A stretch of DNA of 40,425 nucleotides from Candidatus Microgenomates bacterium (lineage in GTDB: Bacteria > Patescibacteriota > Microgenomatia > UBA8517). A program made the position numbers and the translations under genes. The stretch spans positions 608,809 through 649,233 of the forward strand of contig JBEKNE010000001.1 of assembly GCA_049523135.1 (NCBI GenBank), in the 5' to 3' direction. How positions within the stretch are numbered: the first letter of the stretch is position 1; every line of letters starts with the position of its first letter. Positions 1 through 40,425 of the stretch are shown here, in pieces. The notes beneath the pieces were generated by a model. It ran no database searches. It had not been told where the DNA came from and saw only the letters and a list, made by a program, of their open reading frames with translations.

Positions 1-116
1 GCGGTGCATATGTGGTTTTTGGTCCAGGTGTGACGAATGATGATGGATCAAACTCCTTCATATACGACCAAAGTAATATACAGAGTGATGTTCAGATGTA
101 CCAAATTTGTCCTTAA
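1..116 (+). CDS. 3' end of a hypothetical protein entering from outside the window
   Basis: Frame from nt 3 reads GAYVVFGPGVTNDDGSNSFIYDQSNIQSDVQMYQICP-TAA(114-116) and is followed by a terminator-like hairpin. Confidence 0.55.
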   Translation, partial: GAYVVFGPGVTNDDGSNSFIYDQSNIQSDVQMYQICP

Positions 117-136
117 TTGACCCAAGTTTGCCCACC

Positions 137-183
137 GCCTGGGATTTTTAACTAAAAACTAAAAATCCCAGGCAAGTCTTTTT
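137..183 (+). terminator. Rho-independent terminator
   Basis: Perfect 14-bp inverted repeat GCCTGGGATTTTTA (137-150) / TAAAAATCCCAGGC (160-173), with a T-run shortly after. Confidence 0.7.
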
Positions 184-188
184 AAAAT

Positions 189-216
189 TTGACAACCAAA
201 AATATAGTGCTAAAAT
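189..216 (+). promoter_or_regulatory. Sigma70-type promoter
   Basis: TTGACA (189-194), 16 nt, then TAAAAT (211-216) with an extended -10 TG at 208-209. Confidence 0.75.
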
Positions 217-235
217 ACTTTTTTGCTATTTAAAA

Positions 236-429
236 CTTAGACCCTGGTTCCTTGCTCACCTATTTGGGTGGGCAACGAACTGAGATTTAAGGATTAGACA
301 AATTACAGTTAAATAAATCCGCTATTACCGTCAGTCACGCGACGGGATGGAGCCTCCCAAATAGAGGCCGCAGCTAAAGCGTAAACTCAGTGAGATCGAT
401 AATAAAGGGAACCGAAAGGTTCCTTTTTT
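236..429 (+). ncRNA. Candidate structured ncRNA or attenuator leader upstream of hisS (family not recognised)
   Basis: Lies between a strong promoter and a terminator. Helices: 252-260/267-275, 279-289/382-391, 291-295/316-320, 328-332/341-345, 352-356/364-368. Confidence 0.5.
404..429 (+). terminator. Intrinsic terminator just upstream of hisS
   Basis: AAAGGGAACC-GAAA-GGTTCCTTTTTT: GNRA-capped stem followed by a U-tract. Confidence 0.8.
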
Positions 430-455
430 GTTGGTTAAAGGTTAATATTAAATAT

Positions 456-1364
456 ATGCAAAGAGGACCGGTTACACCGAAAGGATTCGGAGACATAATG
501 CCCGAGGAGGCGGCTAAAAGGCGTTTTATGATAAACGCTATTGTTCCTGTGCTTGAAAAATATGGTTTTGTTCCTCTCGAAACTCCTACTGTTGAGTTTG
601 CCGAAACTCTTCTTGGAAAGTACGGTGAAGAAGAAAAGCTTGTCTATCAATTTGAGGACAAAGGTGGCAGAAAGCTGGCCTTAAGGTATGATTTGACCGT
701 TCCTCTGGCCCGCTTTGTGACCAATAATCTTGGACTTCTTAAACCGACTTTCGGTAGATACCAAATCGGACAGGTTTTTAGAGGCGAAAATCCCCAGAAA
801 GGCAGAAAGCGTGAATTTACACAATTTGACTTCGATACTGTCGGATCAAATGATGTCTCGGAAGATGTAAAAGTTATAGCCGCAGGCATCGAAGGAGCCC
901 GAGCAATCGGATTAAAGGACGCAATTATGCAGATTAATGACCGAAAGTTGTTTGATAAAATCGGTTTTTCAAAAGAGGCAGTCACGGCTATAGATAAAAT
1001 CGACAAAATTGGTAAGGATGCAGTCATCGAGCTTCTCAAAACTACTGACCTGAAAGAGGCCGAAAGAAAGTTTGAAGAATTGGAAATGGCCAAGGAAACA
1101 GATAGACTATCACAAATCTTTATAGAATTAGCAACCAGGGGTTTTGAAAAAGAGAAAGATTTTACTTTTAATCCCTACTTGGCTCGCGGACTTGACTATT
1201 ACACCTCAACTATTTTCGAACTCAAGCTCAATAAAACCCCCGGAGGGCTTTCCATAGGCGGCGGAGGGCGCTATGACAATCTCATTGGCGTCTTTGCGGG
1301 GCGCGATATTCCCGCTGTCGGATTTTCATTCGGAATTGACCGGATAATAGATCTTCTTCCCTGA
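456..1364 (+). CDS. hisS: Histidyl-tRNA synthetase, catalytic domain only (302 aa)
   Basis: PKGFGD N-terminus, LRYDLTVP, motif 2 FRGENPQKGRKREFTQ, HisA loop RGLDYY, HisB GGGRYD, motif 3 GFSFGIDR. Start moved to ATG 456 because the ORF-track start lies upstream of the terminator. Confidence 0.85.
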   Translation: MQRGPVTPKGFGDIMPEEAAKRRFMINAIVPVLEKYGFVPLETPTVEFAETLLGKYGEEEKLVYQFEDKGGRKLALRYDLTVPLARFVTNNLGLLKPTFGRYQIGQVFRGENPQKGRKREFTQFDFDTVGSNDVSEDVKVIAAGIEGARAIGLKDAIMQINDRKLFDKIGFSKEAVTAIDKIDKIGKDAVIELLKTTDLKEAERKFEELEMAKETDRLSQIFIELATRGFEKEKDFTFNPYLARGLDYYTSTIFELKLNKTPGGLSIGGGGRYDNLIGVFAGRDIPAVGFSFGIDRIIDLLP

Positions 1365-1406
1365 TCCCTAATTGAAAATTGTTAATTGATACTTGATAAT
1401 TGTTGT

Positions 1407-2315
1407 ATGAATCCTGCCCGAAAGCGCGCCTATGTCGAACTTCTTGTTATTGCGATTGTTTGGGGAATAGCTACTCCGATCATTAAATATACCTTGGGGG
1501 GCTTTTCTCCTGCCGTATTTTTAACCTACCGTTTCTTTATTTCAACAATAGTCGCACTGATAATATTTACCTTTACCGGTTTTAAGTTCCCCAAAAATCC
1601 GAAAATATTCGGCGTAGTCCTATTAAACGGTTTTTTAATTACAACAGTTTCTTTGGGACTGCTTTTTTTAGGAACCGCAAAAACAACCTCAATAAACTCA
1701 AATATTATTTCTGCAACAGCCCCCATTATGATTGCTATTGCGGCTGTGTTCTTTCTTAAGGAGCATATTACAAAAAGAGAAAGTATAGGCATTTTAATAG
1801 CCTTAAGCGGAACTTTAATCACAATTATTGAACCTTTATATACACCTCAATCTGGCTTTGGAGAATTAACCGGAAATTTACTGGTTTTTGCCGCAGTAAT
1901 CGTAACTACCGCCACTGCCGTTATTGCCAAAATAATTCTCAGAGATAATGTTGACGCCCTTTTTGCAACTAATATTTCCTTCATTGTTGGTTTTATAACA
2001 ATGCTTCCTTTTTCTCTTCCTCAAATTCTAAATTCCGGATTTAAGGACATAACTTCGGTCCCCCTTTCTTATCATCTTGGAGTTTTTTATATGGCTATTA
2101 TTTCAGGCACTCTTGGATATTATCTCTGGCACAAAGCCGAGAAAACTATTGAAATCAGTGAGGTGAATCTGGTTGCTTACCTTTATCCCGTTTTTGGTAC
2201 TCCCCTTTCAGTACTCTGGCTGGGAGAAAAAATAACCCCGTTTTTCGTTATCGGAGCCGTTGTCATAGCCTCCGGCGTCATTCTTGCCGAATGGAAGAAA
2301 AGACGATATAATTGA
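1407..2315 (+). CDS. DMT/EamA family transporter
   Basis: About 10 hydrophobic segments in two EamA-like halves (IVWG...; FFLKEHI; LWLGEKI). ATG 1407 preferred over the TTG start. Confidence 0.9.
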   Translation: MNPARKRAYVELLVIAIVWGIATPIIKYTLGGFSPAVFLTYRFFISTIVALIIFTFTGFKFPKNPKIFGVVLLNGFLITTVSLGLLFLGTAKTTSINSNIISATAPIMIAIAAVFFLKEHITKRESIGILIALSGTLITIIEPLYTPQSGFGELTGNLLVFAAVIVTTATAVIAKIILRDNVDALFATNISFIVGFITMLPFSLPQILNSGFKDITSVPLSYHLGVFYMAIISGTLGYYLWHKAEKTIEISEVNLVAYLYPVFGTPLSVLWLGEKITPFFVIGAVVIASGVILAEWKKRRYN

Positions 2316-2325
2316 CGTTCAATAT

Positions 2326-2634
2326 ATGAAAACCGCAATTCATCCAAAGTGGTACCCGGAAGCCAAAGTAATCTGTGCCTGTGGAAATACCTTCACGGTA
2401 GGCGCAACTGTGCCCGAAATACATGTTGAACTTTGCTACAATTGCCATCCTTTCTATACCGGACAAATGAAATTTGTTAATACGGGAGGAAGAGTTGATG
2501 CTTTCAAGGCTAGGGTGAAGGGCGCTACAAAACATATATCTAAAACTGAAAAGAGAAAGGCTAAAAAGGAAAGAAAACTTCAGGAAGAGGCCGGAAGGCC
2601 TGAGTCACTTGCTGAACTACGTAAGCAAGCGTAA
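2326..2634 (+). CDS. rpmE: 50S ribosomal protein bL31 (Zn-binding type) with basic C-terminal extension
   Basis: MKTAIHPKW, CACG, CYNCHPFYTG, GGRVDAF; sits upstream of prfA as usual. Confidence 0.95.
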   Translation: MKTAIHPKWYPEAKVICACGNTFTVGATVPEIHVELCYNCHPFYTGQMKFVNTGGRVDAFKARVKGATKHISKTEKRKAKKERKLQEEAGRPESLAELRKQA

Positions 2635-2639
2635 TTTAG

Positions 2640-3335
2640 ATGGAAAATCAAATAGTATTTCTTGAAATCAGGGGTGCCACAGGGGGTGACGAAGCTAAAC
2701 TCTGGGGGCAGGACCTTCTTAGAATGTACTCCCGCTTCTCTCTCAAAAAGAACTGGAAAGTTTCTCAAGTTGCCGATAACACGCTCAAAATTTCAGGTAC
2801 CGGTGTTTTTGACAGCCTCAAAAACGAATCGGGCGTCCATAGGGTTCAGAGGGTTCCCGTAACCGAAAAGCGCGGCAGAATTCAGACTTCTACGGCTACA
2901 GTTGTGGTACTTCCCGAAATTAAAGAAACCGAAGTTCAGATTAATCCCAATGATCTTGAGTGGCAATTTACGCGTGCAGGAGGTCACGGAGGCCAGAATG
3001 TTAATAAAGTCTCAACCGCAGTCAGGTTGGTTCATAAACCCACCGGTACCGTCGTAGAAGCCCGCGAGGAGAGGTTTCAGGAGCAGAATAGACAAATAGC
3101 GCTCTCGCTCCTCCGGTCCCGTCTTTGGGAGCGTCAGGAAGCCGAAAAGTTACGCACGGTTGCAGGCTACAGGTCAGTAATAGGTAGGGGTATGAGATCA
3201 GAAAAAATCCGCACTTATAACTTCCCTCAGGATAGGGTCACAGACCACAGAATCGGAAAAAGCTGGGGAAAACTTGAGACTATTATGGATGGCGACCTCG
3301 ATCGTGTTATCGAACTGACCAAGAGCGTTCAGTAA
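2640..3335 (+). CDS. prfA: Peptide chain release factor 1, N-terminally truncated (231 aa)
   Basis: [25 protein letters not shown] (PxT = RF1), [27 protein letters not shown]. Confidence 0.92.
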
Positions 3336-3336
3336 A

Positions 3337-4479
3337 TTATTGAGGAGATTCGGTAAGCGTAACTTTTATTTCCTTTGAAGCGCTATTCCTCCAAATCTCA
3401 AGAGTCAGGGTATCACCAGGCTTTTTACCAGAAACCAGATCTCCCAAACTTGTAGAAGTACTATTCAAAGAATTTCCGTCAATTTTGTAAATGATGTCGC
3501 CTACTGCCACACCGGCTTTTTCAGCAGGAGATCCCGATACAATACTGACTACATAAGCCCCTTGCGGAACCTGATTTAAAAGCGCAACCTGCTGAGTAAG
3601 CATCTGATATTCAACTCCCAGATACGCTTTTGCCGGAAACTTGCCGGTTGCTTTAAAAGTATTTAAATCATCATTGACCGTACTTATCGGAATCGAAAAA
3701 GCAATGTTATTAGCGCCCTGGGCGACCGCAACATTGATTCCTATCACCTGACCGGCAGAGTTTAAAAGAGGCCCACCGGAATTACCCGGATTAATTGCCG
3801 CATCGGTTTGAATTACATCATCAAGACGCTCAACATAGCCCTGATAGTTGGTTCCCGCATCAATTCCCCTACCCAAGCCCGAAATGACTCCTGTTGTAAC
3901 GGTATTTCTAAACTCTCCAAGAGCGGTTCCTATCGCAATAACAAATTGACCAACCTGCAGATTGCTCGAATCCCCAAGTTCAACAGGGGTAAGACCTGTC
4001 GCGTCGACTTTCAAAACAGCAATATCATTATCCGGATCACGACTTACTTCTTTTACTTCATAGGTTTTGCCGTCGGAAGTCGAAACCTTATAACTCAAAG
4101 TTGTATCGGCAACAACATGCTTATTTGTAACAATTAAACCGTCTGAAGAAACAATAAATCCGCTGCCAATATCTTGTGATGTACCTCCCTGAGTTCCTTG
4201 AGTAAAACCTCCAAATGGAGAAAACTGAATCACTTGCTGGACAGGGGCTGTTGCCGAAACGGTTACAACCGACGGCCCGACATTTTTAACAACATCGATA
4301 ACGTCGCTGTCCTCTGTGACAACTTTTTGCTGAACACTAATTGGGGGCTTGGGGAAAAATTTGTCCAAAGGTTTAAAATCAAAAAATCTATCGGCAACAA
4401 AACCGGCGGAAACTCCAATTACTACAATAAGAAGTATTCCTATTACAATCAACAATCTTTTTATCGGAAGTTTTTTCAT
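3337..4479 (-). CDS. htrA: HtrA/DegP-like serine protease (TM, trypsin, one PDZ)
   Basis: GSGFIV, TNKHVV, DIAVLK, QTDAAINPGNSGGPL, C-terminal PDZ (SPAEKAG...GD). Confidence 0.93.
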   Translation of the reverse strand: MKKLPIKRLLIVIGILLIVVIGVSAGFVADRFFDFKPLDKFFPKPPISVQQKVVTEDSDVIDVVKNVGPSVVTVSATAPVQQVIQFSPFGGFTQGTQGGTSQDIGSGFIVSSDGLIVTNKHVVADTTLSYKVSTSDGKTYEVKEVSRDPDNDIAVLKVDATGLTPVELGDSSNLQVGQFVIAIGTALGEFRNTVTTGVISGLGRGIDAGTNYQGYVERLDDVIQTDAAINPGNSGGPLLNSAGQVIGINVAVAQGANNIAFSIPISTVNDDLNTFKATGKFPAKAYLGVEYQMLTQQVALLNQVPQGAYVVSIVSGSPAEKAGVAVGDIIYKIDGNSLNSTSTSLGDLVSGKKPGDTLTLEIWRNSASKEIKVTLTESPQ

Positions 4480-4504
4480 TACTCTATTTTATTAACACTT
4501 TTTT

Positions 4505-4521
4505 CTTAAAAAATCCTTAAA
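4505..4521 (-). promoter_or_regulatory. TTTAAG-N5-TTTAAG direct repeat upstream of htrA (possible OmpR-family box)
   Basis: Minus strand reads TTTAAG gattt TTTAAG, 13 nt upstream of a TAAAAT -10. Confidence 0.4.
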
Positions 4522-4525
4522 AAAT

Positions 4526-5764
4526 TTACTGGAAAAGTTTGATGGCTGCATTCAATTGATCATCAACTGTTGAATTGTCGCTATTGGCAACAGCCACATC
4601 CGGCGTTAACCCTTTTCCGTGTACCCACGTTCCGTCCGGAGTCAGCCACTTTGCTATCGTAATATGAAGACCGGCGCCTCCCGGAATATCCTCGGGGTCC
4701 TGGATAGTCCCCTTACCGAAACTTTTATCCCCAACAAGCTTAATTCCCCGATCATCACGAAGAGCCCCAGATAAAATCTCAGAAGCAGAAGCACTTCCCC
4801 CATTTATAAGAACCACAACTTTATAATTCATCAGGCGCTGATGAAGATCTTCGGAAGGTGTTGAAGTTTTAGTTCCGTCTCCGTCCTGCTGAATCACAAC
4901 GGTTGTACCCGAAGAAATAAAATCAGAGGCAATATCAACTGCCGACTGCATATACCCGCCCGGATTATTTCTTAAATCAATAATAATTCCTTTTGCATCC
5001 CCTTTTTGCAAAACCTGCGTAACCGTCTTACTCCACTCGTCTGTTGTTTCCGCACCGAATTCACTTATCTTTATATCGGCAATGTCGGATCCGCTCCCAA
5101 CCCAACTTAGGCTAACTGACGGAACATTAATTTTTGCACGGGTTATTTCGGCAACAATCGGTTTGGGATCAGTTCCTCTCATTAAAGTTAAACTTACTTT
5201 TGTTCCGGCCGGTCCCTTAATATCCGTAACCGCCTCATCAATCCCAAGTCCCGTAGTATCAACATCCAATCCTTTTTGTGTATCGGTAATATGAGTAATG
5301 TAGTCTCCCGCCTTAACTCCTGCCGCTTCTGCAGGAGAACCGGTTAATGGAGCTATGACAACAAGCTTCGAATCTTTGATGCCAATTTCAATTCCGACTC
5401 CTTCAAAGGAACCGCTTAAGTTATCGTTAACAATTTTATTTTCGGAGGCCGGTAGATACATTGTGTAAGGGTCCCCCAAGGCCGATACCATTCCCTCAAT
5501 TGCACCGTCAACCATTTGGGAAGGAACCAGTTTACTTTTGTCGTAGTATTTATCCGACAAATCTTTCCAGACAGTCCAAAAAAGATCCATATTAGCATTA
5601 ACATCCGGAGGAGTTGCCTGATTAATGGAAATCTGAAGAGCTTTTGTAATTTGCAGCTGATATCCCTTAACTCCCAGGTAGTAGCCCCCGGCAAAGATTC
5701 CGACAGCAAAAATTACAACTAAAATTAAATTACGCACCTTATTAAAACCCACTTTAATATGCAT
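4526..5764 (-). CDS. ctpA: S41 C-terminal processing protease
   Basis: LGDPYT, PDZ, DLRNNPGG, SASASEILSGAL, GDKSFGKG. ATG 5764 preferred (TATCAT 7 nt upstream). Confidence 0.93.
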   Translation of the reverse strand: MHIKVGFNKVRNLILVVIFAVGIFAGGYYLGVKGYQLQITKALQISINQATPPDVNANMDLFWTVWKDLSDKYYDKSKLVPSQMVDGAIEGMVSALGDPYTMYLPASENKIVNDNLSGSFEGVGIEIGIKDSKLVVIAPLTGSPAEAAGVKAGDYITHITDTQKGLDVDTTGLGIDEAVTDIKGPAGTKVSLTLMRGTDPKPIVAEITRAKINVPSVSLSWVGSGSDIADIKISEFGAETTDEWSKTVTQVLQKGDAKGIIIDLRNNPGGYMQSAVDIASDFISSGTTVVIQQDGDGTKTSTPSEDLHQRLMNYKVVVLINGGSASASEILSGALRDDRGIKLVGDKSFGKGTIQDPEDIPGGAGLHITIAKWLTPDGTWVHGKGLTPDVAVANSDNSTVDDQLNAAIKLFQ

Positions 5765-5803
5765 ATCAAAGATGATACTCGGTGAAAAGGGCTGACTCAA
5801 GCA

Positions 5804-6061
5804 TCAGATTTGAGGAACAAACGGAAGAAGTCCTAAATGTCTTGCACGCTTAATAGCCAAACTTACTCTCCTTTGGTGCTTGGCACAAAGTCCGGTTCTG
5901 TCTTTTCCCAAAACCTTGGCACGGTCACTCATATACTTTGACAACGTATCAACCTCTTTGTAATCAGGGGTAGTTCCTGTTTTGCAAAAAGGACAATTTA
6001 CCGCTACCGGCTCTTCTTTAATAATTCTTCTTCTTTTTTTATTGTCTTTTTTCTTTGCCAT
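5804..6061 (-). CDS. rpsR: 30S ribosomal protein bS18
   Basis: CPFC, DYK, RTGLCAKHQR, AIKRARHLGLLPF. Confidence 0.97.
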   Translation of the reverse strand: MAKKKDNKKRRRIIKEEPVAVNCPFCKTGTTPDYKEVDTLSKYMSDRAKVLGKDRTGLCAKHQRRVSLAIKRARHLGLLPFVPQI

Positions 6062-6564
6062 TAAAATGGAATATCTTCCTCGTTTGGTTCCTCAGCTTTT
6101 TTCTCTTCCGGTTTTTCCTCATCGGCTTTCTTTAATTTCTTAGCCGGTTTTTCAGCAATTTCTTCGGGGGCTACCTGTGGTTCAATTCCCGCTTCCGGAA
6201 TTTCAATTCCGCCATCTTCAGGGTTATCACTCTTTTTGTCCAGTATGACCATATCGCTTATAACAACTTCCGTTCTTTGTTTTTGTGTTCCGTCCTGCCC
6301 TTGCCAGCTTCTGGTAGAAAGTCTGCCTTCAACGTAAACTTTTTTGCCTTTTTTAAGAAGCTGTGCACAAATTTCGGCCAATTTATTCCAGGCTACAATA
6401 TTATGGAATTCGGCATCTTCCTTTTTCTCGCCGCTTTCGGTTGTCCAGCTTCTATTCGTGGCAACTCCAAAGGTACAAACCGCGGTTCCTTGAGGTGTAT
6501 AGCGCATTTCAGGATCCCTAGTGAGGTTTCCTATGAGCATTACTTTATTTAAACTTCGTGCCAT
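6061..6564 (-). CDS. ssb: Single-stranded DNA-binding protein
   Basis: SLNKVMLIGNLTRDPE OB fold, acidic tail ending EDIPF. Confidence 0.98.
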   Translation of the reverse strand: MARSLNKVMLIGNLTRDPEMRYTPQGTAVCTFGVATNRSWTTESGEKKEDAEFHNIVAWNKLAEICAQLLKKGKKVYVEGRLSTRSWQGQDGTQKQRTEVVISDMVILDKKSDNPEDGGIEIPEAGIEPQVAPEEIAEKPAKKLKKADEEKPEEKKAEEPNEEDIPF

Positions 6565-6566
6565 TT

Positions 6567-6854
6567 TTATTTTTCTTTTCTGATCAGGAGGTACCTGATA
6601 AGGTCCGGGTTCGTTCTTAATTTTTCATTTAACGCCTTTACGCCTTTCCCGTCAAGTTCAAGCTCAAAAAAGAGGTAAAGCCCTGTTTCGCTTTTGCCGA
6701 TTTTATAGGCCAGCTCTTTTACTCCCCACTCTTTTGATTCCTTAATTGCTCCCTTAAAAATCTTAAGAGTTTTTTCCATCGCCTCGGTAATTCTTTTCTT
6801 TTTGGCGGCCCCCGCTTTGCCGTCTAGTACCAAAGTCAGTTCATATTTATTCAT
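6567..6854 (-). CDS. rpsF: 30S ribosomal protein bS6
   Basis: MNKYEL, WGVKELAYKI, IRYLLIR; rpsF-ssb-rpsR order. Confidence 0.96.
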   Translation of the reverse strand: MNKYELTLVLDGKAGAAKKKRITEAMEKTLKIFKGAIKESKEWGVKELAYKIGKSETGLYLFFELELDGKGVKALNEKLRTNPDLIRYLLIRKEK

Positions 6855-6863
6855 AGCCTCGTT

Positions 6864-6892
6864 ATTATAAATTAGAAATCACTTTTTGGCAA
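6864..6892 (-). promoter_or_regulatory. Sigma70 promoter of rpsF-ssb-rpsR
   Basis: TTGCCA, 17 nt, TATAAT; 9 nt upstream of the ATG. Confidence 0.75.
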
Positions 6893-6953
6893 TCGGAATC
6901 GGAGGCTGGGCTAAATTTTGATATTTTAAATCGGTGTAGTAAACTGCTTCAGA

Positions 6954-7199
6954 ATGGAAAGGGTACCGAGTAGCGATTTAGATTGTAGAGAGCATTGTCC
7001 GTTTGTCCGGCCCGGTCACGAAAGGCCCTGTGGTACCGGAAAAACACCTGGATTTGAGTGCGATAAAGCCCAGCAGGAGGTTAAAAGAATACTTCCGTCA
7101 TCGACTTCAATTTCCCCATGCGGAGAGATTGTTTTAATTTACAGAGGTCATAAGAGACTTGGAACCTTATCTGACGGAACTATCATAATGACAAGATAA
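6954..7199 (+). CDS. Small Cys-rich hypothetical protein
   Basis: 81-aa ORF filling the rpsF-ychF gap; five Cys; TAAACT 8 nt before ATG. Confidence 0.55.
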   Translation: MERVPSSDLDCREHCPFVRPGHERPCGTGKTPGFECDKAQQEVKRILPSSTSISPCGEIVLIYRGHKRLGTLSDGTIIMTR

Positions 7200-7213
7200 A
7201 TCAGTTTTTTATC

Positions 7214-8320
7214 TTAAGTCCCGATCTTGAACTCAACCACTTCTCCGTCTTTCATTATATAGTCCCGGCCTTCCGAGCGGACCTTTCCTGCATCCCGCAC
7301 GGCTTTCCAGCCGCCAAGAGAAACAAAGTCATCAAAAGCTACAATATCGGCTTTAATAAAATTCTTAATAAAATCCGTGTGGATAACTCCCGCGGCTTCC
7401 TGGGCATTAATTCCTGCCGGAATTGTCCAAGCACGAACTTCCTTCTCCCCTGCCGTCAAAAATGTGATTAGGCCAAGTGTGGCAAAGGCTTTTTGGATAA
7501 GTCTTTCAAGTCCTGACTTTTTAATACCAAGGTCCTGCATATAAACTTTCTGGTCCTCGTTGGAAAGCTCGGAAAGTTCCGACTCGGTCTTGGCGCAAAT
7601 CGCCACAATCTGGTTTTTATTAACTTTAAATTCCTCAGCGTATTTTGACTCAATATCGTATGCATCTTTAAGCGTGTCTTCATCGACATTCAAAACAATC
7701 AAAATCGGCTTGAAGGTAAGAAGGCTTAAACTCTTAGAGATTTTTTCTTCCTCTTCGGTTAAACCCGCTTCCCGCGCCGGAATCCCCTTTTGCAGAGCGT
7801 CTTTGAGTTTTGTAACAACCGCCCACCATCTGATTAAATCCTTATCGGGAGTATTACCCGGATCCTTTTGCTTCTCCAAAGTTTGATAGTCAGCAAGTTT
7901 CAATTCCGTTTCCACTACTTCAAAATCGGTTTTGGGGTCTGTCACACCTTGTTTGATAATGTCGGGGTCGGTAAAAGCCCTGACGACATGGCAAACTGCA
8001 GAAGTTTCCCTAATGTGACTTAAAAATTTATTTCCAAGTCCTTCCCCTTTTGAAGCCCCGGCAATGAGACCTGCAATATCAACAAACTCAACAGTTGCAG
8101 GAACTTCGGGAGGCAGACTTATCATATTCTCAGCCTTTTTTGTTACTTCGGCAAGTTTCGTTAGACGTTCATCAGGAACAGGAACTACTCCGATATTCGG
8201 TTCAATTGTGGCAAAAGGGAAATTGGCAACATACGCCTGCTGCTTTTTAAGAAGCGCATTAAAAAGTGTAGATTTTCCTACGTTTGGTAAACCTACGATC
8301 CCACAAGAAAGTTGACCCAT
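7214..8320 (-). CDS. ychF: Obg-like ATPase YchF
   Basis: GIVGLPNVGKSTLFNAL, ANFPFATIEPN, DIAGL, GEGLGNKFL, TGS tail EGRDYIMKDG. Confidence 0.97.
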   Translation of the reverse strand: MGQLSCGIVGLPNVGKSTLFNALLKKQQAYVANFPFATIEPNIGVVPVPDERLTKLAEVTKKAENMISLPPEVPATVEFVDIAGLIAGASKGEGLGNKFLSHIRETSAVCHVVRAFTDPDIIKQGVTDPKTDFEVVETELKLADYQTLEKQKDPGNTPDKDLIRWWAVVTKLKDALQKGIPAREAGLTEEEEKISKSLSLLTFKPILIVLNVDEDTLKDAYDIESKYAEEFKVNKNQIVAICAKTESELSELSNEDQKVYMQDLGIKKSGLERLIQKAFATLGLITFLTAGEKEVRAWTIPAGINAQEAAGVIHTDFIKNFIKADIVAFDDFVSLGGWKAVRDAGKVRSEGRDYIMKDGEVVEFKIGT

Positions 8321-8338
8321 GACTAGATTTTAACATAC

Positions 8339-9160
8339 TTATTTACTTTCAATTAACTCTTTAAAATAGTCTCCCGTTATTTGGGGTTTAATTCCGGAGC
8401 TTATGTATTTTTTGATCTTATCCTTAAACGTAAAGTTGTCTACAACATATATATTCATGTGTTCTTCATTACCAGAATCTCTATCATGATGATGAAATGT
8501 ATATTCAACACAAATTCTCTCACCCGAGTCTAGTTTCACTAACCGGAGAGTGTAAGTTTCCATCCCATGATCGAAGATGATTTCATCCTGATATCCTCTT
8601 GTTAAGACGTCTCGAACATCGATAAATCTTACACGACGAAAATCTGCAAACCTAGTATGAAAAGGGTCTTTTCTAAAATCTTCAAGAGTTGGGTAACCAC
8701 GATCCCCAATCTCTCTCCAGAATTCATCTTGATTAATCTTATTTCCGGACCAATCTAGCAAGTCCTGACCATCTAAAAAATCAGAAATATTTTTTGTTGC
8801 CGATTTCGTCCAATCGAGTGTTTCCTGAGATGAAAATTCTTTTGAACCATCATATGCGCCAACAATTGGAATATTAGCATCTGACAATTTATTTAATTGG
8901 TTGGTTGTGTAATTTAAAGCATTATCTGTTCGAAATATCGGCCCGTTTATTAAAATCCAACCTTTGTTACGAAGAACCTCTGTTGAAGGAAGTTCTGATG
9001 ATTGATTCCCCATAATCCAATCGGCTACTTCTTTATGTTGATCTTTATTTGCCTTAAAAAACTCACCAGATGGAGATAACCACCCATCACTTCCTGGCAC
9101 AATGTGATCAGTTTTTGGAAATCTTTCTGGTTGTTGGGCTTTTTCAATAACTTTATCCAT
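8339..9160 (-). CDS. Hypothetical protein
   Basis: 273-aa ORF with TATAAT upstream; N-terminal GWLSPSGEF..H..GWI; no family recognised. Confidence 0.7.
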   Translation of the reverse strand: MDKVIEKAQQPERFPKTDHIVPGSDGWLSPSGEFFKANKDQHKEVADWIMGNQSSELPSTEVLRNKGWILINGPIFRTDNALNYTTNQLNKLSDANIPIVGAYDGSKEFSSQETLDWTKSATKNISDFLDGQDLLDWSGNKINQDEFWREIGDRGYPTLEDFRKDPFHTRFADFRRVRFIDVRDVLTRGYQDEIIFDHGMETYTLRLVKLDSGERICVEYTFHHHDRDSGNEEHMNIYVVDNFTFKDKIKKYISSGIKPQITGDYFKELIESK

Positions 9161-9191
9161 TTTTATTTCTGGTTAATTATAACTCAAAACA

Positions 9192-9320
9192 TCAGGAACT
9201 AGTTTTGATAATTTGCCCCAATTCATTCCTTTCAATGATTAAACGCTCTTTATTAGCCTTGGGAAGAACTACCTTGAAGTAAAAATCAAATTGTGGGACA
9301 GTGAAAAGACTATCCCGCAT
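9192..9320 (-). pseudogene. 42-aa orphan ORF, homologous to the fragment at 11767-11922
   Basis: MRDSLFTVPQFDFYFKVVLPKANKERLIIERNELGQIIKTSS*; below the ORF-track size cut-off. Confidence 0.5.
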
Positions 9321-9594
9321 GAGAGCTGTGACATGGCTTGATTTTAGCACCCAAACATTCAAATAAACAGTTACTTTATATCTCCTATTTTGGTACCTTA
9401 ATAAAAATAAACAACCCCACTATTGTCATCGCCTGCTAGGACATACATTAGGTACAAATTTTTACAACAGCTGAAGCTAAATTAGCAAATCTTTGTCCAC
9501 CCTTCTCTATATATGATATAGATAGAATGGATCTCTTTCCTACACTCATGCACAAAATTGTAGTATAATCGCTTTCGTATTCTGCCTTTTTTAA

Positions 9595-10476
9595 TCTACC
9601 CTGTTTACTGCTTCTGCTCATCTTAAAATTACTACGCCATACAAAACACTTTCTGACATTACTGAAAAACAACAAACAATTATTGAACTTGTATATAAGT
9701 TTAGATTTATCAACAGAAAGCAAATACAAGAAATCATGGGTCATAAAGATGCCCATAGAATTAACTCATGGCTTAAAGATTTGGTTGAGAAAAACTACCT
9801 GGGAAGAATTTATTCACATAAACTTCTGGAAAATACGAAGCCCGCAGTTTACCATCTCAATAACAATGGTATTCTCTGGTGCAAAATAAATATGGGGTGG
9901 AAATACCGTAGAGATGATAACCAACTCTCGGTTTCAGAAATAAAAAAATTCTATGAAGATAAACACGCATCAGAAATATTCAGAAACCATTGTGTGAATA
10001 TTTGCGAAATTTATCTTAGGTTTAAGAATTTAAATAGAAACTTTCAATATGAATGTATAACAAAAACTGAACTATGGACAATGCAAAAAGAGGATGAGGA
10101 TTTTCAAGAAAAGAAAAACTGTATTCCTGATTTATTCATTGAAAAGATCGGGAAAAAAGGAAAGTCAATAACTTATTTGCTCAACCTCATAGATCCCCAC
10201 GTTCCACAATATGCACTTGAATACAAAGTAAACAAATATATAAAACTCCATGAAGAGGGAGATTGGAGCAATTATGACACCGATAACAAAAAATTCCCCA
10301 TAATCATATTTATTTTCCCCACACAACAAAAACTCAATCGTTTGGCAAATTTTATACAAGAAAGTTTAGATGAATTCTATATTGAAGAAGTCATATTTAT
10401 TCTAACAACCTATGAAAAAGTAATGAAAGAAGGATTGGGCAACGACAATATTTGGAAAATAATAAGTAAAAGGTAA
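9595..10476 (+). CDS. Replication-relaxation (Replic_Relax)-like protein; true start uncertain
   Basis: Frame is open from 9595 and encodes ITEKQQTIIELVYKFRFINRKQIQ before the first ATG (9736); then wHTH-like LKDLVEKNYL, VYHL, NHCV, IPDLF nuclease-like core. Confidence 0.7.
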   Translation, partial: STLFTASAHLKITTPYKTLSDITEKQQTIIELVYKFRFINRKQIQEIMGHKDAHRINSWLKDLVEKNYLGRIYSHKLLENTKPAVYHLNNNGILWCKINMGWKYRRDDNQLSVSEIKKFYEDKHASEIFRNHCVNICEIYLRFKNLNRNFQYECITKTELWTMQKEDEDFQEKKNCIPDLFIEKIGKKGKSITYLLNLIDPHVPQYALEYKVNKYIKLHEEGDWSNYDTDNKKFPIIIFIFPTQQKLNRLANFIQESLDEFYIEEVIFILTTYEKVMKEGLGNDNIWKIISKR

Positions 10477-10534
10477 ATTTATATCACAGATATTCATTGC
10501 TTCTCAAATAAATCACAGACCATTCCCATCTGAA

Positions 10535-11707
10535 TTAAACCCAGTAATTATCTTTAGAAATAATCACCATCCTTGATTCCGGATAGCGGGATGCAAATGC
10601 CTGGTTAATTCTCTGTGATTTACTTTTAATTTCCACCGCAATAGTATTGTGATTTGGCTTATTTAAAATCAGATCCACTTCCGAACCGCTCTTAGTTCTC
10701 CAGTAATTAAAACTATATCCAAAGCCTCCATAATAATTGTATTTCAAAAGTTCGCTAACGATAAAGTTTTCAAACAACTGACCGGCGTCTCCCCTGTTCT
10801 CAATTGGCTCAAAATTGTTTATCAAAGCATTTCTTAGTCCTGTATCATAAAAGTACACCTTAGGCATCTTTGCAATTTCATCTCTTTTCCTTGATGAATA
10901 GGGTTTAACGGTGAAAATAATAAAGCTTTGCTCGAACAGTTCGATATATCTTTTTACAGTCCTTGCCGAAATGCCCAGCTTGGATGATAATTCGGCATAA
11001 TTTATCAGAGAACCAATTTGATATGCCAGAAGTTTAAGTAACGAAAGAGCCGCAGATTTATTTTCCAAAAGTGATAATTCAACTAAATCTTTGAACACAA
11101 CGCTGTCAATCAGATTGATCAAATAGGCCGAATCACTAGGATGAGATTGCATGGCAGGGTAAAGCCCATATACTAAAATGTTGTTATGTATCGCTTTGTG
11201 ATCATATTGTTTGAAAACTTCTCGAGCTTTTTCTCCATTGGTTAGGGTTTCCATAGGCCCAAATGACAGATCATTATCCAGACCGTTTTGAACCAAATAT
11301 TCACTCAGTGACAGTGGGTAAAGGTGGTAATCGATTTTACGTCCTGCGAGACTCTCCGACGCTTTATTTTTAATATTAAAAGCAGATGACCCTGTAATAA
11401 TAAGTTTATACTCTGGAAGTTGATCAAAAAATATCTTGGCAGCACGTCCGGGATCGTCTAGTTTATGGATCTCGTCAACCACGACAAAGCCGTTATTTGT
11501 ATTCAACAGCTGCCTATAAACTGCCGGATCGTATCGTTCAAGGGCTATTTTTACGGGCTCGTTATCAACCGTTAAATAAAGTGCATTAGGAAAAATCCTT
11601 TTAAGAATCGTAGTTTTACCAACCTGACGTGCTCCCAACAGGACTAAAACCTCCCTATATTTAGCAAAATGACTATTTAGAGCTTGGTCAAGATGCCTGA
11701 TTAACAT
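10535..11707 (-). CDS. AAA_14 ATPase with DUF4143 and PD-(D/E)XK tail
   Basis: GARQVGKT, VVDEIH, ITGSS, ESLAGR, KVYFYDTGL, GQLFEN, EVDLI..AVEIK. Confidence 0.92.
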   Translation of the reverse strand: MLIRHLDQALNSHFAKYREVLVLLGARQVGKTTILKRIFPNALYLTVDNEPVKIALERYDPAVYRQLLNTNNGFVVVDEIHKLDDPGRAAKIFFDQLPEYKLIITGSSAFNIKNKASESLAGRKIDYHLYPLSLSEYLVQNGLDNDLSFGPMETLTNGEKAREVFKQYDHKAIHNNILVYGLYPAMQSHPSDSAYLINLIDSVVFKDLVELSLLENKSAALSLLKLLAYQIGSLINYAELSSKLGISARTVKRYIELFEQSFIIFTVKPYSSRKRDEIAKMPKVYFYDTGLRNALINNFEPIENRGDAGQLFENFIVSELLKYNYYGGFGYSFNYWRTKSGSEVDLILNKPNHNTIAVEIKSKSQRINQAFASRYPESRMVIISKDNYWV

Positions 11708-11716
11708 AGCAGATAC

Positions 11717-11745
11717 ATAATAGTCTATACTTTTATGTATGTCAA
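11717..11745 (-). promoter_or_regulatory. Sigma70 promoter of the AAA ATPase
   Basis: TTGACA, 17 nt, TATTAT; 9 nt before ATG. Confidence 0.7.
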
Positions 11746-11766
11746 GTACCGTTTAGTCAATACGAT

Positions 11767-11922
11767 TTACAAATAGTTGTGCTTTTCGTAAAGCATAATT
11801 TTCACCCCATTCACTCCTAATTCATCAGGGCCAAGAACCGAACTAACAATCTTCCCCAACTCGTCTCTTTCGACAATTAATCTAAAAGTTCTTGGTGGAG
11901 GTAAAGGTATTACAAGTTCAAA
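11767..11922 (-). pseudogene. Headless coding fragment homologous to 9192-9320
   Basis: FELVIPLPPPRTFRLIVERDELGKIVSS...; begins under the stop codon of the deacetylase gene. Confidence 0.5.
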
Positions 11923-12919
11923 AAGACAGCTTTTGAGCCGGAATAATTGCTTCGGAAAGAGTAGCCAACACAAGACCGCGTCCTACCAGATTTGTAACAA
12001 TTTGTCCCATATCCGCCACATCATAAGGCCGCATCATATGACAAAGAAGAAGTCCCCCGGGTTTGGCTTCATCTAGAACTCGGTTAAGTGTTGCTTTATC
12101 CATTCCGCCGCTCTCGCAATTCCATAATGCATGTTGCATTCCGTACTTGGCACCGACTTTAAGAACTTCATCATCATAAGCTCCTCCCAGTGCTCTAAAA
12201 AAAGCTGGCTGATAATTCGGAATAATCGAATCCATCGCCTCCAACCACAACGAGAATTCTTTATCAAGCTGAGAAGGCTTCATTGCCGTTAACGGAGTAT
12301 CGCCATGGGTAAAAGTGTGACAACCAATTTCGTGACCCTCATCAACAATTCTTTTGATTAAGTCTGTGTTCTGCCAACCACGAGCTTCCCCTTTAGCCAG
12401 CCATGCCAGATTATGACCAATCGGAAAAAAGGTCGCTCTTGCCCTTCCTTTTAAAGCATCAAGAATTGTTTTTAATTGATCCGGGGTAATAGGAAAGTCG
12501 TCAATTGTAATCGCAAACATATTCCGACTTGCGTCAACAGAATTGATTGGATGTTGAATCAAGAAGTTCTGTTGTTCAACCGTTAATTTTAGTCTATCCA
12601 CTATTGGTGAAGTTTTCGTTTCGGTAGCTGTTGCAGTTTGTGTTGCGGTTGCGGTGTCTGTTGGTTCTTGAGTTGCAGTCGCAGTTGAGACTTTCGTTAA
12701 GGTTGCTCCTGGTGTAGCTGTTCTGGGAACGAGTCCAACTTTTCCACAGGCGTCAAGAAATGCTAAGCTTCCCAATCCCAGAGCTGCAGCTCTCACTAAA
12801 TCCCCAAATTCCCTTCTGCTCATAGGGGCATTATTGAGAACTTTATCAATAACTCCCGAGGGGATACCGACTTCAACCCGGGGTGCTGGTTGTTCACGGT
12901 CTTTCATTGTATCGGTCAT
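11918..12919 (-). CDS. Polysaccharide deacetylase (NodB/CE4), putative lipoprotein
   Basis: ITIDDFP, ATFF, HEIGCHTFTH, FFRALGG, LLCH; SRREF plus hydrophobic stretch plus LDAC; Thr/Ala-rich linker; TTGCAC-17-TATTAT promoter at 12931-12959. Confidence 0.88.
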   Translation of the reverse strand: MTDTMKDREQPAPRVEVGIPSGVIDKVLNNAPMSRREFGDLVRAAALGLGSLAFLDACGKVGLVPRTATPGATLTKVSTATATQEPTDTATATQTATATETKTSPIVDRLKLTVEQQNFLIQHPINSVDASRNMFAITIDDFPITPDQLKTILDALKGRARATFFPIGHNLAWLAKGEARGWQNTDLIKRIVDEGHEIGCHTFTHGDTPLTAMKPSQLDKEFSLWLEAMDSIIPNYQPAFFRALGGAYDDEVLKVGAKYGMQHALWNCESGGMDKATLNRVLDEAKPGGLLLCHMMRPYDVADMGQIVTNLVGRGLVLATLSEAIIPAQKLSF

Positions 12920-13026
12920 ATTCTACCTTGATAATACAAATTACAGATTTAGAGTGCAAGAAGAGCAAACAATCCTTTGGGAAAAGTTGAGTCCCGCTTT
13001 AAAAGAGGGTTATATCGAATTGAAGT

Positions 13027-13407
13027 CTAGGCGGATTGGGAAGATTTTAAACAATTCATTACCAATTTCATAACTTCGTCCTTGGTAGTATTTGCTTTTA
13101 CAATGTAATTACAAACACCAATTTCTTTGGCAACTTTTTCTTCCGAGTCCAGATTGGTTGAGATAACCACCGGAATTTTTTGTGTAGCGGGATTTCTCTT
13201 GAGCTCTTCCAATACGTCAAACCCATTTTTCCCACCAGGTAACATAATGTCAAGAATAATTAGATCGGGTTTCTCGGATTTAACAAGTGTCAAGCCTTCT
13301 TGCGCAGTAGTAGCCCCTATAACACTAATCTCTTCCGGTTTAAACATTTCTTTATAAGCTTTGACAAGCGCTATATCGTCCTCAATTACAAGAATTTTTT
13401 TTGTCAT
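13027..13407 (-). CDS. Stand-alone response regulator receiver
   Basis: KILVIEDD, DLIILDIMLP, STN, YIVK; ATG 13407 directly follows the upstream stop. Confidence 0.9.
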   Translation of the reverse strand: MTKKILVIEDDIALVKAYKEMFKPEEISVIGATTAQEGLTLVKSEKPDLIILDIMLPGGKNGFDVLEELKRNPATQKIPVVISTNLDSEEKVAKEIGVCNYIVKANTTKDEVMKLVMNCLKSSQSA

Positions 13408-13408
13408 G

Positions 13409-13813
13409 TCAGCTAATTTGAGCTTGTACTTCCGCAGGTGGTACAAGTACTTCTTTTACTTTTATCACCAAATCCTCAAGTTTCCAATCGGCCTTTACCA
13501 GATAGTAGGATGGCTCAAGGACGGTTACATCGTTAATAATTTGATCGCTGTCACTATTTAGGTTTGTTAAAATAATCACTTTGACGGCTTTACCCCATTC
13601 ATTTTCTGTTCTTAACTTCCTGAACATTGTCATCCCGTCCATAACCGGCATAATAATATCCAAAAGAATGAGGTCTGGGTGATCAGCAAGTGCGAGGTCT
13701 AAACCTTCTTGGCCGTTTTTGGCACTTATAACCGCAAAGCCTTCTTGCGTGAGTTTATGAACCAAAACACCCTGCAAGGCTACGTCATCTTCAACAATAA
13801 GTATTTTCTTCAT
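13409..13813 (-). CDS. Stand-alone response regulator receiver
   Basis: KILIVEDD, DLILLDIIMPVMDG, LTN, YLVK. Confidence 0.92.
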   Translation of the reverse strand: MKKILIVEDDVALQGVLVHKLTQEGFAVISAKNGQEGLDLALADHPDLILLDIIMPVMDGMTMFRKLRTENEWGKAVKVIILTNLNSDSDQIINDVTVLEPSYYLVKADWKLEDLVIKVKEVLVPPAEVQAQIS

Positions 13814-14193
13814 ATTACCATCCCTAGCCCTTCTTTGACCTTCTTAACCACATCCTTAAGCTCCCAATCGGACTTTATTAAATAATCATACACCCCCTGG
13901 AGACGCGACGTCGCTTTTTCTACTTCGGACAGGTTTGTCAACACAATCACTTTGGCATCCTTACCCCACGAGTCTTTTCTTAAGTTCGCAAGCATGGTCG
14001 TGCCGTCCATAACCGGCATGATCAGATCCAGAAGAATAATGTCGGGGTGATTGGAAAGGGCGACGCTTAAACCCTCCTTACCGTTTTTGGCACCCAAAAC
14101 CACGAAACCTTCACGGGTAAACTTATCAACTAGTGCAGATAGTAGGGTTCGTTCATCGTCAACGATTAAAATTGTTTTTGGTTCTTCTGGCAT
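13810..14193 (-). CDS. Stand-alone response regulator receiver
   Basis: ILIVDDE, DIILLDLIMPVMDG, LTN, YLIK. Confidence 0.92.
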   Translation of the reverse strand: MPEEPKTILIVDDERTLLSALVDKFTREGFVVLGAKNGKEGLSVALSNHPDIILLDLIMPVMDGTTMLANLRKDSWGKDAKVIVLTNLSEVEKATSRLQGVYDYLIKSDWELKDVVKKVKEGLGMVI

Positions 14194-14195
14194 AA

Positions 14196-16100
<1,905 letters not shown>

Positions 16101-16104
16101 AGAG

Positions 16105-16596
16105 TTATTTTTTCTTTAATCTCTCGATTTCTTTTTTAAGCTCGATCATTTTTAATTCTCTCCCCACCATATTTCTATTTGCAACCTGTAGTTCTTCAAC
16201 TCGATCGTCAAGTTCTTTTCTATAAGTAATATCATCTATGGCTAGAATAATCAGCTGTACCGTATCTACTTGCTTGGCATTGAGAAGCATTGTTTTTTCA
16301 CCAATTGATTCAAAAGTATGCTCAACCTCATAATCTAGAACAATTTTCTTCTCCGGCAAAATATCTTTCAGCAATTTTCTCAATTCAACGATATTCCACT
16401 GACCATTGCCTAAGTCAAAAAGAAATTTCCCCTCCGTTTCCTCCTTTGAAACTTGAAAGTTCTTGTAGAAAGTCGGGTTTGCCGAAACTACTTTAAGATC
16501 AGCGTCAAGAATTAAGAATGGTTCATGAGCTACATCTATCAGGGATGACATATAATGTACGGCACTCTCTCGAGAATCACTATTATCATTCTTCAT
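16105..16596 (-). CDS. Stand-alone PAS protein with C-terminal coiled coil
   Basis: EPFLILD..SANPTFY..F..LGNGQW..DIT; MVGRELKMIELKKEI tail; RBS AAAGGTGGTGA. Confidence 0.85.
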   Translation of the reverse strand: MKNDNSDSRESAVHYMSSLIDVAHEPFLILDADLKVVSANPTFYKNFQVSKEETEGKFLFDLGNGQWNIVELRKLLKDILPEKKIVLDYEVEHTFESIGEKTMLLNAKQVDTVQLIILAIDDITYRKELDDRVEELQVANRNMVGRELKMIELKKEIERLKKK

Positions 16597-16688
16597 AATT
16601 TTTCACCACCTTTCTATTTATCTTATCACCAACCACTGAAGCCCCGCCACTCGACTTTAAAGTTATTGATAAAAATTCGCAACAAAAC

Positions 16689-16730
16689 AAAAAAGGCTAC
16701 TTAAGCAGGGGCTGTTGATGGCTTAGCCTT
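16689..16730 (-). terminator. Probable terminator after the YtxH-like gene
   Basis: Minus strand AAGGCTA...TAGCCTT followed by a T-run. Confidence 0.5.
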
Positions 16731-16757
16731 ACTTGAAGGAGAAGGAGTCTGATAGGT

Positions 16758-17015
16758 TTATTTTTTCAGATCCTCTTTAACTTCTTCAACTTTCTTTTCT
16801 CCCTGAGTAGTAACTTCCTCTGCTTTACCTTTGACACCGGAAGCCATATCTTCCACTTTACCTTTTACTTCATTATAAATTTTTTTGCCTTCCTTTTTTA
16901 CTGCCTCACGGTTTTTCTCTTCAGAAAGGATAACAGCGGCGGCTCCGACTGCGGCACCTGCAACTGCACCAATTGCTCCGGCCTCAACCGGATTCATCCT
17001 TTTATTATTCGCCAT
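16758..17015 (-). CDS. YtxH-like small protein
   Basis: G/A-rich helix GAIGAVAGAAVGAAA then a Lys/Glu-rich helix; AAGGAGGTGA 5 nt before ATG 17015. Confidence 0.7.
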   Translation of the reverse strand: MANNKRMNPVEAGAIGAVAGAAVGAAAVILSEEKNREAVKKEGKKIYNEVKGKVEDMASGVKGKAEEVTTQGEKKVEEVKEDLKK

Positions 17016-17241
17016 CTTTATCACCTCCTTTTTTTACAAACATATCCTTCAAATATATAATTCCGCTTTTTAAAAAGTTCTTGAGTTCTTCAGCATCAGA
17101 GGCCACATCATCCACTTTAATAAGAATTGAGTTTAACCTTTTTAGAGTTTTTGAAAGAGAAAATGCGGCATAGCTTAAAAATCCTACCAATATTAAAAAT
17201 CCGATTCCTAAAGAATAATAGAGAAAATTTAATGAAAGCAT
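17005..17241 (-). CDS. DUF948/YtxG-like single-TM protein
   Basis: N-terminal TM then coiled coil (LSKTLKRLNSILIKVDDV); overlaps the YtxH-like gene. Confidence 0.6.
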   Translation of the reverse strand: MLSLNFLYYSLGIGFLILVGFLSYAAFSLSKTLKRLNSILIKVDDVASDAEELKNFLKSGIIYLKDMFVKKGGDKDGE

Positions 17242-17280
17242 ATTTTATAATATCATATTATTGGGATTCAAAATAGTAAC

Positions 17281-18330
17281 TTAATTATCAACGTCCGCAA
17301 AAACAACCAGTCTTTTATTATAACTTTCTTTAGTCCCGTCCCAAACGCCGTCGCAAGTAATAAGATTAAGATAATTGCCGTCATTTCGGCTAAAAACTTC
17401 ATCTGCGTAACCGACATCATATTCACGGCTTCCCTGAACAGTAAAGGAAGTAGTATTTCCGTTTCCATCTAGCACATATAATTTGTCACCTTTTTTTAAC
17501 TGATTCAAATTAGCAAAAACCGCAGCCTCTCCATTTACCCCATCTAAATGTCCGGCAATAACAGCACTCCCCTTTTCCCCGGGACGCGGTCCAAAGTCAA
17601 ACCAACCAACATCTGCTGTATCCACCGGAACTCCCATTATTCCAATTGGAGTGACGCCAACATATTCGACCGCCGCATTGACATTAATACTCGGAATTAT
17701 CAGACGTACAGGAAAACCCCGAACATTATTTTGGGTACTAGCAGCCAAAACTTGGGCAGTCGCCTTCGGATTTTGGATCGGACTAAATGACTGTCGTTGG
17801 GTAGCAAAAAAAATCAGTAGAAGAGAGAGTGTTGCCAAAGCCAAACCCGTGGGTTGCCTTCTGGGAACGAATACGGGGATATCTTCAATAAAATCAACAA
17901 TTTTTAATCTGAAACTCCTTCTTTGATTTTGCGAAAATCTACTCTCAATTTCTTTTATATCGGGAGTTCCAAAAACGAATTTAGACAAACTCTCATAGAG
18001 AGTTCCTTTTGGTAGTTGTCTTAAATATTTTGCGTATTCCGCAAAATACTGACCGAGCCGTCTGTTCATTTCAGCTGTGGTATCTTTTTGTTTTTGAAGT
18101 TCTTCTTCCTGCTGACTTAATGAAAGCAAGGTAAAATTCCTGTCATATTTTCCTTCCGGTTCGGCAAAAACAACAGCCCTAACAACATCAGAGACTTTTG
18201 CATCGTCAAATTTTTCAGAGATTATCTGAAGAGCCCGCGGAGAATATGGATTAGGGGCCAATTTCCAATACAACTCTGGTTCGGTGGCTATTTTCCAAGA
18301 CAGAACCGATACCGTATTCTGTTTATCCAT
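17281..18330 (-). CDS. Class F sortase with a long unknown N-terminal domain
   Basis: PVRLIIPSINV, VGWF, PGEKGSAVIAGHLD, LKKGD, LNLITCDG, RLVVFA (His-Cys-Arg triad); TM near residues 162-177. Confidence 0.9.
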   Translation of the reverse strand: MDKQNTVSVLSWKIATEPELYWKLAPNPYSPRALQIISEKFDDAKVSDVVRAVVFAEPEGKYDRNFTLLSLSQQEEELQKQKDTTAEMNRRLGQYFAEYAKYLRQLPKGTLYESLSKFVFGTPDIKEIESRFSQNQRRSFRLKIVDFIEDIPVFVPRRQPTGLALATLSLLLIFFATQRQSFSPIQNPKATAQVLAASTQNNVRGFPVRLIIPSINVNAAVEYVGVTPIGIMGVPVDTADVGWFDFGPRPGEKGSAVIAGHLDGVNGEAAVFANLNQLKKGDKLYVLDGNGNTTSFTVQGSREYDVGYADEVFSRNDGNYLNLITCDGVWDGTKESYNKRLVVFADVDN

Positions 18331-18573
18331 TTATCTATAAATAAGCCTTCCCAAAATAATAAGGATTACAGCCCCTATTACCGCAACAACCAAACTATAA
18401 AAATTAAAACCATTTACTCCCGATTGTCCGAAAAAGCTTAAAATGAATCCACCAACAAATGCACCAATAATACCCAAAAAGATATCCCCAACTATTCCGT
18501 GCTTACTTTTAGTAAGAAGACCGGCGATCCACCCTGCCAATACACCCAATACTAACCATATAAGTATATTCAT
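18331..18573 (-). CDS. GlsB/YeaQ/YmgE family stress membrane protein
   Basis: LGVLAGWIA, DIFLGIIGAFVGG, VAVIGAVILI; RBS AAAGGGGGTGA. Confidence 0.92.
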   Translation of the reverse strand: MNILIWLVLGVLAGWIAGLLTKSKHGIVGDIFLGIIGAFVGGFILSFFGQSGVNGFNFYSLVVAVIGAVILIILGRLIYR

Positions 18574-18618
18574 ACATTCTCACCCCCTTTTAAGAAATAT
18601 TTTGCTTTCCATTTTGCG

Positions 18619-19830
18619 TCAGATGTGAATTAAATTCAGAAGAAAGGACGAAAGGACGGAAAAGCCTCCGACAACAAATGATATGATACCGCTACTCTGA
18701 GGAGCAAACCCTGTATTGGGTAATCCCGGTCCACCCACAAGTTTTGACGGACCGTAATTCCCTATGGTACAACTGCTTCTGGGCGCTACGCTAAACCAAA
18801 TGGGTTGATTGGAAGGAAGAGAGCCTATCGTGGTTGAAAAACCTGTTACGTCAGTACTATACAGCCAGCTGCCATCTGTAAAACCATATTGGATATTAAA
18901 GGTATCCGTTCCCGAGTAAGGCGCCCAGCTTACAAAAATACTCGTGGGACTAACCCTTCTCGATTCTATAATAGTTGGCGCAACCAAATTGGGATTAAGC
19001 GGTGGACAATAGGGTGCTGGGGGTGCACCGGCAGTAGTGGGAGCTACTACTTTCGGGTTAACGCCCGCACATGTTTGACTAATAGTATTGCTTTGCAAGG
19101 TAACGGCCCCGTTGCGGGCCTGTGCCCGACCTTGGAGGGTCGCACCCGTATTCATTGTAATAGATGTAAGTGCTAAGATGCTTCCTATTAATGATGTATT
19201 CGTACCAAGCGTTGCGGAGCTTGGAACCTGCCACCACACATTGCACGGGTCGCCGCCAACAATATTGGCTGTACCCGAGGTAACAAGAGTGGCACCTGAC
19301 CTAAAAACCCAGACACCCGAACCCGTAAGAGTGAGGGTCCCGGTTAAACTAAATGTATCCGCACAATAAACCCCCGGCGGGAGTGAAGCCCCGGACAAAT
19401 CCTTGTTGCCACCCCCAAATTGATAGCTGGGGTCGCAAGTCCCGTTCGTACCCGTGGCAAGAGCATTATATGCGGTGACTAAGTCAGTTTTAGCATTATT
19501 TACCAGAGTTGGATTATTTCCTGCACCTCCCGCAGGCCCAGAAGGGTCTACTGCAAATATCGTACCAGACACCTCAGCATTGGTAAGCCCAGTGATATTA
19601 CTACCGGCAGCCGGGCTTAACCCAACATCCCCCGTAATAACAGAGGTTGGAATGTTAGTAATTGCAGTACCGGCCAAAACCGCAAAACCAGCAGCATTTC
19701 CGAGACCCGGCGATGTTGCCGCATATACTATTTGTGGAGCAACAAAAAAGAACTGCGTCAAGATGATGAGCAGTATTGTTAAAAATTTCGTTATTCTTCC
19801 CAGTATCCCTTTCCTTATAAAGCTTCCCAC
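18619..19830 (-). CDS. Ice-binding-like (DUF3494) surface protein with FN3-like domain and LPNTG sorting motif
   Basis: Signal ending VYA; FAVLAG, TGDVGLSP, LPPGVY, NVWWQV, ATLGT, GSILALTSIT, GRAQA; FN3-like (VSW..Y); LPNTG at 18709-18723 plus hydrophobic tail. Confidence 0.88.
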   Translation of the reverse strand: MGSFIRKGILGRITKFLTILLIILTQFFFVAPQIVYAATSPGLGNAAGFAVLAGTAITNIPTSVITGDVGLSPAAGSNITGLTNAEVSGTIFAVDPSGPAGGAGNNPTLVNNAKTDLVTAYNALATGTNGTCDPSYQFGGGNKDLSGASLPPGVYCADTFSLTGTLTLTGSGVWVFRSGATLVTSGTANIVGGDPCNVWWQVPSSATLGTNTSLIGSILALTSITMNTGATLQGRAQARNGAVTLQSNTISQTCAGVNPKVVAPTTAGAPPAPYCPPLNPNLVAPTIIESRRVSPTSIFVSWAPYSGTDTFNIQYGFTDGSWLYSTDVTGFSTTIGSLPSNQPIWFSVAPRSSCTIGNYGPSKLVGGPGLPNTGFAPQSSGIISFVVGGFSVLSSFLLNLIHI

Positions 19831-19920
19831 AATTTATATTACAAATCAGTAACATTTAATTATTGAGCTTTTCACAGATCCATGTCAAGATCCGCTGTCT
19901 TTCAAATCAAGTTGCATCTC

Positions 19921-20412
19921 TTATGTCACTATTTTTGTAGTACTCAACTCCTTAAGTTTGGCCAGAAGTTCCTTCACGGTGTAATTTGAGGTGTCTATCT
20001 GTTTATTTTCAAAAGTTCTTAAGCCTTCAATGATCCTCCGGGCAAAAACGGCTTCGTCTTTCCTCAAGTCGTTTATCCTGATTTCATTTTCCATAAAAGT
20101 TTTTGAAACAATAACCAGTTCGGCAAAAAAGGGTGCCACGTTTATAAATATATTTGATACGTCCTTGATATCAACACTGTGAACTCTTGAAGACAGGAAA
20201 AAAGTGCGGGTTATAATCGTAATTCTGCCTTCCTCAATATTAATCGTGTCCGGAAATAATTTAAAAGGAAGGCCAACGGTAGATATGGTTGCCAGTATCC
20301 GATTGGATTTTCTAACCAAACCCTCCGTTGTACTTTTATCCGCACTCTTTTTGTTGGTTACAGTTTGAGCTTCCGCCAAATGGTCACTTTGATCAAAGAT
20401 TTTAATACTCAT
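19921..20412 (-). CDS. Hypothetical protein, possible bacterial PH-like fold
   Basis: Start moved to ATG 20412 (MSIKIF) because the upstream extension overlaps the lmo0937-like gene; beta-rich core LFPDTINIEEGRITII. Confidence 0.7.
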   Translation of the reverse strand: MSIKIFDQSDHLAEAQTVTNKKSADKSTTEGLVRKSNRILATISTVGLPFKLFPDTINIEEGRITIITRTFFLSSRVHSVDIKDVSNIFINVAPFFAELVIVSKTFMENEIRINDLRKDEAVFARRIIEGLRTFENKQIDTSNYTVKELLAKLKELSTTKIVT

Positions 20413-20438
20413 ATTATTTTCCCCAATCTTAACAGTTA

Positions 20439-20579
20439 TTACAAACCCAAAAGACGAACAACCAAGACAATAACTGCAATAACAAGCAGTAAGTGGATCA
20501 AGCCTCCACCAATATGAAAAGCAAATCCTCCCAACCAGCCAACAACTAACAATATAATGATAATGTCCAATATACCCAT
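20439..20579 (-). CDS. lmo0937-family small membrane protein (46 aa, absent from the ORF track)
   Basis: MGILDIIIILLVVGWLGGFAFHIGGGLIHLLLVIAVIVLVVRLLGL; GGLIHLLLVIA signature; GGGAGGTGA RBS. Confidence 0.9.
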   Translation of the reverse strand: MGILDIIIILLVVGWLGGFAFHIGGGLIHLLLVIAVIVLVVRLLGL

Positions 20580-20603
20580 ATTTCTCACCTCCCACCTACT
20601 AAA

Positions 20604-21002
20604 CTAGTCAGTTTGTTGTTTTTCGCCGGAGAGAACACTCAATAACTTAACAATCCCCCAAGCCACAACAGCATATACAACAATTGCAATCAGTGTCGAC
20701 GATTCAAAAACCGATGTCGTTTCTATTCCTTGTGCAAGCCCGCTATGGAATATTCCCTGAAAAGGCAGAATAAAAATTCCGGTAATGCCGTAGACTAAAC
20801 CTACAAAAGCATTTCCAAGACTCGCCCCCGTCAATTTGAGAACAAAACGGAAAGCCAATAGAATTTCCAAGGCCCCAAAAAAGAAATAAACTAAATATCC
20901 AACTGTCTCTGAAGCGGTCGCCTCCATTTTAACGGGAGCAACCTTAACCGTATCTGTATTGTCTTTTTGTGTAGTTACTTTTTCGCTTACAATTTCTGTC
21001 AT
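20604..21002 (-). CDS. YggT-like membrane protein
   Basis: LEILLAFRFVLKLTGA, F..LVY, PFQGIF, TLIAIVVY; AAAGAGGGTGA RBS before ATG 21002. Confidence 0.75.
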   Translation of the reverse strand: MTEIVSEKVTTQKDNTDTVKVAPVKMEATASETVGYLVYFFFGALEILLAFRFVLKLTGASLGNAFVGLVYGITGIFILPFQGIFHSGLAQGIETTSVFESSTLIAIVVYAVVAWGIVKLLSVLSGEKQQTD

Positions 21003-21048
21003 ATTTTTCACCCTCTTTCACTATATACCTATCCTTACCAATTTAAAT

Positions 21049-21237
21049 CTAAGGATCGTAGTCTTCCTTGATTTGAAGTTTCTTAATCACCGTTTCTTTG
21101 GGTAAATAGTTGATCAGGGCTTTTTCTACAAGAGCTGTCAAACTCAATTCCTCAACAATAGCCTGGGCTTTTGCATGTTTTGTAATAGCCGGGTTCATAA
21201 AGAGAGTCAATCGTTGTTTGTTATTAATAGTTGTCAT
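21049..21237 (-). CDS. Small ribbon-helix-helix-like DNA-binding protein
   Basis: Alternating strand RLTLFM, helix, then SLTALVEKALINYL; ATG 21237 lies 7 nt after a -10. Confidence 0.7.
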   Translation of the reverse strand: MTTINNKQRLTLFMNPAITKHAKAQAIVEELSLTALVEKALINYLPKETVIKKLQIKEDYDP

Positions 21238-21244
21238 ACTACAC

Positions 21245-21273
21245 ATACTACAACTAGTTGTAGTACTTGTCAA
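21245..21273 (-). promoter_or_regulatory. Sigma70 promoter overlapped by a perfect 20-bp palindrome
   Basis: TTGACA, 17 nt, TAGTAT; palindrome TACTACAACTAGTTGTAGTA at 21246-21265. Confidence 0.8.
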
Positions 21274-21734
21274 GTGCTCTTTCGCTGCTTTAAAGCTTCA
21301 TCAATTAAAAATACCTGATTTTCCCTAAGAAGAGGAAGTTTGTCCTGGGCAAAAAAACCATATTCGGAAACTTCGTGAGACGGAACAAAATCGCCGCCGA
21401 TTAGGATACCCGTGTAGCACATATCCAGTCGGGCACTGTCGCGGTCTGTGCGGGTTTTTAGCGAATCATCGACGCTGACGACTAGGGCGGATTCCTCTTT
21501 AATTTCCCTCTCCAGAGCTTCACGCGGATGCTCGCCGGATTTTAAATATCCGCCGGGCAAGGCCCAGGCGTGAGACCTATATGTATGTTTGAAAAGAAGA
21601 ATCTCTTTTTTATCATTAAAAATAATACCGGTAACTCCGACCAAAAATTTATCCTGAAAAAAACGCATAATCACAAGTTGAACACCTTTGGAAAGATGCA
21701 GTGCCTTGTAGATTTTGGCTAAGAGGTTTTTCAC
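21270..21734 (-). CDS. NUDIX hydrolase
   Basis: WALPGGYLKSGEHPREALEREIKEES Nudix box. Confidence 0.92.
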   Translation of the reverse strand: MKNLLAKIYKALHLSKGVQLVIMRFFQDKFLVGVTGIIFNDKKEILLFKHTYRSHAWALPGGYLKSGEHPREALEREIKEESALVVSVDDSLKTRTDRDSARLDMCYTGILIGGDFVPSHEVSEYGFFAQDKLPLLRENQVFLIDEALKQRKST

Positions 21735-22075
21735 AAAGAGTTTGAATCTTCGGATTTACGGCCGGACTCGTGTCTCAGTTTTTCGTTTTCCAACTCCAAC
21801 TGGTGTACCCGTTTGGTTAACTCAAGTACTTCATCCTTTTCTTTTTTAATTTCTTTGTTTTTGCCGTGGAATGCAAAAGAGGTAGAAATAGAACCTATCA
21901 GATAAACCAAATAAGAAAGAATCAAGCCTATGAGTAAAGAGGCGACAATTACATAAAAGAGAGGAATATTCGAAAAGGTATAAAGGCCCAGATTAACCGT
22001 AACCGGAACGAAATTAAATTTTGATATATATACAAGTACTGAACCAACAATCAAAAAAAGAATTAAAACCAACAT
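21731..22075 (-). CDS. LapA/DUF1049-like membrane protein
   Basis: TM, VTVNLG..PL, TM, coiled coil. Confidence 0.7.
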   Translation of the reverse strand: MLVLILFLIVGSVLVYISKFNFVPVTVNLGLYTFSNIPLFYVIVASLLIGLILSYLVYLIGSISTSFAFHGKNKEIKKEKDEVLELTKRVHQLELENEKLRHESGRKSEDSNSL

Positions 22076-22141
22076 ACTTAATTATACGCCAATCTATGAA
22101 GTAAAAATTAACAGGTCTAGGTATAAAAATGTTGATTTAGC

Positions 22142-22585
22142 CTATTTTGAACTTGGAGTCGGAGTTAGAGCCGGAACTACCTGATTATTAATATTTACTG
22201 CACCAACCTCAACAATTATATTTGCCGACGGATCATATAAAATTGCTTTTTGGGCTTTGGTATAAATTAGGACTACATCGCCGTTTTTGGCATTTTGGAA
22301 AAAGGTCTGATCTTTTACTTTTGAAGCATCCGTCACGGTTGCAACAGTCGGCTTTTCATCCGTGGGAAGGGCAATAAGCTTCCCTACTCTGGCAACAGTG
22401 GCATCGACTTGCGCTTGAACCGCAGCGGCACCAGGGCTTAGTCCAAACCAAGCGGGCTTTTGTTGGGCCAGGAAAACTCCCCCAGCAATTCCAAGAGCCA
22501 AAACAAGCACGTAGGTAAAAGATTTAAATAACTTCCCTCCCCACCTCTTGGCTTGCGGTTTGATTTCCGGAGTTTGATTTTCCAT
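22142..22585 (-). CDS. Single-TM hypothetical protein
   Basis: TM then VGKLIALPTDEKPTVATV..FFQNAKNGD..KAILYDP; PTP tail. Confidence 0.8.
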   Translation of the reverse strand: MENQTPEIKPQAKRWGGKLFKSFTYVLVLALGIAGGVFLAQQKPAWFGLSPGAAAVQAQVDATVARVGKLIALPTDEKPTVATVTDASKVKDQTFFQNAKNGDVVLIYTKAQKAILYDPSANIIVEVGAVNINNQVVPALTPTPSSK

Positions 22586-22645
22586 ATACGTCGACTTAAT
22601 TTACACAACTTTGCAACAAATTTCAATGAGTAAATACTGTTGCAT

Positions 22646-22861
22646 TCATTTGCTGTTTTTTACCAGATTCCAAACAAAAAAGGAGATAAATGAAACAACA
22701 AAAGAGACTTCTCCAAAAACGTCTTCCCTCGGCCAAGAAGCAAAGTGGGTTAATTGCATAGGCAGCGTTTCCGGATGTACCAAAGCAACCGCAACTATAT
22801 AAATCCATCCAAGCAAGCCGAAAACGAATAATGTTAAAGAAAAAGCTCGAATAATTTTCAT
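22646..22861 (-). CDS. Small two-TM membrane protein
   Basis: Two hydrophobic segments; TATGAT 6 nt before ATG. Confidence 0.7.
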   Translation of the reverse strand: MKIIRAFSLTLFVFGLLGWIYIVAVALVHPETLPMQLTHFASWPREDVFGEVSFVVSFISFFVWNLVKNSK

Positions 22862-22951
22862 ACATTTATCATATAAATGATATGAATAAGTTACAAGATC
22901 ATCTTACATATTTACAGAGTTAACTATAAGTTGTATAAAAAAATGGACTAA

Positions 22952-23158
22952 ATGAGATCATTAATTTCTCTATTAATTTCTTTTTTCTTGTCTTTTCATA
23001 TTTTTTCAGGCTCTGTGTTTGCGGCAAAACCCACACCCCCACCCAAACCGCCAACGGTATCTATTGTTAGTGTACCTGAGTTTGGGTTAATACCGTGGAT
23101 GGTCGCTTCCCTTACATCGGGTGGAATACTATTTTTCCTAAAGAAACACAATAACTAA
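22952..23158 (+). CDS. Minimal PEF(G)-CTERM sorting-signal protein
   Basis: Signal peptide ending VFA, Pro/Thr-rich 16-mer, VPEFG (23072-23086), TM, basic KKH tail; 8 nt upstream of the exosortase gene. Confidence 0.8.
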   Translation: MRSLISLLISFFLSFHIFSGSVFAAKPTPPPKPPTVSIVSVPEFGLIPWMVASLTSGGILFFLKKHNN

Positions 23159-23166
23159 ACCGCCTT

Positions 23167-24090
23167 ATGCTTAGACTGACGAAAAAACTTAAGCGAACTT
23201 TACTTAGTTTTTTACTTTTTTTAGTGTTGTTTATTTTTATCTCCGGTATTACCGGATCTTGGGTGGTATCAACCAGACTTCTTTACAGGTTTAATTTCTT
23301 CATTTACGGAAATTTGGGGAAAATGGTACTTACCTCGATAATTGTTTTTGGTCTTTTAATCCGCAAAAGGCTTAAGCAATTGGAAAAACTTCCAAAGATT
23401 AAAACAAATATTTTTTATATCGTTCTCTCTTTTATTTTGATCCCAATATTCTTTCTTTTGGGAAATACATTACTTGAGCAAAAATTTTTCAATGCAAACA
23501 TACTTTTATCCTTGGCAACCCACGGGGTTCTAATCTTAATTCCCACCCTTTTACTTCTGGGTATTTTTGGAATTAGTTTTCTGGTTTCTTTTGCCAAACA
23601 TTTCCAAAAAGAACTATTGATATGCCTGGGCATATCAATAGGTTATGACTTAGCCATATTTCAGGTCTGGAAGTTGTGGCCAATCTTTAGTGACGGCGTA
23701 CTCCAATCCGTACGCTTTCTTCTATCCCTTACATCGTCAAACGTTATGGTAATTCAACCCAGAGTGCTTGTCGTTAATAAATTTGCTGTCAGTATTGAAC
23801 AGGCATGTTCGGGACTGGACTCGCTCTTTATTTTTTCCTCACTCTACCTTCTAATTACCATTTTGGACTTCAAGGAATTCAATAAAGTGAAGTTAATCTG
23901 TATGGCTATTCCTGCCGCAATCGGATTATATCTTGTCAACATTTTAAGGGTTTACCTTCTTGTTATAATCGGTGCATACATATCCAGCGATTTAGCGGTT
24001 AATCTATTCCATACCTATCTCGGCATGGTGCTTTTTATAATCTTTTTCTTTATATTTTGGAAATCCTTTTACGTATGGATGAAAAAATAA
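23167..24090 (+). CDS. Exosortase/archaeosortase family transpeptidase
   Basis: Multi-TM with Cys-Arg-His triad contexts IEQACSGLDS, VNILRV, LFHTYLG. Confidence 0.88.
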   Translation: MLRLTKKLKRTLLSFLLFLVLFIFISGITGSWVVSTRLLYRFNFFIYGNLGKMVLTSIIVFGLLIRKRLKQLEKLPKIKTNIFYIVLSFILIPIFFLLGNTLLEQKFFNANILLSLATHGVLILIPTLLLLGIFGISFLVSFAKHFQKELLICLGISIGYDLAIFQVWKLWPIFSDGVLQSVRFLLSLTSSNVMVIQPRVLVVNKFAVSIEQACSGLDSLFIFSSLYLLITILDFKEFNKVKLICMAIPAAIGLYLVNILRVYLLVIIGAYISSDLAVNLFHTYLGMVLFIIFFFIFWKSFYVWMKK

Positions 24091-25236
24091 TTTGTATTTT
24101 TTTTCTATTTCGTCAGCATGTATTTTAATAGAATATTGCTCAGCCTTTTTACGTGCATTTTTACCCATTTGTTGAAGGAGTTTTCGATCTGATAGTAGTT
24201 GAGTAACTTTTTCGGCAATTTGTTCTGAATTACCCGGCTCAACCAAAAAACCCGTCTTACCATCATCAAGCCATTCGGGTATTCCTCCAACTCGTGTAGC
24301 GATTACAGGTCTTCCCGATCCGAAAGCCTCAATCCCAACTAAACCAAAAGATTCGGGGCACAATGAAGGAATTACGACTAGGGTTGTTTTGTAATATAAA
24401 CTCATTATTTGCCTGTGTGACTGAAAACCAAGAAACTTCACCATATTACCAATCCTGAGTTCCTCTGTAAGTTTTTTAAGATAACTCATTTGTGGTCCTG
24501 AACCAACAATATATAAATGTAACTTTGGATTTTTAATTAATATCTTTGGTAAAGCCCTAAGTAATATATCGGCGCCTTTTATTTCCTCAAGGCGGCCGAC
24601 AAATAACAAATGATGCCATTTTTGAATAGGCTTTGTTTTTGTTAATACGATACCGTCATGCAAAGTTACAACTCGCGTGAATAATTTTGATTGTTTGGCA
24701 CATAAACAATAGAAGTCGCTACATGCGAGTACTAAATCGATTGATTTGCAATATCGACGATATAACCAAAAACGTACTTTTTCTAAATAAAATCTAGGTG
24801 ATGGCGTATTTGTAAAATAACCTGAAAGTGTCTTGTCGTAAGGAGCTAAAGTTGTTATATCTTTAAACCTTGTAGGGTCAAATGCGGTATAGTCGTGAAT
24901 AGACAAAATCGTTGGATATCGTCTAGCGACGAGAAAAATTAACGGTGATGCTTTGGAGACATTGTGCATATGTACTATATCTGGTCTGAATTGCCGAAGT
25001 GTTACCCACAATTTCCATATAGCAAACGGGTTATAGATATATAAAAATTTCAATATAGAATTATCCGAGAAAGTTTTGAAACGCCAATCAGCAATTGTTT
25101 TACCATTACTCGCTTCATCTCCAGCAAGAATTCGTACCATGTGACCTTTTTTTTCAAGCTCACGACGAAGTTGTGCGATCATTATTTCGGTACCTCCGTG
25201 CATAGTACCAATATTATTCACGAATAGAATTTTCAT
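24004..25236 (-). CDS. GT4 glycosyltransferase
   Basis: MKILFVN..GGTE, PDIVHMHN, FVGRL..KG, PESFGLVGIEA, GGIPE. Confidence 0.92.
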   Translation of the reverse strand: MKILFVNNIGTMHGGTEIMIAQLRRELEKKGHMVRILAGDEASNGKTIADWRFKTFSDNSILKFLYIYNPFAIWKLWVTLRQFRPDIVHMHNVSKASPLIFLVARRYPTILSIHDYTAFDPTRFKDITTLAPYDKTLSGYFTNTPSPRFYLEKVRFWLYRRYCKSIDLVLACSDFYCLCAKQSKLFTRVVTLHDGIVLTKTKPIQKWHHLLFVGRLEEIKGADILLRALPKILIKNPKLHLYIVGSGPQMSYLKKLTEELRIGNMVKFLGFQSHRQIMSLYYKTTLVVIPSLCPESFGLVGIEAFGSGRPVIATRVGGIPEWLDDGKTGFLVEPGNSEQIAEKVTQLLSDRKLLQQMGKNARKKAEQYSIKIHADEIEKKYKLFFHPYVKGFPKYKEKDYKKHHAEIGME

Positions 25237-25250
25237 GGTTTTAACATATA

Positions 25251-27566
25251 TTATTTAAATATAATTGATTCGCCATTATTATAAATTATATTTTTATTAA
25301 TATTTAAAAACGTCGTTGGAAATTTGTAAGTAATTAATACTCCCCTTGTATATATATAAGCTTTCTTTTCAAGTGTATTTGTATAACTTGAATAGACATA
25401 AGCATGTGTATCTAATGTAGACGGGAAAACACTACCATCAACACCATTCTCATTATCATAATTTGATAACCACAATTTATACCATCCCCGTTCATCTGCA
25501 TAAATATAATCTTGCGCGTCTTCGTTTGAGAGTAACCAATTGGCAGATCTGACTTCTGACTCATGTGTATATAGCTCGTCATAACCATCGTTGTTATTGG
25601 TTAATTGCATTAATTCATTTGTCCCTCCCGTAATTAGCGTTGTAAAACCTGAGAAAGATAAGAAATATGATAAAAAAATAACAGAAATAAATATAACTGA
25701 GACATTTTTATTAATAAATTTAAATAATATCAATGTACCAAATACGGCAGGCAGGGATAGTAAAACCAATAATTGCTGATACGTTCTTGTTAAATCGTAG
25801 ACAATCGAGGCAAACGGCAACGTCATTACTGCTATTAAACCTAAAATACTAAATATAACTAGCGATACGTACTCAATATCAATTTCCCGTTTTTTTAACT
25901 CCCAAAATAGCATATAGAACGCGCCAATAATGATGAATATTTTTACTAGTTTTTGGATTAACGCATCATAATAATAAACTGTTGATGTTAAGATAGAATT
26001 ATTTTTTAAGGATACCGTGTCAGAAGGCGCCAGCTCCACACTATAATCGTTAAGTTTCTCCTGTGGATACAGATTAATACTTGGTATATTTCTGTATTCG
26101 GAAGTAATTTCTTTTAAATAATCTTGTAATAACAAATTTGGATCCTCTTGTTTATAAAATATATTAAATTGATCAAATGGTGATGTTTGCTCCGCCCGTA
26201 CATCTCCGCTAAAAATATTTCCCATATTTTGAACTGTCTCATCGGTAAAATTAACTAAATCATTAGAAATCTTCGTAACTTGAGTGTACCAAATGAAGCT
26301 AAAAACAATAAAAAAAGCGACAATGGTTCCGCTAAGATAATATTTTCTTTTCTCCCTTACCCCTCTTTTCTTTAAGCAAAGTTTTTCATACACGTTAGAA
26401 AAATATTTTTTGTTTTCAGTTTTTCTAAAAAATAAACAGGCCAAGAAAGTAAAAACAAAAAGAGCAAGTGCAATGTAAGTTGTTGAATAATGTGAAATCA
26501 CCATTGAAAATAAAAAGGTCAGAAGTAGCACATTTCTAGGCATCGGTCTGACAACTCTGTTAAATAGTGCCAGCAAAACTAAAGCAAAAAAAATCAAGGC
26601 AATTTCTTGTCTAATCGGTACACCTGCGCCAGAAGGAAAATCAGGTTGCGATACAAAAAAGAAAGCAGCTAAAAAGGCAAATATGCCTTTTGTATATTTT
26701 TTTAGAAATAGGTAAACCACAACAGGAACGATTGAAAATATCACTGGAATTATTAATTTGAATATATATTCGTCATTGATTTTGAGATAAAGAGAATAAA
26801 CAGTAGGAAGAACTGAAATGCTTAGGCATGCATTATAAGCACCCTGAAATAGTGACATACTCCAATATTTATTTTCTTTAATAACCTGAAATATGTGATA
26901 CTCCACATTTGTATCAACCCCAGAAACATACCAACTTCTCAACCACCATGACAACAATAAGGAAAGGGATATAAACAAAATGGACCATGGATAAACACAT
27001 TCGTTGAGTTTATTCCGGAAAAAGACAATAAGAATAATATAGATCACGATTCCTCCAAGCATGATCATGGTCAAATAATTGGAGCCGCCGTTGTTCAAAG
27101 TTATCGCTCCTAAAATACTTAAAATTGGAAAAATCACCGAGGTTATAAAAAACTTTTTGTTTAACCGATCAAGCTTTGGAAATCTAAGTATCAGCGAAAT
27201 ATATTTATTTCTTTTGTAAGCAATAATTCCAAAAATTGAAAGAGTAACATTGAAACAAATAAGTAAAGGGGTTAAAGAAAGCGGTTGGTCTGTAATATGC
27301 AGCCAAGGAAGAACCCAGTTTACAGCTAGGCCTGCAAACATTAATAAGGCAATACTAAACCCAATTGTGTAAACCAAATATTCCCAAAATTCGAGCTTCC
27401 TTATTTTGAACATTAGCATAATCAAAAGTCCGGGGATTGTTGTTAAAAAGATAAAGGAAAATACTGCCCTAATATAAAAATATTGGATATCAAAAATGAC
27501 TAAAAGGTTTGTAATCAGTCCGAAGATTAATATTCCTATAAAGATTTTACTTTTCGTTAGCTTCAT
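25251..27566 (-). CDS. DUF2206-like polytopic membrane protein (possible GT-C fold)
   Basis: Many TM segments, G.D..EY loop, RQEIA, SHYSTTY, C-terminal IYAD...IYNNG; ATG 27566 preferred. Confidence 0.78.
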   Translation of the reverse strand: MKLTKSKIFIGILIFGLITNLLVIFDIQYFYIRAVFSFIFLTTIPGLLIMLMFKIRKLEFWEYLVYTIGFSIALLMFAGLAVNWVLPWLHITDQPLSLTPLLICFNVTLSIFGIIAYKRNKYISLILRFPKLDRLNKKFFITSVIFPILSILGAITLNNGGSNYLTMIMLGGIVIYIILIVFFRNKLNECVYPWSILFISLSLLLSWWLRSWYVSGVDTNVEYHIFQVIKENKYWSMSLFQGAYNACLSISVLPTVYSLYLKINDEYIFKLIIPVIFSIVPVVVYLFLKKYTKGIFAFLAAFFFVSQPDFPSGAGVPIRQEIALIFFALVLLALFNRVVRPMPRNVLLLTFLFSMVISHYSTTYIALALFVFTFLACLFFRKTENKKYFSNVYEKLCLKKRGVREKRKYYLSGTIVAFFIVFSFIWYTQVTKISNDLVNFTDETVQNMGNIFSGDVRAEQTSPFDQFNIFYKQEDPNLLLQDYLKEITSEYRNIPSINLYPQEKLNDYSVELAPSDTVSLKNNSILTSTVYYYDALIQKLVKIFIIIGAFYMLFWELKKREIDIEYVSLVIFSILGLIAVMTLPFASIVYDLTRTYQQLLVLLSLPAVFGTLILFKFINKNVSVIFISVIFLSYFLSFSGFTTLITGGTNELMQLTNNNDGYDELYTHESEVRSANWLLSNEDAQDYIYADERGWYKLWLSNYDNENGVDGSVFPSTLDTHAYVYSSYTNTLEKKAYIYTRGVLITYKFPTTFLNINKNIIYNNGESIIFK

Positions 27567-28770
27567 GTGTAATTTTTTGGTAGATATCCTCAGTTTTTTC
27601 GACAATTAATCTCCAATCATATTTTTCTTTAACTAATTTCCTTGCTCTTTCCCCCATTTTTTTCGCCTCACTGGGATTTTTAATTAACCAAACAATCTTT
27701 TCAGAAAATTCACATGGATTATCGGCAAGTAGTATGTTTTTACCGTTTTCTACCGCTAAGCCTTCTGCACCTTTAGAACTGGCCACAATCGGTTTTTCCA
27801 TTGCCATATATTCCAAGATTTTTAACCTTGTTCCCGAACCTGATTTAATTGGCGCAATACATACTTTTGCTTTGATGAGATATTTACGTACATCAACCAC
27901 AAATCCAGGAAGAATAAGTGAAGAGTCATCGCGAGCAATCTTCTTTAACCACTGAGGTGATTTTCCACAAAGGACATATATCTTTACATCAGGTATTATT
28001 TTTCTGACAACAGGATGAATATCAAAAAAATAATAGTGTAGCGCCTCTTCATTAGGCGGATAACTTGCCTGACCCATGTAAAGCAATATGTTTTCCAAGA
28101 CTTGTTTTTTAGGTCTAAAGAAAACAGAATCGGCTCCATTCGGAATAACGGAAATTTTCTTAGCGTTTACTATGTTTGCGAAATATTTCTTGTCTGTATT
28201 AGAACATGTGAAGATATAATCAACTGATTTTGCCGCTTCGTTTTCTATTTGCTCAAGATTGGGAAGGATCCATTTACCAACTGTTTTTTTTAATAAATTA
28301 AATACCCCAAGTGTCTCCTTAAATGCTACTTGTTCTACATTGTGAGCATCAAGAACGATCTTAATATTTCGTTCTTTTATTCGAGGTATTATATCCTTGA
28401 TGGCATAATAAGCATTAATTTGTTCAAGTTGAATTATGTCAGGATTCTCTTCTTTAATCTTATCAAGAATAACGTTCGCAATATCAGATTCCTTGTATTC
28501 TTCCATATAAGGAATCACCTTTTTTACTAGAGACACATAAAATTTCTTTACTAGATTAAAACGCTTAAAAGGAACAGCGTAAATTGGAATATTTAAGCTC
28601 TTTTCAACAATTGGCAAAAATTTCTTTGTATGGCTATCAATAATAGTAAAAAGTGATACAGAAAATTTATATTTGGAGATTTGCTTAATAAGATTAAAAT
28701 TACGAATAGGTGCCCCACTAATTCTGGTCGGCAATTCTGTTGTAATAATAAATACCTTTATTTTTTTCAT
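27547..28770 (-). CDS. GT4 glycosyltransferase
   Basis: DAHNVE, VIPNG, YPPN, GSGTRLKILEYMA. Confidence 0.9.
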   Translation of the reverse strand: MKKIKVFIITTELPTRISGAPIRNFNLIKQISKYKFSVSLFTIIDSHTKKFLPIVEKSLNIPIYAVPFKRFNLVKKFYVSLVKKVIPYMEEYKESDIANVILDKIKEENPDIIQLEQINAYYAIKDIIPRIKERNIKIVLDAHNVEQVAFKETLGVFNLLKKTVGKWILPNLEQIENEAAKSVDYIFTCSNTDKKYFANIVNAKKISVIPNGADSVFFRPKKQVLENILLYMGQASYPPNEEALHYYFFDIHPVVRKIIPDVKIYVLCGKSPQWLKKIARDDSSLILPGFVVDVRKYLIKAKVCIAPIKSGSGTRLKILEYMAMEKPIVASSKGAEGLAVENGKNILLADNPCEFSEKIVWLIKNPSEAKKMGERARKLVKEKYDWRLIVEKTEDIYQKITHEANEK

Positions 28771-28774
28771 ATAG

Positions 28775-29914
28775 TCATCTTGGATATGAATTATTTTCCA
28801 TTATTAACTGTAAGTGTTTAATGATACTCTCCCATGAGTACTTTTTTACTAAATCCCTTGTTTTCTTAACATCAATTTTTGTATCAAACGCAGTTTTTAT
28901 AGCATATGACAAATTTTTACCATTTCTATCTTTTTCATAAAAAAATGTATTAGGGAATTTTAGTTTTTTAACTTCATTTAAATTAGTAGAAACTATCTTT
29001 TTCCCCAAGGCGGAATATTCAAATACTTTCATGGGGCTTGCAGAGTCTCTGAATCTATTTTTTTCTGAAATATTCAAACAAACTTCGTATTTATTGATTT
29101 CTTCAAATAATTTTTTTCTGTTATTCAATCTACCTAAAAAGTAAACATTTTTATTTAACTTCAACTTATTGACTGTCTCTTTTGCCCCCGACAGCTCTGT
29201 ACCATCTCCAATCAAAACTAACTTAATATCAGGGTATTTAGTTTTTAACTTTTTCAATGTGTATAGAAGGGTATAAATTTCTGACCATTTTCCGAAAGTA
29301 GTTACATAAACCAGAGAATGTTTTTCACCCACAAAATATTTCTGCTTAATAACCCAACCTTCAACTCCATTTGTAAATTTATAGATTTTATCTTCGCGAA
29401 ATTTTTTAGCATATTTAACTAAATTGTCTGAAACGGCAATAACCGCCATACTTTTTTTTATCTGATTCTTAATGGTTTTTCTTATCTGTAATATCTTAAA
29501 AGCTAGTTTATATATACCCGAGCCATAAATCTTTTGAAAGGCTTCGTGGTCATCACACATGTCATAGATAATTGGTAATTCTAGGGGTGGTTCGGTTTCA
29601 TTAAAATAGGCTTCTGAAACTATCATATCAATGTCATATTTAATAAATATTTTTCTAATCTGCCATTTGAATAGAGGTTTATTTAATGGGAAAAAGAAAG
29701 GAAATCTGCGGATTTTATGAATTATTAAGCCTTCTATTTTCGATTGTTTATATTTCCAAGAATTTCTAAAATTATTTAACATATTTGTAAACGATATGGG
29801 GTAAGGCATGTCCCATAAAATCAAGTGTACGGAATTACCTCCTTTGGCCAAATATTTGGCTATCGAATATGCTCTACCAGCAGAAGGTAGATGGGGAATT
29901 ACAATAATATTCAT
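28775..29914 (-). CDS. GT4-like glycosyltransferase
   Basis: YDMCDD, NGV, IGDG, SPMKVFEYSALGK, YSW. Confidence 0.88.
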   Translation of the reverse strand: MNIIVIPHLPSAGRAYSIAKYLAKGGNSVHLILWDMPYPISFTNMLNNFRNSWKYKQSKIEGLIIHKIRRFPFFFPLNKPLFKWQIRKIFIKYDIDMIVSEAYFNETEPPLELPIIYDMCDDHEAFQKIYGSGIYKLAFKILQIRKTIKNQIKKSMAVIAVSDNLVKYAKKFREDKIYKFTNGVEGWVIKQKYFVGEKHSLVYVTTFGKWSEIYTLLYTLKKLKTKYPDIKLVLIGDGTELSGAKETVNKLKLNKNVYFLGRLNNRKKLFEEINKYEVCLNISEKNRFRDSASPMKVFEYSALGKKIVSTNLNEVKKLKFPNTFFYEKDRNGKNLSYAIKTAFDTKIDVKKTRDLVKKYSWESIIKHLQLIMENNSYPR

Positions 29915-30003
29915 TTTGTATGAAGTTCATTGATCCCATTAACACACTTGTCCTCTATATAATTATTAGCAAATTCTTTATATCTATTATTGATATTTCT
30001 CAT
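29911..30003 (-). pseudogene. 30-aa mini-ORF inside the glycosylation operon
   Basis: MRNINNRYKEFANNYIEDKCVNGINELHTK*; starts 9 nt after the epimerase stop and ends in an ATGA overlap with the next GT. Confidence 0.45.
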
Positions 30004-30012
30004 AAAATGAGA

Positions 30013-30951
30013 TTATCTTTCTTTCAACCATGTGTCTAAACGTTCCAGGCCTTCATCAAGTGGCACATTGGGTGTAAATTTAAGCTCTTTTCTTATCTTA
30101 CTTATATCAGCAGATAATACATTTATATCTCCGGCCCAACTTTTCCCCGTATAGCGAATGTTAATTTTTTTAATTTTTAGAACTTTTGTAAGCATTTCAA
30201 CAAGCCTTTTTATGCTTATTGTTTTCCCACCTGCAATGTTGTAAACCTGTCCGTTAGAGTTGTCGCTTTCAGCAGCAAGAATAAATGCGGCTACGGTATC
30301 ACTAACATAACTGTAGTCACGCCTTTGATTTCCTGAACCGAGTACTTCGATTCTTGAATCATCTTTGTAAAGTCTTTTTAAAAGATCATACATCACATAT
30401 CTAGATTGCCTTACTCCGTACGTGTTAAATATGCGCATGGTAACAAAAGGTAGACCGTATGTTTTGTAGTAGGAATACCCCAATCGTTCTGTTGCCAGCT
30501 TTGATGCTCCATAGGGTGATATCGGAACTGTCGGGTGCATTTCATCAACAGGAGTATATATTGGGTCACCATATACTGCAGCGCTTGATGCGAAAACTAT
30601 CTTCTTAACTTTATTTTTAAGAGCATTTTGCAAGACATTGTAGCTACCCATTATGTTAATTTCAAAATCTTCTTCAGGGTGTTGAACTGAATAAGGAACG
30701 TCAGCGTTTGCAGCTAAATGGAACACTATCTCTTGCCCACGCATTATCTTTCTAAGTTTTTCTTTATCCCGAATATCGATGTTTTTATAAATTATCTTTT
30801 CTTTAGATAATTCTAAATTACTTAAATATCCACTAAACAGATTATCTACTACGGTTACCTTAGCCCCCTTTTTAACCAGCACATCAACAAGGTGAGAACC
30901 AATAAAGCCAGCCCCGCCTGTTACAAGAACTTTTTTGTTGTGCAATTCCAT
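30013..30951 (-). CDS. NAD-dependent nucleotide-sugar epimerase/dehydratase (GalE-like SDR)
   Basis: TGGAGFIG, HLAA, ASSAAVYG, YGASK, RIFNTYG. Confidence 0.93.
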   Translation of the reverse strand: MELHNKKVLVTGGAGFIGSHLVDVLVKKGAKVTVVDNLFSGYLSNLELSKEKIIYKNIDIRDKEKLRKIMRGQEIVFHLAANADVPYSVQHPEEDFEINIMGSYNVLQNALKNKVKKIVFASSAAVYGDPIYTPVDEMHPTVPISPYGASKLATERLGYSYYKTYGLPFVTMRIFNTYGVRQSRYVMYDLLKRLYKDDSRIEVLGSGNQRRDYSYVSDTVAAFILAAESDNSNGQVYNIAGGKTISIKRLVEMLTKVLKIKKINIRYTGKSWAGDINVLSADISKIRKELKFTPNVPLDEGLERLDTWLKER

Positions 30952-30956
30952 AATGA

Positions 30957-32132
30957 CTAAACTTTGTTTATCACTTTCAAAAGACTATCGATATTTTTTT
31001 CCCATGTAAATTTCCGTATCATCACATCTCTACAATTTTTTGAGATACGGTTTTGCAGTTCTTTATTATTAAAAAGTGTATCAATATATAAGTTTATTTG
31101 TTTTGGATTTTGTGTTTCGACTTGGAACCCTGTTTTGCCGTTTTTAATTATTTCAGTATGGCCGCCACTTTTTGTAGCAATCACAGGAAGACCCGCTGAC
31201 ATTGCTTCAAGAATTGCCATTGGAAACCCCTCCCCTTTTCTTGATGGAAGAATAAACACATCAGCAGCTGAATAATACAGCGGTAAATTATTGTCAGATA
31301 TATACCCAACCAACTTGACGTTTTTAAAACCCCTCTTTTGAATATACTTTTTAGTAGATTTTAAGTCTGGTCCCGTCCCACCAATTAAAAATAATACATG
31401 TGAATTTTTTGAGAGCTCGGCAGCTTTTGATAAATTATCAATCCCGTTTTTAAAAGTAATTCTCCTAATAGTTAGGCAAACAAATTTATTTATGGGGATA
31501 TTAAGTTTTTTTCTTAAAAAACTTTTACTATATTTCGTATAAAACCTTTCGTTATCAACACCGTTATATATAACTTTTATATTTTTATTATTGGTAATTT
31601 TTTGTATATATTTCTTGGTTGCCTTACTTCCAGCTATAACATCAGTACTATTGTCTAGATTGTATTTTCCTAGTGTCTTATCAAAAAGTTTATATATTAA
31701 ATTGACAAATATTGAATTAGAAAATATTTCAGTATTGTGTTGCGTAAGTACTATATGTTTTTTTAGACGTTTAGCTATATAAACATAAACAAATGATGCA
31801 AGGTAAGGATGTCCATGAATGTTAATAACGTCTGAATTGGCAATTTCGTTATATATTTTCATCACATTATGAGGGGTCAGTATCGGAACGGCAAATGGTA
31901 TGCCAAATATTTTATATGCAATATTAATACTTGGAATCCGAACAATTTCGATATTATCCTCTATTCTGTCTAAATCCGTTTTTGAATATGTTGACGTAAG
32001 GATCCTAACCGGATATCCTAACTTCTTGAGTTCTTTTGCTTGATTAATTATTACTTCTTCAATACCCCCTTTAAATGATAAGTATTGATATGCAATTAAA
32101 ATTCTATTTTTACTATTGACTGTTAAATTCAT
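30957..32132 (-). CDS. GT4 glycosyltransferase
   Basis: GGIE, IYNGVD, KNG, ADVFILPS, EGFPMAILEAM. Confidence 0.92.
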   Translation of the reverse strand: MNLTVNSKNRILIAYQYLSFKGGIEEVIINQAKELKKLGYPVRILTSTYSKTDLDRIEDNIEIVRIPSINIAYKIFGIPFAVPILTPHNVMKIYNEIANSDVINIHGHPYLASFVYVYIAKRLKKHIVLTQHNTEIFSNSIFVNLIYKLFDKTLGKYNLDNSTDVIAGSKATKKYIQKITNNKNIKVIYNGVDNERFYTKYSKSFLRKKLNIPINKFVCLTIRRITFKNGIDNLSKAAELSKNSHVLFLIGGTGPDLKSTKKYIQKRGFKNVKLVGYISDNNLPLYYSAADVFILPSRKGEGFPMAILEAMSAGLPVIATKSGGHTEIIKNGKTGFQVETQNPKQINLYIDTLFNNKELQNRISKNCRDVMIRKFTWEKNIDSLLKVINKV

Positions 32133-32896
32133 ATTCTAAAAATTAAAAAAGTTTTTGATCCATTCTTAAAAATTTGGGATTTGCGCCTTTTTCTAATTGG
32201 TTTCCATCTTAGATTACTTATAAACATCAATAAAATTTGTAAGCCGTCTTTATACGGGTGTATTTTTGACTTTCCCTTTCTTCGATCATAAGTAATAGGA
32301 ACAGAGTAAATATTAAAACCTAATCTTCGTAATTTTGTCATCATTTCCATTTCAATTGTAAAATTTGTTGAACTTAAATTGGGGATTAGAATTTTTACTA
32401 CCCCACTTTTAAATGCAATAAATCCCGTTAAGGCATCTGTAATATTTGCCTTGTAAAATTGCCTTACAAAAAACGCACAAATCCAGTTTATAAAACGGTG
32501 AGGAAAATCAAATGAATCATGCATGATCTTTCCACCGAGTCGGGAACCTGCAATTACATCGCAAAATCCGCTTTCAAGAGGTTCTATTAATCGTGGAATC
32601 TCTTTTGCCTTATAAGTGTTGTCCCCATCAATAACAACAATATAATCAGAGTTACCGTTAACATATTTAAAACCAGAAATTAGTGCGTTTCCTTTGCCCT
32701 TAGAAGGTTCTTCGATAACTTTTGCTCCCTTAGACAATGCAACTTCAGCGGTTTTATCTTTACTGTTATTATCAATGACTACAACATTGGTCCTATATCC
32801 TAAATGACGCAGTAATTGTACCGGTATATTATCCATAACCAAGCCTATCCCCGCTTCTTCATTATGGCATGGAATTAACACCGTTAGTTTTTTCAT
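32129..32896 (-). CDS. GT2 glycosyltransferase, DPM1/polyprenol-phosphate-sugar synthase-like
   Basis: IPCHNEE, IDNNSKD, GKGNA, DGDNTY, GSR, ITDALTG, FTIEME, RKGKSKI..DG. Confidence 0.9.
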   Translation of the reverse strand: MKKLTVLIPCHNEEAGIGLVMDNIPVQLLRHLGYRTNVVVIDNNSKDKTAEVALSKGAKVIEEPSKGKGNALISGFKYVNGNSDYIVVIDGDNTYKAKEIPRLIEPLESGFCDVIAGSRLGGKIMHDSFDFPHRFINWICAFFVRQFYKANITDALTGFIAFKSGVVKILIPNLSSTNFTIEMEMMTKLRRLGFNIYSVPITYDRRKGKSKIHPYKDGLQILLMFISNLRWKPIRKRRKSQIFKNGSKTFLIFRI

Positions 32897-33681
32897 TGCA
32901 TTCCTCTTATTTTGAAATACACGTATTTATTTTCATTGGTTAGTTTAACAAAAATTTTTGCTTGTTGGACAGGGACTTTCAAAACATAGGTTTCCGCAAT
33001 TGTTTTGTATTCACCTTGCTCTAGACTAAATTGACCATTATCTATTTGTATTACTTCCCCACCCTCTTCCATATAGACCTCATAGGGATAGATCATGTCT
33101 TTATTTTCAAAATTGTGGACGGTGAAGGCAAATTTTATTGTTTGATTAGAAGTTACTCTTAAAGGAAGCGGCGGATGATTATTAAAGTAAAGTTCTGTGG
33201 ATACTGCAGGTTGGACTATTTCACTGACCGGTTGCTGTACTGCCAAGTTTGTTTCATCCGTCCAAAAATCGATTTGTTGTTTTTTATTGATAAGGTCGAC
33301 TACAATCTGAATCCTTTCTGTAGGCAGAGTAAGTGTGTACTTTTCGGGGATAGTTTTATATTCATCCTGATTGAGGGTAAAACTCCCTTTGTCTATTATT
33401 TGTTTTTCCCCGTTGCAGCCTTTTTCCAAACACTCTATGTAGACTTCATACGGGTAGACTATATTTTTATACTCAAGGTCGTGAACGGTGAAAGCGAAAT
33501 TAACGGTCTTACCTAAAACTGAAGTTGAGGGAAGCTCTAAGTGATTTTCAAAATAAAGTTCGGTAAACGTTTCCGGTTTTACGGTTGTGGCTAATTCAAC
33601 GGCTTCTTTTACCCCGGGAACAAACGTATAAATACAATATATTCCGATGACAAAAAGTACGGCTAATATAATTTTCTTCAT
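32893..33681 (-). CDS. Membrane-anchored protein with two tandem DUF1616-like beta domains
   Basis: N-terminal TM; duplicated TELYF..H..LP...FAFTVH...YPYEVY...EYKTI; ATG 33681 preferred. Confidence 0.72.
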   Translation of the reverse strand: MKKIILAVLFVIGIYCIYTFVPGVKEAVELATTVKPETFTELYFENHLELPSTSVLGKTVNFAFTVHDLEYKNIVYPYEVYIECLEKGCNGEKQIIDKGSFTLNQDEYKTIPEKYTLTLPTERIQIVVDLINKKQQIDFWTDETNLAVQQPVSEIVQPAVSTELYFNNHPPLPLRVTSNQTIKFAFTVHNFENKDMIYPYEVYMEEGGEVIQIDNGQFSLEQGEYKTIAETYVLKVPVQQAKIFVKLTNENKYVYFKIRGMQ

Positions 33682-33696
33682 ATAGTTTTTACCATT

Positions 33697-33727
33697 AAAA
33701 AACCCAATCAACTTTCGTATGATTGGG
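33697..33727 (-). terminator. Intrinsic terminator between the fibre gene and the glycosylation operon
   Basis: Minus strand CCCAATCA-N9-TGATTGGG-TTTTTT. Confidence 0.75.
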
Positions 33728-33806
33728 CAGTTGTTTACTACTTTATTCTATGAAGAGAAGTTTATTATTTTTATCAATATTTATCAATCACCCATCAATA
33801 AAGATA

Positions 33807-36641
33807 TTAAATTGGTGATGCCGTCGGGCTAGCGCTTTCCGATGCCAAAGGCGTCGGAGTTGGTGTCCCGATGGGACTTGGTGAAGGTGATTCAACCGGA
33901 GTAATGGTGGGTATAACCGGTGTTGCAGTCGGGGTCTCGATAGGGCTTGACGATGGTGAAGCTGTCGGTGTTGCCGAAGGCAGCAATTCTTGCAATTGAT
34001 CTCCGTTCATACAAACTTCGCTGCCATCGGACTTCTTAAGGCAAATCTCGTTAGTATGGACTTTGTTGGCAAATATTTCATCAAAATAGCCCCGAATTAC
34101 AGTAATGCGGGCTGCAACAAAATCTGCCAAAATCTTTGTTCCTCCGCCAATTTCCGATGTAATAAAGGCAATGGGATCCCTCGGGTTTTCAGTTTGAATT
34201 CCTAGAACCAATCCGCCATCATTCGACGTTGGACCGATATATCCCGAAATTTGCTGAACGGCTTTTGTCAGAATCGGAATAAACTGGGTCGGGTCAATTG
34301 CCTGAATCACGCCGTTCGCATCCCTTACGACAAGTCTTTCGTCAACATTCGCTGCTTCCTCAGCTATAAAGCCGAGCGAAGGCTCGTTATCACTGTCGTA
34401 ATTGAAGCTTACGGGGCGGAGTTCCATAACTGCATCCAATCCCAGCGAGATATCAGCAATATTGTGTTTATATTCTTCTGATGAAGGATTACATTCACTC
34501 TCACTGGCACCAAAGAAAAGCTGGTTGGTAGTACTATCAATACAAAGAACTAATTTACCGTTTGTCGGAGTCGCAGCTCCATTAACAAAGACTCCACCTG
34601 TTCCTCCATTTAAATTAAGTGTTGTAGCAGCGATATTCAATACACCGAGCGAATCCATTGTAGCTCCATCGGCAAGAGTTAAAGCCTGATCGGGTGAACT
34701 TGTTCCAATACCAACGTTTCCTGAAGGAGCAATGGTTATTTCTGCATTACCGTTGGTTCCCAAAACTACCGGAGCATTTCCCGATGTCCCAATCAATAAA
34801 CCATTACTTGGTATACTATTCCCATCATCAACTTTTAATACAGTAGTATTATCTGCTGTTATCCCCAAAAACGACTGACCTGTATCTGTACCAAATGTAG
34901 TACCGGTCAGCCCAAATGCGACACTACCGTTATCGTCATTACTAAAAAGAAGAGCGGAGGCAGAACCGGAATTCTCAGATTGGATATTTTCAAGGGCGTT
35001 ATCGGTTTGATTATCAATAGTAAGTTGCGAGGTTGGACTATTTGTACCAATTCCGATTCTATGATTTAAAGCATCAATCGAAAGTGTATTTGAATCAAAA
35101 TTAAGAGAGTCGACGACATTTGCAAGAGTCCATGTAGATGCCGCCCCACTGGTAAAATTTAATGCTCCTGATGAATTAATAATTCCCGATGAAGCGGTAA
35201 GACTAAGTGCACCAGTAGTTTGTGTTAAACCATTTGACGCTGTCAGAAGTCCTGCTGAGGTAATTGTTCCTGTCCCGGTAGTAGAAATATTCCCGGTGGC
35301 AGTAAGGTCCCCATTACTGGATGCGATTATCTTTGCATTACCGGCACTATCCAAAACTTTCAGTCCATAAGTTCCGGGGGTACCTTTTATCTCCATATTT
35401 ATGTCCCCCGCGCTTGGCGACGAGGCTATAAATAAACCCTTACTGGTACCGGAGGGACCATCAAACCACAGATCCGCTCCCGTATATGGAAAATTCGCCT
35501 CTTGAATCTCAAAGGCATGATCTTCATCTGACGACTGTTCGACAATTACTCTTCCTTTGTCGTTGGTTAAATAAAGATTGTTGTAATCACTTCTTATAGA
35601 TGCAAATCCTGGTGTCCCACCTGCCTGTTGTAGAATATTAATATCTTTCGTTACAGTTAAGTCACTCAAAGCAGTCAAAAGTCCTGCTGAAGTAATTGTT
35701 CCTGTACCGATGGTAGAAATATCAAATGGAGTTGTGTTGCCTCTTCCTGTTACCGAAGCCAACGTATCGACTTCCGTTGTAAGATAACCGGCATCGTTAG
35801 TCCATTGAGAAATACCTGGCGAGGCAAAGTTACCAACGGTAAGACCGGAAATTGCTGTCGGTGTTACTCCCGTTACCCTTCCCTGGTCATCCGTTGTAAA
35901 AACCGGAATAGTTGATGAACTTCCGTAAGTTCCTGCCGTTCCGACTGTCGGAAGTGTTCCGGTTACTGTTATTGTATCCGTTCCGTTTGTCGATATTGTA
36001 TTTATTCCGCCTCCGGCAATATTCAAAACTCCGTTCAAAGTATTCAGAGAAGTTACTCCTGTCGCAGGACCAGTAGCGCCAGTTGCTCCAGTCGCTCCGG
36101 TAGCGCCGGTTGCTCCGGCCGGACCTGCTGGACCTGTTGCTCCGACACCTGCAGGAGCGGGAACAACAGCTGCAGCCGGTGCGGTATTTGTGATAACTGT
36201 TTGCGTTGCTGGCGTACCGCACTCTCCGGGGAGACAAATATTAGCAACGGTTGCAGGAGCAATAACCCTTAGTGCTTTTACTGCCGCTGCCGCCTGGGGT
36301 TCAAGTACCCCTGCCGTATATGCAGCAAGTACGCTACCTTGATTCACGGTACTTGCCGCAAGAACGTTAGAGTTTGGATTTTCGGAAAGAGCTTGCGACT
36401 TATTTATTTGAAAGTTAAAAAAACCGGCCGTTTGTGAAGGATTAACGAAAAAGACAGCCATGATAACAACCGGAGGAACAATCACCAAAATCAAGAGATA
36501 GGAAATAAACATGGCTCTCGTTATCTTTACCGACCGAGTAGTCTTGGCAATAGATCTGTACGCGGCTAAAAGAAAACCCTTAAAGGGACCCGGATTTACA
36601 GGTTCCTCTATGGTTGGGGTTGATATTGATTTTGTGGGCAT
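33807..36641 (-). CDS. Large membrane-anchored fibre/adhesin-like protein with collagen repeat and S74 chaperone domain
   Basis: TM near residues 44-66; (GXY)9; T/G-rich beta repeats; RIGIGT and NVGIGT; SSEEYKHNI..L.PVSFNY..LGFIAEE; Pro/Ser/Thr tail. Confidence 0.85.
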   Translation of the reverse strand: MPTKSISTPTIEEPVNPGPFKGFLLAAYRSIAKTTRSVKITRAMFISYLLILVIVPPVVIMAVFFVNPSQTAGFFNFQINKSQALSENPNSNVLAASTVNQGSVLAAYTAGVLEPQAAAAVKALRVIAPATVANICLPGECGTPATQTVITNTAPAAAVVPAPAGVGATGPAGPAGATGATGATGATGATGPATGVTSLNTLNGVLNIAGGGINTISTNGTDTITVTGTLPTVGTAGTYGSSSTIPVFTTDDQGRVTGVTPTAISGLTVGNFASPGISQWTNDAGYLTTEVDTLASVTGRGNTTPFDISTIGTGTITSAGLLTALSDLTVTKDINILQQAGGTPGFASIRSDYNNLYLTNDKGRVIVEQSSDEDHAFEIQEANFPYTGADLWFDGPSGTSKGLFIASSPSAGDINMEIKGTPGTYGLKVLDSAGNAKIIASSNGDLTATGNISTTGTGTITSAGLLTASNGLTQTTGALSLTASSGIINSSGALNFTSGAASTWTLANVVDSLNFDSNTLSIDALNHRIGIGTNSPTSQLTIDNQTDNALENIQSENSGSASALLFSNDDNGSVAFGLTGTTFGTDTGQSFLGITADNTTVLKVDDGNSIPSNGLLIGTSGNAPVVLGTNGNAEITIAPSGNVGIGTSSPDQALTLADGATMDSLGVLNIAATTLNLNGGTGGVFVNGAATPTNGKLVLCIDSTTNQLFFGASESECNPSSEEYKHNIADISLGLDAVMELRPVSFNYDSDNEPSLGFIAEEAANVDERLVVRDANGVIQAIDPTQFIPILTKAVQQISGYIGPTSNDGGLVLGIQTENPRDPIAFITSEIGGGTKILADFVAARITVIRGYFDEIFANKVHTNEICLKKSDGSEVCMNGDQLQELLPSATPTASPSSSPIETPTATPVIPTITPVESPSPSPIGTPTPTPLASESASPTASPI
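36063..36143 (-). repeat. Collagen-like Gly-X-Y x9
   Basis: Peptide GATGPAGPAGATGATGATGATGATGPA. Confidence 0.9.
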
Positions 36642-36666
36642 ATTTTGTTTAGGTCAAAGAGATTTG

Positions 36667-37050
36667 TCACAATCTCAAAGTCTCCTTAATTTTTTTGATG
36701 ATATCCTCAAGTTCCCAATCTGATTTGATTAAATAGTCTGTGGCATTATCTTTTAATGTTTCCCTAATATGTTCAGGGTCATCGTCGTTTGAAAGCAACA
36801 AAACCGGAACATGCTCTCCCCACTTGTCTTCCCGAAGCTTTTCAAGCATTTTTATTCCGTTTATCTTCGGCATAATTACATCAAGCAAGATTAGATCAGG
36901 TTTTTCTTTGATCCCAACTTTCAAGCCTTCTTCTCCGTCACCAGCCATTAAAGCAGTAAAGCCTTCATGATTTATCTTATCCTTTAGGGCATTTCTTAAT
37001 GAACCGTCGTCATCTACTATGAGAATTTTCTTTTTTTGATCAATATCCAT
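36667..37050 (-). CDS. Stand-alone response regulator receiver
   Basis: KILIVDDD, DLILLDVIMP, LSN, YLIKSDW. Confidence 0.92.
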   Translation of the reverse strand: MDIDQKKKILIVDDDGSLRNALKDKINHEGFTALMAGDGEEGLKVGIKEKPDLILLDVIMPKINGIKMLEKLREDKWGEHVPVLLLSNDDDPEHIRETLKDNATDYLIKSDWELEDIIKKIKETLRL

Positions 37051-37188
37051 ATATAAATAAATGTATCACATTTTCACATAAATCGCACCTAATTCCAATC
37101 AATTGTTTCAATAATATACATTAATATACATATAGAATATTGGGTCCTACCTTTAAAACCGAATTTGGGCTATTCTGACACTTTTTAA

Positions 37189-37476
37189 TTACCAGGAAGG
37201 GAAAGGCCCGGGAAGGTCACCATCGAGAAACCAACGGCCTTGATATTTAACGAGTTTGATAACTTTACCATTTTTCAGCATACATGTTCCTTCTGTGTCT
37301 GTACGGGTTAACAGTTGCTGACAGCCACGGAATGAATAATAATTTTCAAAAGTGGAATGTGCCCACTTAAGATAGAATAATTGATAAACACAAATCGCAA
37401 AAAAGATTACTCCCAAAGTCAAAACCATAGCAACTAATATTTGATACTTCTTAATAAATTTCCTTAGAGCTTTCAT
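37189..37476 (-). CDS. Single-TM hypothetical protein with a Cys pair
   Basis: TM then FRGC...GTCM...WFLDGDLP; TG-a-TAAAAT 8 nt before ATG. Confidence 0.75.
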   Translation of the reverse strand: MKALRKFIKKYQILVAMVLTLGVIFFAICVYQLFYLKWAHSTFENYYSFRGCQQLLTRTDTEGTCMLKNGKVIKLVKYQGRWFLDGDLPGPFPSW

Positions 37477-37502
37477 CTACATTTATTTTATCACTGTATT
37501 TA

Positions 37503-38528
37503 TCATTCCGAGTCAGTTACACATCTAAAACCGATATCATCTATGTTTGTTTTCCCGGGGATTGGCTGCATATGAACTGTAAATGCCCCGCTGTCGTATC
37601 CATGCCGCCAGTTCCCTCCCCTAATATAGGTGTATTCGGTAGTATCGCTATCGCCTACCGAGTTGTAGTGAAAAATTCTTCCAACCCCATTTTTTGAATT
37701 CCAATTCACATCCGTAGGACTGTAATCGGCATTATAAGGAACTGTCTGAAACTCAGCCCAAACCCAAGCGCTTCCCCCCAGATTCGGAGATAGCGACCGA
37801 GGTTCATCTTTTCTTTCAATTTTGGCGTCAACCCATTGCCAGACATTTCCGGCAAAATCCCAGATTATTTCCCCATTTTCTAAAGTTAAAGTTCTTTTCT
37901 GGGAACCCTTAACACCACAAGTATTTGATCCACCGGAAGAAGTCTCATAGCAGGGTTCACTGTCAGGTCCCGCCGGAAGGGCTTTATTTGGGATTGAGTC
38001 ATTGTGTCCATTTGCCAAAATCTTTCCGGCAGTTCCCGGAGGGTTACCACAGTTGGTTCCGTCCCTGTCGCACCAATTTGCAGAAACTTTGGCAACATCG
38101 TTGGCAATTGTCATCCACTCCGAATTTGTCATTAAATGCCAGCCGTTAGCGAGGCAGTAAGCTTTTGCACTCTCACCCGTTCCGTCGTCTTCGGGAATAT
38201 AAGTAATCGGGGCTCCGGAGGCAACCGAAATCACTTGAAAATTTCCCCGACATGCACATCCCGGCGCATTATTTTTGTAAACTCCCTCACTAGTGATACA
38301 TTTCGGGTCTGTATTTGTGCACTTGGCGTCATACTTCATAACACAAAAGTCCGAGACCAAAATAAACCCGTCGGGACAATTTTTTTGAATATTTTGGAGG
38401 GATTGCTTTGTGGATTCCGGCGTAGACGTCGTCTTATTTTCTGTTCCGATAAAAACCAACACACCCGCAAAACAAATAACGATAAAGATAAACGGAATAA
38501 CTAAAAAAATCTTCTTTTTGAACATCAT
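37503..38528 (-). CDS. Cys-rich FGE-sulfatase/CLec-fold surface protein
   Basis: TM, CPDGF, FCVMKYDAK, GWHLMTNSEW, AGNVWQW, RGGNW, IGFRC. Confidence 0.85.
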   Translation of the reverse strand: MMFKKKIFLVIPFIFIVICFAGVLVFIGTENKTTSTPESTKQSLQNIQKNCPDGFILVSDFCVMKYDAKCTNTDPKCITSEGVYKNNAPGCACRGNFQVISVASGAPITYIPEDDGTGESAKAYCLANGWHLMTNSEWMTIANDVAKVSANWCDRDGTNCGNPPGTAGKILANGHNDSIPNKALPAGPDSEPCYETSSGGSNTCGVKGSQKRTLTLENGEIIWDFAGNVWQWVDAKIERKDEPRSLSPNLGGSAWVWAEFQTVPYNADYSPTDVNWNSKNGVGRIFHYNSVGDSDTTEYTYIRGGNWRHGYDSGAFTVHMQPIPGKTNIDDIGFRCVTDSE

Positions 38529-38938
38529 GAATCGGGCTCAGATTTTTTCTGTAGGAGTATTCCCAAAATGAAAACAGTAATCATGTCCAGTTGGCAAAGA
38601 ATGCAGACCGGGCAAACTACATGCAGTTGAAAGAGCTCCCTATAGGCAATATAAAGACAAAAAGCAAGTCCAAAGGAAGACATTCCCAAAACCAATTTTG
38701 CATTCTTTCGGAAAGCCCCGATCAAAATAAATACATAGCCGACAAGGCCGACCAGGGGCGTCGGAATTCCTAAGGTTTTTGCAACCAATCCATTAATGAT
38801 TGCGTTGCAGTTAACAGTCGAGTTTATGTTGCAGGGCTGAAAGCTCGGGTGGAAAAACTGCTCCCAAAGAAGAAAGACCGCCAACCCTATTCCCAAAATA
38901 GCCAAAATCTTAACCCAATCAAAATATTTTTCTTTCAT
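38525..38938 (-). CDS. Vitamin K epoxide reductase (VKOR) family protein
   Basis: Loop pair CNINSTVNC, GIPTPLVG, CPVC, four TM. Confidence 0.9.
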   Translation of the reverse strand: MKEKYFDWVKILAILGIGLAVFLLWEQFFHPSFQPCNINSTVNCNAIINGLVAKTLGIPTPLVGLVGYVFILIGAFRKNAKLVLGMSSFGLAFCLYIAYRELFQLHVVCPVCILCQLDMITVFILGILLQKKSEPDS

Positions 38939-38971
38939 AGAATCAATTATAACAGACTTAAGAAGAAGAAA

Positions 38972-39460
38972 TTATTGAGTAGAAGTCGGAGATCCCTGAG
39001 GCCTGAAAGATACAGGATTAAGTTGAACGCTCCCCGCGGTTACGCTTCCGTCAGAATTTGCGGTACCGGCAACTGCAACGTTTATACCTGTCTTAATATC
39101 GGTAACTGCTGCACTGGCTGTATTGGTATAAGTTGTTGAACCTGAAAGAAGAACAATTTTAGTGCTTCCGTTAGCAAGCTTAACTGTCATTGAATTGCTG
39201 TCAACCGAAAGAACACTTCCTGTTACCATTCCCCCGCCGCTCAACCTGGCCGCGTTTCCTGTCTGACCACCTGTTCTTGTACCTCCGACATATCTCTGAA
39301 AATTGCCGCTGGCACCATTCCCGCCTGCAGTAAAGGCACTGCGGGTTTTGCTTAACTGGTAATTCCTGAACTCAAGACCGCCGAAAAATCCCGCGGCGAG
39401 TCCTAAAACGACACAGATAATGGGAACAATTATTTTTGTGTTTTTCTTAGCGTTTTCCAT
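38972..39460 (-). CDS. Single-TM protein with Gly-rich linker and DUF5666-like OB domain
   Basis: AGFFGG TM; TGSVLSVD..TVKL..G..DIKTG..DGSVTA..VQL. Confidence 0.75.
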   Translation of the reverse strand: MENAKKNTKIIVPIICVVLGLAAGFFGGLEFRNYQLSKTRSAFTAGGNGASGNFQRYVGGTRTGGQTGNAARLSGGGMVTGSVLSVDSNSMTVKLANGSTKIVLLSGSTTYTNTASAAVTDIKTGINVAVAGTANSDGSVTAGSVQLNPVSFRPQGSPTSTQ

Positions 39461-39522
39461 ATCTTTATGTATGTTATATGCCCTTCCTGAGAGAAAGCTT
39501 AAGAAATTACAAGCAAATCGTT

Positions 39523-39879
39523 CTACTCCCTGAGTTTATAAAATCCAATCAATAAGGGCAGGACTAGAGTCAACGCGTAATACACATAAACATCCAACTT
39601 GTAATACCCCGTCGATTTGAAAAGCAGCACTATAAAAATGTAATCAAACACAACCGCAATAATTGCCCAAATTACACCCAAAAGTGCATAGTCTTTGAAG
39701 GATTCAAGTTTTACGATTTTGATTAAAACCCAAAGAGTGATAAGAATTCCGATTGGAGTAATCACCCAGCCGATCATGTTTTGCGGGACTATTGCAAAAA
39801 GGACTATTCCCAAAACGTAGCCGATAAACCAAAGCCCTATTCCCCACCCAACCCCATATTTCCAAAATCCTTTCTTCAT
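39523..39879 (-). CDS. Four-TM hypothetical membrane protein
   Basis: Four hydrophobic segments; GAGG before ATG 39879. Confidence 0.8.
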   Translation of the reverse strand: MKKGFWKYGVGWGIGLWFIGYVLGIVLFAIVPQNMIGWVITPIGILITLWVLIKIVKLESFKDYALLGVIWAIIAVVFDYIFIVLLFKSTGYYKLDVYVYYALTLVLPLLIGFYKLRE

Positions 39880-39995
39880 CTTCCTCACATCCTTACTTAT
39901 TTATAATAACATTTCTAATTCAGCTTGGAGTGAGAAGCAAGAAAACCGGGGCAGGTTTTGGAAATAAATCTTTTGTCTAAACCACCGTATCATAC

Positions 39996-40024
39996 TTGAC
40001 ACTTTGGAAGCAGTACATTATCCT
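39996..40024 (+). promoter_or_regulatory. Sigma70-type promoter
   Basis: TTGACA, 17 nt, TATCCT; 10 nt before ATG 40035. Confidence 0.55.
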
Positions 40025-40034
40025 CTTTTCAAAG

Positions 40035-40364
40035 ATGTCAGTTGAATCAGATTCCCATGATACTTATCTAAATATTATCCTTACGGCTGCCAGTCTTGGG
40101 CCGGCAGACCATACATTCGCCATACTACGCGGCGGACAAGGAGACGTCTCTTGGGGATATGTTCCGCGTAAAGATATTATCCTCGATGGACAAGAAGTGA
40201 AACCCGAACTCACTGCAAAATTAAAAGTTAAAGTCATTAAAAGTGGAGACAAATGGGATCTGGCGGAAGTGGAGATAAAACCCGGAATAATATTGCCGCT
40301 TAGAATAGATAAAGAAACTCACGAATTGCTTCCCATCGGTACCGAGCCGATTTATCACGAATAA
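40035..40364 (+). CDS. Hypothetical protein
   Basis: 109-aa ORF from ATG 40035; the ORF-track TTG start is the -35 box itself. Confidence 0.65.
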   Translation: MSVESDSHDTYLNIILTAASLGPADHTFAILRGGQGDVSWGYVPRKDIILDGQEVKPELTAKLKVKVIKSGDKWDLAEVEIKPGIILPLRIDKETHELLPIGTEPIYHE

Positions 40365-40425
40365 TCATATCCTCAATTCCTTTATCAGACGTGGGCCTTT
40401 TAGGATAGACTTATTAGGGTAAGGG

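What the first reader, a model, noticed from the sequence alone, without database searches (positions are those of the whole stretch)
22952..24090. Mini-substrate exosortase system: a protein that is almost only a sorting signal
Seen: the 68-aa gene is signal peptide, AKPTPPPKPPTVSIVS, VPEFG, TM and KKH, 8 nt upstream of an exosortase/archaeosortase with Cys-Arg-His. Established: these enzymes process motif-TM-basic C-termini; PEP-CTERM is the bacterial type, while PEF- and PEFG-CTERM are described in archaea. Inference: an archaeal-type signal in a CPR bacterium whose mature product is only about 16-20 residues, too small to fold. It may be a lipid-anchored glycan carrier or primer rather than a cargo protein. 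From memory, Bacteroidota have similarly tiny PID-CTERM substrates, but I know of no described CPR PEF version.
Basis: partly seen in the sequence, partly recalled or inferred. Interest (0 to 1): 0.85.

Follow-up and report, generated by a model that had tools for sequence, protein, structure and literature searches.

The report
Tiny client of a CPR exosortase
A very small bacterium carries a membrane sorting enzyme whose only recognisable client is a 68-residue protein that is nearly all sorting signal, the shrunken extreme of an undescribed enzyme-plus-client gene pair found widely in such bacteria.

Summary
Window 22952-23158(+) encodes signal peptide, a 16-residue Pro-rich spacer, VPEFG, a TM helix and KKHNN. 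Eight nt later, 23167-24090(+) encodes an exosortase/archaeosortase-family protein with invariant Cys214/Arg261/His282.

It is not an oddity standing alone. Of 59 homologous enzyme loci, 51 carry 1-4 neighbouring proteins with the same [VI]PE[FY]G-TM-[KR] tail, and 42 have one directly upstream. Median client length is 150 aa, a transthyretin-like beta-sandwich.

In the window's own enzyme clade clients are short: 76-159 aa. The 68-aa gene sits where its syntenic relative L059 has a 95-aa client.

A tail profile built without the window finds this ORF alone in the complete 766-kb genome (E 7.8e-10; next 1.5). Two other complete minis exist among the 150 best representatives (70 and 76 aa).

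No named Xrt/Art subtype or CTERM model matches, including the archaeal PEF/PEFG models. "Archaeal-type" is therefore unsupported.

Best reading: a reduced member of an unnamed dedicated Patescibacteria exosortase system. Processing and the fate of the ~20-residue product are inferred. A decaying relic remains a serious rival.

The parts
22952..23158 (+). 68-aa mini client gene (precursor of the sorting substrate), stop codon included
   Evidence: ORF. The tail profile built without it scores 37.8-39.2 bits. It is the sole hit in the genome. It is syntenic with the 95-aa client of L059.
22952..23023 (+). Predicted Sec signal peptide, residues 1-24: one Arg, a hydrophobic core, then small residues at -3/-1 (V-F-A)
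   Evidence: Read from the sequence. It aligns with the signal peptides of relatives' clients. The cleavage site is inferred, not predicted by a dedicated tool.
23024..23071 (+). 16-residue Pro/Thr/Ser-rich spacer, residues 25-40. This is the whole 'cargo'. Its last five residues match the conserved hydrophobic strand that precedes the motif in relatives.
   Evidence: The profile alignment begins at residue 36, five residues before the motif.
23072..23086 (+). VPEFG signature motif, residues 41-45
   Evidence: In 76 neighbouring tails: P in 76 of 76, E in 75, F in 55 (Y 9, L 6, M 4), G in 73. The regex used to pick those tails required P, E or V, a hydrophobic residue and G/S/D/N, so these four columns are partly circular.
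23087..23155 (+). C-terminal TM helix (residues 46-63) and basic end KKHNN (64-68)
   Evidence: These columns were not imposed by the regex and fit the profile (A52, S56, G57-G58, K64-K65). Trp49 is unusual: 63 of 76 tails have Gly there.
23167..24090 (+). 307-aa exosortase/archaeosortase-family enzyme of an unnamed subtype
   Evidence: TIGR04178 and PF09721 over cut-off. 165 homologues. AlphaFold2 model with mean pLDDT 88, long helices plus a small sheet at 193-209. No relative in the PDB by sequence or by fold.
23806..23808 (+). Codon of Cys214, the presumed nucleophile
   Evidence: Invariant in A1. It lies in the TIGR04178 signature region 208-299.
23947..23949 (+). Codon of Arg261
   Evidence: Invariant in A1.
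24010..24012 (+). Codon of His282
   Evidence: Invariant in A1.
24004..25236 (-). GT4 glycosyltransferase, convergent with the enzyme. Context only.
   Evidence: PF00534, 153 bits. A GT4 cluster occurs in 25 of the 60 slices compared (59 loci plus the window).
25251..27605 (-). 784-aa DUF2206 membrane protein. Context only.
   Evidence: PF09971, 105 bits. The same cluster occurs in 9 of 60 slices, typically as enzyme - flippase - GT4(-) - DUF2206(-).

Best explanation
The pair is a reduced member of an unnamed, dedicated exosortase system of Patescibacteria (CPR).

The standard system: an exosortase-family enzyme is encoded next to one to four clients. Each client has a signal peptide, a small extracellular module and a C-terminal [VI]PE[FY]G + TM helix + [KR] sorting signal.

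In this 766-kb genome the client has lost its module. Only the signal peptide, a 16-residue Pro-rich spacer and an intact sorting signal remain.

Proposed mechanism:
1. The precursor is exported by Sec and its signal peptide is removed.
2. It is held in the membrane by the C-terminal helix.
3. The enzyme (Cys214/Arg261/His282) cuts at VPEFG on the outer face. By analogy with archaeosortase A, it hands the new C-terminus to an acceptor: a lipid in Haloferax, unknown in bacteria.
4. The product is a 19-21-residue Pro-rich peptide.

Shown here: the gene structures, family membership, the conserved pairing, and the single client in this genome.

Inferred: translation, cleavage, the acceptor, and any role of the product.

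My confidence in the classification is about 0.85. My confidence that the mini gene is a working client is about 0.55.
For: Family and catalytic residues.

Conserved pairing:
- 51 of 59 enzyme loci (402 kb in total) hold 79 tail-bearing ORFs. 77 of the 79 are on the enzyme's strand, and 42 of the 59 loci have one ending within 150 nt upstream.
- Outside its own locus, the 766-kb window genome holds none.

Dedicated system: in five other genomes the 1-2 strong tail hits each all lie inside the enzyme locus. One genome adds two weak hits elsewhere, at 21 and 19 bits.

Synteny with L059, whose enzyme is 75% identical:
- The gene order there is the same 71-aa (-) gene, then a 95-aa client, then the enzyme.
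- Signal peptide and tail align at DNA and protein level, with the middle missing in the window.

Enzyme not decaying:
- It keeps every invariant residue.
- Its terminal branch (0.15) is shorter than those of its sisters L059 and L055 (0.24 and 0.22) in a clade supported 100/93.

The mini form recurs:
- P0153 (70 aa) has the same layout of signal peptide, Pro-rich spacer and tail. It is 44% identical to the window protein over the full length (E 5e-16).
- P0157, the L066 type, is 76 aa.
- P0125 (58 aa) is of the Saccharibacteria type.

Mechanistic analogy: ArtA-dependent cleavage and lipid attachment, read in passages of PMC6098224 and of the Haft preprint 10.1101/2023.06.07.544157.
Against: - No expression or processing data. 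No RNA run holds the stretch.
- The tail scores at the low end of the family: 39 bits against a median of 50, although the family scores are inflated because the model was built from them. It has Trp where 63 of 76 tails have Gly.
- The locus is eroded compared with relatives. The Rce1-like CPBP gene, found in 22 loci by clustering and also upstream of the L055 enzyme, is missing. So is the flippase found in 26 loci.
- The genome's single CPBP gene lies 588 kb away and is not an orthologue.
- The sister locus L055 has the enzyme but no client in the 4.3 kb fetched.
- The other mini proteins lack genomic context. Their pairing with an enzyme is shown only for L066.
- Population data gave no variants, so selection could not be tested.
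- Exosortase chemistry is unproven even for XrtA.
Confidence: 0.6

Rival explanations
1. The 68-aa ORF is a decaying remnant of a ~95-150-aa client. An internal deletion removed the module in a genome undergoing reduction. The ORF is no longer useful, and the enzyme either awaits loss or serves a client-independent role in envelope glycan assembly.
For: - Among the 75 complete tail-bearing ORFs from the fetched loci the shortest is 76 aa and the median is 150 aa, so the 68-aa window ORF is shorter than all of them.
- The locus lacks the CPBP and flippase genes common in relatives.
- The tail has a Gly-to-Trp change at a conserved position and a low profile score.
- The sister L055 has no client nearby.
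Against: - The ORF is intact from signal peptide to basic end, with an 8-nt operon-like gap.
- The enzyme shows no acceleration: branch 0.15 against 0.22-0.24.
- A 70-aa protein with the same layout exists at only 44% identity, so the form has lasted or arisen repeatedly.
- Short clients are the norm in this clade.
- A streamlined 766-kb genome keeping a 307-aa membrane enzyme argues for use.
Confidence: 0.3
2. An archaeal-type PEF/PEFG-CTERM archaeosortase system acquired by a CPR bacterium.
For: - The motif contains P-E-F-G.
- 6 of 30 family members give sub-cut-off matches to archaeosortase C (best E 6.8e-12) and 1 of 30 to thaumarchaeosortase.
- One contig titled Methanobacterium carries a 37-residue fragment of the enzyme at its edge (L053).
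Against: - TIGR03024 and TIGR04296 do not hit the ORF at E<=10.
- The window enzyme matches only bacterial Xrt models. All 30 of 30 members match XrtE, best E 2e-18.
- The family is spread over two deep Patescibacteria clades with conserved locus order.
- V-P-E is also the core of the bacterial VPEID and PEP signals, judged from the model names.
Confidence: 0.03
3. A chance ORF next to a real enzyme.
For: The ORF is small, has no clear Shine-Dalgarno sequence, and no promoter-like site on the + strand.
Against: - The profile hit at E 7.8e-10 is the only one in the genome.
- The position and strand are as in 42 of 59 relatives.
- The DNA aligns with the L059 client gene.
Confidence: 0.01

Closest known systems
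Exosortase E / VPEID-CTERM system (NCBIfam TIGR04162 and TIGR04161)
   Same: - It is the best-scoring named subtype for the window enzyme and for 30 of 30 family members.
- The motif core is V-P-E.
- There is an association with a CPBP (Rce1-like) protease. XrtE is described as 'exosortase E/protease', with a 516-position profile. In 22 of the 59 CPR loci a separate Rce1-like gene lies upstream of the client.
   Different: - The score is 48.6 bits against a cut-off of 150, and only profile positions 80-291 match.
- There is no fused protease.
- The VPEID-CTERM model does not hit the client.
- The motif is VPEFG.
- The window's locus has no CPBP gene at all.
Archaeosortase A / PGF-CTERM of Haloferax volcanii
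   Same: - Same enzyme superfamily and the same tripartite signal.
- The cell has a single membrane; that CPR cells lack an outer membrane is recalled, not tested here.
- It is the only member with shown cleavage plus lipid attachment (passages of PMC6098224).
- It is therefore the best model for how the system works.
   Different: - No ArtA model match was listed.
- The motif is PGF, not PEF.
- ArtA serves many clients (nine in H. volcanii), not one adjacent client.
- Archaeal lipids serve as the acceptor.
Archaeal PEF-CTERM/ArtC and PEFG-CTERM/thaumarchaeosortase
   Same: The motif letters resemble each other. A few family members give weak ArtC matches.
   Different: Neither CTERM model hits the client. 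Neither enzyme model is listed for the window enzyme at E<=10. The pairing of ArtC with PEF-CTERM is recalled from Haft et al. 2012, which is not held in the library.
XrtA/XrtB with PEP-CTERM
   Same: - The enzyme sits in a polysaccharide locus with GT4, flippase and epimerase genes.
- The motif abuts the TM helix with no spacer.
   Different: - XrtA scores 28.8 bits against a cut-off of 208.
- The PEP_CTERM model does not hit the client.
- PEP-CTERM systems have many clients per genome in diderm bacteria. Here there are 1-4 adjacent clients.
   Same: Both models exist in NCBIfam. XrtX gives a weak match of 29.7 bits.
   Different: The cut-off is 170, and PID_CTERM has no hit in the genome. 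Whether PID-CTERM clients are tiny could not be checked: no paper in the library holds the term.

Membership tests
Exosortase/archaeosortase superfamily (TIGR04178, PF09721) | Signature HMM over its curated cut-off | tested here: met
   52.7 bits against 23, and 52.3 against 25.7.
Exosortase/archaeosortase superfamily (TIGR04178, PF09721) | Conserved Cys, Arg and His | tested here: met
   C214, R261 and H282 are invariant in 30 sequences. The triad is as named in the Haft preprint.
Exosortase/archaeosortase superfamily (TIGR04178, PF09721) | Polytopic, deeply membrane-embedded protein | tested here: met
   The AlphaFold2 model has mean pLDDT 88 and is almost all long helices.
Exosortase/archaeosortase superfamily (TIGR04178, PF09721) | Co-occurrence with a tripartite C-terminal signal (motif, TM helix, basic end) | tested here: met
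   51 of 59 loci, 79 ORFs.
Exosortase/archaeosortase superfamily (TIGR04178, PF09721) | Enzyme-dependent cleavage of the client | not testable with these tools
   This needs co-expression and mass spectrometry.
Dedicated (one-to-one) sorting system in the sense of Haft 2023 | Enzyme and target regularly encoded by consecutive or nearby genes, with few targets per genome | tested here: met
   42 of 59 loci have a client directly upstream. There are 1-2 strong hits per genome in five genomes, all at the locus, and exactly one in the window genome. The criterion is quoted.
XrtE / VPEID-CTERM | TIGR04162 over its cut-off, with a fused CPBP protease half | tested here: not met
   48.6 bits against 150. 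Only positions 80-291 of 516 match, and the protein is 307 aa.
XrtE / VPEID-CTERM | Client matches TIGR04161 | tested here: not met
   No match at E<=10 in the genome.
ArtC / PEF-CTERM (archaeal) | Client matches TIGR03024; enzyme matches TIGR03762 | tested here: not met
   Two weak hits elsewhere in the genome and none on the ORF. ArtC is not listed for the window enzyme.
Thaumarchaeosortase / PEFG-CTERM | Client matches TIGR04296; enzyme matches TIGR04297 | tested here: not met
   No match. The enzyme model is not listed for the window enzyme.
XrtA / PEP-CTERM | TIGR03109 over its cut-off; client matches TIGR02595 | tested here: not met
   28.8 bits against 208. The only PEP_CTERM hit is a 33-aa frame elsewhere, below cut-off.
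XrtX / PID-CTERM | NF046081 over its cut-off; client matches NF046080 | tested here: not met
   29.7 bits against 170. No PID_CTERM match.

The most novel reading that the evidence does not exclude
In this lineage the exosortase does not sort a folded protein. Instead it makes a short, C-terminally modified, Pro-rich peptide of about 20 residues: a ribosomally made surface lipopeptide, or an anchor or primer for the glycan built by the neighbouring GT4 and DUF2206 genes. The mini gene would then be the natural minimal substrate. It would show that about five residues before VPEFG, plus the helix and basic end, are all the enzyme needs.
Probability: 0.12. Interest if true: 0.8.

Novelty: new variant of a known kind. 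Interest (0 to 1): 0.55.

Why it matters
- **No reconstituted exosortase exists.** A 2018 review states that exosortases had not been analysed experimentally. Neither a sequence search nor a fold search of the PDB found a solved relative.
- **The system is tractable.** One enzyme has one adjacent client, and here that client is only 68 residues with nothing but the signal. That makes a natural minimal substrate for co-expression, mass spectrometry and structure work.
- **It extends the family into CPR bacteria.** These are recalled to have a single membrane, whereas PEP-CTERM systems were defined in diderm bacteria. The system may therefore be a bacterial counterpart of archaeal lipid anchoring.
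- **It offers two annotation models.** The 468 representative proteins carrying the tail and the 165 enzyme homologues are at present 'hypothetical' or generic 'exosortase/archaeosortase family'.
- **A three-part system is possible.** The frequent CPBP protease neighbour hints at a system related to the fused XrtE.

Tried and rejected
- **Homologues of the mini protein.** A single-sequence search found only itself. A profile search restricted to 18-119 aa gave 7 hits, four of them N-terminally cut fragments.
- **Relatives in the same taxonomic family.** Only 3 of 60 other genomes gave even weak enzyme matches, and those are a different, smaller enzyme.
- **Complex prediction on enzyme plus mini.** The verdict was 'no answer' (scores 0.15 and 0.02, mark 0.32). 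I draw nothing from it.
- **Expression.** No RNA holder was listed. The promoter and terminator scan was uninformative: 2 promoter-like sites, both on the - strand, against 6.0 expected.
- **Population variation.** The laid contigs were identical, so there is no test of selection.
- **dN/dS.** Not attempted. DNA is lacking for P0153, and divergence from L059 is too high over about 27 codons.
- **Rooted tree with named Xrt and Art references.** Not built, because I had no reference sequences. HMM scores were used instead.
- **Record titles.** Many genome-contig loci are titled Gammaproteobacteria, Acidobacteriota, Verrucomicrobiia or Weeksellaceae. They interleave with Patescibacteria rows in the enzyme tree. 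I did not verify their taxonomy.
- **Literature.** Haft et al. 2012 (PMC3256604) is not held, and supplements are closed. Its subtype tables, and the supplementary tables of the Haft 2023 preprint, may list systems that I could not see.
- **Chance ORF and archaeal transfer.** Both were considered and rejected; see the rival explanations.
Full report
**1. Observation**

The window holds a 68-codon ORF at 22952-23158(+). Its ATG directly follows an in-frame TAA, so the start is unambiguous. The product reads as follows:
- residues 1-24: a signal peptide with one Arg, a hydrophobic core, and V-F-A before the predicted cut;
- residues 25-40: a 16-residue Pro/Thr/Ser-rich spacer;
- residues 41-45: VPEFG;
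- residues 46-63: an 18-residue hydrophobic stretch;
- residues 64-68: KKHNN.

Eight nucleotides after its stop, a 307-codon ORF begins (23167-24090). It passes the exosortase/archaeosortase signature TIGR04178 (52.7 bits, cut-off 23) and Pfam PF09721 (52.3, cut-off 25.7). In an alignment of 30 homologues at 47-77% identity, Cys214, Arg261 and His282 are invariant.

An AlphaFold2 model built on that alignment is confident (mean pLDDT 88, pTM 0.79). It is nearly all long helices, with a small sheet at 193-209 just before Cys214. The PDB holds no relative by sequence or by Foldseek (best E 2.4).

**2. Is the small ORF more than chance?**

The genome is one 766,412-base contig at 39% G+C, scored 100% complete. 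It has a single exosortase-family gene.
- A regex for P-E-hydrophobic, a charge-free stretch and a basic end finds only this ORF.
- A profile built from 76 tails of other loci, window excluded, scores it 37.8 bits at E 7.8e-10 over the six-frame genome. The next hit has E 1.5.
- A motif-free scan for C-terminal TM-plus-basic ends returns 14 frames. None shares a motif apart from this one.
- A contig from another sequencing run (X2, a different study code) covers 22600-23543 with no difference. The short gene and its junction with the enzyme are therefore not an assembly accident, although the samples may be one campaign.

**3. What the pair belongs to**

The enzyme has 165 homologues in the protein collection. 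Source names, where given, are Woesebacteria, Patescibacteria or generic 'exosortase/archaeosortase family'.

I fetched 46 loci from species genomes and 13 from metagenomes, 401,636 bases in all. A tail profile at 20 bits or more finds 79 ORFs in 51 of these 59 loci.
- By locus: 30 have one, 16 have two, 3 have three, 2 have four, and 8 have none.
- 77 of the 79 ORFs are on the enzyme's strand.
- 42 of the 59 loci have one ending within 150 nt upstream of the enzyme match.
- The eight loci without one are L016, L019, L020, L026, L027, L053, L055 and L064. Three of them (L019, L053, L064) have little or no upstream sequence.

These tails trained the model, so their scores are inflated. The contrast with one hit in 766 kb of the window genome is the control.

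In five other genomes that carry the enzyme, the 1-2 strong tail hits per genome all fall inside the enzyme locus. One genome adds two weak hits elsewhere, at 21 and 19 bits. This fits what Haft calls a dedicated system, recognised by regular adjacency of enzyme and target (passage).

The tail consensus runs well beyond the motif: a hydrophobic strand, V-P-E-F-G, then x-I-x-G-x-x-A-x-x-x-S-G-G-A-[FY]-L, and three basic residues.

**4. The usual client**

Median client length is 150 aa. Evidence on its fold:
- A profile of 61 such clients has two invariant Cys.
- The profile weakly matches Ig-like adhesin repeats in the PDB: MpAFP region II at 2e-5 and Bap at 5e-4.
- Individual clients give sub-threshold CarboxypepD_reg, Big_1 and SdrD_B matches.
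- The AlphaFold2 model has pLDDT 94-98 over residues 31-120. It is a beta-sandwich whose best Foldseek matches are transthyretin-like and carboxypeptidase-regulatory domains.

**5. The window's clade and the origin of the mini form**

In a maximum-likelihood tree of 51 enzymes the window groups with L059 and L055 (support 100/93), then with L054 (99/93). Two deep clades separate Saccharibacteria-type rows from Woesebacteria, Daviesbacteria, Levyibacteria and WWE3-type rows. Eight loci with partial enzymes were left out of the tree.

Clients in and near the window's clade are short and are not beta-sandwiches:
- ~95-113-aa proteins with a ~40-residue Cys/His module;
- Asn/Asp/His-rich segments ending in a Cys-x-x-H-P-x-x-P-x-Cys loop;
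- in L066, a 76-aa protein with 18 residues between the signal peptide and the motif.

L059 is syntenic with the window. It has the same 71-aa membrane gene on the minus strand, then a 95-aa client, a 514-aa glycosyl-hydrolase-like gene, and the enzyme. Protein and DNA alignments match the signal peptide and the tail of the two client genes and leave the middle absent in the window. All 75 complete clients from the fetched loci are longer, the shortest being 76 aa. Loss of the module in the window lineage is therefore the economical reading. The direction of change is inferred.

**6. Do other mini forms exist?**

An exhaustive profile search of 1.84 billion representatives finds 468 tail-bearing proteins at E<=0.001. 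I read only the best 150.
- About 91 are 126-200 aa.
- About 40 are 81-125 aa.
- After I set aside fragments by eye, three are complete at 80 aa or less: the window's protein (68), P0153 (70) and P0157 (76).

P0153 has the same layout as the window's protein and is 44% identical over the full length, including a similar signal peptide (E 5e-16 pairwise). P0125 (58 aa) joins a signal-peptide-like start directly to the last strand and tail of the Saccharibacteria type.

**7. Named families**

- No named Xrt or Art subtype reaches its cut-off. The best is XrtE of the VPEID-CTERM system, at 48.6 bits against 150, matching only profile positions 80-291 of 516.
- Across 30 members, 30 match XrtE, 30 XrtV, 29 EpsH, 28 XrtA, 6 ArtC and 1 thaumarchaeosortase. 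All are below cut-off.
- The mini protein and six longer clients match no NCBIfam CTERM model at its cut-off.
- Direct searches of the genome with PEF-CTERM, PEFG-CTERM, PEP-CTERM, VPEID-CTERM and PID-CTERM models do not hit the ORF.
- Literature searches for exosortase with Patescibacteria, candidate phyla radiation or Saccharibacteria returned nothing relevant. PEF-CTERM and PEFG-CTERM appear only in papers on archaea (listings).

The system therefore looks undescribed, within the limits of this library and of closed supplements. 'Archaeal-type' is not supported.

**8. Locus context**

Clustering of neighbouring ORFs shows a recurrent order: CPBP (Rce1-like) protease, client(s), enzyme, Polysacc_synt flippase, GT4 or GT2, and DUF2206 on the other strand.
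- CPBP occurs in 22 loci by clustering, and a Pfam scan finds another one upstream of the L055 enzyme. The flippase occurs in 26 loci, GT4 in 25 and DUF2206 in 9. Many loci are truncated.
- The CPBP neighbour echoes XrtE, whose NCBIfam name is 'exosortase E/protease'.
- The window keeps enzyme, GT4(-) and DUF2206(-) but lacks the CPBP and flippase genes.
- Its genome has one Rce1-like gene 588 kb away. That gene shows no similarity to the L055 copy and only family-level similarity to the L045 copy.
- Its three Polysacc_synt genes are all more than 190 kb away.

The locus is thus reduced as a whole.

**9. Mechanism and weighing**

By analogy with archaeosortase A, the enzyme should cut at the motif on the outer face and pass the new C-terminus to an acceptor. 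For ArtA, cleavage and lipid attachment were shown, and whether they happen in one step is open (passages). Here the product would be 19-21 residues long.

For a working client:
- the ORF is intact and operon-like;
- it is the sole client of an enzyme that shows no sign of decay (terminal branch 0.15 against 0.22-0.24);
- mini and short clients recur.

For a relic:
- the locus is eroded;
- Trp49 replaces a conserved Gly;
- the tail score is low (39 bits against a median of 50);
- a sister locus has no client nearby.

I put about 0.55 on function, 0.3 on relic, and about 0.85 on the classification. The glycan-primer idea rests only on the Pro/Thr/Ser spacer and the glycosyltransferase neighbours.

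**10. Verdict**

This is a real and correctly described pair. It is a new variant of a known kind: an unnamed dedicated exosortase subtype and tail in Patescibacteria, seen here in its most reduced form.

Noticed in passing
window 22646-22861 (-): A 71-aa hydrophobic ORF with no Pfam match. It is conserved and syntenic in L059 at 166-381(-), so it is likely a real small membrane protein gene.
   Followed up: partly
L004 1-1845; L005 1453-3095; L006 1453-3258: In three related genomes a second, smaller exosortase-like ORF (194-201 aa) lies directly downstream of a large secreted protein. That protein's end reads V-V-P-E-F-T-T-V-P-E-N-P, then a TM helix, then a basic end. This is a second VPEF-type dedicated pair in CPR genomes. 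The fourth copy, L007, has no such neighbour in its 3.3-kb locus.
   Followed up: partly
L015, L017, L018, L022, L024, L027, L032-L035, L037-L041, L043-L047, L051, L055 (upstream of the client): An Rce1-like CPBP intramembrane protease gene is a frequent first gene of the locus: 22 loci by clustering, and Pfam also finds one upstream of the L055 enzyme. This suggests a three-part system resembling an unfused XrtE. It is missing from the window's locus.
   Followed up: partly
L059 544-831; L063 1716-2377; L054 2127-2441; L065 243-539; P0150, P0170, P0199: A ~40-residue client module with conserved Cys and His residues and no Pfam or NCBIfam match. It replaces the beta-sandwich in the window's clade. 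It might bind a metal, but this was not tested.
   Followed up: no
L062 1423-1833; L066 2040-2378; P0133, P0148, P0241: Clients made of Asn/Asp/His/Lys-rich low-complexity sequence that ends in a conserved Cys-x-x-His-Pro-x-x-Pro-x-Cys loop just before the motif.
   Followed up: no
L032-L052 clients (Saccharibacteria-type): The strand before the motif is very often V-N-V-S, which contains an N-x-S sequon. Whether it is glycosylated is unknown.
   Followed up: no
window 24004-24090: The 3' ends of the enzyme gene and of the convergent GT4 ORF overlap by 87 nt. The true GT4 stop and any terminator were not examined.
   Followed up: no
L053; loci L008-L031 record titles: A contig titled Methanobacterium carries a 37-residue fragment of this enzyme at its edge. 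Many loci titled Gammaproteobacteria, Acidobacteriota, Verrucomicrobiia or Weeksellaceae interleave with Patescibacteria rows in the enzyme tree. These are probably binning or labelling problems; I did not verify this.
   Followed up: no
window 22600-24200: Identical sequence occurs in contigs of several peat and wetland metagenome runs under different study codes, so the same strain is widespread in such samples.
   Followed up: partly
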